DNA of 63,921 nt, filler included. It is 7 parts of 7 records of this genome, joined end to end, with 100 filler letters (N's around TTAATTAATTAA, not from the genome) between each part and the next. Parts side by side here need not be neighbours in the genome. Positions count along the whole stretch, not along the records: positions 14,969 to 21,808 come from SRR31147125_3606; 6 more parts are not named here. One strand, written 5' to 3'. The notes beneath the pieces are model-generated. The model worked only from the letters and a program-made list of their open reading frames with translations. It ran no database searches and was not told the origin of the DNA. Both the position numbers and the translations under genes were made by a program. Below are positions 1 through 63,921 of the stretch, in pieces. Every line of letters begins with the position of its first letter. Position 1 is the first letter of the stretch.

Positions 1-996
1 AATTCCACCAAAAACACCACCAATACACATGGCTTCTTCGGTGTTGCAAATCATAAGGTCTTTTTCATCCAATTCGCGTTCAACTTCGTCTAAAGTTGTG
101 AATTTCGTTTTGGCAGGCAAGGTTTTTACAAGCACTTTATTGCCGGTAATTTCAGCAGCATCGAAAGCATGCAAAGGTTGCGCTGTTTCGAAAAGTACAT
201 AGTTGGTAATATCAACCACATTGTTGATTGGAGAAAGACCAATCATTTTCAGGCGGTTTTGCAACCACTCCGGCGAGTCTTTCACTTCAACACCCGAAAT
301 GGTAACACCTGCATATCGCGGACAAGCTTCCGGATTTTCAACTTCAACCGGAATTACCAGGTCGTTGTTATCAACTTTGAAATTGTCAACCGAAGGTTTT
401 GTATATTCTATGTCTTGTGTTTTTTTCAGGAAAGCTGCCAAATCGCGGGCTGCTCCAATGTGCGATGCTCCGTCAATACGGTTTGGAGTAAGGTCTATTT
501 CAATTACCCAGTCCGATTCAACATTAAAGAAGTCTTTGGCCGGAGTACCAACTTTTGCGTTTTCATCTAAAATCATAATGCCGTCGTGATCTGAGCCTAA
601 GCCAATTTCGTCTTCGGCGCAAATCATACCCATCGATACTTCACCACGGATTTTCGATTTTTTGATTTTAAATTCCTTATTGCCATCGTACAAAGTTGTT
701 CCAACGGTTGCAACAACCACTTTTTGTCTGGCTGCCACGTTTGGCGCGCCACAAACAATTGGCAATGCTTCGTCGGTTCCAACATTAACAGTTGTTTTGC
801 TTAAGTGGTCCGAATTTGGGTGAGCCTCGCAGGTTACCACTTCGCCAATAACCAATCCTTGTAAACCACCTTTAACGGTTTCAACTTCTTCTAACCCGCC
901 AACTTCAAGGCCGGTTTGTGTTAATATGTCGCAAATTTCTTCGGGCGACTGTTCCAGTTTAATGTAATCTTTTAACCAGTAATATGATATCTTCAT
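1..996 (-). CDS. pheT: Phenylalanine--tRNA ligase beta subunit, N-terminal part (runs off window start)
   Basis: Manual translation from the ATG at 996 gives MKISYYWLKDYIKLEQSPEEICDILTQTGLEVGG...HPNSDHLS...IVCGAPNVAA...KIRGEVSMGMICAEDEIGLG, the PheT N-terminus and OB-fold motifs. Not in the ORF track because it has no stop in the window. Confidence 0.96.
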   Translation of the reverse strand, partial: MKISYYWLKDYIKLEQSPEEICDILTQTGLEVGGLEEVETVKGGLQGLVIGEVVTCEAHPNSDHLSKTTVNVGTDEALPIVCGAPNVAARQKVVVATVGTTLYDGNKEFKIKKSKIRGEVSMGMICAEDEIGLGSDHDGIMILDENAKVGTPAKDFFNVESDWVIEIDLTPNRIDGASHIGAARDLAAFLKKTQDIEYTKPSVDNFKVDNNDLVIPVEVENPEACPRYAGVTISGVEVKDSPEWLQNRLKMIGLSPINNVVDITNYVLFETAQPLHAFDAAEITGNKVLVKTLPAKTKFTTLDEVERELDEKDLMICNTEEAMCIGGVFGGI

Positions 997-1135
997 CTCA
1001 CTAAAATTGTTTACTTAATATTGTGTTCGATGTAACTCCCGATGAAATTAAATACAACACTTTAAAAAATGTGGTTGATTAAATTTCATGCTCGTTTCAT
1101 CTCTCTATGATTTTTCTGTCAATTTTTGAATCGGA

Positions 1136-1143
1136 CAAAAGTA
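1136..1143 (-). promoter_or_regulatory. Bacteroidota -7 promoter box (TACTTTTG) for pheT
   Basis: Matches the TAnnTTTG consensus on the minus strand about 140 nt upstream of the pheT ATG. Confidence 0.55.
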
Positions 1144-1344
1144 AGGATTTTTCATTCAAAATAAGCGCTTTGACCTACTCAATTGAACAGGTTTAAAATT
1201 GAAGAAAGCTGGAATATTGTTTTTAACCTGTTTTGATTGGATTGCGAATGTTTATTTGTATGAAGTTTTAAAATATTTTATGGACACAAGTTTAAAATGT
1301 TTTTAAAGTTTGGTACTTTTATACTTTCAGTTAAAACAAATTTT

Positions 1345-1782
1345 ATGAAAATTGGAATAATTATTTGCGACCGTTACAAAAGCTGTGCAGGTGGAAAATG
1401 TTTCTGTGCCATGCAAAATCGCGAAGGAGCTTTTGATATTTACGACAAGGAAATGCCGTTGGAAATTGTGGGCTACACCAGTTGTGGCGGCTGCCCTGGC
1501 GGAAACATAGAATACACGCCCGAAGAAATGATAAAAAACGGTGCCGAAGCTATTCACCTGGCAACGGGGTTGGTTGTTGGTTATCCGCCTTGCCCGCGTA
1601 TTTCGCATTTCAAAAAGTTTATCGAGGAGAAATACAAAATTCCGGTGGTAATTGGCACGCACCCAATTCCTGAAAAGTATTTAACTACCCACACTAATTT
1701 GGGAACGTGGAATGCTGAAAAGTGGAAAGAAATTATTGCGCCGACCATGGCAAATAAAGAAATAAGGCTGGCATACAATTAA
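1345..1782 (+). CDS. CGGC domain protein (predicted metal/Fe-S binding)
   Basis: MKIGIIICDRYKSCAGGKC...GYTSCGGCPG...CP...VVIGTH. Start placed at ATG 1345. Confidence 0.88.
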   Translation: MKIGIIICDRYKSCAGGKCFCAMQNREGAFDIYDKEMPLEIVGYTSCGGCPGGNIEYTPEEMIKNGAEAIHLATGLVVGYPPCPRISHFKKFIEEKYKIPVVIGTHPIPEKYLTTHTNLGTWNAEKWKEIIAPTMANKEIRLAYN

Positions 1783-1792
1783 TAAAAATAGG

Positions 1793-2731
1793 ATGTATAA
1801 ATATTTATTTGGCCCGGTTCCTTCGCGGAGGCTGGGTATGTCGCTGGGTGTTGATTTGGTGCCTAAAATAGTTTGCTCGCTCGATTGTGTGTATTGCGAA
1901 GTGGGAAAGACCACAAAACTAACACTCGAAAGGCTGGAATATATTAAGCTTGAAAAAGTAAAAGCCGAACTTCAGAATTATTTCGCGAACAATCCGGATC
2001 CTGATTTTATTACGTTTTCGGGCTCGGGCGAACCAACTTTGAATCTGTATATTGGCGAAGTCCTTCAGTTTATAAAAGAAAATAAACCCAACATTCCGGT
2101 GGCGGTTTTAACCAACGGAACTTTGTTTTATAATAAAGAAGTGACAAATGCTTTGCTGGATGCCGATGTTGTACTTCCATCGTTGGATGCTGCAACTGAT
2201 GAGGTTTTTCGGAAAATTAACCGCCCGGCGGAAGATTTACCAATGGAAAAATACCTCGATGGACTGGTGAATTTTAGCAGGCAGTTTAAAGGGAAGATTT
2301 GGCTGGAAGTATTTATTCTGCCGGGTTACAACGATTCGGAAGAAGAATTGGCTGCACTAAAAAAAGCTATCCTGAAAATAAAACCTGATTCGGTTCAGCT
2401 AAATACGCTCGACCGCCCCGGAACAGAAAAAGGACTACGTGGTGCAACCCGCGAAGAGTTAGAAGGTATCGTTGATTTTTGGGGATTAGATAATGCTGAA
2501 ATTGTTGCCGCCGCACCCGACAGGAAAAATGTTCAATCGTACCGGAGTGATGCAGAAACAGCAATTTTAGAAACTATTTTGCGCAGACCCTGCACGCTCG
2601 ATGATTTGACAAAAATTTTAGGAATGCACGTAAATGAAGTGAATAAATATTTGGATGTTTTAGAGGCCGAAAATAAAATTGAAACAGTTGAAGAGGAGAG
2701 GGGCGTTTTTTATCAAGCTAAAGAAAAGTGA
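1793..2731 (+). CDS. Radical SAM protein (COG0731/TYW1-like family) with C-terminal winged helix
   Basis: N-terminal FGPVPSRRLGMSLGVDL, CSLDCVYC (CX3CX2C), ITFSGSGEPTL, LTNGTL. Confidence 0.9.
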   Translation: MYKYLFGPVPSRRLGMSLGVDLVPKIVCSLDCVYCEVGKTTKLTLERLEYIKLEKVKAELQNYFANNPDPDFITFSGSGEPTLNLYIGEVLQFIKENKPNIPVAVLTNGTLFYNKEVTNALLDADVVLPSLDAATDEVFRKINRPAEDLPMEKYLDGLVNFSRQFKGKIWLEVFILPGYNDSEEELAALKKAILKIKPDSVQLNTLDRPGTEKGLRGATREELEGIVDFWGLDNAEIVAAAPDRKNVQSYRSDAETAILETILRRPCTLDDLTKILGMHVNEVNKYLDVLEAENKIETVEEERGVFYQAKEK

Positions 2732-2732
2732 A

Positions 2733-3260
2733 ATGAAGATTCTGATGCGTTACTTTTTATTGATAATACTAATTGTTATGAGTACACAGATTGTTAAAAG
2801 CCAAGATGAAAGTGAATTTATTTATCATCCGATCGGTCATTTTCATACCGAATATTCGCAGCAAAACAGGGCGCCCCGACAGGGAAGTTTGAAGCCCGAA
2901 CAAAAGGCTACCATCGAAATTTTGCCGGAATACCGCGAGGCTTTAAAAGATTTGGATTCGAACAAATACATTATTGTTCTTTATCATTTAAATAAATCGA
3001 AAGGCTGGGATGTTATGGTTCATCCGGGTGGCATAAAAAGCAACAAAGCTTTGGGCATGTTTGCTACCCGCACTCCACGTCGGCCAAATCCAATAGGTTT
3101 TGGAGTAATTAAGCTCGATAAAATTGAAAATGGGATTATTTACGTTTCGGGAGTTGATGCTTTCGAAGGTACACCGGTGTTGGATATTAAACCTTTTGTG
3201 CCGGAGATTGATTGTCCGGGTGGAAAAAAAGGAAAAGTGAAGAATAAATTAGGACTGTGA
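2733..3260 (+). CDS. TsaA/TrmO (YaeB)-like SAM-binding protein with apparent N-terminal signal peptide
   Basis: HPIG, APRQG, GMFATRTPRRPNPIG and GVDAFEGTPVLDIKPF motifs. ATG lies 1 nt after the radical SAM stop. Confidence 0.85.
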   Translation: MKILMRYFLLIILIVMSTQIVKSQDESEFIYHPIGHFHTEYSQQNRAPRQGSLKPEQKATIEILPEYREALKDLDSNKYIIVLYHLNKSKGWDVMVHPGGIKSNKALGMFATRTPRRPNPIGFGVIKLDKIENGIIYVSGVDAFEGTPVLDIKPFVPEIDCPGGKKGKVKNKLGL

Positions 3261-3305
3261 AAGTATAATTCAATAAAACAAAAGTGAATTTTGTATATTT
3301 GAAGT

Positions 3306-3623
3306 ATGACAAAGGCTGATAAAATATTAGGGCAAATTAAAAGTATTGTTATTGAGGAAGAGCCTTCTGCAAAGATTTATATTTACGGATCGCGTGCCAG
3401 AGGTACTGCAAATGTTGAGTCTGACTGGGATTTGTTGATATTGTTGAATAAAGAAAATATTACAGAGGAAGATGAAGCCCGAATAACAGATCCGCTTTAT
3501 GATTTTGAGCTCGACTCTGGTGAAGTTATCAGCCCAATGATTTATTCTGAAAAAGAATGGAATTCGAAGTACAGAATAACATCTTTTTATCAGAATGTAA
3601 TGGAAGAAGGACGTTTGTTATGA
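3306..3623 (+). CDS. Minimal nucleotidyltransferase (MNT) antitoxin-like protein
   Basis: YGSRARGTANVESDWD fits GSX10DXD. A TATATTTG promoter box lies just upstream. Confidence 0.9.
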   Translation: MTKADKILGQIKSIVIEEEPSAKIYIYGSRARGTANVESDWDLLILLNKENITEEDEARITDPLYDFELDSGEVISPMIYSEKEWNSKYRITSFYQNVMEEGRLL

Positions 3624-4030
3624 GCGAACAAAAGCCCAATAAAGAAGAATATGCTGCATATCGTTTCCGACGTGCAAAAGAAACCATTAAAGAAATTCAG
3701 GTTTTAATTGATAATCGATTCTGGAATACGGCAATAAGTCGCATGTATTATTGTTGTTATTACGCTGTTTGTGCTTTGCATGCATTTGATGAAGTCAGGA
3801 CATCAACGCATTCTGGAGTTAAACAAAAATTTGGTCAGTTGTATGTAAAAACCGGAATTATTGATAGAAAATTTGGGAAGATATATTCTGATTTGTTTGA
3901 AAAAAGACATAAAGGTGATTATAACGATTTTTTCGATTACGATGAAGAAACAATAAATCGGTTTTACCCTGAAGTTGTTCTATTTGTTGAGCAAATTGAG
4001 AAAGTATTAAAAGAGAAAGGGAGTTTTTAG
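3620..4030 (+). CDS. HEPN domain protein (partner of the MNT)
   Basis: ATGA overlap with the MNT stop. AISRMYYCCYYA, STHSGV and RHKGDY (RX4Y) motifs. Confidence 0.88.
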   Translation: MSEQKPNKEEYAAYRFRRAKETIKEIQVLIDNRFWNTAISRMYYCCYYAVCALHAFDEVRTSTHSGVKQKFGQLYVKTGIIDRKFGKIYSDLFEKRHKGDYNDFFDYDEETINRFYPEVVLFVEQIEKVLKEKGSF

Positions 4031-4031
4031 A

Positions 4032-4547
4032 TTAAAATTCAATCCCTTCCCGGGCCTCAACGCCTTCCGTATAATAATGCTTCACTTCTTTCATTTCGGT
4101 AACCAAATCGGCTAACTCTATAATTTCTTTTGGGGCGTAACGGCCCGTTAAAATCAACTCTAACTTTTCGGGTTTATTTTTTATTATTTCAATTACTTCT
4201 TCGGCAGGAAATAGTTTGAAGAAAAGTGCAATAAAAATTTCATCGAGGATTATTAAATCATATTTATTTGAAAGGATTATTTTTTTCACTTCGGCTAGTC
4301 CAGTTTGGGCAGCCTGAATATCTTCAGTTGTTGGTTCGTGTTCGATAAAACAGCCCCGGCCAAATTGTTTCACTTCAACACCCGGCAAAAACTCACGAAC
4401 AGCTTTAATTTCGGCGTACATTTTGCCTTTTACAAATTGCGCAATAAATACCTTTTTCGAAGCTCCGGCTGCTCGTAAAGCTAGTCCAAACGACGCGGTT
4501 GTTTTACCTTTGCCGTTTCCGGTGTAAATGTGTACGTACCCTTTCAT
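4032..4547 (-). CDS. cobO: Cob(I)alamin adenosyltransferase, CobO/BtuR family
   Basis: YTGNGKGKTTASFGLALRAAG, QFVKG, ILDE, LTGRYAP, AREGIEF. Confidence 0.92.
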   Translation of the reverse strand: MKGYVHIYTGNGKGKTTASFGLALRAAGASKKVFIAQFVKGKMYAEIKAVREFLPGVEVKQFGRGCFIEHEPTTEDIQAAQTGLAEVKKIILSNKYDLIILDEIFIALFFKLFPAEEVIEIIKNKPEKLELILTGRYAPKEIIELADLVTEMKEVKHYYTEGVEAREGIEF

Positions 4548-4609
4548 TTCAAAAAGTTATTAGAAATCAAAGGTATTAATATTAGAAGTAAATAATTGGC
4601 TTATGTCTA

Positions 4610-5518
4610 TTATTCTTTGGTGCTTTGTTCTTCGCCCGACTGGTAAAAACGAGTAGTAGGGTATGCAAAACGAATATTTTTTTCGGCATTAAAAGCAGGT
4701 AGTATTTGTAGCCACAATTCATTTTCCGAGCCCCGGCGGCGGCGTGGATTACACAAATAGCGCACCGTTAAACGAACTCCAAATTCTTTAACCTCGGTAT
4801 AAACTATTGGGGTAAGGTGCCTGTAGTAAATCATGTAGTTTTTACTGGCTTCCAGAATTTCTTGTTTGGCCTTTACATGAATATCCTCAGAGTATTCATG
4901 TATTATTTTTTCTAATATCGATTTTGCCTTTTCCCAATCGCTTTCAAAAGTAATGTTCACTCTAATTTCGTTCCAAATGTATTCGAATCCCGAACTGTAA
5001 TTGGCTTGTGGTTGCAGGAAAACCTTTCCGTTTGGTAAGTGAATAATGCGGCCTGTACTTTGGTCGGCTTCAACCCAGTTTCCAATTTCGAGCATGGTAA
5101 ACTGAAACAGCCGGATGTCGATAATATCGCCGGTATGTTCGCCAACCTGAACACGGTCGCCAACGGCAAATGGTTTTCTGAAAAGGATAAAAAACCACCC
5201 GGCCAGATTTGTTAGCGGTTCTTTTAATGCAATGGCAATACCGGCAGTAAAAAGCCCCAAAAAAGTACCGAACTCTTCGAATGCTTTTATCCAAACGGCA
5301 CCAATAAGAAAAACGCCCAGAAACGGACCAATAAACGACATAGTACGTTTCCACTGGTACCTTACTTTTACGTTGTGAGTTTGCCGCCAAACCAGTCTGA
5401 GAATTAACAATCGGACAAGCGAAATAAACAGAATTATTACCACGGAGATGACAATTTTCGCCTGTGTTTCGTGGCTCAGTCCCGTATTTGTGGTAATAAA
5501 ATCGCTAATGTTGTTCAT
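4610..5518 (-). CDS. Small-conductance mechanosensitive channel (MscS family)
   Basis: Three N-terminal TM segments, then LTNLAGWFFILFRKPFAVGDRVQVG...GDIIDIRLFQF. Confidence 0.9.
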   Translation of the reverse strand: MNNISDFITTNTGLSHETQAKIVISVVIILFISLVRLLILRLVWRQTHNVKVRYQWKRTMSFIGPFLGVFLIGAVWIKAFEEFGTFLGLFTAGIAIALKEPLTNLAGWFFILFRKPFAVGDRVQVGEHTGDIIDIRLFQFTMLEIGNWVEADQSTGRIIHLPNGKVFLQPQANYSSGFEYIWNEIRVNITFESDWEKAKSILEKIIHEYSEDIHVKAKQEILEASKNYMIYYRHLTPIVYTEVKEFGVRLTVRYLCNPRRRRGSENELWLQILPAFNAEKNIRFAYPTTRFYQSGEEQSTKE

Positions 5519-5585
5519 GCTGCTAATTGTGTTACATTGTTTGAAAAATACAAATAATATTCAAGTTTTCAACCTGGCTGGCTTG

Positions 5586-6871
5586 TTATTCAATTGCTTT
5601 CTGGTTTTTCGAATGCACAAAAAGGATGCTTCCCATATCGTCGTAACCATCAAAAAGTTTTTCTTTTTCGTGTTTAATCATTTCTTCGCGAAGCCCAATT
5701 AAAGTTAAACCTGCTGTGCTCGATTTTTGATTGATAATTGATTTAGCCGAAATTTCTTTGGGTTGCAGAATGATGCTGATATTCTTCTCCGTAATAGGAA
5801 GTCGGCCCGAAAGTACCAGTTTTTTCAGTTCTGATTTGGTGGTGTCCATTTCATTTTCGTGGCACAGAGCGTGTATTTTAACCTCCGTTTTTTTCAATTC
5901 GGGATGGCTGATAAGAATAAAACTTAGTAAAATCATGAGGTTTGCATTCTCTGTATCTAAGGAGTTTATCCACAAATGAATGCCATTTTTCATGTTCATT
6001 TCTTTTTCGGAACTGGCCAAAATGCAAATATCAAAATCGCCACTGTTAACCAGCGAAAAGTTTTCGATTACTTTAGCCAGGTTAGCCTTGTTATTTTTTG
6101 CAAAATCGAAAATTACCATGTTGTTTTCCATTCCTGCAATTCCCGGAATTTGTATGGCCTGTGCAATTGCCGATGTGTACGATGGCGAAATTATGGTGTC
6201 GATATAAACGTAATTTTCAATTTTACGAGCTTCTTCGACCAACCTGTTTAGTCGTTTGTCGGCTTCAGCAACTGTTGCTTTCGAGTAATAGTCTTCAATT
6301 AAATAAAGGAAGGTTCCGAAACCATATTTGTATGAAATCCAGTTCAGTAAGGAAAATGCTTTGTTGTTGCTAACTGGTTGAGCTGAAATACTAATTGCAC
6401 TCGGCCGCCATTCTTTATGTTTTAATAGTTTTCGTCGTTTCTGAAGCAGAACCTGCAAATTGCGGTTGAGTTGAAATAAGGCATTGGCAAACAGGGCTGC
6501 AAAGTCTTTTCGGTACTTGTGGTAATGACTAACGTAAATATAAAGCAGTGTCATGCTTATTGCGGCAACAAGTGCGTAAAGTGTATTAATTTTAAACATT
6601 ACCCAAAGTGAAATTATAAATCCAACCAGCGAAATATACCAACGCGACCGAAATGTTGGACGGTACGATGGTGATGCTCCAAAATGGTTCAGAAACGAGA
6701 TGAGGCAAAGCGAACCGTAGGTAACCATAAAAAACATGGAAATGATTGATGCAACTGCATTTACGTTTCCGAGCGCAACAAAAACAAAAGCAATAACGGC
6801 TGTAACCAACGAGGCATTTTTAGGTTCGTTGTCGAGCGTATTTACCGACGCTAGCCAGTGGTTTAGTTTTT
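5586..6871 (-). CDS. APC-superfamily / cation-chloride cotransporter-like permease, C-terminal part (truncated by contig end)
   Basis: ASIISMFFMVTYG, PSYRPTF, WRP and a large cytoplasmic C-terminal domain of SLC12 type. Confidence 0.8.
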
Positions 6872-6971
6872 NNNNNNNNNNNNNNNNNNNNNNNNNNNNN
6901 NNNNNNNNNNNNNNNTTAATTAATTAANNNNNNNNNNNNNNNNNNNNNNNNNNNNNNNNNNNNNNNNNNNN
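6872..6971. other. Artificial contig spacer (N44-TTAATTAATTAA-N44)
   Basis: Six-frame stop linker flanked by Ns, repeated identically six times in the window. Confidence 0.99.
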
Positions 6972-7117
6972 ATGAAGACGATCCAGAAATACAAATCAAG
7001 ACCAACACGCCATTTTAGTTAATCTTAAAAACGTGTTGGATTAGTGAAATAACTGTTATGAACTTAAAAATTTGCGTTGCATGAAACAAAAAAAACTAAA
7101 TGATGAACTTACGATAA

Positions 7118-7600
7118 ATGAATGAATTCAAAGCAAACCTCGAAATCCTCGTTGGCAATCCTTTTGTTCATGTACCTCCTGATATATTAAACAATGTTTT
7201 CCAGCAGGCAAATAAATCGAAAGGAGCGATACCTGTAAGGGGAAAGATTAACGGGAAATACTACCAACAAACATTGGTGAAATATAGCGGTGACTGGCGG
7301 TTATACATCAATATGGAAATGCTGAAAAATTCACCTAAAAGAATTGGGGAAATTATTAATGTCGAAATAGAATTTGACCCAAGCGACAGGACGATCACAC
7401 CTCACCCAAAATTCATCAAAGCTCTCGCAGATAATAAAGAAGCAAATGATGTATTTGAAAAATTATCTCCATCGAAACAAAAAGAAATTGTTCGGTACAT
7501 CGCGAATTTAAAAACCGAAATAAGTGTGGAACGGAATATAAAAAGAGCCATAAACTTCCTTCTTGGAAAAGAAAGGTTTGTAGGAAGGGATAAACCGTAA
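7118..7600 (+). CDS. DUF1905 + YdeI/OmpD-associated domain protein
   Basis: IPVRGKING...YQQTLV N-terminal domain; FEKLSPSKQKEIVRYI C-terminal domain. Confidence 0.8.
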   Translation: MNEFKANLEILVGNPFVHVPPDILNNVFQQANKSKGAIPVRGKINGKYYQQTLVKYSGDWRLYINMEMLKNSPKRIGEIINVEIEFDPSDRTITPHPKFIKALADNKEANDVFEKLSPSKQKEIVRYIANLKTEISVERNIKRAINFLLGKERFVGRDKP

Positions 7601-7637
7601 AAAAAAATCATTTGTTAAAAATTTCTTAATTATTTGC

Positions 7638-7679
7638 GTAGCCAAATAACTACACTTATATTTGTAGTCAAATAACTAC
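7638..7679 (+). promoter_or_regulatory. Tandem ArsR operator overlapping the promoter
   Basis: GTAGCCAAATAACTAC (7638-7653) and GTAGTCAAATAACTAC (7664-7679), each a GTAG-N8-CTAC inverted repeat, flank a TATATTTG -7 box. Confidence 0.75.
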
Positions 7680-7682
7680 ATA

Positions 7683-7997
7683 ATGAATTTACGAAGAGAT
7701 GTATTCCAGGCTTTAGCTGACCCAACGCGCAGAAAGATACTTATCTTAATTGCCACGCAATCTATGACAGCCGGTTCAATAGCTGCTAACTTTGATACCG
7801 CCAGACCAACTGTTTCAAAACATTTGCAAATTTTAACTGAATGCGAATTACTAAAAAAAGAACAGAACGGCAGGGAAATTTATTACCATTTTAATCCTGT
7901 TAAAATGAAAGAAGTAGCAGATTTTATTGAACCTTTCAGAAAAATGTGGGACGATAAATTCAACAAACTCGAATCAATAATGAAGAAACACAAATAA
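7683..7997 (+). CDS. ArsR/SmtB family transcriptional regulator
   Basis: [15 protein letters not shown]...[11 protein letters not shown]...GREIYY. Confidence 0.93.
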
Positions 7998-8462
7998 ATG
8001 GAACAGAAAACAAAAATTCATGCAGAAGACAGCAAACAGGAATTATGGATCAACAGGAAATTTGATTTACCTGTAGATTTAGTTTATAAAGCATATGAAG
8101 ACCCAAACATTTTTGAACAATGGATGGACACCAAAATTATAAAGTACGAATGGAAAAAACATGGCGTGTTTCAATTTGCCACATCACATAATGGTAAGGT
8201 TGTTTTTGGTGCAAATGGGGTATTTCTCGAATTAGAAAAAAATAAAACCCTAACCCGAACTTTTGAAATGGAAAACAGTGATTTCCCTGTTCAACTGGAG
8301 TTTCTGGACTTTAAGAACCTCTCTGAAAACATAAGTGAACTCACCATGCACATAGTGTTTAAGTCTTCTGAATATAGAAACCAATTAATGAAATTGCCAT
8401 TTGAATTTGGCCTCAATATGGCACATAACCGGCTTCAACAAATAGCAAGCAAACTAAAATAA
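7998..8462 (+). CDS. SRPBCC/AHSA1 domain protein
   Basis: INRKFDLPVDLVYKAYEDP...QW motif, directly after an ArsR gene. Confidence 0.85.
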   Translation: MEQKTKIHAEDSKQELWINRKFDLPVDLVYKAYEDPNIFEQWMDTKIIKYEWKKHGVFQFATSHNGKVVFGANGVFLELEKNKTLTRTFEMENSDFPVQLEFLDFKNLSENISELTMHIVFKSSEYRNQLMKLPFEFGLNMAHNRLQQIASKLK

Positions 8463-8468
8463 AAGATC

Positions 8469-8840
8469 ATGAAAAAAAGAGACAAAATTATTTACTGGGT
8501 TGCAACCATTTGGCTTGCATTAGGAATGGTTTCTACAGGAATTGTTCAATTAATAAAAATGGAAGAAGAAATAAATAATTTTAAAAATTTAGGTTACCCA
8601 GCCTATTTGATGTCCATTCTTGGTGTGTGGAAGATATTGGGGGTAATTGCTATTCTTTTGCCTAAATTTTCATTGCTAAAGGAATGGGCATATGCCGGAT
8701 TTTTCTTTATTATGTCAGGTGCCATATTTTCCCATATAATTATCAGCGATGGAGCTTCAACACTTTTTGGCCCAATTTTGTTATTAGTGCTAACTGTAGT
8801 TTCCTGGTATTTTAGACCAGCCAGTAAAAAACTATCGTAA
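8469..8840 (+). CDS. DoxX-like membrane protein
   Basis: LGYPAYLMSILGVWKILG...LKEWAYAGFFF...SGAIFSH. Confidence 0.88.
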   Translation: MKKRDKIIYWVATIWLALGMVSTGIVQLIKMEEEINNFKNLGYPAYLMSILGVWKILGVIAILLPKFSLLKEWAYAGFFFIMSGAIFSHIIISDGASTLFGPILLLVLTVVSWYFRPASKKLS

Positions 8841-8853
8841 ATAAAATTTCATA

Positions 8854-9483
8854 ATGAATCCAAAAGTTGACAAATACCTTATTGACGGATGCATGCGGTG
8901 TAAATTTGGAGGCACACCGGAGTGCAAGGTACATAGCTGGCAGGTGGAGTTGGAAGAACTACGCAGGATTGTTCTTGAATGCGATTTAACAGAAGAATTG
9001 AAATGGGGAGTGCCGTGCTACACCTATCAAAACAAGAACATTATTAATGTTAGTGCATTTAAAGACTGGGCTGCAATAAGTTTTTTCAAAGGGGTTTTGC
9101 TGACCGATCCGGAGAATATTCTTGTAAAACCGGGAGAAAACTCGCAATCGGGCCGATATATGAAATTTACCAGCGTGGAGGAAATTAAAAAATCTGAATC
9201 GATTATTAAAACGTACATCTCAGAAGCCATAGAGGCAGAAAAAGCAGGTTTGAAGGTAATATTTAAGAAGAATCCCGAGCCCATGCCAGAAGAATTAGAA
9301 TCAAGGCTGGAAGAAGATCCCATCTTAAAATCTGCTTTTGAATCTTTAACACCGGGCAGACAACGGGGATATATCCTCTATTTTTCTCAACCAAAGAAAT
9401 CGGAAACCCGCAAAGCAAGAATTGAAAAATATGCTGGCAAAATCCTGAACGGTGAGGGGTTGCATGATAAGTACAAATGCTAA
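8854..9483 (+). CDS. YdeI family protein (DUF1801 + OmpD-associated domain)
   Basis: LTEELKWGVPCY, FFKGVLL, AFESLTPGRQRGY. Confidence 0.88.
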   Translation: MNPKVDKYLIDGCMRCKFGGTPECKVHSWQVELEELRRIVLECDLTEELKWGVPCYTYQNKNIINVSAFKDWAAISFFKGVLLTDPENILVKPGENSQSGRYMKFTSVEEIKKSESIIKTYISEAIEAEKAGLKVIFKKNPEPMPEELESRLEEDPILKSAFESLTPGRQRGYILYFSQPKKSETRKARIEKYAGKILNGEGLHDKYKC

Positions 9484-9830
9484 TGTTTATTATTGACTAA
9501 CATTCGTCCTCAAACTCTTATATTAACCGTATAGGTAATCGCTAGGTTTTGTAATAGAGATAACCTCTCACTTAATTGGGTAAAAGATCCTGCACAATTA
9601 CTAATATCATGCTTTTGGTTCGCAGGGACACTGGTGGAGGCAGAATATTAATTTATTGCTTTTTAAAAAGTATCGTAAATAGCAAGCGCATTTCTTCAGT
9701 AATATTTTAGATTTAAAATCTAACTTACCTTTTTTCTTGTTGAATAGATAATAAAACTTAAAATTCATATTTGTTAGTTCGTTGCAACAACTTAACTTTA
9801 TCAGCAACATTGAACAACAAAATACACATA

Positions 9831-10817
9831 ATGAAAACACTAATTTATATTACTATCTCTATTTTTTGTATTAACTCATATTCACAAGTAAATATAATTT
9901 TTGATACCGATTTTGGAGGCGACGCCGATGATTTAGGAGCATTGGTAATGCTCAACCATTTTGCAAATAATAATGAATGTAATTTGCTTGCGGTAATGAC
10001 ATGGACTACAGAAGAATATGCTGTTCCCGCTATCGATGCTGTCAACACTTTTTATGGCAATCCCAACATAAGAATCGGCGTGAGAAAAGATGGGAAGCAT
10101 TTTGAGGAGGAGAACTACTCAAAACCAATTGCAGATGCTTTTAATTCTAACGAAACATATGAGTCAGCTACAGAAGCAACATTATTATACCGTGAAATAT
10201 TATCAAAAAGTAAAAACAAGAGTGTTGTAATTGTAACTGTTGGTCCACTTAAAAACATTGAAAATTTACTTAATTCACCCGCAGATAACATTTCTCCCTT
10301 ATCTGGAAAAGAATTGGTTGAGATAAAGGTAAAGGAATTTGTAATAATGGGTGGCCGATTTCCCGAAGGCGACTGGGAATGGAATTTTTATGGAGGAATG
10401 CCTGGTGTTACCAAACGAACAATAGAAAAAATCACCGTACCTATAGTGTTTGCGGGTTACGAACTAGGTGTTGCAATACGAACTGCTGAAGTGTTCAATC
10501 AATTAGATAAAAACCACCCACTTTATATTGGATTTATGCATTTTAGCGCCAATGCACCTTGGGTTAAAAAGAATTTCAAAGGTAAAATCCTTGACAATGC
10601 CACCTTTGACCAAACAGCTGTTTTATATGCTGTGAGAAACGGCGTTGGGCTTTATTGGGATAAAATTGATAATGGTATATGTCTTCCAGATGAGGACGGT
10701 GGCAATAAATGGATTGATGAAAAAAACTCAAACCATTCTTATTTAAGGTTGAAAATGCAAAATATTGAATTAGCTAAAATCATAGATTCAATGATGCTCG
10801 GTGAACTTAAACAATAA
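9831..10817 (+). CDS. Secreted nucleoside hydrolase family protein
   Basis: Signal peptide ending SYS|Q, IIFDTDFGGDADD (DXDXXXDD), VGPLKN, VIMGG, EWNF. Confidence 0.85.
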   Translation: MKTLIYITISIFCINSYSQVNIIFDTDFGGDADDLGALVMLNHFANNNECNLLAVMTWTTEEYAVPAIDAVNTFYGNPNIRIGVRKDGKHFEEENYSKPIADAFNSNETYESATEATLLYREILSKSKNKSVVIVTVGPLKNIENLLNSPADNISPLSGKELVEIKVKEFVIMGGRFPEGDWEWNFYGGMPGVTKRTIEKITVPIVFAGYELGVAIRTAEVFNQLDKNHPLYIGFMHFSANAPWVKKNFKGKILDNATFDQTAVLYAVRNGVGLYWDKIDNGICLPDEDGGNKWIDEKNSNHSYLRLKMQNIELAKIIDSMMLGELKQ

Positions 10818-10842
10818 GAAACTTTCAAAAACTATTATTTAA

Positions 10843-11415
10843 ATGACTGAAAAAGAGAAAATGCTTAATGGTGACTTCTATGATGCGAGGGACCCAGAAT
10901 TATTAAATATGTATCACAAAGCCAGAAAACTTTTAAAAATCTATAACAATCTTGACTCTGATTTAATAAATGACAGAAATAATACACTAGCAGAACTATT
11001 CTACCACATAGGAAAAGGTGTTTGGATAGAAACTCCTTTTTTCTGTGATTACGGACAAAATATATCAATTGGCACAAATACTTTTGTTAACACAAATTGT
11101 ATGTTTCTTGATGATAACAAAATAACAATAGGCATAAATGGGTTAATTGCTCCTTATGTTCAAATTTATACTGCAACACATCCACTAAAAGCTTCTGAAC
11201 GAATTATATATAATGATACCAACTCCCGTTATCTAACATCAACAAAACCAGTTATAATTGGCGATAATGTTTGGATTGGTGGCAACTCGGTAATCTGTCC
11301 TGGTGTAACAATTGGAAACAACGTAACCATCGGAGCAGGAAGTGTTGTAACTAAAAACATTCCTGATGATGTATTGGCATTTGGAAATCCGTGCGAAATT
11401 AGGAGGAAATTGTAA
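10843..11415 (+). CDS. Maltose/galactoside O-acetyltransferase family protein
   Basis: MTEKEKMLNG, PFFCDYG, hexapeptide repeats, VWIGG...GAGSVVTK. Confidence 0.92.
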   Translation: MTEKEKMLNGDFYDARDPELLNMYHKARKLLKIYNNLDSDLINDRNNTLAELFYHIGKGVWIETPFFCDYGQNISIGTNTFVNTNCMFLDDNKITIGINGLIAPYVQIYTATHPLKASERIIYNDTNSRYLTSTKPVIIGDNVWIGGNSVICPGVTIGNNVTIGAGSVVTKNIPDDVLAFGNPCEIRRKL

Positions 11416-11628
11416 AGTATCTATTGGTATTTGTGATTTAGATTTAAATCTCGCCTCATTTTTTTAAAGACCTTAAATAATAGAATCACAGTTTCCCATA
11501 ATCCTCAGGTAAATTACAAAGCGTTAAAAACACTCTGTATCTCAAAAAAACGTTTCCCATTTGGGTGAAAATAATTCGTATATTTTGTTTAAATGGTGGT
11601 TTCATAAAAATACTTTTGAATTCAAGAG

Positions 11629-11828
11629 TTATATGAACTCATTGAATTTATCATCAAAATGCTGGTTAAACCAGTTATCAATAATTGATTTTCTGAACCG
11701 CCATTCTTTGCCCAGTTTTGCTGCAGGAATTTTTTTTCCTGTGCCCAAGTATAAATTGTTTGGGGTTTTAATCGAAGATAATCTGCCACCTCTTCCAATG
11801 TCATTATTTTATCACTATCATTTCCCAT
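11629..11828 (-). CDS. Excisionase/BldC-like small HTH DNA-binding protein; one-base frameshift in an A8 tract near 11730-11737
   Basis: IMTLEEVADYLRLKPQTIYTWAQEKK; adding one A continues as IPAAKLGKEWRFRKSIIDNWF...EFI*, a canonical HTH_17 sequence. Confidence 0.85.
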
Positions 11829-11843
11829 TCACCAATCTTCTTT

Positions 11844-12533
11844 CTATTTGCTACCCTCGATATTAAAAAGTTCACCAATTGAAGTAAATACGGCTAAGTA
11901 AAAATTACCCTCTTTTTCACGAAAAAGTTCAAATTCCATTTCACGACTACCCACAAAAGGTCTTAAGTTCCACCCAAGCTGCATACCAACAAATGCAAAA
12001 ATAATAATCCACAATTTAAAAACCTTTAATCCCAATTTGGGATAAACATTCATCTTTTCGCAGGAATGACGTAACCCCCTTACAATGGTGCGCATAGCAA
12101 AAATTCCTGAAAAGATAAGTATGACTACATGCAACAGTTTTATGAAGGCATAATTATCTCCAGTTATCATAAAAAACAAAACAATGGGTGAGAACGAAAT
12201 AGCAATAGTTGCAAACACAACAAATCCGGAGAAAACATTACCGAGCATTTGTATTAGGTTCATTTTTGAACCCAACATAAACTGAATGATATAAAATGCC
12301 GGAAAACAAATTATCAGGCTTAGAAAAACCAGCACAGGAAATTTTAAACATGTGGAAATGCTTTGAGCAAAACTGTTATAACTCCCCATTATAATACCAT
12401 AAAAAGCCATAAATACTATTATCACAATTATTTGCCTAACTAATATAGACTTGGCTAATTGCTTATCTGCTAGTGAGTCAAAATAATTATCCTCTTGTTG
12501 GAATACTTTAAAAAGGTCTACAAATTGTTTCAT
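11844..12533 (-). CDS. Conserved multi-pass membrane protein (Yip1-like topology), function unknown
   Basis: About five hydrophobic segments; FVGMQLGWNLRPFVG and GNFY motifs. Confidence 0.7.
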   Translation of the reverse strand: MKQFVDLFKVFQQEDNYFDSLADKQLAKSILVRQIIVIIVFMAFYGIIMGSYNSFAQSISTCLKFPVLVFLSLIICFPAFYIIQFMLGSKMNLIQMLGNVFSGFVVFATIAISFSPIVLFFMITGDNYAFIKLLHVVILIFSGIFAMRTIVRGLRHSCEKMNVYPKLGLKVFKLWIIIFAFVGMQLGWNLRPFVGSREMEFELFREKEGNFYLAVFTSIGELFNIEGSK

Positions 12534-12550
12534 AGTTTATTTTTTTATCA

Positions 12551-12600
12551 TACAATATTAAACAATAACAAACAGTAATAAAACTATTTTAACAATAAAA
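12551..12600. repeat. Five 10-bp-phased direct repeats (ACAATA-like) upstream of the membrane protein/HTH operon
   Basis: Consecutive decamers tACAATAtta, aACAATAaca, aACAGTAata, aaACTATttt, aACAATAaaa. Confidence 0.5.
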
Positions 12601-13230
12601 TATTGTATTAAAAACAAAAAAGTTATTTTAACAGAAAAAACATCAATTTTTAAATCTACAACAGAGAATAATACATGGGCATTGGGGCGAATATTGGTAT
12701 ATTGAGACTCACCCAGAATTACACACAATGGATTTCAATGATAAAATGGAGGAAGTAAGGTTAATTTTTAGAGTTAGTTGCATGTTTGGTGAATCGTCTC
12801 TAGAAAAGAAAAATTGCATTTCGGAGTTAATATTTTCAGAAATTAATATGATTGATCAACCAATTATTTATTAAAAAAACAAATAAAAATGACTTGCAAT
12901 TAGTACAAACAGCAATCAATTCTGTAACTTTTACTGGTATTTTACCGTTAACAAACCTCATGAGTAAATTTATGTTTGAATGTGTTTTGACTATTATGCT
13001 GTCCATACAAAGACGCAATTTATATTCTAACTTTTTACTATTAAGAATAAAAATTGTATTTAACTACAAATTCAAATAAGATATCAAACAGATACAAATG
13101 TTTATCAAAGGAATTGAGCTAATTAAAACTTAAATGCAATACGGGAGTATAATTCCAAACAAATGTTAAAAACTGCATGAGCTAGAACTCAAGCGGTTTA
13201 TTTACGTATAAAATAGATAATTTAAATAAG

Positions 13231-14217
13231 TTGTTGCGCAAGATTATATATATAAGCATTTTACTATTAATTGGATGGGGAAAATCATTTGGACAAGATC
13301 CTCAATTTTCACAGTTTTATTCCAATCCACTTTACCTTGGGCCATCATTTGCTGGCGCAATAGATGGTAGTCGTGTAACAAGTTTGTACAGGAACCAATG
13401 GCCAGGCTTACCCGTATCTTTTAGAACCATCTCATTTGGTTACGACCATTACTTCTCAAACTTTAATAGTGGGGTTGGATTATTGGTTTTGCGTGATATG
13501 GCAGGAAGCGGTGACCTTGGCGTGCTAAACTTTGGGATTCAATATTCATATAATCTTAAAGTTTTTAATACGTGGCATATTCGTCCGGGCATGCACCTAT
13601 ATTATACAGAAATGGGACTTGACTACTATAAACTTAGGTTCTATGATGATGTTTTGTCTGAAGAAACAAATACCCCAGATGTAGTAACTCCAATAGTAAA
13701 TAATAAAGCGCGCGATGTAGATTTTAGTGGTTCTATTTTAATGTATTCTGAAAGGGTATGGTTTGGAGCTACACTTGATCACATGCTAAAGCCAAATTTT
13801 TCCTGGTATGCTGATAAATATACTGTTCCTTATAAGTTAACTGCATACGGCGGGTTTTTATTGGTTAAAAACAGTAGGTTATTACGCCCCATTGACGAAA
13901 CCTTGACTTTTGCCTATCAATTTAAATATCAAAATAATCAAAAGCAACTCGACTTAGGTTTCTATTGGCATAAAATGCCACTTGTTTTAGGAATTTGGTA
14001 CAGGGGATTGCCGAAACTCAGTTACTCCAGGGGCGATGCCATAACACTTCTTGCTGGTTATAAATTAGAAAATTTCAGTGTCGGTTACAGCTACGATTTT
14101 ACTATTTCCAATATTTTACCGCAGGCATGGGGGGCACATGAATTATCTGTTGTCTTTAAATTTAACATGCCCCCTCGTAAACCAAAAAGAGGTATGGTTC
14201 CTTGTCCGGAATTTTAA
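13231..14217 (+). CDS. Type IX secretion PorP/SprF family beta-barrel protein
   Basis: GQDPQFSQFYSNPLYLGPSFAG, YRNQWP, GYSYDFTIS, GAHELS. Confidence 0.93.
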   Translation: MLRKIIYISILLLIGWGKSFGQDPQFSQFYSNPLYLGPSFAGAIDGSRVTSLYRNQWPGLPVSFRTISFGYDHYFSNFNSGVGLLVLRDMAGSGDLGVLNFGIQYSYNLKVFNTWHIRPGMHLYYTEMGLDYYKLRFYDDVLSEETNTPDVVTPIVNNKARDVDFSGSILMYSERVWFGATLDHMLKPNFSWYADKYTVPYKLTAYGGFLLVKNSRLLRPIDETLTFAYQFKYQNNQKQLDLGFYWHKMPLVLGIWYRGLPKLSYSRGDAITLLAGYKLENFSVGYSYDFTISNILPQAWGAHELSVVFKFNMPPRKPKRGMVPCPEF

Positions 14218-14380
14218 TTGTTTTTTTTCCTCCTTTTTCGATTATTCTACATCTTATTATATATTTGCGCTCACAATCAATAGAGTAAATTATTAACTAA
14301 ATGAAACTTCGATTAAATAAAAACATAGAATTATTAGTAGTAAGTTTCACGAGACCAATGAAATAATAAAAAATAGACGA

Positions 14381-14868
14381 ATGAAAAAAGGACAGCTTAT
14401 TTTTAACATCGTATTAGCGGTTGCAGTTGCAGGTTTATTTGTATTACAATTCTTACCGGGCAATCAAGAATCAAATAGTGCTTCTGATAGCACAAATAAT
14501 TCTATTTCAAAAGGTGATGGGGCAATTGCATATATCCAAATAGATTCGTTAATTAACAGCTACGATTTATTTTTTGAATTGAGGGAAAAATTCCAGGAAA
14601 AACAAAAAACATCTGAGGCAGAACTAGCATCTAGATCTAAAAAATTTGAAAACGAGTTTAAAGATTTTCAATACAAAGCAAATAAAGGATTAATAACCCG
14701 TTCAACGGCACAACAAATGCAACAGGATTTAGCCCTCGAAGAACAAAACCTGCTTCGTTTAAGAGATCAGCTTACCATGGAATTAGCCGAAGAAGAACAG
14801 GTTATGAACCGTCAGATTATTGAAGATATTACACAATATTTAAAAGAATTTAATCAAGACAAAAAATA
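14381..14868 (+). CDS. OmpH/Skp family chaperone, truncated by contig end
   Basis: N-terminal membrane anchor, IAYIQIDSLINSY, then coiled coil. Confidence 0.85.
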
Positions 14869-14968
14869 NNNNNNNNNNNNNNNNNNNNNNNNNNNNNNNN
14901 NNNNNNNNNNNNTTAATTAATTAANNNNNNNNNNNNNNNNNNNNNNNNNNNNNNNNNNNNNNNNNNNN
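14869..14968. other. Artificial contig spacer
   Basis: N44-TTAATTAATTAA-N44. Confidence 0.99.
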
Positions 14969-14993
14969 TTTTGTAAGGCTCAGGAGAAAGCTT

Positions 14994-15503
14994 ATGCTAA
15001 AAAAAATTGGACTATTGATAATAATAATTATATCCATACATCTTGCAATAATTAATTTTTTCAAAATTGAATATTTGCAAGATATAGAAGAGTTGAGTGT
15101 TAAATATGATGTTAATAAGGAGCTCATACTTTCTATAATAAAAGTGGAGAGTAACTTTAAAGCAAAGATAGTGTCTTATAAAGGAGCTGTTGGTTTAATG
15201 CAGGTCATGCCTTCAACGGCAAATTGGATTTTGAAAAAAGCAGGGAAAAATCCTCAACGCTATAATTTATATAATGTTCGTGACAACTTGGAGATAGGTA
15301 TGCTATACTATGCTTATCTAAGTAGAAAGTTTGATGGAAACATAACTAAGGTTATTATTGCTTATAATGCAGGAGCCTCCAGAGTTTATGATGAATCGTG
15401 GAAAGAAATTAAAGAAACCAGGCACTATGTTTATAAGATTAAAATATCAAGATTTTTTTATAAATATCGACTATTGACTGAAAAAATAAAAAATAAATTC
15501 TAG
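14994..15503 (+). CDS. Lytic transglycosylase (SLT domain)
   Basis: IIKVESNF, GAVGLMQVMPSTA, AYNAG. Confidence 0.92.
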   Translation: MLKKIGLLIIIIISIHLAIINFFKIEYLQDIEELSVKYDVNKELILSIIKVESNFKAKIVSYKGAVGLMQVMPSTANWILKKAGKNPQRYNLYNVRDNLEIGMLYYAYLSRKFDGNITKVIIAYNAGASRVYDESWKEIKETRHYVYKIKISRFFYKYRLLTEKIKNKF

Positions 15504-15544
15504 AAATTTTTACTAATGTTTTTAATATATATTTAGGAGGAATT

Positions 15545-15787
15545 GTGGGCGAAAGAATCGCAACCTTATCAATATTTATAGAGGAAAAAGAAAGTGTTTC
15601 AAAGGTGAATGATATATTGTCAGGTTTTTCTAAAATAATAATTTCACGTATGGGAATACCCTATCGTGAAAGGAAAATCTCAGTAATTGTTTTGATACTA
15701 GATGGAACAAATGAAGACATTGGAGCTCTCTCAGGGAAGATAGGAAACCTAAGGGGAGTATCTGTAAAAACAGCAATGAAAAAATAA
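15545..15787 (+). CDS. TM1266-family iron-only hydrogenase system putative regulator (ACT/NikR-C-like fold)
   Basis: RIATLSIFIE...VNDILS...IISRMGIPYRE...IGALSGKIGNLRGVSVK. AGGAGG RBS before a GTG start; sits upstream of hydG. Confidence 0.88.
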   Translation: MGERIATLSIFIEEKESVSKVNDILSGFSKIIISRMGIPYRERKISVIVLILDGTNEDIGALSGKIGNLRGVSVKTAMKK

Positions 15788-15789
15788 TA

Positions 15790-15940
15790 TAGACAGTCCT
15801 AATTACAAGGAGTTACTCTAAGTAAAAGGGAGGTTAAGTATAATCAGTGTGTTTCTTCTTTTTTTACAAAATAAAGATATTTTTTTCACACACAGATTGA
15901 ATTGAACCCTTCTAATTTACTTAGAAAGGGTTTTTTATTT
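15790..15940 (+). promoter_or_regulatory. Putative transcription attenuator (5' hairpin / antiterminator / terminator) upstream of hydG
   Basis: Terminator AACCCTTCTAA-TTTAC-TTAGAAAGGGTT-TTTTATTTT at 15905-15940. Segment 15818-15852 is complementary to 15888-15924. A 5' hairpin lies at 15790-15820. Confidence 0.65.
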
Positions 15941-15995
15941 TATATATAAAAACTCTTTCAGAAATAAGTTTAAAATTTTAAATGGAGGTTATAAA

Positions 15996-17414
15996 ATGGA
16001 AAAGTCATGGAGAGAAGAAGTGAAAAAAGAGAGTTTTATCAATGGGGAATTAATCAACAAATTATTGGATGGAACAAAAGAAGTTAGTGATGAAAGATTT
16101 GAACAAGTTATGGAAAGAGCTAAAAAACAAGAAAGACTAAGTTTAGGAGAAACAGCGTTATTATTAAACATAACTGATGAAAGTAAAATTAATAGAATTT
16201 TTAACTTAGCAAGAGATATAAAAGAGAGAGTGTATGGAAACAGAGTAGTATTATTTGCTCCACTTTATTTAGGAAATAAATGTACTAACCTTTGTACTTA
16301 TTGTGGTTTTAAAGCGACAAATGAAGATACTATTAGAAAAACACTTAATCTTGCTGAAGAGAAAAAAGAGATAGAAGCATTGGTGGACGAAGGACATAAA
16401 AGATTAATCATGGTATATGGAACTCATCCAGATTACTCAGCCGATTATATTGCTCAAACAGTTGAAAAAGCCTATTCTGTAAAAAATGGAAATGGTGAGA
16501 TTAGAAGGGTAAACATTAATGCCTGTCCTATGAATGTTGATGATTATAAAATTGTTAAGGACTCTGGAATAGGAACATATCAAATTTTCCAAGAGACATA
16601 CCATGAAGAAACATATAAAAAAGTTCATGTAGCTGGTGAAAAGTCAAACTTTAAATGGAGACTATTTGGACTAAGTAGAGCTATGGAAGCTGGAATAGAT
16701 GACGTAGGAATAGGAGCATTATTTGGACTTTATAAATGGAAATTTGAAGTAATGGGATTAATGCAACATGTTGAACACTTAGAAAAAGAGTATGGAGTAG
16801 GACCACATACAATTTCATTCCCAAGGCTAAATGAAGCAAATGGTGCAGTTAAAGATCCAGAATACATGGTTGGCGATAATGAGTTAAAAAGAATAATTGC
16901 AATTTTAAGATTAGCAGTACCTTACACGGGCTTAATTTTAACAGCAAGAGAAAATGCGGAAGTAAGAAAAGAGTGTATGGAACTAGGTGTATCTCAAATT
17001 GATGCTGGAACACAAATAGAACTTCAGGGTTACTCTAAGCACAAAAAAGATCAGGATTTAAAAAAAGAGCAATTTAAAATAGGTGATAGTAGAAGTCTTG
17101 ATGAAGTGATGAGAGAATTAATGAAAAATGGTTTTACTCCTTCATTTTGTACAGCCTGTTATAGATTAGGTAGAACGGGAGAGCACTTCATGGAGTTCTC
17201 AAAACCAGGATTTATTCATAATTTTTGTACTCCAAATGCTGTATTAACCTTAGCAGAATATTTAGAAGATTATGCAAGTGAATCTACAAAAGAGGTTGGG
17301 TATGATTTAATAGAAGGTGAGATTGAAAAAGCGGAGCTTGCAGAAAATGTTAAGAAAACTTTAGTAGAAAAATTAGATAAAATCAAAACTGGATCAAGAG
17401 ATTTATATTATTAA
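15996..17414 (+). CDS. hydG: [FeFe]-hydrogenase H-cluster radical SAM maturase HydG
   Basis: YGNRVVLFAPLY, CTNLCTYC, GPHTISFPR, C-terminal CTACY...C (CX2CX22C), GSRDLYY. Confidence 0.95.
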   Translation: MEKSWREEVKKESFINGELINKLLDGTKEVSDERFEQVMERAKKQERLSLGETALLLNITDESKINRIFNLARDIKERVYGNRVVLFAPLYLGNKCTNLCTYCGFKATNEDTIRKTLNLAEEKKEIEALVDEGHKRLIMVYGTHPDYSADYIAQTVEKAYSVKNGNGEIRRVNINACPMNVDDYKIVKDSGIGTYQIFQETYHEETYKKVHVAGEKSNFKWRLFGLSRAMEAGIDDVGIGALFGLYKWKFEVMGLMQHVEHLEKEYGVGPHTISFPRLNEANGAVKDPEYMVGDNELKRIIAILRLAVPYTGLILTARENAEVRKECMELGVSQIDAGTQIELQGYSKHKKDQDLKKEQFKIGDSRSLDEVMRELMKNGFTPSFCTACYRLGRTGEHFMEFSKPGFIHNFCTPNAVLTLAEYLEDYASESTKEVGYDLIEGEIEKAELAENVKKTLVEKLDKIKTGSRDLYY

Positions 17415-17430
17415 GGAAGGGTTGACCTAA

Positions 17431-17658
17431 ATGAATATAGAGAGTATAAAAACTAAAATTACTGCCATTATGGGAAATCAATCAGGAAAAATATTAACTG
17501 CTAAAAAAATTGGGAAAAGAAATGAATACCTATTTTCAATTGGTGAAACTAACTATGGAACTCAGGAGATAATATTTGAGAATGAGCAGATAATAGTTTT
17601 CGGTGAAGAACTTCTTGAGTCAGTAAAATTAGAATTAATTGAAAATTTAAAAAACTAA
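17431..17658 (+). CDS. Small hypothetical protein (75 aa)
   Basis: Tightly packed between hydG and aspA with 14-16 nt gaps and a purine-rich RBS. Confidence 0.6.
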   Translation: MNIESIKTKITAIMGNQSGKILTAKKIGKRNEYLFSIGETNYGTQEIIFENEQIIVFGEELLESVKLELIENLKN

Positions 17659-17672
17659 TTATAGGAGTAGTT

Positions 17673-19004
17673 ATGGAATTTAGATTGGAGAAAGATAGTT
17701 TAGGGCAGTTAAAAATAGAAGAAACAAAATATTATGGAATCCATACTGCGAGAGCTATCGAAAATTTTCAACATAAAGGAAAATTAACTAATATTGAGCT
17801 AATAAAAGCTTTGGCAGTGGTTAAAATTGCAGCTGCGGAAGCAAATTATAAAGCAGGTAAATTAAGTAATACAAAAAAAGATATAATAACAAGTTCTGCA
17901 AATGAAATATATGCAGGTAAATATGATTTTGACTTTCCTATTACAGCCTTGCAAGGCGGTGCAGGAACCTCTGTTAATATGAATATCAATGAGGTTATTG
18001 CAAATATAGGCCTTGAAAAGTTAGGCAAAAAAGGTGAGTATGAGTTTCTTCATCCAATAGAGGATATTAACCTAAGTCAATCAACGAATGATGTTTATCC
18101 CACTGCTGCAAAGATAGCAATCATAAAAATTCTGAGAGAACTCATTAATGAAATAATGGAACTTCAAAACTCGCTTCAGGAAAAAGAACAAGAGTTTTCG
18201 AGTATATTTAAAATTGGAAGAACTCAATATCAAGATGCAGTACCAATAACTTTAGGTCAAGAGTTTTCTGCATATGCAGAGGCTGTCTCGAGAGATAGAT
18301 GGAGATTATATAAAATCGAGGAAAGAATAAGAAGGATAAATATTGGTGGAACAGCAATAGGTACAGGTGTTGGGGCGAATTTAAAGTATCGATACTATGT
18401 AAGTGAAGAGTTGAAAAGACTAACTGGTTTTGGACTTGCAAGAGCAGAAAATTTAATAGATGCCACTCAAAATTTGGACGCCTTTGTTGAAGTATCAGGA
18501 CTTCTCAAGTCACTTGCAGTTAACCTTAATAAAGTTGCAAAGGATTTACGTTTAATGTCCAGCGGACCAAATGCTGGTTTAAATGAAATAAATCTGCCAG
18601 AGCTACAGGTAGGGTCAAGTATAATGCCTGGAAAAGTTAACCCTGTTGGTGCAGAATTTATGCAGCAAATCTATTATAAGGTTATGGCTAATGATTTAAT
18701 GCTTACAATGGCTTGTGCTGATGGTGAGTTTGAGCTTAATGCAATGATTCCAGTTGTTGTTGAGGCAATACTTGAAAGTTTAGAGCTTCTTCGTGATGGA
18801 ATCAAGATATTTACATACAAGGTAATAAAGGGAATTACTGTAAATGAAGATATTTGTAAAAAATACCTTGAAAATAGTCTAACAAGAGCGACTGAACTAA
18901 TAGATAAATTAGGTTATGAAAAGTTAACGGAGATACTTAAAGAGAGTCAAAAAACAGGAAAAAGTTATATTGAGATAATTGAAGAGAAAGAGCTGTTGAA
19001 ATAA
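17673..19004 (+). CDS. aspA: Aspartate ammonia-lyase
   Basis: RLEKDSLG, QGGAGTSVNMN, SQSTND, GSSIMPGKVNP. Confidence 0.92.
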   Translation: MEFRLEKDSLGQLKIEETKYYGIHTARAIENFQHKGKLTNIELIKALAVVKIAAAEANYKAGKLSNTKKDIITSSANEIYAGKYDFDFPITALQGGAGTSVNMNINEVIANIGLEKLGKKGEYEFLHPIEDINLSQSTNDVYPTAAKIAIIKILRELINEIMELQNSLQEKEQEFSSIFKIGRTQYQDAVPITLGQEFSAYAEAVSRDRWRLYKIEERIRRINIGGTAIGTGVGANLKYRYYVSEELKRLTGFGLARAENLIDATQNLDAFVEVSGLLKSLAVNLNKVAKDLRLMSSGPNAGLNEINLPELQVGSSIMPGKVNPVGAEFMQQIYYKVMANDLMLTMACADGEFELNAMIPVVVEAILESLELLRDGIKIFTYKVIKGITVNEDICKKYLENSLTRATELIDKLGYEKLTEILKESQKTGKSYIEIIEEKELLK

Positions 19005-19043
19005 TTAACAAAACCTTGTTTAATTTAAACGAGGTTTTGTTAA
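19005..19043 (+). terminator. Hairpin terminator after aspA
   Basis: TTAACAAAACCTTGTTTA...TAAACGAGGTTTTGTTAA inverted repeat. Confidence 0.75.
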
Positions 19044-19209
19044 TGTAAACTTTTAATATTTTATGTACCGAAAAAACATGTTAGTTTTTTTCTGTTTGAC
19101 ATATAGAAAATTTGGTAAAATTTCGAAAAAAAGGAAAATTATGGACATAAGGGGTAGAAATAGAAAAAGACACGTGTTATAATACTAGTAAAGAGATTTA
19201 GGAGAATTT

Positions 19210-19668
19210 ATGATTAGTTTAATAGCTGCTTTAGATTCGAACAATTTAATTGGGTGCAACTCTGGTCTTCCATGGAATATTAAGGAAGATTTGCAAAATT
19301 TCAAAAAACTAACATTGAATCATACAATAGTCATGGGAAGAAAAACTTTTGAAAGTATAGGCAGACCATTACCTAAAAGAAGAAATGTTGTTTTGACTAG
19401 AAGTAAAAGCTATAAGGTCGATGGAATAGAGATTGTAAATAGTTTAGAAGAGATGTATAGAATTTTAACCGAGGAAGAAATATTTATTGTTGGTGGAAGT
19501 GAGATTTATAAAAAGACCTTACCAATTGCAGACAGACTTTACCTTTCGCATATTAAAGGAGAATTTGAAGGAGATAGATATTTTCCAAAAATTAATTATA
19601 CGATGTGGAAAGTTGTTGAGGTAAAAGAGTTTGATAAGTTCACTTTCAAAGTTTATGAGAGAGTATAA
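19210..19668 (+). CDS. folA: Dihydrofolate reductase
   Basis: LPWNIKEDLQNFK, MGRKTFESIGRPLPKRRNVVL, VGGSEIY, GDRYFP. Extended -10 TGTTATAAT upstream. Confidence 0.95.
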   Translation: MISLIAALDSNNLIGCNSGLPWNIKEDLQNFKKLTLNHTIVMGRKTFESIGRPLPKRRNVVLTRSKSYKVDGIEIVNSLEEMYRILTEEEIFIVGGSEIYKKTLPIADRLYLSHIKGEFEGDRYFPKINYTMWKVVEVKEFDKFTFKVYERV

Positions 19669-19687
19669 TAAGTAAGGAGAGAGAAAA

Positions 19688-20253
19688 ATGCCAAAAAAAT
19701 AATTTTCACAAGGGATGAAATTATTCGACAATCGTTTGAACTATTAAAAGAAAGAGGAATTGAAGAGATTACAGCTAGAAATATTGCAAAAAGAATGAAT
19801 TGTTCTCCAGCACCAATTTACAATTGTTTTACCTCAATGGATGAGCTAAAAGAAGTAATTTTGAGAAAAGCTAAAGATTCATTTATGGAATATGTTAAAA
19901 AACCCTATACAGAAACTGTGTTTTTAAATGTTGGAATGGGAATAGTGCTGTTTGCGAAATATGAGAGAAAGTTTTTTGATTCGATATTCCTAAAAAAAGA
20001 GGAGTATCAAGATCTAATACAAGAGTTCAATAAAATGATTTTTGAAGCTTTTGATAAGAATGAAACAACTAAAGGTTTATCAGAAGAAACTAGAAAATGG
20101 TTTTTGCATAAATGTTGGGTTTATACACATGGTTTTGCAACATTAGTTTGTACAAATTATCTAACTGATGTAACGGAAGAATCATTGGAAGAGAACTTAA
20201 GTGAGATTGGATTTATCTTTTTAAAAGAAGCATTAGAAAGAAATAAAGCATAA
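19688..20253 (+). CDS. TetR/AcrR family regulator; one-base frameshift in an A7 tract at codons 2-5
   Basis: RBS then ATG CCA AAA AAA T. Adding one A gives MPKKIIFTRDEIIRQSFELLKERGIEEITARNIAKRMNCSPAPIY, a TetR HTH. Confidence 0.85.
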
Positions 20254-20260
20254 AAATAGA

Positions 20261-20300
20261 TATAGTAAAAGAAGCGGAGTTTTCCGCTTCTTTTACTATA
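20261..20300. terminator. Bidirectional intrinsic terminator
   Basis: Perfect 18-bp inverted repeat TATAGTAAAAGAAGCGGA-GTTT-TCCGCTTCTTTTACTATA between convergent genes. Confidence 0.9.
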
Positions 20301-20319
20301 TAAAAATATTAGATTTAAT

Positions 20320-20739
20320 TTAGTTAACAGTATAAATACCTGAAATATCAAGTATTTCAACTTGTACATCTACCACATTCTTATCTTTATCAGCAATTTT
20401 TCCATAAGCTTTTTTGCTTAAACTTATAATTTCACCTTTAACATATGGACCTCTATCATTAATAGTAACATCGACACTTTTTCCGTTTTTAATATTTGTG
20501 ACTCTGACAACTACTCCAAATGGTAACGTTTTATGCGCAGCAGTATATTTTCGCATGTTAAACTTCTCACCGCTAGCTGTAAGCTTACCGTGATACCGTT
20601 GTCCATACCAAGATGCCTTTCCAAGAAGTTCATGAACCTTAACATATTGTTTGGTCAATCTCTTTCTTTCCGACATTTCAGAACAGGATCCAAATAATAA
20701 AACTATTAAAAAAAATGAAGCGACTTTTAATATTTTCAT
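20320..20739 (-). CDS. rlpA: RlpA family lipoprotein (DPBB lytic transglycosylase)
   Basis: Lipobox FGSC, GKASWYG, TASGE, TAAHKTLPFG, INDRGP. Confidence 0.9.
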   Translation of the reverse strand: MKILKVASFFLIVLLFGSCSEMSERKRLTKQYVKVHELLGKASWYGQRYHGKLTASGEKFNMRKYTAAHKTLPFGVVVRVTNIKNGKSVDVTINDRGPYVKGEIISLSKKAYGKIADKDKNVVDVQVEILDISGIYTVN

Positions 20740-20845
20740 TTTTGAATTGTCCCCCTTAATCTAATAATAAATATTTTTTGTAACTTCTCCCATTTTAATT
20801 TTACTATATCAAAATTAGAATGAACTTAATATTTTCCTTAAAAGT

Positions 20846-21808
20846 TTAATTTTGTTCTAACCAATCAAAGTAAACTTCAGGAAATGGCTGCAAAGCCCTG
20901 TCTAAAATTCCGTGTATTGCTGCAATGCACAGTCCATAATTAATTATCGGCACACCACGCTCGAAACTTGCTTCTATTCTATTTAGCATCTCTTTTCTAT
21001 TTAGAGTACATGCTCCGCAATGTATAACTAATTTGTAATTTTCCAAATTATTAGGATAATCACGACCTGAACAAAACTCAAACTCAATCTCACTATCTAT
21101 ATGTTGCCTAATCCATCTAGGAATTTTTATTTTTCCAATGTCATCAGGCTGTGCATGATGAGTACATGCTTCAGATATAAGAACTTTATCTCCAGATTTT
21201 AGTTTCATTAATGTTTTCGCACCTTGTACAAGTTTAAAAAGATCTCCTTTATATCGTGCAAATAAGATAGAAAACGAAGTTAACATTATATCATCTGGAG
21301 TATCTGCACTAACTTTTGCAAACTCTTGTGAATCAGTAATCACAAGTTTTGGCTTTTTCTTGAGGTTGTCTAATGTCCACCTTAGTTCACGTTCCTTGCA
21401 TGTATGAAAAACTCCATCGTTATCTAAAATGTCACGCATAGTTTGTATTTGAGGTAAAATTAATCTTCCTTTCGGCATTCCTGTATCAATAGGGATAACT
21501 AAAACAATATCATCTCCAGGAGTGATTAAGTCTCCTAAAATTGTAGGTTGTTCAAACGTCTTTGGACTATGTGTAATAATCAGTTTTTTTAGTTCTTCTA
21601 TATTCTGTTTTTTTTCAGCTGAAATTTCAATATAGTTCCAATTGTTTCTATTTAATTCATCAAGTAAGTCAGATTTAGCTTTTGCTTCGTCATTTTTGTT
21701 AATAACTATTAAAAATTCAGTTGAGTTTTTGTTTAAGAGTTCAATAATTTTATGATCAAAATCAGTAAGTCCATTATAATCAATAACTAATAAAGCGATA
21801 TCAGTTTT
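20846..21808 (-). CDS. hydF: [FeFe]-hydrogenase maturation GTPase HydF, N-terminus lost at contig end
   Basis: Frame open to the contig end, including VINK. IPIDTGMPKGRLILPQ, TSFSILFARYKGD, EACTHH and IHCGAC (CXHX46-53HCXXC). Confidence 0.94.
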   Translation of the reverse strand, partial: KTDIALLVIDYNGLTDFDHKIIELLNKNSTEFLIVINKNDEAKAKSDLLDELNRNNWNYIEISAEKKQNIEELKKLIITHSPKTFEQPTILGDLITPGDDIVLVIPIDTGMPKGRLILPQIQTMRDILDNDGVFHTCKERELRWTLDNLKKKPKLVITDSQEFAKVSADTPDDIMLTSFSILFARYKGDLFKLVQGAKTLMKLKSGDKVLISEACTHHAQPDDIGKIKIPRWIRQHIDSEIEFEFCSGRDYPNNLENYKLVIHCGACTLNRKEMLNRIEASFERGVPIINYGLCIAAIHGILDRALQPFPEVYFDWLEQN

Positions 21809-21908
21809 NNNNNNNNNNNNNNNNNNNNNNNNNNNNNNNNNNNNNNNNNNNNTTAATTAATTAANNNNNNNNNNNNNNNNNNNNNNNNNNNNNNNNNNNN
21901 NNNNNNNN
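21809..21908. other. Artificial contig spacer
   Basis: N44-TTAATTAATTAA-N44. Confidence 0.99.
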
Positions 21909-21910
21909 GG

Positions 21911-22048
21911 GAATTGGATAAAAAGTGGATTGAACTTTATTGTAAGGGAGATTGGCAGAGCTGTATACGTTATTACTTGGAAGAAAAAGGAGAACCGCAT
22001 CCGGATTGTATGCTTCCGGATGGGACCGTTGATGAAAAATTATATTGA
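21911..22048 (+). CDS. C-terminal part of a small Cys-containing conserved hypothetical protein
   Basis: Manual translation: ELDKKWIELYCKGDWQSCIRYYLEEKGEPHPDCMLPDGTVDEKLY*. Confidence 0.6.
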   Translation, partial: ELDKKWIELYCKGDWQSCIRYYLEEKGEPHPDCMLPDGTVDEKLY

Positions 22049-22138
22049 ATGATGGTCGTAGCACCCTTAACTGAGCGATATTTTCCTTATTGGATATCCG
22101 AATTGATGAATTTTATTATATTAAATATTTTTTAGATT

Positions 22139-22726
22139 ATGAATGCAGATCTGGAAAAATGGATTTCTGAGGAGGGTGAAAAGTTTTTAAGGGATCTTGG
22201 TCTTAAAAAGGGGCAAACAATATTGGATTTTGGTTGTGGTGAAGGTCACTATACAATCCCGGCAGCAAAAATTGTGGGAAATGAAGGTAAAGTTTATGCA
22301 TTAGATGAAGACAAAGATACTTTGGCTCAATTGATAAAGATGGTTAAATCAAAAAAACTCAAAAATATTGTGCCAATAAATACTTCAGATGGTTTAAAGA
22401 ACGACACTGTAGATGTCGTACTGTTTTACGATGTTTTGCATTACATGGATAGTGAAGAGAGAAGGGAAATATATAAAAAGGTCTATAACATTGTAAAAAC
22501 CAATGGACTTCTTTCAGTCTATCCAAAGCATCATAAATCAGATGAACCTTTATGGCACTTTTCAGATATGAAATTAAAAGACATTATAAATGAAATAAAA
22601 AGCGCACACTTGCATTGCGATGGTAAAGATTTTGTAAAACTCATACATGATGATAAGTATGATAAAGGATTTATTTTGAGTTTCAGTAAAACAGGAAACA
22701 AATATGCATATCAAGGAGCAAAATAA
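22139..22726 (+). CDS. Class I SAM-dependent methyltransferase
   Basis: ILDFGCGEG, VYALD, DVVLFYDVLH. Confidence 0.88.
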   Translation: MNADLEKWISEEGEKFLRDLGLKKGQTILDFGCGEGHYTIPAAKIVGNEGKVYALDEDKDTLAQLIKMVKSKKLKNIVPINTSDGLKNDTVDVVLFYDVLHYMDSEERREIYKKVYNIVKTNGLLSVYPKHHKSDEPLWHFSDMKLKDIINEIKSAHLHCDGKDFVKLIHDDKYDKGFILSFSKTGNKYAYQGAK

Positions 22727-23363
22727 AAATCCCATGTTATTTATATGACTAGTATGACCAAATTCACCTCAAATGAATGAAAATTCGCTTGACAGGATAA
22801 TTTCTGTAAATATCCGTTCATATTCTTATGGAATTGCTTAATTATTTCATATTTCCTGATTATGAAAAAAGTCAAAATAGATACCTGGATTCAAGGATGG
22901 GTATTCGTCAGCTCCACAGGTATCATTTCATAGGCCTATTTATGTTTTGTAACCATTGATGAAGGGTGCTAAACATTATAGTATATGAAGAAATTTTATA
23001 GTTACTGCCCTTTATTCGCGGTATTCGTATTCCACATATTCATTTGATGATTTGTTATTTTAGGTTAATGCTCCTACTGGTATCAGTTTTTTTATATGCT
23101 TATCGCTTCCGGTATAAAAGATATTAAATGAAGGGAGATCATTTTTAAGGATTTAATGTAATCAAGTGATAGTCGTCATTGTTTAGAGATAAGTAAATGA
23201 ACTCACAGAAATATTATATCGAACTTTCATCAAATCTCCTTCCAGTACGAAAAACTTTCCTAATACTTGTAAACAAAGTGAAATAAAAAGCGAAAATCCT
23301 GCCCTGCAAAATTCGATTTAATTGTGATAAAAATATGATAAGAAATGGTAAATAACTCACAAA

Positions 23364-23389
23364 ATATGTATATTTGATCAAATACATAT
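23364..23389. promoter_or_regulatory. Palindromic putative operator
   Basis: ATATGTA-TATTTGATCAAA-TACATAT, with a perfect 14-bp core TATTTGATCAAATA, about 45 nt upstream of a start codon. Confidence 0.55.
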
Positions 23390-23435
23390 CAGATATACAT
23401 CTTTATATACACTCTTAACAACAGGAGAAGCAATC

Positions 23436-25379
23436 GTGAATGATCGTGGTCCCCGGAAAATGTTTTTTATTTTGATGATAATAGTATTATCTTTTCAGAA
23501 TATCCACTCTCAATCGATAAACTCTGTTACGCCCGGTGAGTTTTTAATAGAGCCACCCACTCTTATTTGTGCCGGATTTGAATGGAGGATAACAGGTGAT
23601 GATAATCACAATGCGCAGGTTACGGTTCATTATCGTCAAAAAGGGGAATCAAAATGGAATGAAGGATTGCCTCTGTTTCGGTTTCAACATGAAAAGGTCT
23701 TTTATCCGAATCTGGAAGTGGATTATACGGCACCGAATATGTTTAGCGGCAGTCTTTTTGATTTAAAGCAGGGAACCGAATATGAGTGCCGGTTTGTCCT
23801 GTCTGATCCCGATGGTGTAAATGGACAAGCAGAAAAATTTGTGACTATTAAAACGAAAAGTGTGCCGAAGGTATTCAAGGGTGGCCATGTAAGGCATGTG
23901 TATCCGGTAAATTATAAAGGTAAAAAGGAGGAACCACACTATGAGGATCTTCTTGAGGCATATTATGGCAAGGGACAGGGATACTGGGGCAGCGCACAGG
24001 TTGAACCTGGTGATATTATTTTGATTCATGCCGGCCTTTACCGGGCTGATTATCATGGTTATTCGAGTAATTTAAACCTGGATTTTTACGGTACCTATGT
24101 ATTGTCTAAAGACGGTACACCAGATAAACCTATCGTTATCAAAGCCGCTGGTGATGGGCCGGTTGTGTTTGATGGTGATGGAACGCACAAGTTGTTTGAT
24201 GTGACCTCAGCTGATTATACCTTTTTTGAAGGATTAAATATTATTAACGCGGATGTGGCTATCTATGCCGGTCTCAGGCATGTTATTGGATGTAAAGGAT
24301 TGGTTGTACGTGATTGTGTTTTGGAGAATGTGGGCGTTGGCATTATGGCACAATATGTTGGCTCCAGTGACTTTTATATTGCGGATAATGTTATTCTGGG
24401 ACGTGATAATCAAAGAAGAGTGCATGGTTGGACCGGGAGATGGCTGGAGTATGGCATACCAAGTGAATTACGATCCTTTATTGGTATCGACATTAATGGC
24501 CAGGGACATACGGTATGTCATAATTATGTGGCTTATTTTCACGATGCCATAGATGTGACACAACAGGGCGCTCCTGAATCGGATGATTTGAATCAAAAGG
24601 CTGTTTCAATAGATTTTTATAATAATGATATTTTTCTCATGGCGGACGATTTTTTTGAAGCGGATTGCGGTGTGCATAATATTCGTATTTTCCGAAATCG
24701 ATGTGTCAATTCAGCCCATTGTGGAATTAGTGCGCAACCAGTCTATGGAGGTCCTGCTTATTTCTTTAGAAATATTTTGTACAATTTGCCAAGTGGTGCC
24801 GCTTTAAAGTTTAATATCCGACCAACCGGCCTTCTGGTATATAATAATACCATCTGTGGTGAATGGACTTCAGGCGGTTTTTCGAATGTGTGCATGCGCA
24901 ATAATCTGTTTCTTGGTTCTGATTTGCCCAATCGTCCTGTTATGGGTGCGAGTACCTATACCTCTTATACCTCTTTTGATTATAACGGTTATCGTCCCAA
25001 CAAAACATGTGAATATCAGTTTTACTGGAGATCACCAGATGCAGGGACATTGAGGGATTATGAGTTGAAAAATGCCAAAGGTCATAAATTCAAGACACTT
25101 GCAGAGTTTCAGCAAACAACGGATCAGGAGCGGCATAGTATCCTGGTGGATTATGATATCTTTCGGAATGTGCAAAAGCCTGATCCAGATGTGCCGGGAC
25201 AGGTTTATCCTACGGAATCGCTTGATTTTTCACTTAAAAAAGGCAGCGTGGCAATTGATGCCGGATGTATGTTGCCGAATATTAATGATGTTTTTACCGG
25301 AAGATCACCTGATCTGGGTGCTTTAGAGTATGGTGCGGATCTACCTGTTTATGGTCCCCGGCCCAGGAAACAGCAATAG
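23436..25379 (+). CDS. Secreted right-handed beta-helix protein with N-terminal FN3-like domain (putative polysaccharide-active enzyme)
   Basis: Signal peptide (IHS|Q), GDIILIHAGLY, GTPDKPIVIKAAGDG, Asn-rich beta-helix repeats, C-terminal AIDAG...PDLGALE. Confidence 0.75.
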   Translation: MNDRGPRKMFFILMIIVLSFQNIHSQSINSVTPGEFLIEPPTLICAGFEWRITGDDNHNAQVTVHYRQKGESKWNEGLPLFRFQHEKVFYPNLEVDYTAPNMFSGSLFDLKQGTEYECRFVLSDPDGVNGQAEKFVTIKTKSVPKVFKGGHVRHVYPVNYKGKKEEPHYEDLLEAYYGKGQGYWGSAQVEPGDIILIHAGLYRADYHGYSSNLNLDFYGTYVLSKDGTPDKPIVIKAAGDGPVVFDGDGTHKLFDVTSADYTFFEGLNIINADVAIYAGLRHVIGCKGLVVRDCVLENVGVGIMAQYVGSSDFYIADNVILGRDNQRRVHGWTGRWLEYGIPSELRSFIGIDINGQGHTVCHNYVAYFHDAIDVTQQGAPESDDLNQKAVSIDFYNNDIFLMADDFFEADCGVHNIRIFRNRCVNSAHCGISAQPVYGGPAYFFRNILYNLPSGAALKFNIRPTGLLVYNNTICGEWTSGGFSNVCMRNNLFLGSDLPNRPVMGASTYTSYTSFDYNGYRPNKTCEYQFYWRSPDAGTLRDYELKNAKGHKFKTLAEFQQTTDQERHSILVDYDIFRNVQKPDPDVPGQVYPTESLDFSLKKGSVAIDAGCMLPNINDVFTGRSPDLGALEYGADLPVYGPRPRKQQ

Positions 25380-25525
25380 GTGTCGATTTGTAGCTGACGC
25401 AGTCAATCCATCCCTATTCAATAGTTGTTTGCTCCTTACTCGAATGATATTATTGATTGTGCATTGAATGGGAATTAACGAAAAGGCTCTTTTTAGATAT
25501 TAAAGAATAAAAATGAAAAATTAAC

Positions 25526-25554
25526 TTGACATAATGATTATTAGTGATTATTAT
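25526..25554 (+). promoter_or_regulatory. Sigma70 promoter TTGACA-N17-TATTAT
   Basis: Near-consensus boxes; an ACATAAT...ATTATGT inverted repeat overlaps them. Confidence 0.75.
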
Positions 25555-25594
25555 GTACGGGATTAAACACAAACAATCACAAAAAAAGGCAGTT

Positions 25595-26374
25595 ATGATC
25601 ATGAATAATGCATTTGTTCAGCGTAAACATAGAATTTTAAAACTATTAGAAGAAAAAGAAACAGTCAGAGTCACTGAATTGGCCCAGGAGTTTGGTATAT
25701 CTGAAATAACCATCAGGAGGGATCTTGATAAAATAGAAAAAGAGGGTCTGCTCCTGAAAATACATGGTGGTGCTTCAAAAAGAGAACATTCCTTTTCCGA
25801 GCTGTTATATGAAAAGAGTGCCAAAATATTGGCACAAGAGAAAAAGCGCATTGGTACAGAAGCCGCCAGGATGGTGAAACCTGGTGATGTGGTTTTTATG
25901 GATACCGGAACCACAACATTACAAGTGGCAGCTGCGTTAAAAAAATCCAAAGATATAACCATCATTACCAATTCGATTCTCATATTAACTGAACTTCGAC
26001 TTGTCAAGAATGTGAGTCTTATTATCCTGGGTGGGAACTACAGGGTTGGCAATTTTGCCTTGAGTGGACCGCTAACTGAAATAGATGTAGAGAGTTTCAG
26101 GGCGAAATATGCTTTTCTCGGTGCCGATGGCATTTCGTCTTCAGGGAGTGTCACATCAAATGATATTTACACAGCGCACATAACCAAACTTATGTTAAAG
26201 TATTCAGAGAAACCGGTTTTGGTTGCAGATCATACTAAAATCGGCAGAAGCGGATCAATAAAATATGCCAATATAGAGGATTTTGATACGATCATAACCG
26301 ATGATAAGATTGACCCTCAGAATGTGAGTTTTCTTGAAGGCCGGGATATCAATATGCGGAGAGTGAAGGTATGA
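25595..26374 (+). CDS. DeoR/GlpR family transcriptional regulator
   Basis: ELAQEFGISEITIRRDL...IHGGA, FMDTGTTT, AFLGADG. Confidence 0.93.
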   Translation: MIMNNAFVQRKHRILKLLEEKETVRVTELAQEFGISEITIRRDLDKIEKEGLLLKIHGGASKREHSFSELLYEKSAKILAQEKKRIGTEAARMVKPGDVVFMDTGTTTLQVAAALKKSKDITIITNSILILTELRLVKNVSLIILGGNYRVGNFALSGPLTEIDVESFRAKYAFLGADGISSSGSVTSNDIYTAHITKLMLKYSEKPVLVADHTKIGRSGSIKYANIEDFDTIITDDKIDPQNVSFLEGRDINMRRVKV

Positions 26375-27186
26375 ATGGAAAGGCGCTGCGACTGGAGAAA
26401 CTGTTTAGTAAAAAAGAGAATGCTGTTATTGTAGCCATTGATCATGGAGAGTTTGACGGTCCTATACCTGGATTGATTGATATGGATGAAACGGTGGGAA
26501 AAATCAATCCATGTGTTGATGGCGTCCTGCTTAGTCCTGGAATGTTAAAAAATGTCAGGGGCGCTTTTAATTTCAAAGGTGCGCCCCTACCTATTGTGAG
26601 ATTAAATTGGAGCACAGTTTATTGTTTTCACTGGAAGGCACAAAGTGCCTTCACCGTACCTGTCATATCGGTCAAAGACGCTATTGCTTATGGTGCAGAG
26701 ATTGTGCTTGCTTCGCTTACTCTAAAAACCGGCAGCGAAGAACTGGATGCCAGAAATGTAGAGGTTTTTTGTAAATTAAAAAGTGAGGCGGATAAATATG
26801 GTATTCCTTTTATTGGTGAATTTTTTCCGATCAATTCAGAATCTTTAAATCCGGAAGAGATGCAAGAGCAGGTTTACTCAAGCTGCCGTATACTTGCCGA
26901 GCTTGGAGCTGATGTTATTAAAACCTTCTATACAAAGGATTTTAAAAATGTAACGAATTCCACACCTGTACCGATTTTGGGTCTGGGTGCTGAGAAAAAG
27001 CCGAGCCAATTAGAGGCGCTACAGTTGGCTCAGCAGGAAATTCATGACGGAGCGCAAGGTGTTGTTTTTGGAAGAAATGCCATTCAGGTTGAAAATCCAT
27101 ATAAATTTCAAGCTGCCTTATGCGAGGTGGTCAAAAGGGGAATGTCTCCTCAAGATGCTATCGATGAATTTAAGCTGCGTGATTAA
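26371..27186 (+). CDS. Class I (DhnA/LsrF-like) aldolase family protein
   Basis: VAIDHG, ILAELGADVIKT (Schiff-base Lys), GVVFGRN. Confidence 0.85.
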   Translation: MNGKALRLEKLFSKKENAVIVAIDHGEFDGPIPGLIDMDETVGKINPCVDGVLLSPGMLKNVRGAFNFKGAPLPIVRLNWSTVYCFHWKAQSAFTVPVISVKDAIAYGAEIVLASLTLKTGSEELDARNVEVFCKLKSEADKYGIPFIGEFFPINSESLNPEEMQEQVYSSCRILAELGADVIKTFYTKDFKNVTNSTPVPILGLGAEKKPSQLEALQLAQQEIHDGAQGVVFGRNAIQVENPYKFQAALCEVVKRGMSPQDAIDEFKLRD

Positions 27187-27208
27187 CATTTAACTGACCA
27201 GGGTAGTT

Positions 27209-28726
27209 ATGAATGAACGATATCTCATCGGACTGGATGCCGGGACCACTTCTTTAAAGGGTGTTATTATTAAGGAAAACGGTCATGTAGTTGCCACTGC
27301 CGGGACAGAATATACTTTGGATACACCTTCAAAGGATATTTGTGAACTGGATCCCGAGATTTATTGGGAGAAAAGCCTTTTCGTTATCCGCGCGTTACTT
27401 GATACAGCACAAGTTGCTGCTGAGAAAATAAAAGCTTTAGCGTTTTCCAGTCAGGGCGAAACATTGATAACAGTGGATCAAAATGGTAAACCATTGCGGA
27501 AAGCCATTGTTTGGCTGGATAATCGGTCCTGTGAAGAAGCAGTGGAGATGGAAGCGCATTTTGGCAAAAAGCCTGTTTTATCCATAACCGGACAACCGGA
27601 AATATTACCGATATGGCCGGCTACACGAATTCTCTGGTTACGAAAAAATGAACCTGATATTTTTAAAAAGGCAAAAAAATATCTTTTGGTAGAGGATTTT
27701 CTGGTACACAAGCTTACAAATAAATTTGTATCAAATGAATCCATGTTATCCTCAACACTTTATTTTGATATTGTGGCAAAAAAGTGGTGGGCGGATATGC
27801 TTTCCTGGTTAGCCATTACTCCTGATCACCTTCCTGATATCCAATGTTCAGGTCAACCAGTGGGTACATTAACAAAAGAAGCGGCGCAGGCAACCGGATT
27901 GTCACCTGAGACAGTGGTTATTTCGGGATCTTATGATCATCCGGCCGGAGCCATTGGAGCCGGTAATATATTCTCCGGGATGGTCACAGAGACAACAGGC
28001 GCTGCCATGGCGATGTGTGTGACGATTGACGAACCAATCTTTGATGCCAACCTGAATCTTCCCTGTCAGTGCCACTCAGTACCAGGCAAATATTTTGTTT
28101 TACCTTATGGACAAACAGCTGGAATGGTATTAAAGTGGTTTAAAGAGCAATTTTGTGATTCTGAAAGCATTGAGGCTGACAAAACAGGTAAAGATGTGTA
28201 TGAAATTTTGAGTGGGTTGGCTGCATCTGTCTCGCCCGGCTCAGAGGGATTGACCATGTTGCCGCACCTTATGGGGACCGGCTCGCCCGAGTTTAATCCA
28301 AATGCCAAAGGTGTGTATTGCGGGATTTCCCTGGGTATGGGCAAAGGACATTTTATTCGTGCCTTAATGGAGTCCGTTGCTTGTATGGTGCAAAGAAATA
28401 TTAAAACCCTGGAGCGCTTTTTTAGCATTCACGAAATACGTGCTTTGGGTGGAGGGGCCAAAAGCGATCTATGGAATCAAATCAAAGCAGATTTATCAGG
28501 TAAAAATATCTGTACCCTGCAAAATGTTGAGACGCCATCTCTTGGCGCCGCAATTTTGGCTGGAGTGGGGTGCGGACTTTATAAGGATATCCAGCAAGGT
28601 TGTGCGCACGTTGTAAAAATTAAAAATACTTTTGAACCAGATTCTTCACAAAACAAAATTTACCAGGATATTTATAAGCGGTATATAAATCTTTATGACG
28701 CTCTTGTTCCCATATGGGGGAAATGA
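27209..28726 (+). CDS. FGGY family carbohydrate kinase
   Basis: IGLDAGTTSLK, AIVWLDNR, LGGGAKSDLWNQIKAD, LGAAILAG. Confidence 0.92.
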   Translation: MNERYLIGLDAGTTSLKGVIIKENGHVVATAGTEYTLDTPSKDICELDPEIYWEKSLFVIRALLDTAQVAAEKIKALAFSSQGETLITVDQNGKPLRKAIVWLDNRSCEEAVEMEAHFGKKPVLSITGQPEILPIWPATRILWLRKNEPDIFKKAKKYLLVEDFLVHKLTNKFVSNESMLSSTLYFDIVAKKWWADMLSWLAITPDHLPDIQCSGQPVGTLTKEAAQATGLSPETVVISGSYDHPAGAIGAGNIFSGMVTETTGAAMAMCVTIDEPIFDANLNLPCQCHSVPGKYFVLPYGQTAGMVLKWFKEQFCDSESIEADKTGKDVYEILSGLAASVSPGSEGLTMLPHLMGTGSPEFNPNAKGVYCGISLGMGKGHFIRALMESVACMVQRNIKTLERFFSIHEIRALGGGAKSDLWNQIKADLSGKNICTLQNVETPSLGAAILAGVGCGLYKDIQQGCAHVVKIKNTFEPDSSQNKIYQDIYKRYINLYDALVPIWGK

Positions 28727-28797
28727 TCGACCTAAATTAGATAGGCCTCGTTGATTCTTCATAGATGTGGAAACTATTCTTTGGAAAGGATCGTACA

Positions 28798-30368
28798 GTG
28801 CACGGTTTAAATACTCTTGATATCACCATTTTTATTGCCTATTTCATCGTTTTATTGTTTATCGGATTTTGGACTGGAAGGAAGAAAAAGAGGATTCCCG
28901 GGATTTTTTTCTCACTTCAAACAGGCTGCCCTGGTATGTTGTTGGATTTTCCATAATTGCGGCAGGTATAAGCTCAGAACAATTCCTGGGAACAGTTGGA
29001 TTTGCTTATGAACATGGTCTGGCTGTTGCGAACTGGGAATGGTTAAACGGACCATCTATTATCATTCTGGTTTTAGTGTTTGTTCCATTTTACCTGCGTA
29101 AAAAAATTGTTACCATGCCCCAGTTTCTGGAGAAAAGATATAACGGGGACGTACGAACGCTATTTGCTCTCATAACCATATTGACCTATGTTTTTATTAA
29201 TATGGCAGGTGTTATATTTTCCGGGGGATTTGCTTTAAATAAAATATTTGGTATTAACCTCTATGTAGCGATTTGGAGTATGACCCTGGTTGCCGGTGCC
29301 TTTACAATATACGGAGGTATGGTTTCGGTAGCATGGACACAACTGTTTCAATCTGTTTTGTTGTTGGGGGGCGGTTTGCTTGTGTTTGTCATAGGCCTTA
29401 TCAAAATACCCGGCGGTTGGAATACCATTCTCGGAACGGGAACAAGAGCGCATTTAATCTTGCCGGCAGATCATCCTCACTTACCAGGAACAGGTATGCT
29501 TGTGCTGGCCTTTTCAACGAATATCTGGTATTATTGTACCAATCAATGCATTAATCAAACAACACTGGGTGCAAAAAATGAATGGCATGCCAAAATGGGA
29601 ATTGTCCTGGCCGGTTTTTTGTGGGTACTCATCGTCTTTGCCGATGTCATACCCGGGATGATTGCCTACACACTCAATCCCAATTTGCCGGCAGACGGGG
29701 CTTATCCTTTTGTGGTGAATAAACTTATTCCCAATGGTTTGAGAGGCGTTGTTTTTGCCGGCTTGTGTGGTGCCATCATGTCCACAATCGAGGCACTTAT
29801 AAATGCCACCTCTACGATATTTACATTTGATATATATAGCCGGTTCATGAATAAATCAGCGACTGAAAGGCAAAAAATAAAAATTGGACGAATATGTGGA
29901 ATGGTTGTTTTAATTCTTGGAGCCATCTGGGCACCTATAGTACTAAAATTCGGACATATTTTCTCTTATTTTCAGGAATGTTGGGCCTTTATCGCTATTC
30001 CTGTGGCTGTTGTTTTTGTAGCCGGTGTCTTGTGGAAAGGAGTAAGTGATAAAGCCGCTCTCTGGACCTTATATCTTTCCTTCCCGATGCTTGTTTTGCC
30101 TTATTTGCTGCGAATATTTAAAGTCAGTATGAACGTCTTTAACGTCGCTGGTATTGTATTTATTTTTACGGTGATATTTCTCATTATTACAAGTTTGCTC
30201 AGTCGAACAGTGGTTAATACCCGTGCTGAGGAATATCATTGGTCTTATGACATGCGGAATTTGCCTGCTGAATTGGTCAAAAAGGGTTATCCCTGGTATA
30301 AAAGAGTGCTATTCTGGATGATTGTTATGAGTGCGATATATCTTTTTATATACATAAGTTTATGGTAG
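28798..30368 (+). CDS. Sodium:solute symporter (SSS/SLC5); one-base frameshift in an A5 tract near 28885
   Basis: GTG start after a GGAAAGGA RBS. LDITIFIAYFIVLLFIGFWTGRKK joins EDSRDFFL...LPWYVVGFSIIAAGISSEQFLG; GAIMSTI. Confidence 0.88.
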
Positions 30369-30460
30369 TGGAAAAAGAGAAAGTAATAATAACAGGATTC
30401 TTTTGTCGATATGTCGTCCAATTACCAGGATAGCTTTGTGATGGATTTTTGATATTATTA

Positions 30461-32017
30461 ATGAAAAGGAAAGTAATGCCAAGACATTTTATTCGATCGT
30501 CATTTATTGTGAAAAATATATTAGGAATTGCTATGTTTTTTTTATTCAGCAATTCTTTATTCGGACAGAAAATACGGGATCATGAGGTCATATTGGATGA
30601 GCAGGGCAGATTATTACCCTGGACAACATTTGATAATATTATTGACTGGAGCATGAATTTTATTAATCATTGTCCGACTTTTCAGACAATATTTGGCGAT
30701 GATCCATTATATCTTGTGACATCAAAGTTAAATGTGGATGGGACATTCAGGGAAAAGCAAAATAACCAGGGCAGCAATGTTTATTGGGCTGTTGAGACGC
30801 TTAAAAAATATTATGCTTACACCGGAGACAGGCTAGCGTTCACCCCGGTCAGACTTTTGTCAGAGCGGGTGATGAAATATAATACGCCATTAGAATGGGC
30901 CTGGCCTGGTGTACCAAGAACTCAGGATGATAGTCCTGATGGCGAATATACAGATGAATGGGCTGGTGCCGATAAATTATGCATGGTAGCGCTGGGCTAT
31001 ATGGATTTTTTCAAGTTGACCGGTGAAAATAAATATTTTAAAGAGGCTGTGAACATCAGCCGTGTCGTGCTGAAAAATATTAAAAAAGGTGATGAAAACC
31101 ATTCACCATTACCATTTCGGGTAAATCTGAAAACAGGGGAAATTCTGGATCCTTATTGTTCGAACATGATACTTGTTATAAAACTTATAGATGAATTGAC
31201 AAAGCTTGATGCGCCGATAGATCAGACAGATTTACAACAAAAAAAGGATCTGTTGTTGAAATGGATTTTCGACTATCCTATGCAAAATAACAGATGGTCG
31301 GGGTATTATGAAGATGTTGTTCCTGATTATGAGAATTTAAATCAACAAAATCCTCTTGAAACGGCTCGCTACTTTTTACAACATCCGGATCTGGATCCGG
31401 ATTATACAACTCATGTTCCGGCTCTGATTAAATGGGTAGAGGAACGTTTTGGTAAAACAAAACATTATGGTGCGACAAGTATTCGTGAACAGGACGGGTG
31501 TTTTTTGGAAATGAGCAGTCACACTGCCAGATATGCCTCTATAGTCGCCATGTGGTATGGTGTTTCCATGGATCCGAAAGACCGGGAAAAAGCGCGTGCC
31601 GCTTTTGCATTATCCACATATTCAGCATATAACAAATTTTCAAAAAATGGACGGGCTATTAATTATGTAGGCATTGGTTATGATGAGCCCTGGTTTTCCG
31701 ATTCGTACTGGGATTACCTATCTCATTTTTTTGATGGCATGGCAGAATTGCCGGAAATGCTTCCGGATAAAAAGAATCGACTCTTTAGCTCGACTTCTGT
31801 TATTACGGACATACACTATGGTGAGGATCACATAGAATACGAGGCGTTTCATGCTGATGGATCTGAGAAAATAAAACTTTGTTTTGAACCTCTTGTTTAC
31901 ACCAATGGACAGCCTTTAGAGAGATCGCAATGGTCATTTGGTGACTATCGGGGAATATCCGGTATTCTGGAAATTCAACGAAATGGAGTTAAACATATAG
32001 AAATTCGGAAAAAATAA
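30461..32017 (+). CDS. Secreted hypothetical protein, possibly an (alpha/alpha)6 glycoside-hydrolase-like fold
   Basis: Signal-like FFLFSNSLFG|Q (start may be GTG 30509); repeated YxxTGD/E.Y helical motifs; sugar-cluster context. Confidence 0.55.
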   Translation: MKRKVMPRHFIRSSFIVKNILGIAMFFLFSNSLFGQKIRDHEVILDEQGRLLPWTTFDNIIDWSMNFINHCPTFQTIFGDDPLYLVTSKLNVDGTFREKQNNQGSNVYWAVETLKKYYAYTGDRLAFTPVRLLSERVMKYNTPLEWAWPGVPRTQDDSPDGEYTDEWAGADKLCMVALGYMDFFKLTGENKYFKEAVNISRVVLKNIKKGDENHSPLPFRVNLKTGEILDPYCSNMILVIKLIDELTKLDAPIDQTDLQQKKDLLLKWIFDYPMQNNRWSGYYEDVVPDYENLNQQNPLETARYFLQHPDLDPDYTTHVPALIKWVEERFGKTKHYGATSIREQDGCFLEMSSHTARYASIVAMWYGVSMDPKDREKARAAFALSTYSAYNKFSKNGRAINYVGIGYDEPWFSDSYWDYLSHFFDGMAELPEMLPDKKNRLFSSTSVITDIHYGEDHIEYEAFHADGSEKIKLCFEPLVYTNGQPLERSQWSFGDYRGISGILEIQRNGVKHIEIRKK

Positions 32018-32272
32018 AGAAATTATTCCAGGAAAAGTATCGGTAAGGAAAAGACATTGTGCTTAAAGTGTAATGGTGGCATGGCCATTATTTGATCATT
32101 TTTGCATTTGTAAGAGCGATGTTTGATGAACTATTCATGAATTTTATTTCATGACTCGCTTATTTGGTCTTGATCTACGCTATGTGTGTTATATAAAGAG
32201 TATAAAAAAATAACAGGTATTATTAATCCCTCAACCGAAGAAAATTCTTGTCAAAAAAAAGCCAGAGAGGAT

Positions 32273-33637
32273 ATGATGAATAAACACTCTATTAAAGCCG
32301 GGTATGTTGCTTTTGGAACGATGTTCTATGAACCTGCCAATCTTGAAAAGATCAGCGCGCGAGCGGAAAAACAGCTTGAGGATGCTGGAATTGAATTAGT
32401 CAAGACTGCGCCAGTCTTTGGAGAAGATAAAGAACCTGAGCGAGCTATAAAGGAATTGAAAGCCCGGGAATGGGATTTCCTGATCGTGAATATTATTAAC
32501 TGGATCGATACGCGAGGCGTTTTCAGAGTATTGATGGAATTTCGCAATGAACCCATGGTACTTTACAGCTTTGGTGGTTATACGGATGAGGACGGTACGC
32601 TTATTTCACCGGCAGCAGGAGCCGGGTCAACCTCTGTGAGATATCCTTTGGAGCAATGGGGTTTTAAATTCAAATATCTTTTCAACGGACCGGATATGCC
32701 CATGGATGTCGATGGGATTATCAAGTTTGGCAAGGCCGCCAGTGTTATGAAAACTCTTAGAAAGACCCATCTTGGTATGATCGGATTTAATGATATGGGT
32801 CTTTATACGACGGGAATTAATCCAACCAAATTGCGTGACCAGATCGGTCCGGAAGTCGAGAGTATGGATATGTTGCAATTAAAGAATAAAATGCAGTCCA
32901 TTTCGGATGAGAAAGTAACTGCGGCAACCGCTGACATCACCAAAGAGTGGGAATATCCTCTGGGCAAACCTAAAGAAGAGGTGATTGAAAAAGCCGTACG
33001 AATGTATCTGGCTACAAAAGAACTTTGTCAGGAAAAGAATTTTAGCGGTATGACCTATAAATGCGTTGATGGTGTTGATTTGGAAATGGGTTTGACTCAT
33101 GCTGTCCCATCATCGTTACTTGCTTCAAACGGCATTCCTTATGTTGATGAGAACGATCTCGGCAATCTTGTGGCTGAATTGATGTTAAAATGGATATCCG
33201 GCAAACAGGTTATGTTTATTGAACACTATGAGCACCATCCTGAGTGGATCCTGCTTGGAGAGGATGGTTACTGTCCCAGCGATTTTATTGAAGGAAAACC
33301 ACAAATTAAAGATGTTTCTACTGTTTTGCTTGACGGTATTGCTCATTGTTCGAATATGAAAAAAGGTAGAATGACACTGGCTTGTCTCTCAGAAGACCGG
33401 GATGGTTATCGTATGCATATTGTTAGTGGAGAAGGAAAAGAGCGGCCACAATGGATTGAGATGGGCGTACCGCTTCCACCATGGCCTAGTGTTAAATTTT
33501 ATCCGGATAGTAGTGTCAGGAGTATATTGGACCATGTACAATCGCAGCATTTTGCCGCAGTGTATGGTGATTATGTGGATGAACTGGTCGATCTTTGTTA
33601 TTTACTCGATATCAAGCCGGTACTTGATGTTAAATAA
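32273..33637 (+). CDS. L-fucose/L-arabinose isomerase-like protein
   Basis: GAGSTSV, LGMIG...MG, YKC, DEND, MFIE, GRMTLA and SQHFAAVYGD are FucI/AraA-family features. GAGAGG RBS. Confidence 0.75.
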   Translation: MMNKHSIKAGYVAFGTMFYEPANLEKISARAEKQLEDAGIELVKTAPVFGEDKEPERAIKELKAREWDFLIVNIINWIDTRGVFRVLMEFRNEPMVLYSFGGYTDEDGTLISPAAGAGSTSVRYPLEQWGFKFKYLFNGPDMPMDVDGIIKFGKAASVMKTLRKTHLGMIGFNDMGLYTTGINPTKLRDQIGPEVESMDMLQLKNKMQSISDEKVTAATADITKEWEYPLGKPKEEVIEKAVRMYLATKELCQEKNFSGMTYKCVDGVDLEMGLTHAVPSSLLASNGIPYVDENDLGNLVAELMLKWISGKQVMFIEHYEHHPEWILLGEDGYCPSDFIEGKPQIKDVSTVLLDGIAHCSNMKKGRMTLACLSEDRDGYRMHIVSGEGKERPQWIEMGVPLPPWPSVKFYPDSSVRSILDHVQSQHFAAVYGDYVDELVDLCYLLDIKPVLDVK

Positions 33638-33905
33638 TATCTTTAGCGGTTATTTTCAATATATATGTTATACAGGGTTATTGTTTAAACTTGATATTAC
33701 AGCATAGATATGCATGATGTATGGAAAGCTGAAAACTCGAATTCATGATTTGATTATCAGCTTTCCAGAATTCTTTCACAGCTGCAATTGATGGAACATT
33801 TTATTTAAAGCATCATTGGACCGAACCTACCGAATAAAAATTTTCCAGATCTGTTATTTGTCAATATCTTCTCACAGCATTAAAGACCTATAGCCACTGC
33901 ACAAT

Positions 33906-34005
33906 NNNNNNNNNNNNNNNNNNNNNNNNNNNNNNNNNNNNNNNNNNNNTTAATTAATTAANNNNNNNNNNNNNNNNNNNNNNNNNNNNNNNNNNNNNNN
34001 NNNNN
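33906..34005. other. Artificial contig spacer
   Basis: N44-TTAATTAATTAA-N44. Confidence 0.99.
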
Positions 34006-34694
34006 GGGCCGTTCTTTTTAACATACTCTCTCGCTTTTTTCGTTTCTTCGTATACACCGATCACATCATTTCCGTCGATTGTCTTGCCCTTGATACCGTA
34101 TGAAGACGCACGAACCGAAATATCCTCGATATTCATCGAATCTACTTTGCACACGGACATGCCGTATTTGTTATCTTCACACACAAAGAGTACGGGAAGT
34201 TTCCATACCGACGCAAGGTTGATAGCTTCGTGGAATGTACCCTGATTCGTCGCACCGTCGCCGAAGAAACAAACAACGATACGTTCGATGTTCTTCATCT
34301 GAGTTGTCATTCCCGCACCGACAGCTAACGGTATACCGCCGCCGACCACGCCGTTAGCGCCGAGGTTGCCGCCGTTGAGATCGGCAATATGCATTGATCC
34401 GCCCTTGCCTTTACAGTAGCCGTCTTCTTTGCCAAGAAATTCTGCCATCATGCGATTGATATCGATGCCTTTTGATATACACTGCCCATGCCCTCTGTGT
34501 GTACTGGCGATTAGGTCTTGCGGTTCGAGTGCACTGCATACACCGGTCGCCGTGGCTTCTTCACCAACGTACAGGTGCGTTGTGCCATGCACCATACCCA
34601 TCGAAAAGAAATACGCCACTTTCTCTTCAAAATAACGTGTCAGCAGCATTTTTTCGTACATGTCTGTCAACTTTTCCTTGCTTATCTTTGCCAT
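34006..34694 (-). CDS. TPP-dependent pyruvate/acetoin dehydrogenase-type E1 alpha subunit, truncated
   Basis: GTTHLYVGEEA, STHRGHG, GKGGSMH, FFGDGATNQG...N (TPP motif). Confidence 0.92.
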
Positions 34695-34751
34695 GATATC
34701 CTCTCTAATTTAAAGTTTATTTTAACCTTATATTGAGCATTTACAATAAGG

Positions 34752-35516
34752 TCATATCAACATCCCACCGGAGATATCGACACATGCACCGGAGACTAAT
34801 TCGCATTGCTCAGACGCTAAAAATGCAACCATGTTGCCTATTTCAACTGGATCTGATAACCGTTGAATTCTTATACGCCGCATATAATCCTCATATACGC
34901 TTGTTTCGTTTAGTTTGTCTTCCATCATTGCTGTTTTTATAACACCCGGCGCAACACCATTTACGGTAATGCCTTCTTTTGCAACCTCATTCGCCAAGCA
35001 CTTTGTCAACATCAGCATTCCGGATTTAGAAACAGCATAATGTCCGTGTCCCACCGATGTAACTGAGTATGCAGCTTTTGAAATGACATTTACAATATGC
35101 CCACGTATACGTGCTTCTAAAAAGTGGTTAACAATACGTTTGCTAATTTTGAACGCTGCAGTAAGATTTATATCAATTACTTTTTGCCATTCACTATCTT
35201 TCATGTCTTTTAATAAACTTGTAGGCCTGATTGCGGCATTGTTGACAAGTATATCAATCTGTCCATATCGATCAATTGTTTTACTAATTAAGGTATTAAT
35301 ATCATCAGTATTGGTAATGTCTCCATATATCGCACTGTTATCCGTCTTATGTTTTTCATTTAACTCATCAATAAATGCTAAAACGTTTATCTTATCCTCA
35401 ATAAAATTGATTACAACATTTGCACCTTCACTTGCCATAACAGAACATATGCCTTTGCCAACACCAGATCCACCTCCTGTAATAATCACCGTTTTGCCTT
35501 TCAAGCATAAATCCAT
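34752..35516 (-). CDS. SDR family oxidoreductase (FabG-like)
   Basis: TGGGSGVG, NNAA, YAVSK, VNGVAPG. Confidence 0.9.
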   Translation of the reverse strand: MDLCLKGKTVIITGGGSGVGKGICSVMASEGANVVINFIEDKINVLAFIDELNEKHKTDNSAIYGDITNTDDINTLISKTIDRYGQIDILVNNAAIRPTSLLKDMKDSEWQKVIDINLTAAFKISKRIVNHFLEARIRGHIVNVISKAAYSVTSVGHGHYAVSKSGMLMLTKCLANEVAKEGITVNGVAPGVIKTAMMEDKLNETSVYEDYMRRIRIQRLSDPVEIGNMVAFLASEQCELVSGACVDISGGMLI

Positions 35517-35677
35517 TCTTTACCTCACTGGCGTATAAGATTACCAGCATCGTATCATTCGTTAACCTATATATTAACAATTTCCAATCTTTAGCAAGGA
35601 TCGTTACAACACCATGACGATTTTAAATAGTAACCGACACAGATGATTGATCAGCAAGCGTATAAATAACTCTGGCT

Positions 35678-36316
35678 TTATTTCTGACCGACGCTTTTAA
35701 ACACTTCCACTGCAATATCCGATTGTTCCTGTGTCAATACAGCTGGTTCTGCAACCGCTTTTGCTGTCAAATAAGTTTTTGCCACGTCTTCCATGTACAC
35801 TGCCGCATAAAGTGCTTCTTTTAGATTACCACCAACCGTAATCACGCCGTGGTGTTTTAAGATCACTGCGCGTTTACCATTGATATGTTTGACCGTTTCG
35901 ATCCCCATTTCCAAGCTGGCGGCAGAGCTATACGGTGCAACATTTACTTCTCCGAGCGTAACGTTCGACAGGGTCGTCGTCACAACCGGCAGCTTATCCG
36001 CTATCAACCCAACCGCAGTCGCATAATTCTGATGCGTATGAATAATGGCATTGACTTCGGGCATGTGCTTATAGATATAGACAAGCGCAACGGTATCAAC
36101 CGACGGTTTCATTTTTCCTTCTTTCACATTGCCGTCCGCGTCAATCAACAGAACGTCTTCTTCACTCATCGTCTCATAGTATGTACCGGACGGAGTAACT
36201 AAGATATCCCCGTTCTCCAGCCGCATGCTAACATTACCTCCAGCCAACGCAATCAGTCCGTAATTTTTAATTGCCATCGCCGTATCAATAACCGCTCTTT
36301 TCTCTTTTTCGTACAT
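35678..36316 (-). CDS. Class II aldolase/adducin family protein (FucA-like)
   Basis: GGNVS, VTPSG, PS, AIIHTH, ILKHHG. RBS supports start 36316. Confidence 0.9.
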   Translation of the reverse strand: MYEKEKRAVIDTAMAIKNYGLIALAGGNVSMRLENGDILVTPSGTYYETMSEEDVLLIDADGNVKEGKMKPSVDTVALVYIYKHMPEVNAIIHTHQNYATAVGLIADKLPVVTTTLSNVTLGEVNVAPYSSAASLEMGIETVKHINGKRAVILKHHGVITVGGNLKEALYAAVYMEDVAKTYLTAKAVAEPAVLTQEQSDIAVEVFKSVGQK

Positions 36317-36400
36317 ATGTTCTCCTCGCCTAAAATATAAACTCTTATTTAAACCCAAAACACTTCTCAGTAGCATTTTGACACAGTCTTTATTTGCGCA

Positions 36401-37129
36401 TCAACCGTCCTGCATCGTGTCAGTAATAATGATTTCCCGGAGAGACACTGCCTGCGGCAATTCATAAGCGAACTTAATGGTTTGTGCGACATCCTTCGCC
36501 GTAATGTTTACTGCTCCTGTTGTTTTCTTCCACTCATGATACCCATCAATGATGCTTTGATCCGTCGTGTGTTCTATCAATTCGGTTGCAACCGCGCCAG
36601 GGTAAATTGACAAGACCCTCACATTATAAGGCGACATATCCGCTCTAGCCACGCGGGTAATACCCGTCACACCAAATTTACTGGCGCAATAAGCGCCATG
36701 ATTCACATACGGCAGCACACCCGCAATAGACGATACGTTCATAATCGTGCCGTGCTTTCGTTCTTTCATATGGTTCATTACGATCTGCATTCCATTCATC
36801 ACGCCTATTACATTGACATCGAGCATTTGCTTGAGCTGCTGTGTATCCTGAGTGGACAAGTCGCCAAGAAGCATAACTCCGGCGTTGTTGACCATGAAAT
36901 CCGTTTTCCCATACACGTCTTCCGCTTCTCTGACAGCAGCTTCAAACGACTCTCGATGAGTAACGTCTACTTTTCTACATATCGTGTTTGGAAAATTCAG
37001 CGCTTCCATTCTCTCCACTCTTCTTGCTAGGAGAAGTAACGGGTATCCGGATTCAGAAAATAACTTTGCCAACTCCATCCCAAATCCCGAGCTCGCACCA
37101 GTAATTACGACCAGTTTCTTCATTTGCAC
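36401..37129 (-). CDS. SDR family oxidoreductase (YdfG-like)
   Basis: TGASSGFG, NNAG, YCASK, IYPGAV. Confidence 0.9.
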   Translation of the reverse strand: MQMKKLVVITGASSGFGMELAKLFSESGYPLLLLARRVERMEALNFPNTICRKVDVTHRESFEAAVREAEDVYGKTDFMVNNAGVMLLGDLSTQDTQQLKQMLDVNVIGVMNGMQIVMNHMKERKHGTIMNVSSIAGVLPYVNHGAYCASKFGVTGITRVARADMSPYNVRVLSIYPGAVATELIEHTTDQSIIDGYHEWKKTTGAVNITAKDVAQTIKFAYELPQAVSLREIIITDTMQDG

Positions 37130-37417
37130 TACCTTACTTTCCGTTATTTTTAGTTAAACAAAAGACTGCGCCATCACTTTTTGGATACTACATAATATAC
37201 TATCTATGATCTTGGCATCAGTAAATACGTCTATTTCTATCATTGGTGCAGTTTTTCCACCTATCGTGGTCAACTCACCATCACGTTGCTGAGTTGTAAG
37301 ATATCCACATTATTAAACCTGTATAATGCACACCAGAAATAGAAATTCTCACATTGTTACGTCATTATTGTTAAATTATAATTAATATGTGTATTTTAAA
37401 TATTAGGAGAGATATAT

Positions 37418-38968
37418 ATGTTTTATGTTGGAATCGATATTGGAACAACTGGTTCAAAAGCAATTATTTTTGATGTAAAAGGAAATGTAATGGGCTCTGA
37501 TTATCGTGAGTATGGTTGCACATATCCACACCCAAATTGGGTGGAGATATCAGGCAAAAACATGATCGGCGAGACCTTAAGTGCATGCAAAAAGGCAATT
37601 GTGCAATCCAGAATAGATGTAAGCAAGATTGTTTCAATCGGTTTCTCTACTCAAAGAGCAACTTTTGGGCTTGTTGATAAAGACGGAACGCTAATTGATG
37701 ATATTTTCTACAGTTGGCAAGACAACAGAGCGACAGACGCTGTTGAGTTTATGCTTGATAAATGCCCGGAGGTCGAATCCGTTACAATTTCCGGCATGCC
37801 TGTAACAACAACATACTCTGCATCAAAAATGATTTGGGTAAAGAAACACCAGCCTGAAAAATACGCGTCGATTTATAAAATGGTACTTATTCAAGATTAC
37901 TTAACAAAGATGCTTGGTGCAGATGACTATTACTGCGATAGGGGGAGCGCTGCTGTCACTGGTTTACTTGATGTCCGCGAAGGTAAATGGAGTCAAAAGC
38001 TCATCGATGCATATGAGCTCGATATGGATCATATGCCGTGCCTGGTACCTCCTGCTTATCAAATTGGAACGATCAGCGAAGAAGGTTCCACGCTCAGCGG
38101 CTTGCCTGTTGGTTTACCATTATGTACAGGAACAGGCGATCAGCAATGCGGCGTGATCGGTGCCGGAGCTGTCCGGCAAGGTATGGGAACGATGACAGTC
38201 GGCACTGCCGGGTTCTTGATCTCTTTCCTTGATAAACCAGCACTTGGCGAGCCCTTCAAATCCATGATGTCTGTTGAAGCCGGAGACGCGGGGAAGTATG
38301 AAATTGAAGGGATTATGCTAGGGGCAGCGTCAAATTATAAATGGTTCCGAGATACTTGTTGTCAACTTGAAAAGGAAATTGGCGCCGAGAAAGGCATTGA
38401 TCCGTACGTACTAATGGATGAGTATGTAAAAGACACCAGTGTGGGCGCAAACGGCGTCATCACACTGCCGCACCTCGGAACAGCCGGTTGCCCTTTTTGG
38501 AATGTAGAAGCTTCCGGCGTAATTGCTGGCCTGACTTTTTCACATACGAAAGGCGATGTTGCCAGATCATTTATGGAGGGGATTATTTTTGAAATACGCA
38601 ACATGTATGGCGCAATGAAAGCTGCTGATGTTGTTTTCGACGAGATTATTATAACAGGTGGCGCAACAAAATCTCCAACGTGGCGTCAAATCATGGCCGA
38701 TGTGATGAACACAAAAGTAAAAACTCTGGTTGTCAGCGACGCAACTGTTCTTGGCGCTGCAATCCTAGGTGCTGTCGGCGCAGGAATTTACAATTCTGTA
38801 CAAGAATGTGTGAAAGTACTTGTTAAGTTTGATAAGGTTATAGAGCCAATCCAAGAGAACGCTAAGAAGTATGATGCTGTTTTCGAGGCTTACTTGAAGC
38901 TATATCATGCGCTTGATAGAGGTGGCGCATTTTCCGCTCTATCAAACATTAATAAAGGCATTTTTTAA
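37418..38968 (+). CDS. FGGY family carbohydrate kinase (xylulokinase-like)
   Basis: VGIDIGTTGSK, SWQDNR, GTGDQQ, TGGATKS. Confidence 0.92.
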   Translation: MFYVGIDIGTTGSKAIIFDVKGNVMGSDYREYGCTYPHPNWVEISGKNMIGETLSACKKAIVQSRIDVSKIVSIGFSTQRATFGLVDKDGTLIDDIFYSWQDNRATDAVEFMLDKCPEVESVTISGMPVTTTYSASKMIWVKKHQPEKYASIYKMVLIQDYLTKMLGADDYYCDRGSAAVTGLLDVREGKWSQKLIDAYELDMDHMPCLVPPAYQIGTISEEGSTLSGLPVGLPLCTGTGDQQCGVIGAGAVRQGMGTMTVGTAGFLISFLDKPALGEPFKSMMSVEAGDAGKYEIEGIMLGAASNYKWFRDTCCQLEKEIGAEKGIDPYVLMDEYVKDTSVGANGVITLPHLGTAGCPFWNVEASGVIAGLTFSHTKGDVARSFMEGIIFEIRNMYGAMKAADVVFDEIIITGGATKSPTWRQIMADVMNTKVKTLVVSDATVLGAAILGAVGAGIYNSVQECVKVLVKFDKVIEPIQENAKKYDAVFEAYLKLYHALDRGGAFSALSNINKGIF

Positions 38969-38992
38969 TTCCAATTTCAATATTAAGTGGTT

Positions 38993-39026
38993 CTAAGTGT
39001 ACAGTAAATACTGTGCACCTAGTTTT
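38993..39026. terminator. Hairpin terminator between convergent genes
   Basis: CTAAGTGTACAGTA-AA-TACTGTGCACCTAG-TTTT. Confidence 0.65.
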
Positions 39027-39078
39027 ACTATAGTTCTAAACGTACTCTGTCCGAATTTGAATGCATCTTCTTAATTCA

Positions 39079-40458
39079 CTACTCTATAATTGGAACGATT
39101 ATCTCAACATTGGTTTTTTCCCCCTCAATACTTTGGATTCTAAGACCAAACTCGTCACCATAGTATAGTTTTATCCTTTGGTTAACGACATAAAGCCCGA
39201 TACTCTGCTTTTTATCGCTGTTGTCTTTCGCAATGCTGACCTGCCCAAGATAGAGGTTTTTGTTAATAACCTTTAAGCGCTCTATCGGAATCCCCAAGCC
39301 GTCATCAATAATGTTGATCGACAATCTTGTATCTGTCGCAAAGACTTTGATCGTAACCTTTCCCTTATTTTTCTTCTTCTCTAGACCATGATAAACAGCA
39401 TTTTCAACAATCGGCTGAATGGTAAGTTTCGGTATCTTGAAGTTCAATATATCCTTATCCATTTGCTCATCAATATCAATTTTAAATCTCAGCTTTTCAC
39501 CAAATCTCGTTTTCTGTATTTTGATATAGTTCTGAACGTTTTCAAATTCTTCGGCGAGGGTGACCATGTCATTGTTTATATTAATGCAATATCTTAAACA
39601 TTTCGCCAACGCTTGTGTCATATCCGCTATCGAATCCATTCCTTCCCACAGGGCTTGTCCTCTAATTGTATCCAGCGTATTATATAGAAAGTGCGGATTA
39701 ATCTGACCCTGAAGTGCATTCAGCTCCGCCTGCTTTCTTAGAATAGTCTCATTATATTCTTTTTCAATTAGTTCTTTGAGCATAATAATAATCTGTTCAA
39801 ACCTGCTGGTTTGCGGGTGTGCTTTAATCATGACAGTAAAATCACGTCCGGGTGTATATCCTTCTTCTAAAATCTCCTCTATCTGGTTTTCAATCTTAAT
39901 GATTGGTTCATAAAACGCATTTTTCAAAACCCAGAATAGTATATAGAGCAGTACGCTGACGACCACGTTTAAAACAATAATCCCTGAGACAATCTGCGGG
40001 GAAACGTTTTTCACAAGTTCGTTTGGGACTTCTGCGATATAATACTTATCAATATCACTATAATACCGATAATAATAGGTGTACTCTCCTCCTGCAACTC
40101 GGCCGGAAGCGTCAGCAATCATATCAACGTCAAAGGGTAGCTGCCTGCCATTTATTTCGATATAGTTGTTATCAATGATAAATAAGTTTCTATAGTATTC
40201 ATTGTTTTCACCAAAAAAAACGACCCGTTCTTTTTGGTCGTCAATGCTTTCATCTCCCAAAGTGAATTGGATCTTCGTCTTATCTAATACCATTTCCATG
40301 ATCATATCGATATATTCGCTGTGCAGCGCTCTTGCGATCATAATACTAGCAGAAATGGAGACCACAATATGGGTAACCACCACGAGAATTATTTTGATTA
40401 TGATAGCCAGCTTCGAATTCCAAACCCAGCTTTTTTCTTCTTTTAAACCAATTGCCAT
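39079..40458 (-). CDS. YesM/LytS-type sensor histidine kinase
   Basis: Two TM segments, LQGQINPHFLYNTL, IQPIVENAVYHG, DDGLG, IGL. Confidence 0.92.
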   Translation of the reverse strand: MAIGLKEEKSWVWNSKLAIIIKIILVVVTHIVVSISASIMIARALHSEYIDMIMEMVLDKTKIQFTLGDESIDDQKERVVFFGENNEYYRNLFIIDNNYIEINGRQLPFDVDMIADASGRVAGGEYTYYYRYYSDIDKYYIAEVPNELVKNVSPQIVSGIIVLNVVVSVLLYILFWVLKNAFYEPIIKIENQIEEILEEGYTPGRDFTVMIKAHPQTSRFEQIIIMLKELIEKEYNETILRKQAELNALQGQINPHFLYNTLDTIRGQALWEGMDSIADMTQALAKCLRYCININNDMVTLAEEFENVQNYIKIQKTRFGEKLRFKIDIDEQMDKDILNFKIPKLTIQPIVENAVYHGLEKKKNKGKVTIKVFATDTRLSINIIDDGLGIPIERLKVINKNLYLGQVSIAKDNSDKKQSIGLYVVNQRIKLYYGDEFGLRIQSIEGEKTNVEIIVPIIE

Positions 40459-40463
40459 AAAAT

Positions 40464-40662
40464 CTAAATATGATACTGTCGATATTCTTTTGGTGTCGTA
40501 CTGGTAATTTTCTTGAACAACTTACTAAAATGCTTCGGATCAGAAAACCCAACTTTACTTGCAACTTGACCGATACTATATTTATTCTCCTTTAAGAGTT
40601 CTTTTGAAACATCTATCCGCACAGAATTAACATATTCAACAAATCCTATCCCCACTTCTTTT
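40464..40662 (-). CDS. AraC-type HTH C-terminus (probably a YesN-like response regulator), truncated
   Basis: GIGFVEYVNSVRI...VASKVGFSDPKHFSKLFKK...TPKEYR. Confidence 0.88.
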
Positions 40663-40762
40663 NNNNNNNNNNNNNNNNNNNNNNNNNNNNNNNNNNNNNN
40701 NNNNNNTTAATTAATTAANNNNNNNNNNNNNNNNNNNNNNNNNNNNNNNNNNNNNNNNNNNN
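40663..40762. other. Artificial contig spacer
   Basis: N44-TTAATTAATTAA-N44. Confidence 0.99.
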
Positions 40763-41029
40763 AGTATAATAACAGTTATCTCTTATCACCATACTCCAGA
40801 AGTAACATTCGATACTGAAGAGAGTATTTTAACTTGTATTATAAGTGTTGCAGATGCACTTGTAAGACTGAGAAAAATAGGAAATAGTGGTAATTATGCT
40901 AAACCAACTCTTAGCAAGAAAGTATTAACTATGCTTAAACTTAAAAAGGAAGACTTAACTGTTGTAATTAGAAAATTGGAAGAAGAGCTTGAAAAGGCAG
41001 AATCATTTTTAGAATTAAATAAAGATTAG
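40763..41029 (+). CDS. HDOD domain protein, C-terminal fragment
   Basis: Manual translation: SIITVISYHHTP...LTCIISVADALVRLRKIGNSGN...ESFLELNKD*. Confidence 0.7.
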   Translation, partial: SIITVISYHHTPEVTFDTEESILTCIISVADALVRLRKIGNSGNYAKPTLSKKVLTMLKLKKEDLTVVIRKLEEELEKAESFLELNKD

Positions 41030-41039
41030 GAGAATAATT

Positions 41040-42791
41040 ATGATCAAATATATTCTGATTTTTTTAACAATTTGTAGTTCTATTTTTTCGTACTCATTTA
41101 AGCAGATAGGTCAAGCGCATGGTTTGAAAGTTGGTAATTTTGGAAAACCAATTGCAGTTTCAATAGATGAGGATAAAAATATCTATATTTTAGACTATCT
41201 ATTGGAAAAATTAGTTGTTTTTGATAAAAATAAACAACTTATTAAGGAGTTTTCTGACTTAAAAACTCCTAGCTTTTTTAGAATAATCGATGGAAAAATC
41301 TATATAAGTGAAAGTATTGAGAATAGAGTTACGGTTATTAATAATTATTCAGGAACAAGAAAAATTCTCGGTAGCTCAGGAATGAGGGAAGGGGAATTTT
41401 TTCATCCAGGTGAAATATTAGAAGTTAAAGATAAAATTTATATAGCAGATGAGTACAATAATAGAATTCAGATTTTTGAAAAGAATGGAGAATTTCTAAC
41501 TCAATTAATGCTCCCTAAATTTAGATATGACTTTAAACCATATTATTCTTTAAATTACTCGTTACAATATAAAGGGAATAGCTTATATGTTTTAGATAAT
41601 TTTAACAAAAAAGTTTATATATTTAGAGAGAATAAGTTAGCTAAAGAGTATGACATTAAAAATATTAAAAATCCAACAAAGCTTTATCTGATTAATGATA
41701 AGGTATATATACATGACTCAGTTGATGATATACTAGTTAGTTTATTTAATGATATTATTGAACTTGATATTGATATTGAATATCAGTTAATTGGACTTAA
41801 CCATTTTTATGTATCAGGGAATAAATTAGCAATTATTTCTGATAAAGAATTAATTAACTACGATGTATTGAATAAAAAATCAGATGTGTTATTAAAATTA
41901 GACTCAATTTCAAAATCAGAATATATAATGCCTATAGACGTTAAGACTGATAAAGCTGGAAATATATATGTTTTGGATAAAGAGTTAGAAAAAATTATAA
42001 TTTATAACAAATATAATGAGTACGTTGGAGTTATAGATGAGATCGGTGAAAAACCAACCAGCCTTCATATTGATGAAAAATACAACATTTTAGTTTCCTT
42101 ACCATTTGAGAATAAGTTTAAGAAGTATAACAAAAGAAAAGAACTTGTGAATGTTTATGGCGGTTATCAGCGACTACCAACAAATGAAGCCTACTATTAC
42201 GAAGAAGAGTTAAAAGAGGCTGTAGAGGATGTTAATAAATTAGATCAAAACGTGTATAATTTAGATGTAACGGTTGATGAACTTGGAAATTTTTATATAT
42301 TGGACTCAAAAAGTCAATATATAAAAACACTTTCCCCTTTTTTCGAAGAAAAAGGTCATTTTGGTAAAAAAGCCAGCTTTCTTTCAGTTCTTAAAGGTAA
42401 TAAACAGGAAAAAGCTTTTGGCTGGAACGAAATGAATAAGAATAACTTAACTGATATATATTACTTTGGCAATAAAATTTATGTTTTAGATAGCTACTAT
42501 AACAGAGTAACTGTTTATCAGGATGGTGAAGTTGTAGCTGAGCATGAGGAGGAGTACTCGGAAAATGGACTTAACTCAATATACGTTGATAAAAACTATA
42601 TCTATGTAGTGGATTCATATAACTTTACAATTCATAAGTATGATCACGAATTTGATAAAAAGGAGGAAATTAGTTTTCTAAAACATGGCCTAATTCCTCT
42701 AAGAATGTATGAGAATTTTGTAATATTTAAAAAACAGTTAAAAGATTATGAAGCTATTTATTTAGTTTTAGATATTCAAAATCTTTTATAG
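41040..42791 (+). CDS. Secreted NHL-repeat beta-propeller protein
   Basis: Signal peptide; repeats such as FGKPIAVSIDEDKNIYILD, GEFFHPG...IYIADEYNNRIQIF and PIDVKTDKAGNIYVLD. Confidence 0.85.
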   Translation: MIKYILIFLTICSSIFSYSFKQIGQAHGLKVGNFGKPIAVSIDEDKNIYILDYLLEKLVVFDKNKQLIKEFSDLKTPSFFRIIDGKIYISESIENRVTVINNYSGTRKILGSSGMREGEFFHPGEILEVKDKIYIADEYNNRIQIFEKNGEFLTQLMLPKFRYDFKPYYSLNYSLQYKGNSLYVLDNFNKKVYIFRENKLAKEYDIKNIKNPTKLYLINDKVYIHDSVDDILVSLFNDIIELDIDIEYQLIGLNHFYVSGNKLAIISDKELINYDVLNKKSDVLLKLDSISKSEYIMPIDVKTDKAGNIYVLDKELEKIIIYNKYNEYVGVIDEIGEKPTSLHIDEKYNILVSLPFENKFKKYNKRKELVNVYGGYQRLPTNEAYYYEEELKEAVEDVNKLDQNVYNLDVTVDELGNFYILDSKSQYIKTLSPFFEEKGHFGKKASFLSVLKGNKQEKAFGWNEMNKNNLTDIYYFGNKIYVLDSYYNRVTVYQDGEVVAEHEEEYSENGLNSIYVDKNYIYVVDSYNFTIHKYDHEFDKKEEISFLKHGLIPLRMYENFVIFKKQLKDYEAIYLVLDIQNLL

Positions 42792-42821
42792 TTTTAACTA
42801 AAAATAGCTATTCTAACTAAG

Positions 42822-45800
42822 GTGAGTAATTTGAAGCAACTATTGAAATTAAATAAGAAAACATTAAAAATAATTTATATAGCTATTTTTCTAAGTTTAT
42901 CAATATTACTCTACAATGTTGTTAAAATTAATCTTAGTAAGATTGTAAAAATTTCTTTAAAACAAACTCTTGATTACAATGTAGAGTTTAGTGGCTTGAG
43001 ATTTTTAAATTTAAAAACTATAGAAATTAAAGATTTTCAACTTAAGAATAAAGATGCCAAGGAGATTATTATTGAATCTCCTTCTTTAACGATTAATTTA
43101 AATTATAGAGATATCTTTAACGGCTATATTATTGAAAATATCACGGTTAATGGCGGATATGCTAATATTCAGGTATATGACGTTAGGAAAAGCAATATTT
43201 TAGATGCAACTGTAGGAAGTGACCATCAAATTAATGACAAAGCAAAAATAGTAAAAGGTTTAAAGAAAATAATCGCAAAAGATGCAACAGTATACTATTC
43301 AGATATTTCATACGAATTTCCGATTAAAAAAACTGTTGAAAGTGTAAATGGGGAAGTTAATTTTGTCGGTGGGACATCGCTTTTTTTTAAAGGATATCTT
43401 GAAAATACTCAAGACCAATATATTTATTATGGCTTGGATGTGGCTAATGGTTTACAAACAAAACTAAAGATACAAAACTTTACCGTTGATTCATCAATTA
43501 GTCAGTATGGAAAAGTTTACAAAATTTTAGATATTAGCGATGGAGTTGCTGATTTTGATATTGAATTTAATAGAAAATTACAATTATATGGAAGTGGAAA
43601 AGTGACGAACTTTACCGCAGTATATAAACCAAGCAATCTGGAAGTGAAGAATGGAACTGCAGAACTATTGTTTCATGATAAATATATTGAGATTAATGCT
43701 GTAGGGGACTTTCTAGACAGTAAAATAGAAGCAAATGTAGTTAAAATAGAAAATAATATAACTACTGAATTAAAAGGAAAAAATATTAATCTTCGTGACT
43801 TTAGTAATACAATAGAGGAATATAATAAAAAAGGCAAAAGCATAAAGATACCCAAATTAGAAGGAGTGGTATCTTATTTTACTTTGAATTTGAAAGCAGA
43901 TGAAAATAATCTAGAAAAAATTACGGCAGATGGTTTTATTAAGGGGAATGAGATAGAAATAAATAGTAAAAATCGGATAAGTGATTTTTCAGGAGAATTT
44001 ATGTTTAAAAATAATATTTTTGCTTTTGATAATCTAAAATTTAGGGCAAATATAAATCAAATTAGCGATTTTCCAATAGACGCTGATTTTAGACTTGCAG
44101 GTGTCTACGAAGGAAATAAATCAATAGTAAATTATTCTTTGAAAAATATAAATACATTTGCTCATTTTGATGATTTAACTGGAAGCATAAAATATGATTT
44201 TGATAATGAATATATAACGATTAATAATGATACAGAATCGTTAAAAGGAACCATGAGTTATGAGAGAAAAAGTGGCTTAGAAGTTGATTTGAAAGTATCA
44301 GATTATAAATTAAATTATAAAGGGCAGGATTTGTATAGCTTTAATGGAGATTTTAAACTTAAGTATGATTTTAAAAACAAAAAATTTAAAGAGACAAATA
44401 TAAATACAGAAATAGTCAGTCAGACCTATTTTGATACTTTTCAAGCAAAGTTAGTTGATGATAATGGGAGTTTAAAATTTGATGACATATCTATAAAGAA
44501 GAATAAATCTTATATGGAATTTTCAGGATATCTTAATTTAAGTGAGATATCATATGAAATATTACTTGTGGATGCATTCGTTGAAAATAAAGATTTAGAT
44601 AATTTACAAAACATTAACAAGTTAGAACTTAATTTTGATGGGCATCTAAATGGTGATATACGGGGGAATTCTCAAAAATTAAATGCAGATATTAATCTGA
44701 TTGGAAATGCAAATGATGAAAATTTTTCTGCTAAAGAGCTGAAGAGTAAAATTACCTTCATGTATGATTTTACCGATTCAGATACACCTATTAGTGTAGA
44801 ATCAAAGTCATCTCTAAAATATTTTGACTATGGAGAAATTTTTTTCCAAGATTTAGTCTTGGATATAACTTATTTTGACAATGTTTTTAAATTGAATAGA
44901 GTTTATAATAACCTTTTGACAATCTCTGGTGAATATAATATAATTAACTCGGTATTCTTTGTGGATTATAAGCTAAAAAACTATAGCCTGGAAAGAATAC
45001 CAACATTCGCTAATAATAAAATAACAGGAGAAATTGAGACATTTAGTGGAAGATTAAAAGGAACTTCAAGGGATTATAAATTAATATTTAATTTAGACGA
45101 CTCATATGTAAAGTACAATGATGGTAAAGCAACATATCTAAAAGGTAAAGCTGAATACTATAATGATTCTCTAGAGTTAACGGATGTTCAAGTTAATAAA
45201 AATTTAATAAATGGAATTGTTGATTTTGAATCCGAGAAGTTGGATCTTAAAATTAAATTCTTTGAAAATGAATTTAATAAATACTATAACTACCCTGATT
45301 TGAAGTATAGAATAATTGGTGAGTTAAATATTTGGGGGCCTTGGGAAGATGTAAAAGGAATTGCAGCAATAAACCTAGATAAAATATATTTTCGAGGAGA
45401 ATCTATACCAGACTTAACTTTTGAGCTCTCGTATAATTCGGGTCAACTAGATGGAATTATGTCTGAGGGGTTAATAAGTTTAAATGAGTTAGTTGTCCAT
45501 AATGATAAAGGGAAAAAGATAAGTGGTATAGAAGGCTATTATAATTTGGATTCGAAGGAGTTTAAACTTACTTTAAAAAAAGAAGCATTAGCAATTGAAG
45601 ATTTATCCTATTTAGCTTCATCTGAGGATATAAAGGGTGACTTAAAGCTTGATTTTGAAATAGAGGGTATATTAGATAGAGAAATAAAGTATAGGCTTCT
45701 TCTAGAAAATGATGGAATTGATTATCGAAATGTTCATGTTGATAATTTTTCTTTCTTAATTGTTGGAACTGATGAAAAAGTCAAATTGGAGTATTTGAAT

Positions 45801-47264
45801 TTTGAGTATGGTGAAAACCAATTGAAGGGATACGGTTCAGTTGATTATAGTGATAACTCTTATACATTAAAATTAAAGGGAGAAGAGATTGATTTAGTAT
45901 TTTTAAATGTACTAGAATTAGACTTGTTAGAAGAGATAAATGGATTAGTAAGTATAGATATAGATGTAAATGAACAAAAAAATTCTGGTTTTATTGAAAT
46001 TAAAGATTTAAATCTAAGAGATAAGTCTAAAAGAATCAACTTAAAATCTTTTGAAGGAAAGATTGAATTCCAACAGGACACTTTTACAGCAAAACAGCTC
46101 GAAGGAGAGTTTAATGATGGAAAATTGTCAATAGATGGTTATTGGAAAATTCCAAAATTTTCATTAAAATTATTAAAATCACCAAGATTGTTATTAAGTG
46201 ACTATAGTTTAAGAATATTAGCAGATGATTTGAATTACTATACGGATTTTATGAATCTTTCATTAGACAGTGAACTCGAACTATCTCCAGATTTTGTAAA
46301 AGGAGAATTAATCGTTAATTCCGGTGAAATATATAAACTGCCATCCTTAGCTAATAATACAACAGAGGAAGAAGCAAAGAGAGATATATATCTAGAAAAA
46401 ATTAGCATGGATTTAGATATAACTGTTCGAAATGACCTTGTTGTTAGAATAGAAGAATTATCTGAAGATTTTTCTTTTGTTAAGGACTTAGAATTAAATA
46501 TTGAAGGAAATGGAACTGTAACAATTGATAATGGTCAAATAAATTTTATAGGTAGTTTTGATAGTGACAATGGAGCTTTATCTTTTAATAACACTCTATT
46601 AAGTATAGAGAGTGCATCAGTTATTTTTGAAGATAAAAATGATTATTTTCCAAATGTTAATCCATATGTTACTCTTAATTCTGAAACAGAAGTTTCAGGG
46701 GAAGATATTTACGTTGCTATTTCAGGATACTATAAATCACTTCAGCTTAGATTGAGTTCTAAATCTGGATTAAGTGAGCAAGATATTTCATCGTTATTAT
46801 TATTTCAAAAAACTTTTGATGATACTGAAACAAGTGAAGTTGTTAGAGAAATTTTAGATACACAGTTAAGCTCAACAATATTTAGTCCAATATCAAATGA
46901 AATGGAAAAATTATTTGGAATATCTAATATAAGTATATCATCAAAGTTGTTAACTCAAAATCAGGGAGATGCCTATAGTGTTACAGATAATTTGATTTTG
47001 GGTGCAGTATTTGAATCAAGTGATCCAATTTATAAAGACAAAGTATTTTGGAATATGAAAACCGAATTTTCAGAAACAGAAAGTGGTAAAATGGATAATT
47101 TTGATTTATGGATAAGTTATAAAATTAATAATAATACTTCCTGGAAGACAGGAGTTAAGAGGGATTCAGAACTAGAAAATGATGTTTTAGATGTCCACCT
47201 TGATTTAGATTTTAAATACAAAGTAGATTCATTTTTTAGTATCTTAGAATATATAACTAAATAG
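42822..47264 (+). CDS. tamB: TamB/AsmA-like translocation and assembly module protein
   Basis: 1480 aa, one N-terminal TM segment, beta-rich, C-terminal LSSKSGLSEQDISSLL motif, directly upstream of bamA. Confidence 0.8.
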   Translation: MSNLKQLLKLNKKTLKIIYIAIFLSLSILLYNVVKINLSKIVKISLKQTLDYNVEFSGLRFLNLKTIEIKDFQLKNKDAKEIIIESPSLTINLNYRDIFNGYIIENITVNGGYANIQVYDVRKSNILDATVGSDHQINDKAKIVKGLKKIIAKDATVYYSDISYEFPIKKTVESVNGEVNFVGGTSLFFKGYLENTQDQYIYYGLDVANGLQTKLKIQNFTVDSSISQYGKVYKILDISDGVADFDIEFNRKLQLYGSGKVTNFTAVYKPSNLEVKNGTAELLFHDKYIEINAVGDFLDSKIEANVVKIENNITTELKGKNINLRDFSNTIEEYNKKGKSIKIPKLEGVVSYFTLNLKADENNLEKITADGFIKGNEIEINSKNRISDFSGEFMFKNNIFAFDNLKFRANINQISDFPIDADFRLAGVYEGNKSIVNYSLKNINTFAHFDDLTGSIKYDFDNEYITINNDTESLKGTMSYERKSGLEVDLKVSDYKLNYKGQDLYSFNGDFKLKYDFKNKKFKETNINTEIVSQTYFDTFQAKLVDDNGSLKFDDISIKKNKSYMEFSGYLNLSEISYEILLVDAFVENKDLDNLQNINKLELNFDGHLNGDIRGNSQKLNADINLIGNANDENFSAKELKSKITFMYDFTDSDTPISVESKSSLKYFDYGEIFFQDLVLDITYFDNVFKLNRVYNNLLTISGEYNIINSVFFVDYKLKNYSLERIPTFANNKITGEIETFSGRLKGTSRDYKLIFNLDDSYVKYNDGKATYLKGKAEYYNDSLELTDVQVNKNLINGIVDFESEKLDLKIKFFENEFNKYYNYPDLKYRIIGELNIWGPWEDVKGIAAINLDKIYFRGESIPDLTFELSYNSGQLDGIMSEGLISLNELVVHNDKGKKISGIEGYYNLDSKEFKLTLKKEALAIEDLSYLASSEDIKGDLKLDFEIEGILDREIKYRLLLENDGIDYRNVHVDNFSFLIVGTDEKVKLEYLNFEYGENQLKGYGSVDYSDNSYTLKLKGEEIDLVFLNVLELDLLEEINGLVSIDIDVNEQKNSGFIEIKDLNLRDKSKRINLKSFEGKIEFQQDTFTAKQLEGEFNDGKLSIDGYWKIPKFSLKLLKSPRLLLSDYSLRILADDLNYYTDFMNLSLDSELELSPDFVKGELIVNSGEIYKLPSLANNTTEEEAKRDIYLEKISMDLDITVRNDLVVRIEELSEDFSFVKDLELNIEGNGTVTIDNGQINFIGSFDSDNGALSFNNTLLSIESASVIFEDKNDYFPNVNPYVTLNSETEVSGEDIYVAISGYYKSLQLRLSSKSGLSEQDISSLLLFQKTFDDTETSEVVREILDTQLSSTIFSPISNEMEKLFGISNISISSKLLTQNQGDAYSVTDNLILGAVFESSDPIYKDKVFWNMKTEFSETESGKMDNFDLWISYKINNNTSWKTGVKRDSELENDVLDVHLDLDFKYKVDSFFSILEYITK

Positions 47265-47285
47265 AAATAGATGGAGGAATAAAGA

Positions 47286-49328
47286 GTGAGAAGATTTACT
47301 TATTTGCTAATACTTGTAATTTTATTTAACACAGCTTTTTCGACTGATTTTTTAATCAATGAAATTGAGATTAAAAATAATAAAGAAGTTCCAGTTGATG
47401 TGATTACCAGTAAACTAAATTTGAAGAAAGGTGATAACTTTTCTACAGATAGGATGGTAGAAGATTATATTAAGATAAAAAATGAGAGTTACATTGAAGA
47501 TTTGAAAATGTTTCCAGAAATAATTTCAGGGGGAATCAATTTAGTTATTGATTTGCAGGAAGCTGAAAACTCGAAGGAGTTATTAAACTCTGAGGGGATA
47601 ATACCGCTTTCTGAGGCAGAAAAAATTGACAAATCATTAATTGTTAAAACAATTGAGGTATATGGAAATAATAATATTGAAACACAAGCTATAGTTGAAA
47701 ATATTCCTGTTAAAGTTGGAAGTTTTTTCTCTAAAACAAAAATATTAGATGGTAAATCTAAAATATTGGAAATGGGATATTTTAGAGAAGTAAATGCAGA
47801 AGTATTTAAGTATAATGATGGAATTTTTATTAAATATACGGTACTTGAGAATCCGATAATAACTGGAATTGAAATTTCTGGAAACAAGATTTTAGAATAT
47901 TCAGAATTGGTAGAAGGTTTTAAAACTACCATAGGCGAAGTTTATAATATTAATGAATTAAGGGAAGATAAAGATACTTTGTTAAAAAAATATTATGATA
48001 AAGGTTATGCCTTAGCAGCTGTTGAAGATATTAGGCTATCGGATGACTTTAAACTACAAATTAAAGTATCAGAAGGAGTAATTAAAAATATTGAGTATAG
48101 AAAACTAGTTAAAAAACAAGATGGCAGAAGAAGAAATTCTAGTGATACAAAGCTAAAAACTAAACAATTTGTTTTAGAGAGAGAAGTTGAATTAGAACTT
48201 AATAAACCTTTTGAAAAGAAGAAGTTTGATGCTTCTGCAAGAAACATATTTAGATTAGGCTACTTCAAAAATATATCTCAAGAATTTAAAGATATAGATG
48301 GAGATCCCGATAACGGAAAAACATTAGTATTCTTATTAGATGAGGGGAAAAGTGCGTCATATACAGGATCTCTGTCATACGGATCTGCTGTTGGTTTAGT
48401 AGGAAGTATGTCTGTAGAGGATAGAAACTTTAAAGGAAAAAGTCAAACTTTAGGGGTATCTTATGAGTTTGGAACTAGTAGTCAAGAATATAAGTTAAGT
48501 TTTTATGACCCTTGGGTAAAGGGAACACAAGGCTTGTCAACAAGTTGGAGTATATATAAAACAGATTATACTGATACTTCAAGTGATGATGCTTATTATG
48601 TAACAAAAACAGGAGCTAAATTTGGTTTAGGAAGAAGTTTAAATCGAAAAGTAAAGGTTGGTTCAACTATTAAATATGAAAATATTTTAGAAAAAGATAG
48701 TGATGAAATTGAAACTGATGATTATTACGTAGCAGAATTAACACCAAACGTGACATATGACACAAGAAATAATATATACGATGCTACAAGAGGTGAATAT
48801 GCTAAATATTCACTTACTTTAGGGCAAGTTATAGATGGAGATCAATATCTTAAAAATCAGTTAGAATTAAGAAAATATCAAAAAGGTTTATTTGATAAAA
48901 ATACAATGGCCTATAGACTTATGCTTGGTTTAGGAACAGAATCATTGAAGGATGCTCAGAAATTTAGAGTTGGTGGATCTAGTAGTGTAAGAGGTTATAG
49001 TTATGGTGATTTCAAAGGAATTTATTCAATATATGGAAACGTTGAAAACAGATTAGTTTTAGATGATAACTTCCAGTTTGTACTATTTTATGATTTTGGA
49101 AGAGCATGGGAAAATAAAACAACTTATAACAAAGCAATATCAAATGGTGATTACACAGAATCAAGTTACCCATACGAAGACTTCTTAAAGGATATCAAAC
49201 ATTCTTATGGAATAGGTTTAAGGGTTGACACACCACTTGGACCATTAAGATTCGATTATGGATGGCCAATAGGTGACTCAGATGTAACTGGGGGTCAATT
49301 TTACTTTAGTATAGGGCAAATGTTCTAA
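47286..49328 (+). CDS. bamA: Omp85 family outer membrane assembly factor BamA
   Basis: POTRA repeats (IEVYGN, YYDKGY, LGYF), VGGSSSVRGY, TPLGPLRFDYG, terminal Phe. Confidence 0.92.
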   Translation: MRRFTYLLILVILFNTAFSTDFLINEIEIKNNKEVPVDVITSKLNLKKGDNFSTDRMVEDYIKIKNESYIEDLKMFPEIISGGINLVIDLQEAENSKELLNSEGIIPLSEAEKIDKSLIVKTIEVYGNNNIETQAIVENIPVKVGSFFSKTKILDGKSKILEMGYFREVNAEVFKYNDGIFIKYTVLENPIITGIEISGNKILEYSELVEGFKTTIGEVYNINELREDKDTLLKKYYDKGYALAAVEDIRLSDDFKLQIKVSEGVIKNIEYRKLVKKQDGRRRNSSDTKLKTKQFVLEREVELELNKPFEKKKFDASARNIFRLGYFKNISQEFKDIDGDPDNGKTLVFLLDEGKSASYTGSLSYGSAVGLVGSMSVEDRNFKGKSQTLGVSYEFGTSSQEYKLSFYDPWVKGTQGLSTSWSIYKTDYTDTSSDDAYYVTKTGAKFGLGRSLNRKVKVGSTIKYENILEKDSDEIETDDYYVAELTPNVTYDTRNNIYDATRGEYAKYSLTLGQVIDGDQYLKNQLELRKYQKGLFDKNTMAYRLMLGLGTESLKDAQKFRVGGSSSVRGYSYGDFKGIYSIYGNVENRLVLDDNFQFVLFYDFGRAWENKTTYNKAISNGDYTESSYPYEDFLKDIKHSYGIGLRVDTPLGPLRFDYGWPIGDSDVTGGQFYFSIGQMF

Positions 49329-49352
49329 TAAATTTTTAAAAGGAGAAAGTTT

Positions 49353-49892
49353 ATGAAAAAATTAATGGTTTTACTTGTAATTGTTTTAACATCAATAACA
49401 GCATTTGGAGCTGTAGGAACGGTTGATTCTCAAAGGGTGGCTCAAAGTTATTCTGGTTATAAAGATGCAATGGAATTTTTACAAAAAGAAAGTAAGAGAT
49501 TACAGGAAGATATTAACACAAGGAAAATGGAGTATGAGGCTGAAGTTAAAACTTATGTGGAAAAATATAATATAAACGTTTCGACTTCTGATGCGCAATT
49601 ATTAAAAGCAGAACTTGATAAGAACTTAACTGATAAGGAAAAAGAGGAGCTTGGAAGAGCAGAAAATGCACTTCAAACTTATTTTAAAATGATTCAGAAT
49701 TCATTGGCACAGCAGGAAGCTGAACAAATGAATAGAGTTAGAACAGATATTCAAGTTGCAATAAAAGAGATTGCAAAACAAGAGGGACTTGAAGTTGTTT
49801 TAGAGAAGCAAACAGTTGTATATGGTGGATCGGATATAACGGAAAAAGTTATTAACTTCCTCGAAGGAGCAGAAAAGATAGAGTTACAGTAA
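49353..49892 (+). CDS. skp: OmpH/Skp periplasmic chaperone
   Basis: Signal peptide, VGTVDSQRV, YGGSDITEKV; between bamA and lpxD. Confidence 0.88.
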   Translation: MKKLMVLLVIVLTSITAFGAVGTVDSQRVAQSYSGYKDAMEFLQKESKRLQEDINTRKMEYEAEVKTYVEKYNINVSTSDAQLLKAELDKNLTDKEKEELGRAENALQTYFKMIQNSLAQQEAEQMNRVRTDIQVAIKEIAKQEGLEVVLEKQTVVYGGSDITEKVINFLEGAEKIELQ

Positions 49893-49902
49893 GGGGGAAG
49901 TT

Positions 49903-50910
49903 ATGTATTCAATAAAGAATTTGGCAGAGTTGTTAGAAGGAAAGGTAGAAGGAGACAGCTTAGCGAAAGTAAAAAAATTAGCAGCATTTGATGAAGCTAC
50001 TGAGGATTCATTGACTTTTGCTGGAGATGTGAAATTTATTAAAAGGCTAAATGAAACTAAAGCAGGAGTAGTTATAGTACCTGATGTTGAGGATCTTCCA
50101 AAAGGAAAAACATATATTATTGTTAATAAAAATCCAAGAGAGTTAATGCCGTTAATTTTAAGCTTTTTTAAAAAGGAAACTAAAAAAATCCAAAAACCTA
50201 TTGAAGACTCAGCTAGGATACATGAAAGTGTTGATTTAGCACCTAATATTTATATAGGACATAATGTTGAAATTGGAAAAGGAACTACTATTTATCCGAA
50301 TGTAACAATCTTGGAAGGTAGTAGAATTGGTGAAAACTGCATTATTTATCCAGGTGTTACAATTAGAGAGTTTTGTGATTTAGGAAATAATGTTATCCTA
50401 CAACCTGGTGCTGTAATAGGTGGAGATGGCTTTGGTTTTGTTAAAATCAATGGCGAAAATACAAAAGTTGAACAAATTGGAGCCGTAATTCTTGAGGATG
50501 ATGTTGAAATTGGTGCAAACAGTACAATTGATAGAGGAACAATTGGAGATACAATAGTTCGACGAGGAACAAAAATTGATAATTCTGTCCAAATAGCTCA
50601 TAATGTACATGTAGGAGAGCAAAGTTTAATAGTAGCTCACGTAGCAATTGCGGGAAGTACTAAAATAGGGAAAAATTTTACTGCAGGTGGACAAGTTGGA
50701 ATTGTTGGTCACATAACAATTGGTGACAACGTAACCGCGGCTGGAAAAGCAGTTATAACTAGTAATACGGAAGCTAATCAGAAGTTATCTGGATATCCAG
50801 CTATAAACTATAATGATGATTTAAAGGCTAAAATTGCATTTAAGAAACTTCCAGAATTAATTAAGAGGGTTAAGAAGTTAGAAAAATACATGAGCAGAGG
50901 TGAAAATTAG
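49903..50910 (+). CDS. lpxD: UDP-3-O-(3-hydroxyacyl)glucosamine N-acyltransferase
   Basis: Hexapeptide repeats, IGGDGFGF, EIGANSTIDRG, KIDNSVQIAHNV. Confidence 0.96.
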   Translation: MYSIKNLAELLEGKVEGDSLAKVKKLAAFDEATEDSLTFAGDVKFIKRLNETKAGVVIVPDVEDLPKGKTYIIVNKNPRELMPLILSFFKKETKKIQKPIEDSARIHESVDLAPNIYIGHNVEIGKGTTIYPNVTILEGSRIGENCIIYPGVTIREFCDLGNNVILQPGAVIGGDGFGFVKINGENTKVEQIGAVILEDDVEIGANSTIDRGTIGDTIVRRGTKIDNSVQIAHNVHVGEQSLIVAHVAIAGSTKIGKNFTAGGQVGIVGHITIGDNVTAAGKAVITSNTEANQKLSGYPAINYNDDLKAKIAFKKLPELIKRVKKLEKYMSRGEN

Positions 50911-50913
50911 AAT

Positions 50914-51642
50914 ATGAAAAAGATATTTATATTGATGTTTAGTATCTTATGTGTTTCAGTTTATGCAGTCCCAACGTCAACAGGAGTAACAGGAACAATT
51001 GATTTCCCTAGTGCTTATCTATTAAGAGAAAGAAATTATACATTAAGCGGAAATATTGAGAATAATAGTTCTAAAGATGAAGATTCGCTTTCTGCTGACT
51101 TTATATTTGAAACGGGATTTATTCCCCAAGTTGAAGCTGGATTTAATATATCAACTAAAAATGAGGAATTAAATCAAAGCTTTGTTCAAGCAAATTTGAA
51201 GTATCAGATAGTCAAGGAAGAGAAAAATCCAGCAATAGCTATTGGTTATGTTGAGTTTGATGAATATAATGTTACTGCTGATTTGGACTCTGAAAATTCT
51301 GCTTATTCTTCTAACGCGTACGTTTACCTTGTTTTATCAAAGCGATTAGAGATTGAAGAAAGCAAAATTGATAGTTCATTTGGAATGAAATACAGTAAAG
51401 CAAATGATGGAGAAAGTATAGTTAACTTTTTCTCTGGCTTTGAAATGCCTATCTATACTCAAATTAGATTACTAGGTGAAGTTTATACTTATAGAAAAAA
51501 TGAAGGGAATTCTAAAGATTTAGGAATAAATGTTGGAACAGAATTCTTGACTAGAGAGAATATCCGAACAAAAGTATTCTGGAGAGATAGAAACGAAAGT
51601 TTTGGATTTAGTGTTACTTACTTAGGAATTTTGGATAAATAA
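50914..51642 (+). CDS. Secreted beta-rich protein, YjbH-like putative outer membrane barrel
   Basis: Signal peptide then GVTGTIDFPSAYLL; alternating amphipathic beta-strands. Confidence 0.6.
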   Translation: MKKIFILMFSILCVSVYAVPTSTGVTGTIDFPSAYLLRERNYTLSGNIENNSSKDEDSLSADFIFETGFIPQVEAGFNISTKNEELNQSFVQANLKYQIVKEEKNPAIAIGYVEFDEYNVTADLDSENSAYSSNAYVYLVLSKRLEIEESKIDSSFGMKYSKANDGESIVNFFSGFEMPIYTQIRLLGEVYTYRKNEGNSKDLGINVGTEFLTRENIRTKVFWRDRNESFGFSVTYLGILDK

Positions 51643-51734
51643 ATAATTTAGACCAAGAGCTTATTGATTAAAGTTAAATCTTTAATATAAAACTTTTGGT
51701 CTATTATTTTAAATTAATAAAGGTTTTAAAGAAA

Positions 51735-51770
51735 GTTTCGCCACTCGAAAGTTTGGCGAAGCATTTTTTA
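51735..51770 (+). terminator. Intrinsic terminator-like hairpin
   Basis: GTTTCGCCA-CTCGAAAGTT-TGGCGAAGC followed by ATTTTTTA. Confidence 0.65.
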
Positions 51771-51879
51771 TACTACAGAAAAATATAAGTATTTGTTAAA
51801 TTTTACTACTGTAGAGGTTTTTTAATGATTAAAGAAGAGATAGTTTAAAAATTTAAATAATAAGATTTAGGAGAATGAG

Positions 51880-52650
51880 ATGAAGAAAAAAATTGTATTT
51901 ACTATTATTTGTATGTTAACAATAAATTGTTTCGCATATAATGTAGTATCACTTACATCAGTAGATAAAATTAGGAGTTTTAATGGCAAAAGTGTTGAGC
52001 CGATAGTCTATAAAATTGAGGGTATTGATTTAAATAAACTTGAGGTAAAAAAGAAAAAAAATGAGTTTATAAAAGTTATGTTGCCATCAATACTATTAGT
52101 TAAAGAAGAATTGAGTAACATACAAAGTAAAGTTATGAAGCTAAGCAACAAGAGTTTATTGACTATTGAGGAGAAAAAATTTATTGAAGATTTGATGGAA
52201 AGATATAAAGTTAAAAATGACATTAGCGAGCTTATTAATAGACTAAATACTGTTCCGGTAGATTTAGTACTAGCTCAAGCAATTATTGAGAGTGGTTGGG
52301 GGACATCACGGTTTTTTAAAGAGGGAAATAACTGCTTTGGAGCTTGGACGTACAGGATGGACTTACCGAGAATAGAGTCAAAAGAAGGTGTTAGAAATGG
52401 TAAAAAAGTCTATCTTAGAAAATTCACAACAATAAAAGCAAGTGTTGAGAATCATTTTTATAATCTAGCAGTTGGCTCAGCATATACAGAGTTAAGAAAA
52501 GTTATAAATGAAACTGACAACTATCTAGAAATAACAAAAACATTGGGAGGTTACTCCGAAAAAGGAAATGAATACGGTAAATTTTTAAATAGTATAATTA
52601 AATATAATAAATTATCTAAGTATAATATGTATAGTTTGCTAAAAGGCTAA
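51880..52650 (+). CDS. Bax-like GH73 glucosaminidase domain protein
   Basis: LAQAIIESGWGTSRFFKEGNNCFG, YTELR, YSEKGNEY. Confidence 0.88.
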   Translation: MKKKIVFTIICMLTINCFAYNVVSLTSVDKIRSFNGKSVEPIVYKIEGIDLNKLEVKKKKNEFIKVMLPSILLVKEELSNIQSKVMKLSNKSLLTIEEKKFIEDLMERYKVKNDISELINRLNTVPVDLVLAQAIIESGWGTSRFFKEGNNCFGAWTYRMDLPRIESKEGVRNGKKVYLRKFTTIKASVENHFYNLAVGSAYTELRKVINETDNYLEITKTLGGYSEKGNEYGKFLNSIIKYNKLSKYNMYSLLKG

Positions 52651-52661
52651 ATGGAGGAGCA

Positions 52662-53249
52662 ATGAATTGTAAGTTATGTGGTTTTCAAGATACCTCAGCC
52701 TTTGTTGTGAAAAATAAAAGTTGGGAAAAAAATATTACTCATGTACTAAATGTAAGTTTGTATTTGCTGATGATAATGCAGTATTAAATGATACGGAACA
52801 GCTTGAAAGATATCAAATGCACAATAACAAAATTGATGATCCAACATATAGAAATTACTTTAAAAAATTTATTAAATATGCTTTTCCTGAGGTTAAGAAA
52901 ACTGCAAAGATACTCGATTTTGGTTCAGGTCCAGAACCAGTTTTGGCTGATGTTTTAAGAGAAATAGGGTATAATATAAGTATATATGATAAATTTTTTG
53001 CAGATAATGAAAGTGTTTTTTTGGATGAATATGATGTTATTATTTCAACTGAAGTTTTCGAACATCTTGAATACCCTCAAGAATATATTACAAAGTTATT
53101 AAAATCCTTAAAACAAAATGGTTATTTAATATTAATGACATGTTTTAACTCAAATAATTTTGATGAGTTTTCTAAGTGGTGGTATATCCAAGACCCCACT
53201 CATATATCGTTTTTTGCAGTAGATACTCTAAATTATTTATCTCAAAAAA
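52662..53249 (+). CDS. Zn-ribbon class I SAM methyltransferase; one-base frameshift in an A7 tract near 52726; truncated
   Basis: GGAGG RBS, MNCKLCG, then after the shift YYSCTKC; LDFGSGP, TEVFEH, WWYIQDPTHISFF. Confidence 0.85.
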
Positions 53250-53349
53250 NNNNNNNNNNNNNNNNNNNNNNNNNNNNNNNNNNNNNNNNNNNNTTAATTA
53301 ATTAANNNNNNNNNNNNNNNNNNNNNNNNNNNNNNNNNNNNNNNNNNNN
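53250..53349. other. Artificial contig spacer
   Basis: N44-TTAATTAATTAA-N44. Confidence 0.99.
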
Positions 53350-53574
53350 GAAACATTCATCAAATCCACTTGAATCATATAGATTAAACGCATCTCCATA
53401 ATTAGGGATTTTTAGTGTGTCCATCCTAGTTTGTTGAAATAAAAATTCTCTTCCTGTTTCCTTATTTATAAGTGAAGCCATTTTTGAGCCATATTCTGGT
53501 AAAAATTCTGCCCGTATTTTATCATTTTCAAGTATAACACTATTAACACCTTTATAAACTCCTTTTGATATCAT
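53350..53574 (-). CDS. Aldose-1-epimerase/galactose mutarotase-like protein, N-terminal fragment
   Basis: ILENDKIRAEFLPEYGSKMASL...GREFL...SGFDECF. Confidence 0.65.
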
Positions 53575-53616
53575 TAAAGCCTAGCCTCCCATATTATTTT
53601 TCATATTTAAAAAACT

Positions 53617-54816
53617 TTAAACTTTATGACTAAGTATTCTTTTACCTTTAAATAAATTTTCTAAAACCAAAGTAACAGCTCCAATAGTCGCTGCCTCTCG
53701 TTTTAACATTGCAGGTTTAATCTCAAGCTCCTCTTGTGTTGGCATAATTGCATATCTTTTTACTATTTCCATAATGTTTTTATACAAAAGGTCTGAAACG
53801 GCATTTAATTCACCTACAATAACTATCAACCTAGGGTTTAGTATATTAACAAATACAGATAATGCTTTTCCTATTGCCCTGGCTGTTTCTATAATAGTAT
53901 CTCTAGAGATCCTGTCTCCTTTTTGTGCAGCTACACATATCTTCTCAATATTCAATTCTGATTCATTTAAATACTTACTTTTTTCTCCGTTTAATAGTTT
54001 AAATCTCACTTTCTCTACAACAGCTCTATTTGACGCAATAGCTTCTAAACAACCATAATTTCCACAACTACACCTTTTAGTACTATGCTCCTCTACAACG
54101 ATATGTCCAATTTCACCAGCACTATAGTTTCTACCGTTATATAACTCTCCGTTTAGAACTATTCCCGAACCAACTCCGCCACTAATGTTTACTACAATAA
54201 AATCTTTTTCATCCTTTGCTGTTCCAAATTTACCCTCACCAACAGCCATAGCTCTAACATCATTATCTACAAGTACAGGTATTCCAAACTTCTCTTCATA
54301 TATTTTCTCAAGTTTTACTTTTCCCCATTCATAATGTGGTGAATAAAGTGATTCTCCTTTTTCAGAATCCACTATACCATTCATCGCTATACCTATACCA
54401 AATATTTCATCTTCAGAGTCGTCTATAACCTTAGTTAAAAGTGAAGTTAAAGAATCTAATATATATTTTTTATTTTTATTTAATAATTGAAACTCTGTTT
54501 CATATCTTATATTTCCATCTAGGTCACTTATAATTATCTCTATTTTTTTAGGCCCTAAATATACACCGATTACATTTGCTACTTGAGCATTTAGTTTAAG
54601 TAGTACTGGAGGTCTTCCTCCTGAAGTTACTCCCATACCAATCTCTTCTAAAATTCCTATTTTTAATAGCTTTTTAGTTGTTTTAGATATACTTGCTGGT
54701 GTAAGAGAAGTTATTTTAGCAACTTCTGCTCTAGATATAGGCCCTTTTGATCTAATCACTTCAAGTATTCCATTTATATTCATACTTTTAATTAAAGTGA
54801 AACTACCTTTTTCCAC
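53617..54816 (-). CDS. ROK family transcriptional repressor (XylR/NagC-like)
   Basis: GPISRAEVAKITSLT, SGGRPP, DNDVRA, GEIGH, CSCGNYGCLE. GTG start after AGGTGG. Confidence 0.93.
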   Translation of the reverse strand: MEKGSFTLIKSMNINGILEVIRSKGPISRAEVAKITSLTPASISKTTKKLLKIGILEEIGMGVTSGGRPPVLLKLNAQVANVIGVYLGPKKIEIIISDLDGNIRYETEFQLLNKNKKYILDSLTSLLTKVIDDSEDEIFGIGIAMNGIVDSEKGESLYSPHYEWGKVKLEKIYEEKFGIPVLVDNDVRAMAVGEGKFGTAKDEKDFIVVNISGGVGSGIVLNGELYNGRNYSAGEIGHIVVEEHSTKRCSCGNYGCLEAIASNRAVVEKVRFKLLNGEKSKYLNESELNIEKICVAAQKGDRISRDTIIETARAIGKALSVFVNILNPRLIVIVGELNAVSDLLYKNIMEIVKRYAIMPTQEELEIKPAMLKREAATIGAVTLVLENLFKGKRILSHKV

Positions 54817-54863
54817 TTTTCCACCTGCTTTCACGCTTATATCAGCAATTTATTCTATTCAAA

Positions 54864-55074
54864 ACTTAATTAACATAATTAACTTGTTTCTTTTTGAAAT
54901 TTAACATTCACTTTCAAAACACTTTTCTTATATTACGCCTTTAGTATAACTTGCAATCACCGCTAGGGTCAAGTTCATTTTATTTTATACAACAGACTTT
55001 GTTAACTTCGTTAACTTAATTCATCTAAGGCTTTATTTTCAGACTTTTAGAAAAGTAACTTAGTTAACTAAGTT
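54864..55074 (-). promoter_or_regulatory. Promoter (TTGACC-N18-TATACT, 54972-54943) with three related putative ROK operators
   Basis: ACTTAATTAACATAATTAACTT (54864), ACTTTGTTAACTTCGTTAACTT (54996) and the perfect palindrome AACTTAGTTAACTAAGTT (55057-55074). Confidence 0.6.
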
Positions 55075-55217
55075 GAAAAATTATATTAATCACAAAATTA
55101 TATTCTACCTACATATATGCGTGGTATATACTTTATTTATTTAGCATATGAGGTTGGAGTCACTTTCGAAGATATCTTGAAATTTTTATTATATCTCGCT
55201 AGTTTTATATTTTTGAC

Positions 55218-55250
55218 AAATAAAAATGAACTACCGAAGCAGTCCGTTTT
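55218..55250 (-). terminator. Intrinsic terminator with UUCG loop
   Basis: Minus strand AACGGACTGC-TTCG-GTAGTTCATT-TTTATTT directly after the permease stop. Confidence 0.75.
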
Positions 55251-55252
55251 TA

Positions 55253-56539
55253 TTATAAATATCTAATTCCTAAATAAATGGTCGATAGTATCATTGATTC
55301 AAGAGTTATAATCATTCCATATTTTATAAATCTCCCAAAGCTAATTTTTTCCCCTGATTTTGCGGATACATTGACTCCAACTATATTGGCTGCTGATGCC
55401 ACGAGAGTTAAATTTCCTCCAAGGCAAGCACCCATAGATAGTGACCACCACAGAATTTGTGTATTAACTCCGTGAAAATGCTCAAGCATAATATGGATAA
55501 TTTTTGAAAATGTTACTGTATGTGATACATTTCCTAATATCCCAGTTGATAGTGCTGAAAACCATAGCACAAATATATTTGCATTTTTAAAGTCCCCATC
55601 TAAGCCTTCAAGTATTTTTTCACCTAAAAATTCAATAAAATTAAGTTCCTCCACACCTTTTACTAATATAAATAACCCAATAAAGAAAAACAGTGTATCC
55701 CATTCTACCTCTTTAAATGCATCATGTGGTGTTTTTTTTATTATTATTGCTAATAACACAGCGCCACTTACTGCAATAATTGCAAGTCCTATATGAAAAA
55801 TCTGATTTGTTAAAAATCCAACAATTACAAGGAAAAATATAAGCAATGCTCTTTTTATTAATAATTTATCTTGCAATGCTCTATTTGCATCAAGCTCCAT
55901 TATTCTCGCTTTTAAATCTCTTGAAACCTTCATTTTTCTTCCAAACATAAAATAAAAAGTTGCAATCATAACGAACATATTAATTATAATAAGCGGACTT
56001 AAATGAATCAAAAAGTCATTAAAACCAAGTCCCGATTCACTACCTATAATTAGATTTGGCGGATCCCCAATTAGTGTCGCTCCACCACCAATATTAGATG
56101 CCATAATCTCAGCTAGTAGAAATGGAAAAGCATTTAACTCTAATTGTTTCGCAAGTAATATCGATACAGGTGCCATTAGAAGTATCGTCGTTACATTATC
56201 TAAAAATGCTGAAAATACAGCTGTCAATATTGCCAGTAACGCTAATAATGCAAACGGTTCTCCACGGACAAACTGAGCCATCTTAATAGCAAACCATTGA
56301 AACAATCCAGTTTCACCTAAAACACTTACAATTATCATCATTCCCATTAGTAGGAAGATTATCTCCAGATTATGAGAAACAGCCTCAAAAGCCTCATGTT
56401 CATCGATTATTCCCGATACAACCATCAGCAAACCGCCACCAAGCGAAGACCAGGCTGCTGGTACTTTTTCGGTTACAATCAGGTAAAAAGTAGTAATAAA
56501 AACAATCGTTCCAATCATCAAATGAAAAGTAAACTCCAT
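55253..56539 (-). CDS. ArsB/NhaD-superfamily (P-protein-like) permease, paralog 2
   Basis: FSAFLDNVTT, SNIGGGATLIGDPPN, GACLGGN...SAAN. AGGAGG RBS supports start 56539. Confidence 0.9.
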   Translation of the reverse strand: MEFTFHLMIGTIVFITTFYLIVTEKVPAAWSSLGGGLLMVVSGIIDEHEAFEAVSHNLEIIFLLMGMMIIVSVLGETGLFQWFAIKMAQFVRGEPFALLALLAILTAVFSAFLDNVTTILLMAPVSILLAKQLELNAFPFLLAEIMASNIGGGATLIGDPPNLIIGSESGLGFNDFLIHLSPLIIINMFVMIATFYFMFGRKMKVSRDLKARIMELDANRALQDKLLIKRALLIFFLVIVGFLTNQIFHIGLAIIAVSGAVLLAIIIKKTPHDAFKEVEWDTLFFFIGLFILVKGVEELNFIEFLGEKILEGLDGDFKNANIFVLWFSALSTGILGNVSHTVTFSKIIHIMLEHFHGVNTQILWWSLSMGACLGGNLTLVASAANIVGVNVSAKSGEKISFGRFIKYGMIITLESMILSTIYLGIRYL

Positions 56540-56650
56540 AACTATCCTCCTATACTTATACACCCTACCATTCTATTAATTCAACTCAATCACGATTAAA
56601 TTATCTAATTCAGAAATAAAGAGGCTCTAAGCCTCTTTTCTTTTATAATA

Positions 56651-57568
56651 TTAAATATGTAACACTTTTTTTATTATGTCTTTTCTCTCTATCATACCTA
56701 AATATTTGCCATCCTCAACAACGTATATTCTAGTATTTCCTTGCGTAACCATTAAATAACTTAACTCCATAATTCCCGTTTTTCTCTCAACAGTCATAGG
56801 TTTTTTTCTGTATAATTCTCCTACAGTTACTTTACTTTCATTCTTGAAGTAATCTTCAAATGGTTCTCCAACTGCCATGAAACTTAAATCTTGGAATAAA
56901 GATGCATATTTCGGCATCCCAAACTCTATTAATTCTCTAACAGTTATCTCTCCAGCAAAATTCCCAAAATCATCTAACACAGGTATTCCACTTCTATTAT
57001 CCTGAATAAGTCTTGTTGCAACCTCTTCAAGTGTTTGATTAAAACCTACAGCTTCAATACTTTTTTCCATTATATCTTCAGCTGTAATTTTGTCTTTCAC
57101 TTCTTTTTCATATTTTTTGATAATTTTAAATATTTCAACAACATTATCTGTTGCAATATTGTCCTGAAACTCTCTTTGCATAGCTAACTTACTAACAGAT
57201 GACATTAGTTTAAGCATCAATTTATTTTTTGTTTTCCCAGCAACAATTAAAACCATATATTTAATTTCATCACTCTTATTCATCGCAGGAATATCATACT
57301 TTATAGGATTTTTAAGTTTTACAAAAGCTACCAATACATCGTCATAACCCTGAATCCTAGCATGTGGTACCACGAAGTGGTTTCCTATAGCAGTTGGAAT
57401 TTCATGCTCTCTTTTTAAAACAGCAGTTTTAGCTTCCCCTTTAATGGAGTTAATCAGCTTATCGACTTTCGCAACTCTCTCAATTACCTCTTCTATTGCT
57501 TCATCAACGGTATTCACATCTAACTCAGTATACATCAGTTTTTCTGAAAGATAAGTTGATAGTTTCAT
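56651..57568 (-). CDS. PTS EIIA (Ntr/Fru-type) domain fused to a CBS pair
   Basis: REHEIPTAIGNHFVVPHAR (phospho-acceptor His), then TAEDIM...GIPVLDD...GEIT and IYVVEDGKYLGMI. Confidence 0.88.
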   Translation of the reverse strand: MKLSTYLSEKLMYTELDVNTVDEAIEEVIERVAKVDKLINSIKGEAKTAVLKREHEIPTAIGNHFVVPHARIQGYDDVLVAFVKLKNPIKYDIPAMNKSDEIKYMVLIVAGKTKNKLMLKLMSSVSKLAMQREFQDNIATDNVVEIFKIIKKYEKEVKDKITAEDIMEKSIEAVGFNQTLEEVATRLIQDNRSGIPVLDDFGNFAGEITVRELIEFGMPKYASLFQDLSFMAVGEPFEDYFKNESKVTVGELYRKKPMTVERKTGIMELSYLMVTQGNTRIYVVEDGKYLGMIERKDIIKKVLHI

Positions 57569-57763
57569 TTTACGCCTCCTTATATCTTCATAAAGCTTCG
57601 TTTATTTATTTTATATTGTTTACGAATCAATTCTTATTCAATTATACAATACCTTTTAATAATAAACAAATTTCAAACAAACAAATTTATATAGTTAAAA
57701 TACTGAATTTGAACTTGCATAATTTGTTTTTTATTTAATTCGGGCTATTAAGCAAAACTCTTG

Positions 57764-59062
57764 TTAAAGATATCTAATTAGTAGGTAAATATTACTTACT
57801 ACAACTGTTAAAAACGTTACAAGTGCTCCGTACTTCAAAAATCTCATAAATGAAATTTCATGCCCACTTTTTGCTGCTATACTTGCTGCAACAACATTTG
57901 CTGAAGCACCAACTAATGTCCCATTTCCACCTAAACAAGCTCCCATAGATAATGCCCACCAAAGTGCATACGTAATTGACTGTTTAGGAATTTCAGGATT
58001 TAACTTTATAAGGTTTGGAATCAATTCATCCTGAATCATAGGTATAAGTGTCGCCGTATATGGTATATTATCAACTATTGCTGAAGTCACTGCCGAAAGC
58101 CACAAAATAAATATTGATGTCATTTTTAAGCTCCCCTGAGTAAACATTAGAGCTTTATCAGCCATTATTTTAATAACTCCTACTTCTACTACACCCTCTA
58201 CTAGTATAAATAGACCAATAAAGAAAAATAAAGTTTTCCACTCTACAGTTTTAAATACCTCTTCTGGATCCTGTTTAGCAATAATCATCAAAAGGACTGC
58301 TCCCATTAATGAAATTACTGAAGGTCCTATATTAGTTACTGAATGTGTTAAAAATCCTAAGATAACTAAACCCATACAGATAGACGATTTAATTAATATA
58401 TCTTTCTCTTTTAGGGCTCTATTCGGATCAATCTCCATAATACTTGCTTTTAAATCTCTTGATACATGTAATTTTTTACCAAATAAAAACCACACGACTA
58501 TAATTAAAACTACTAGATTTACTAGAACCATTGGTCCTAAATTAACTAAAAATTCATTAAATGAGATGCCTGCAGCAGTCCCGATTAAAATATTTGGCGG
58601 ATCTCCAATTAATGTTGCTGTTCCACCAATATTTGAAGCAAGTACCTCTGCGATGATAAATGGAATAGAGTCTAACTTCATCTGTTCGGCTAATATCATT
58701 GAAACTGGTGCTATTAACATTATTGTAGTTACATTATCAAGAAATGCTGAAAATACAGCAGTTACAACTATTAGTAAAACCAACAAAGGAAATGGTTCCC
58801 CTTTAACAAGCTGCGCCATTTTGATTGCAACCCACTGGAATATACCGGTTTCTGACATAACATGAACTATTATCATCATTCCAACCAAAAGGAAAATAAC
58901 ATCAAGTTCTATTGCTTCAAATGCCTTCTCCTCTTCCACTATACCGACTAGAACCATGAGCAAACCACCAAATAACGCTGTTAATGTATTTGGTAGCTTC
59001 TCCGAAACAATTACAATAAAGGTTATCACAAAAATTATGACAGCCAAAACTAAATGTTCCAT
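57764..59062 (-). CDS. ArsB/NhaD-superfamily (P-protein-like) permease, paralog 1
   Basis: FSAFLDNVTT, SNIGGTATLIGDPPN, SAIVDNIPY, GACLGGNGTLVGASAN. Confidence 0.92.
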   Translation of the reverse strand: MEHLVLAVIIFVITFIVIVSEKLPNTLTALFGGLLMVLVGIVEEEKAFEAIELDVIFLLVGMMIIVHVMSETGIFQWVAIKMAQLVKGEPFPLLVLLIVVTAVFSAFLDNVTTIMLIAPVSMILAEQMKLDSIPFIIAEVLASNIGGTATLIGDPPNILIGTAAGISFNEFLVNLGPMVLVNLVVLIIVVWFLFGKKLHVSRDLKASIMEIDPNRALKEKDILIKSSICMGLVILGFLTHSVTNIGPSVISLMGAVLLMIIAKQDPEEVFKTVEWKTLFFFIGLFILVEGVVEVGVIKIMADKALMFTQGSLKMTSIFILWLSAVTSAIVDNIPYTATLIPMIQDELIPNLIKLNPEIPKQSITYALWWALSMGACLGGNGTLVGASANVVAASIAAKSGHEISFMRFLKYGALVTFLTVVVSNIYLLIRYL

Positions 59063-59100
59063 TTTGTACCTCCTAATAAAAATTTAATATTTAAAAAATT

Positions 59101-59170
59101 TACGCACAGATCAAATATGGCTGAGTTGTGGCTAGTAGCTATTTTTTATTTAAACTAAATTCCCAACCTA
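59101..59170 (-). ncRNA. Candidate structured cis-regulatory leader of the permease operon
   Basis: GC-richer island in an AT-rich 5' UTR. GGUUGGG pairs with CUCAGCC; alternatively UAGGU pairs with AUCUG. Confidence 0.3.
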
Positions 59171-59454
59171 ACAAATACAACTTTTATCGATAATTACTTT
59201 ATTAACTATTTTACAATATATTTTAACACTTAAATCAGTTTCTTCAAAATAATTGTTTGAATCTTATGTTAAATATACAGCTGATGACAAACTTCGTCAA
59301 TCATAGTTATTGATTTATATTTATCGAACTATTTATCTAGAACACGAATTGAATAACTCGCGATGTTTTTTCTTAAACATCGCATAATTTATTTTTATTA
59401 AAAGTTACATTTCGATATCAATACTAAATAAATCAGTTTTACACACCTTTAATC

Positions 59455-59513
59455 AGGGGGACAGAAAAGTATGCAAAATCAATAAGTTGAAAATGGACTT
59501 TTCAGTCACCCCT
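59455..59513. mobile_element. 59-bp MITE-like element / IS end remnant
   Basis: AGGGGGACAGAAAAGT...ACTTTTCAGTCACCCCT terminal inverted repeats, no ORF inside. Confidence 0.5.
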
Positions 59514-59719
59514 TTCATCCTAAATCTATTTTTTGTTTGTATTATAGTTTTCAGAATCTGTATTATTTATTTCCAAAATTAATATACATACATTTTTTAT
59601 TTTATTTTTCCGTTTATTGATAAATATCCCCAAAAAGTTACTTGTAGGTTGTATACTTTTGTGGACTGAATGCGCTTTTTATATATCAATATTATAATAA
59701 GAAACTAGGGGGACAAAAA

Positions 59720-61711
59720 ATGCTAAAAAAATTAAAAATTAAACAAAAGCTTTACTTATCTTCTGGAGTTACACTGCTATTTATCATCTGTATCGGGGTT
59801 GCAGCTATAACAATATTGGACAGTGTTATTCATAAAACATTTCCAATTGATAAAGCACTAACTAATGTTAAAACATCTGAAAAAACAGCAATGTTTAAAA
59901 TCAGTCAATTTTTTCTAAAAGACACAACAAACGAAGAGTTTTATATTAGTGGAGAAAGTGCAAATGTTAACAGCTTTAACGAAAATATTGATTTAGCTCT
60001 TAAAAATCTTAATTTTCTTTTAGAATCTAAAATAATTCAAAAAAATCCTGAGATTAGCAATGAGATATCTCCTGTAATTGGATTGTATCAGGATTATAAA
60101 AACCTTACATCAAAACGAGTTCAGCTATCTAAGGAAAAAGGTTATTTAACTCATGGTCATATGGGAACTTTGAAGATTATAAGTAATAAACTCGAAAATA
60201 GTTCTGTTATTTCAAACAATAGAGTACTAAAAATCCAATTATTGATGTTAAGAAGACATGAAAAAGATTATTTCCTAAGAGGAGATAAAAAATATTATAA
60301 CAAGGCTATAGATACTGCCAACGACCTTAAAACAATTATAAGCGAAAGAGTCAATTCAAGTGAAAAAACTGAATTGTTAGATAAAATAAACCAATATACA
60401 CAAGCTTTTAACAAAGTAGTAATTGCAGATGATGAGATTATTAAACTTACAAACCAAAGCTTAGCTTTGATGTCTCAAGTACCAGTTCATGGTGAAAAAA
60501 TATTTGTTCAATTAGATAAAATAATCGAACACAGAAATAGTGAAGCTAAAATTATTATCTATGGTTTTGCCATTTCAGCACTATTATTATCATTATTTCT
60601 ACAGACATATATCGCTAAACTTATTTCAAAACCTATCTCAATTGTAAGTGGCGTTCTAAACACTACAGCAGGTTTAGACCTTACAGCACAACCATCATAT
60701 AATAAGTATGTAGAGTATAAAAATGAGATTGGAATGATGGCATCTGCGCTAAAGGTTATGAGGGAAGAACTTAGAGGTATGGCTGGAATCATAAAAGATA
60801 GTTCAACTACAATTAATCTTCATAGTGAGGAGTTAGCATCATCATCAGAGGAGATGGCTTCAACTACAAGAACTATCGCTGAAGCGATGACAGATATTTC
60901 ACGAAACAATGAAAGTTCTTCAACTCAGCTATACTCTATATCGGAAGCGATGAAGGAATTTGATTCTGCAATGGATGAGATGCTAAATAAAATTGAAGAT
61001 ATTGAAGCTGCTTCTGAAAGTATGCATAATATGGCTATTAAGAGTAATAAAAACATGCAAACTACAAAACATTCTATTGAAAACGTAGAAAAAATGTTTA
61101 CAGAATTTTCTTCTAAAATAAATCATTTAGCAGGAGAGATTAATAAAATCAGTAATATTACTGGTACATTAAGCGATATTTCAGATCAGACAAATCTACT
61201 GGCACTTAATGCTTCTATTGAAGCCGCTAGAGCTGGAGAACACGGTAGAGGTTTTGCTATTGTTGCCGATGAAGTTAGAAAACTTGCTGAGCTCTCTATG
61301 GAATCATCTGATAATATTAATAACCTTATTAGTAATATATCAGGTGAAGCTGGTATAATTATTGAAACTACCAAAGAAGTAAATTTAGAACTAAATAAAC
61401 AATTTGACGGAGTAAATGCTGGAATTGATGCTTTCTCTGAAATTGTAAATAATGTTTCTAATACAAAAGAACAAGTTAGTGATTTAGCGATTTTAACGAA
61501 CTCAATTGGTGATAGTAAAGGAGATATCATTGTAAAGGTAGAATCAGTTACTGATTTCTCAAAAACTAACACTGCATCCTCTGAGGAAGTCTCTGCTTCT
61601 TCCGAAGAGCTAACATTTGCAATGGAAAAAGTCGCTAACACTGCATCTAGTCTAACTAGAATGACTGAGAACATGTTAAGCCATGCTAATAAGTTTAAAC
61701 TACAAGATTAA
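59720..61711 (+). CDS. Methyl-accepting chemotaxis protein
   Basis: Two TM segments, periplasmic [14 protein letters not shown] motif, [39 protein letters not shown]. Confidence 0.95.
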
Positions 61712-62010
61712 TTAGATAATAAAATAAATCTTCTAAAAAGGATATGCCTATTTGGCCTTTTTGTTTAAAGATTATTTCGTTTTTCACATAAAGTTTATAT
61801 ACAAAAAATCATCTTATATACTCTATCTATTCCCAAATGTTGCAAATAGATAGTTCTCTTATTGACTTTTAGGTCAATAACCGAAAGTAGTTTTTTACAC
61901 CTTTATTTACTTAATTTTTGAATATTTCTTTCTAATCTAAACTTAAGAAAATTCACATATTATTCACATAGTTTTGTTAGTATTTTTTATAATATAGAGG
62001 AGGTTGTTAA

Positions 62011-63921
62011 ATGTTTAGAAATTTAAAAATTAAACAGAGATTATATATCTCAAGTGCTATTTCATTAATCTTCATTATTTTTCTTGGGTTAGGATCATTA
62101 AGTGCAATGAAGAATGTTGTTGAGGGAAATATACCAGTTAATACGTCACTAAAGAATATCGAAGTAATTAAAAATAAGTTTGTCACTGAAGAGCTTATGT
62201 TTCTACTTGTCGATACAAAAAGTGAGAAGTTCTTTGAATCTAAAAAAAGCGAAAGAATCGATAATTTAATAAAGTTACATGCTTCTATGACAGAAGAGAT
62301 TGAATTTTTAAAATCTTCCGATTTAATTAAGAAAAGTACAGAAGATTTAACTATGCTGGAAGAGATCAGTAAACTTATTAAAAGCTATACTGATATAGTA
62401 AAAGTTAATTTGGATTTGGAATATGAAAAAGGATATAAAGATTACGGTTTAATAGGTGAGTTGAGAGTTAATATTAAGGAAATAGAAAAAACTTTAAATG
62501 CTTCTCAAGATTCAGCTTTAAAATTTCTACTACTGGAGATGAGGCAAAATGAAAAAGATTATCTAATTAGAGCTGAGGATAAATATGTAAACAATGTCAA
62601 TAGGTTAATAAATGAGTTTACTGAAGAATTAAATAAAAATAATAATATCGAAAATAAAGATTTTATTATTTCAACTTTAAATGAATATTACTCAAACCTT
62701 GTAAAAGTTAAACAGCTAGATAATAAAATGAACTCAACTTTTACTGAAAGGTCTGAAATATTAAATAACATAACCGAAGATGTTGAAACTATCATTGAAA
62801 ATTTAACAATTAAACTACAGGAAGAGAATAAAGATGCCAGTGAATTTATTACATTTTTCATTTTTATTGCTATAATATTATCATTTGCTTTACAAACTTT
62901 AATTGCTAGACTCATAACAAAGCCTATTAATTTAGTTTCTGGTTCCCTTAAAACTACTGCTGATTTAGATTTAATCAGTGCAAATGAATATGAAAAATTT
63001 GCGGAGGATAAAAATGAAGTCGGAACTATGGCAAACTCACTTAGATTAATGAGAAATGAATTAAAAACAATGATTAATCTTATAAATAAAAACTCTAACT
63101 CTATTAATACTTATAGTGAAACCCTTGCTTCTTCATCAGAAGAGATGTCAACTTCTACTAGAAGTATTGCAACAGCTATGGCAGATATCTCAAAAGGTAA
63201 TGAATACTCTGCTGATAAACTGCACATAATTACCGAATCTATGAATGAGTTTAATCATGCATTGGAACAGATAATAGATAAAATAGATTATATAGAAAAT
63301 TATTCTCAAGAGATGCAAAGCGTGGCTATGGATAGCAATGAGGATATGAAATTAACAAAAAAATCTGTTGAAAATATGGAAAAAATATTTGGAGAGTTCT
63401 CTCTTAAAATTAATAATTTAGCAGCTGAGATTAGTAAAATTAGCGTTATCACTGATACTTTACATGACTTATCAGATCAGACTAACCTGTTAGCTCTAAA
63501 TGCATCTATTGAAGCTGCAAGAGCTGGTGAACAAGGAAAAGGCTTTGCCATTGTTGCTGAAGAGGTTAGAAAATTAGCTGAAAAATCAAAAATATCTTCA
63601 GAAGATATCAATACATTAATTTCTGAAGTTTCATCCGAGGCTATAAAGATAATCGAGAGTACAAATGAAGTAAACACTGAATTAACTAAACAATTTAGAG
63701 GAGTTAATTCCAGTATAGATTCATTTTCTAAAATTGTTGAAAATGTTAATTCTACTAAAGATCAAATTGAACTACTTAGTTCATTGACTCATTCACTTGA
63801 AAAAGAGAAAGATGGAATCATAAACAGTGTTGAACAAATTTCAGATTTTTCCAAAACTAGTTCAGCTTCTTCGCAAGAAGTCTCAGCTTCCTCTGAGGAA
63901 CTAACATTTGCAATGGAAAAA
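62011..63921 (+). CDS. Methyl-accepting chemotaxis protein, tandem paralog (runs off window end)
   Basis: [24 protein letters not shown]...; [50 protein letters not shown]. Missing from the ORF track because it has no stop in the window. Confidence 0.93.

Follow-up and report, generated by a model that had tools for sequence, protein, structure and literature searches.

The 208-nt gap between the TM1266-family gene and hydG in our window (the whole stretch of DNA that was analysed, 63,921 nt) holds a conserved, apparently undescribed cis-regulatory RNA, and we have next to no doubt that this element is real. A hairpin, the covariation within it, competing pairings downstream of it, two kinds of expression platform and co-occurrence with TM1266 are all observed. 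Our reading is that the gap would act as a transcription attenuator, which decides whether a transcript of the TM1266 gene continues into hydG-orf75-aspA.

The TM1266-family gene encodes 80 aa from a GTG start (15545..15787, + strand), scores 104.1 bits with TIGR03959 (cut-off 60.8) and 104.7 bits with PF21699 (cut-off 27), and follows a gene for an SLT-type lytic transglycosylase (14994-15503, +). The gap comes after it and contains the sensor hairpin, a middle hairpin, a terminator and the Shine-Dalgarno sequence of hydG (GGAGG at 15984..15988, +, read off the sequence). Downstream lie hydG itself (15996..17414, +; TIGR03955, 506.7 bits against a cut-off of 312.15) and, at 17431..19004 (+), a conserved ORF of 75 aa (orf75) with an aspartate ammonia-lyase-family gene (aspA; PRK12273, 609.2 bits against a cut-off of 510). 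The order hydG-orf75-aspA is retained in relatives (synteny comparison), and orf75 and aspA are probably co-transcribed with hydG. A dihydrofolate reductase gene ends the series of + strand genes after aspA. The nearest relatives of the TM1266 and HydG proteins of the window belong to Ilyobacter, Propionigenium and other Fusobacteriota. In PMC11736057 the association of aspA with hyd genes is explained by the ammonia that the dithiomethylamine ligand requires, and the word 'regulator' is absent from the accessible text of that paper.

All three structures that an earlier note on this DNA had described in the gap can be recognised there, at its coordinates or close to them. Its 5' hairpin A pairs UCCU (15797-15800) with AGGA (15808-15811) inside an outer UAGA/UCUA helix and is present in the minimum free energy (MFE) fold of the whole gap. 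Its structure B, a long antiterminator helix, is the MFE structure of the gap at -40.8 kcal/mol, as compared with -32.7 +/- 3.8 kcal/mol in shuffled sequences. Its U-tailed terminator C, placed at 15905-15940, was found at 15904..15941 (+), with a stem of 15904-15915/15921-15933, the loop UUUAC and a U-tract from 15931; in the fold of the transcript 15788-15940 this stem has 12 pairs and one bulged A, followed by UUUUUUAUUUU. The terminator has the G+C-containing stem-loop and directly following U-tract of a Rho-independent terminator, and it is absent from the output of a simple, stricter consensus pattern scan. Structures B and C exclude each other, as had been claimed, and share the 5' arm of the terminator, which is the arrangement of a terminator/antiterminator attenuator.

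The conserved part of the gap became visible in homologous loci (n = 25), which were gathered via HydG. The series TM1266, a gap of 109-251 nt, and hydG is kept in 18 of the 25, and three Leptotrichiaceae-like loci have hydG with neither TM1266 nor the gap. Straight after the TM1266 stop codon, two similar blocks are present in all 18 (yCCUAAUUACAAGG and CUrAGUAAAAGGGAG), followed by a variable stretch and, in most of these loci, by a U-tailed hairpin and then the ribosome-binding site of hydG; an automatic search returned no U-tailed hairpin in L004 and L022. When the HydG loci and the window were searched, both blocks together were found solely in the TM1266-hydG gap. Paired with each other, the blocks make up a single hairpin, 5'-CCU-RA-NNNN-AA-GGN-loop-N'CU-RA-N'N'N'N'-AA-GGG, in which two 2x2 purine loops, RA opposite AA, separate three helices of 3-4 bp. 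P1 is CCU/GGG and includes a U-G pair, P1b is a freely varying 4-bp helix, and P2 is GGN/N'CU, while the apical part ranges from a tetraloop up to about 14 extra pairs. Both strands read alike from 5' to 3', which gives the hairpin a pseudo-dyad, that is, a two-fold pseudo-symmetry.

In the window this sensor hairpin comprises 33 nt (15798..15830, +; covariance-model match 15793-15837), has a folding energy of -5.1 kcal/mol on its own and takes in the 5' half of A together with the 5' arm of B. Its helices on the + strand are P1 (15798-15800/15828-15830), P1b (15803-15806/15822-15825) and P2 (15809-15811/15817-15819); the purine loops are formed by 15801-02 opposite 15826-27 and by 15807-08 opposite 15820-21, and the apical loop is 15812-15816.

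Two of the three helices, P1b and P2, covary. Each pair of P1b shows 4-5 pair types among 46 instances, with variants such as UUAC/GUAA, GUAG/CUGU, CUGU/GCGG, UUGC/GCAA, UAGA/UCUA, UGGA/UCCA, CUUG/CAAG, CGGG/CCCG and CAGG/CCUG. In a MAFFT alignment of the 18 leaders, 96.9% of cells pair as against 84.8% in shuffles, double changes occur in five pairs, and the score was reached by 0 of 500 shuffles; slid controls gave at most 62%, and RNAalifold predicted the identical structure from a MAFFT alignment. For the 46 model-aligned instances, the pairing (95.8% vs 73.7%), the double-change cells (99 vs 22) and the covariation score (0.676 vs 0.226; 0/500 shuffles) point the same way, and these counts are biased in favour of the model, to which the alignment had been fitted. 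Seven positions (C7, U8, G19, C54, A57, A63, and G65) are invariant in 47/47 instances.

The attenuator with a conserved leader that the earlier note had proposed is borne out insofar as the leader is conserved and covaries in homologous loci. What is conserved, however, is the 33-nt hairpin 15798-15830, whose 3' strand switches, and this hairpin replaces hairpin A as the recognition element. The G-to-A changes at the GG step break hairpin A and suit inter-half pairing (A-U), and hairpin A, which pairs UCCU with AGGA inside a single half, can at best be another fold that the open state adopts. Several other identities for the motif were considered and rejected. Two separate mini-hairpins, or a single-strand tandem direct repeat, do not agree with the covariation of P1b and P2 and with G-to-A changes that fit only inter-half pairing. 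The CsrA consensus resembles motif 1, but GGA is not conserved in relatives. A leader peptide was dismissed for want of a conserved start codon or ORF after the Shine-Dalgarno-like AAGGAG, and a promoter inside the motif because its hexamers would stand too close together and at varying distances. An ANTAR target consists of two tandem hexaloop hairpins (conserved A1 and G4), the second of which overlaps the terminator, whereas the covarying structure here is one hairpin with internal loops.

How the gap would work as a switch can be followed by folding. The nascent RNA would first fold the 33-nt hairpin. If the hairpin is held shut, its 3' strand could not invade downstream, the terminator 15904-15941 would form, and hydG would remain untranscribed; if the hairpin is released, the 3' strand would pair with the 5' arm and loop of the terminator as an antiterminator, and RNA polymerase would read through. 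The MFE structure of the transcript 15788-15940 (-31.9 kcal/mol) consists of sensor, middle hairpin, and terminator. Blocking the 5' strand of the sensor leads to the antiterminator fold (-28.6 kcal/mol), in which 15817-15833 pair with 15908-15925; the outer part is formed by 15817-15826 with 15916-15925 and by 15828-15833 with 15908-15913. The switching strand (15817..15833, +) serves the sensor as its 3' strand and the antiterminator as its 5' arm. The middle hairpin AAUCAGUGUGU.../...ACACACAGAUU (15837..15903, +) is common to the terminator and antiterminator folds, forms the inner part of the antiterminator and is variable in sequence among relatives. The free ensemble of 15788-15940 is bistable, with the antiterminator at about 0.67 and the terminator at about 0.33.

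Terminators were detected automatically at the equivalent relative place in 27 of 47 instances, and forcing the sensor lets the terminator form in 25 of these 27 leaders. When the 3' strand is freed, the terminator is lost from the MFE structure in 12 of these 25; it persists there in 13/27 leaders despite a blocked sensor 5' strand, and therefore the antiterminator is only kinetically plausible in those leaders. The duplex between the 3' strand and the terminator arm is stronger for cognate (mean -11.9 kcal/mol) than for non-cognate combinations (-8.4 kcal/mol), and the cognate duplex is among the best 5 for 22/27 leaders; the p-value of this comparison is 5e-8, which is not a true probability because the rows are related.

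The second kind of platform acts on the ribosome-binding site. A start codon lies at most 17 nt after P1 in 8/47 instances, so that the 3' strand of the sensor is the ribosome-binding site there, and the hairpin of L134 encloses the AUG of TM1266 along with the ribosome-binding site. One sensor is thus found with two platform kinds, a terminator or ribosome-binding-site occlusion. In relatives in which this strand provides hydG or TM1266 with its Shine-Dalgarno sequence, a closed hairpin would block translation. Because all platforms predict the same sign, we take the closed hairpin as OFF, and, given the element, this assignment is very probably correct.

It could be argued that nothing here is regulatory, that the terminator ends the upstream transcript, that hydG has its own promoter and that the hairpins are incidental. 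The gap fold has a z of only -2.15, with 6/200 shuffles folding equally well, 55 nt separate the terminator from hydG in the window, and a simple scan gives weak promoter-like matches at 15969-15997. These matches, however, end on the start codon of hydG, and the same scan gives 26 promoter-like sites in the region as against 33 +/- 6 in shuffles, which is no excess. In L001, L003 and L010 the distance from terminator to hydG is about 20-30 nt, and most relatives have no room for a separate promoter there, in line with the earlier note. The hairpin, moreover, keeps its sequence and structure with covariation across 25% to 61% G+C. We consider this explanation highly improbable.

Three covariance models (R1, R2, and R3) match the window at 15793-15837 with 52.5, 54.2 and 45.7 bits, respectively, and none of them finds a second copy in the 64-kb window. 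The window match is the only one of R1 there, and the next-best score of its whole search is 18.7 bits. R1 matches 30/30 TM1266-hydG gaps among 45 sources, and 12 of the 30 are outside the training set. In a metagenomic set of loci around 80 TM1266 genes, every match lies on the gene strand (17/17, 31/31, and 43/43 across the models; 90 sources for R3), and most matches are no further than about 150 nt from TM1266 or, where hydE intervenes, stand immediately upstream of hydG. R3 at E <= 0.01 finds the element in 29/80 of the metagenomic TM1266 loci. Further diverged copies, such as G+C-rich CUGACCGCGAAG...CCGAGCGGGAAG in L104, L107 and L117, were seen by eye, and no element was found in L109, L112, L143, L161 and L162 within the locus DNA examined. 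Because the TM1266 of L091-L093 resembles a protein named Sedimentibacter (81-84% identity), the motif extends beyond Fusobacteriota; the lineages with the element are Fusobacteriota, Sedimentibacter-like Bacillota and further uncultured lineages. At the genome level beyond Fusobacteriota, there is 1 match in a phylum of 9 genomes. As for a wider regulon, whole-genome matches away from hydG are all weak. Four distant matches were inspected and rejected as regulatory copies: those in G167, G185 and G181 are inside coding sequence, and that in G010 (R1 32.1 bits; unmatched by R3) overlaps both the end of a TPR gene and the dprA start.

The earlier note had tied the site to a place just behind the TM1266 gene, which does not hold across relatives: the element belongs 5' of hydG (28 of 47 instances) or of TM1266, in whose own leader it stands in the other 19. 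Counting the 12 instances in which TM1266 comes between, hydG is downstream of the element in 40/47; three of the other seven have hydE, and four have no further hyd gene in the locus DNA examined. Such figures would also suit a stand-alone riboswitch, in which a small molecule or ion connected with HydG chemistry would close the hairpin by binding to its purine loops, with TM1266 just one more regulated gene, downstream of the element in 19/47 like any other. The two platform kinds and the tandem copies (L100, L156, and L115) are riboswitch hallmarks. On the other hand, the element is very small, with 10 pairs and no tertiary-contact motif, and the distribution of TM1266 bears on the same question.

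HydG is encoded in 108/190 genomes of Fusobacteriota and TM1266 in 39/190. A search of 151 Fusobacteriota genomes with R3 gave 33 matches, 26 of them directly 5' of hydG, and TM1266 is present in all 26 genomes concerned (26/26). The other 7 matches score at most 32.1 bits and lie elsewhere, and the three that were inspected are all inside coding sequence. Among the 151, no genome without TM1266 yielded the element beside hydG, and two HydG-positive, TM1266-negative genomes searched singly gave zero matches. This counts against the riboswitch, as most HydG-bearing Fusobacteriota are without TM1266. Element and TM1266 also stay together when hydE separates them (L087, L139, L141, L142, L150, and L168), and in L118 the order is hydA, a variant element, TM1266, and hydF. 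In a gut clade (L137, L140, and L157-L167), a promoter, a variant element and a terminator stand upstream of TM1266; in this variant the G-C of P2 is A-U, and P1b is CGUC/GACG against CGCC/GGCG. In the L157 group, TM1266 is followed by an NMT1/SsuA-like ABC transporter, and around this operon no hyd gene was found within 1.5 kb on either side. A stand-alone riboswitch leaves the presence of TM1266 and the variant element in this ABC-transporter operon unexplained, and we regard it as possible but rather unlikely.

Because the pair of TM1266 and element is portable across arrangements and the RNA has a dyad, TM1266 is favoured as the reader of the hairpin. TM1266 and the element are mostly neighbours, so that a single event may have brought in or removed both at once, and few independent events are documented. 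The locking agent would be a TM1266 oligomer, each subunit of which reads one of the two equivalent purine loops, and the locking is possibly gated by a small ligand, for which the earlier note had named Tyr, Cys or Fe as possibilities. Judging from the co-occurrence, the dyad symmetry and the ABC-transporter module, we hold TM1266 to be a candidate binder that locks the hairpin of a repressing attenuator, with the balance even between this proposal and its negation.

The TM1266 protein of the window has a single NikR_C/TM1266-like domain at residues 4-76 of 80, and a domain search of the 80 aa found no ribbon-helix-helix or other DNA-binding domain, as the earlier note had stated. Its predicted structure (pLDDT 95) has a beta-alpha-beta-beta-alpha-beta fold. 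The best structural match is 2nzc_A (TM 0.93, rmsd 1.0; phmmer E = 2.2e-15), followed by the NikR C-domain (TM 0.82-0.88), and the structural neighbours are NikR and ACT domains. Membership in the TM1266 family is evident from the profile cut-off, the 2NZC fold and the hydE/hydF/hydG neighbourhood, with hydG 208 nt downstream. The structure of this family was solved in 2006, and it has been annotated only as a 'putative regulator' since. 2NZC has 4 chains, and the dyad symmetry of the RNA suits a homo-oligomer. The basic residues R4, R35, K65 and K75 are conserved. The fold matches the C-terminal tetramerisation and metal domain of NikR, whose ligands are a His/Cys nickel site in that domain. 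The translated TM1266, however, contains no His and no Cys, which excludes a NikR-type metal site; being also without a ribbon-helix-helix, TM1266 cannot work as NikR does.

On the side of the protein, two observations stand against TM1266 as the binder. Its fold neighbours are NikR and ACT domains, which are not known as RNA binders, and we know of no ACT/NikR-C fold that is one. Among 19 longer forms of TM1266, the sole domain fusion found is to an XRE-type helix-turn-helix (1/19), which is a DNA-binding output, and RNA-binding-domain fusions are absent from these 19. This fusion suggests a sensor role. Some other factor might read the hairpin (an RNA-binding protein, or a nuclease or stability factor for which it is a processing site or stability element), with TM1266 acting elsewhere, for example as a maturase accessory or sensor. 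Symmetric purine-rich internal loops are indeed common protein sites. Yet the conserved competing pairings with the terminator or the ribosome-binding site argue for a conformational switch and not a cleavage site, and the element co-occurs specifically with TM1266, and for these reasons we find another reader unlikely, even more so than a riboswitch. Returning to TM1266 as the reader, we propose, a shade more tentatively than its candidacy as the binder, that it represents a new ACT/NikR-C-fold class of RNA-binding attenuation proteins. An oligomer would clamp both purine loops in response to a ligand and so shut off hydG, either through termination or by covering the ribosome-binding site; some gut bacteria would control an ABC transporter likewise.

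The layout resembles that of protein-dependent attenuators, as the earlier note had recognised. In the Bacillus pyr operon, PyrR is likewise encoded in the operon that it controls, where an attenuator separates the regulator gene from the one behind it, and binding of PyrR to a 5' hairpin withholds a strand from the antiterminator so that the terminator forms; bound means OFF, as proposed here. PyrR differs in having a phosphoribosyltransferase fold and another binding-loop consensus, and no Rfam PyrR match was found here, where the RNA is dyad-symmetric and the candidate protein is predicted to have an ACT/NikR-C fold. HutP and TRAP are small, oligomeric, ligand-activated proteins that read repeated short RNA motifs, and in hut the regulator gene is immediately upstream of the controlled terminator. 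HutP causes antitermination (ON) through single-stranded UAG repeats, and TRAP reads 11 GAG/UAG triplets, whereas our element has two half-sites inside a folded helix and a bound state that is predicted to be OFF. Like small riboswitches such as guanidine-II, whose mini-aptamers are symmetric or tandem, and NMT1/xanthine and THF-II, whose aptamers are internal loops, the element is a short conserved hairpin with terminator or ribosome-binding-site platforms and tandem copies; unlike them, it has a strict tie to one small protein gene and no Rfam match.

Literature on TM1266/TIGR03959/PF21699 and on hydG or hydrogenase RNA elements, in the text accessible to searching, contains annotation-level mentions and describes no such RNA; in the accessible part of PMC9481103, 'hydrogenase' concerns tungsten-cofactor riboswitches. 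An Rfam search, which the earlier note had put forward as a check, agrees in that no family matches the element: Rfam 15 at the gathering score, including PyrR (RF00515), T-box and known riboswitches, gave no match in 9 loci, and nothing was found at the element in ten further loci. At E <= 10 in the window, the only overlaps are with ncr1575 (24.6 bits vs 60), a match driven mainly by the terminator hairpin, and SNORD127.

To our knowledge, there is hardly any account of how cells time the synthesis of the H-cluster maturases, and for TM1266 there is a structure but no function. The element supplies a defined RNA of 33-45 nt with clear mutational predictions; its candidate partner TM1266 is small, soluble and already crystallised, and the read-out is termination at a mapped U-tract. 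RNA, partner and read-out together bring the question of the regulator within direct experimental reach. Binding by TM1266 would place the ACT-like fold among the RNA-binding folds; without such binding, the hairpin would be a new orphan riboswitch candidate, the ligand of which would reveal a signal in [FeFe]-hydrogenase assembly. In both cases the covariance model contributes a regulatory RNA that had lacked annotation, and the element may explain the role of the TM1266 family.

The element, the hairpin that lies between the TM1266 gene and hydG in the window, is found in more than one copy at some loci. Two copies stand in tandem in the same leader in L100 (1876-1965) and in L156 (1781-1992), while in L115 one copy lies 5' and the other 3' of TM1266 (1387-1430 and 1790-1835), each followed by a near-identical terminator. 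A weak model match (16.9 bits) was found in L147 (686-732), ~800 nt 5' of TM1266, and is preceded by a promoter-like TTGACA; the gene 3' of this match may encode an MTA/SAH nucleosidase. In L079, a locus of genome G010, which has no TM1266, a look-alike lying across the point where a TPR gene ends and dprA begins (1501-1568, minus strand) scored 32.1 bits with the covariance model R1. Because the broader, structure-weighted model R3 gave no match to it, we consider this look-alike probably a chance occurrence rather than a true element.

A longer leader, different from the element, was observed in L033, L034, and L035 (~200 nt 5' of TM1266), and also in L125 and L128, being present in Fusobacteriota loci and in gut metagenome loci. 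It has a promoter and a terminator, shares GGGCnUGAAGA...UAUCU-rA-NNNN-UCGG among these five loci, and appears to hold a half-version of the element with one purine loop only. No match to this leader was found in Rfam.

Several genes accompany hydG in the window, all on the plus strand. A 75-aa ORF (17431-17658), located between hydG and an aspartate ammonia-lyase-family (aspA-like) gene (17673-19004), shows 39-51% identity across nine related loci (including L001-L003, L007, L008, L010, L011, and L022); no family was assigned to it, the sole match being a sub-threshold one to DUF3912 (18 bits vs 23.1). The link between aspA and hyd genes has already been published (PMC11736057). A dihydrofolate reductase gene (dfr; 19210-19668) is also present, and dfr is located immediately 3' of hydG in L004-L006 and farther downstream in L001-L003, L007, L011, L016, and L018. 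We speculate that dfr and hydG are linked, possibly through one-carbon and H-protein chemistry.

The window is Fusobacteriota-like apart from a gene (13231-14217, plus strand) for a PorP/SprF-family membrane protein of type IX secretion (199.5 bits vs a cut-off of 90.55). To our knowledge, this family is not expected in Fusobacteriota.

In the metagenomic protein P0140 (246 aa), XRE-type helix-turn-helix domains and a zinc-ribbon are joined to a TM1266-like domain; because this fusion has one member on a single contig, it is possibly a gene-call artefact. Elsewhere, a full-scoring TM1266-family gene (PF21699, 111.9 bits) is preceded by a variant of the element, together with a terminator, in L157-L160, L163-L165, and L167 (~1400-3246), as well as in L137 and L140. 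In the L157 group, TM1266 is followed by genes for an NMT1/SsuA-like substrate-binding protein and an ABC permease, with no hyd gene within the locus DNA examined. This ABC-transporter setting of TM1266 may hint at the ligand class.
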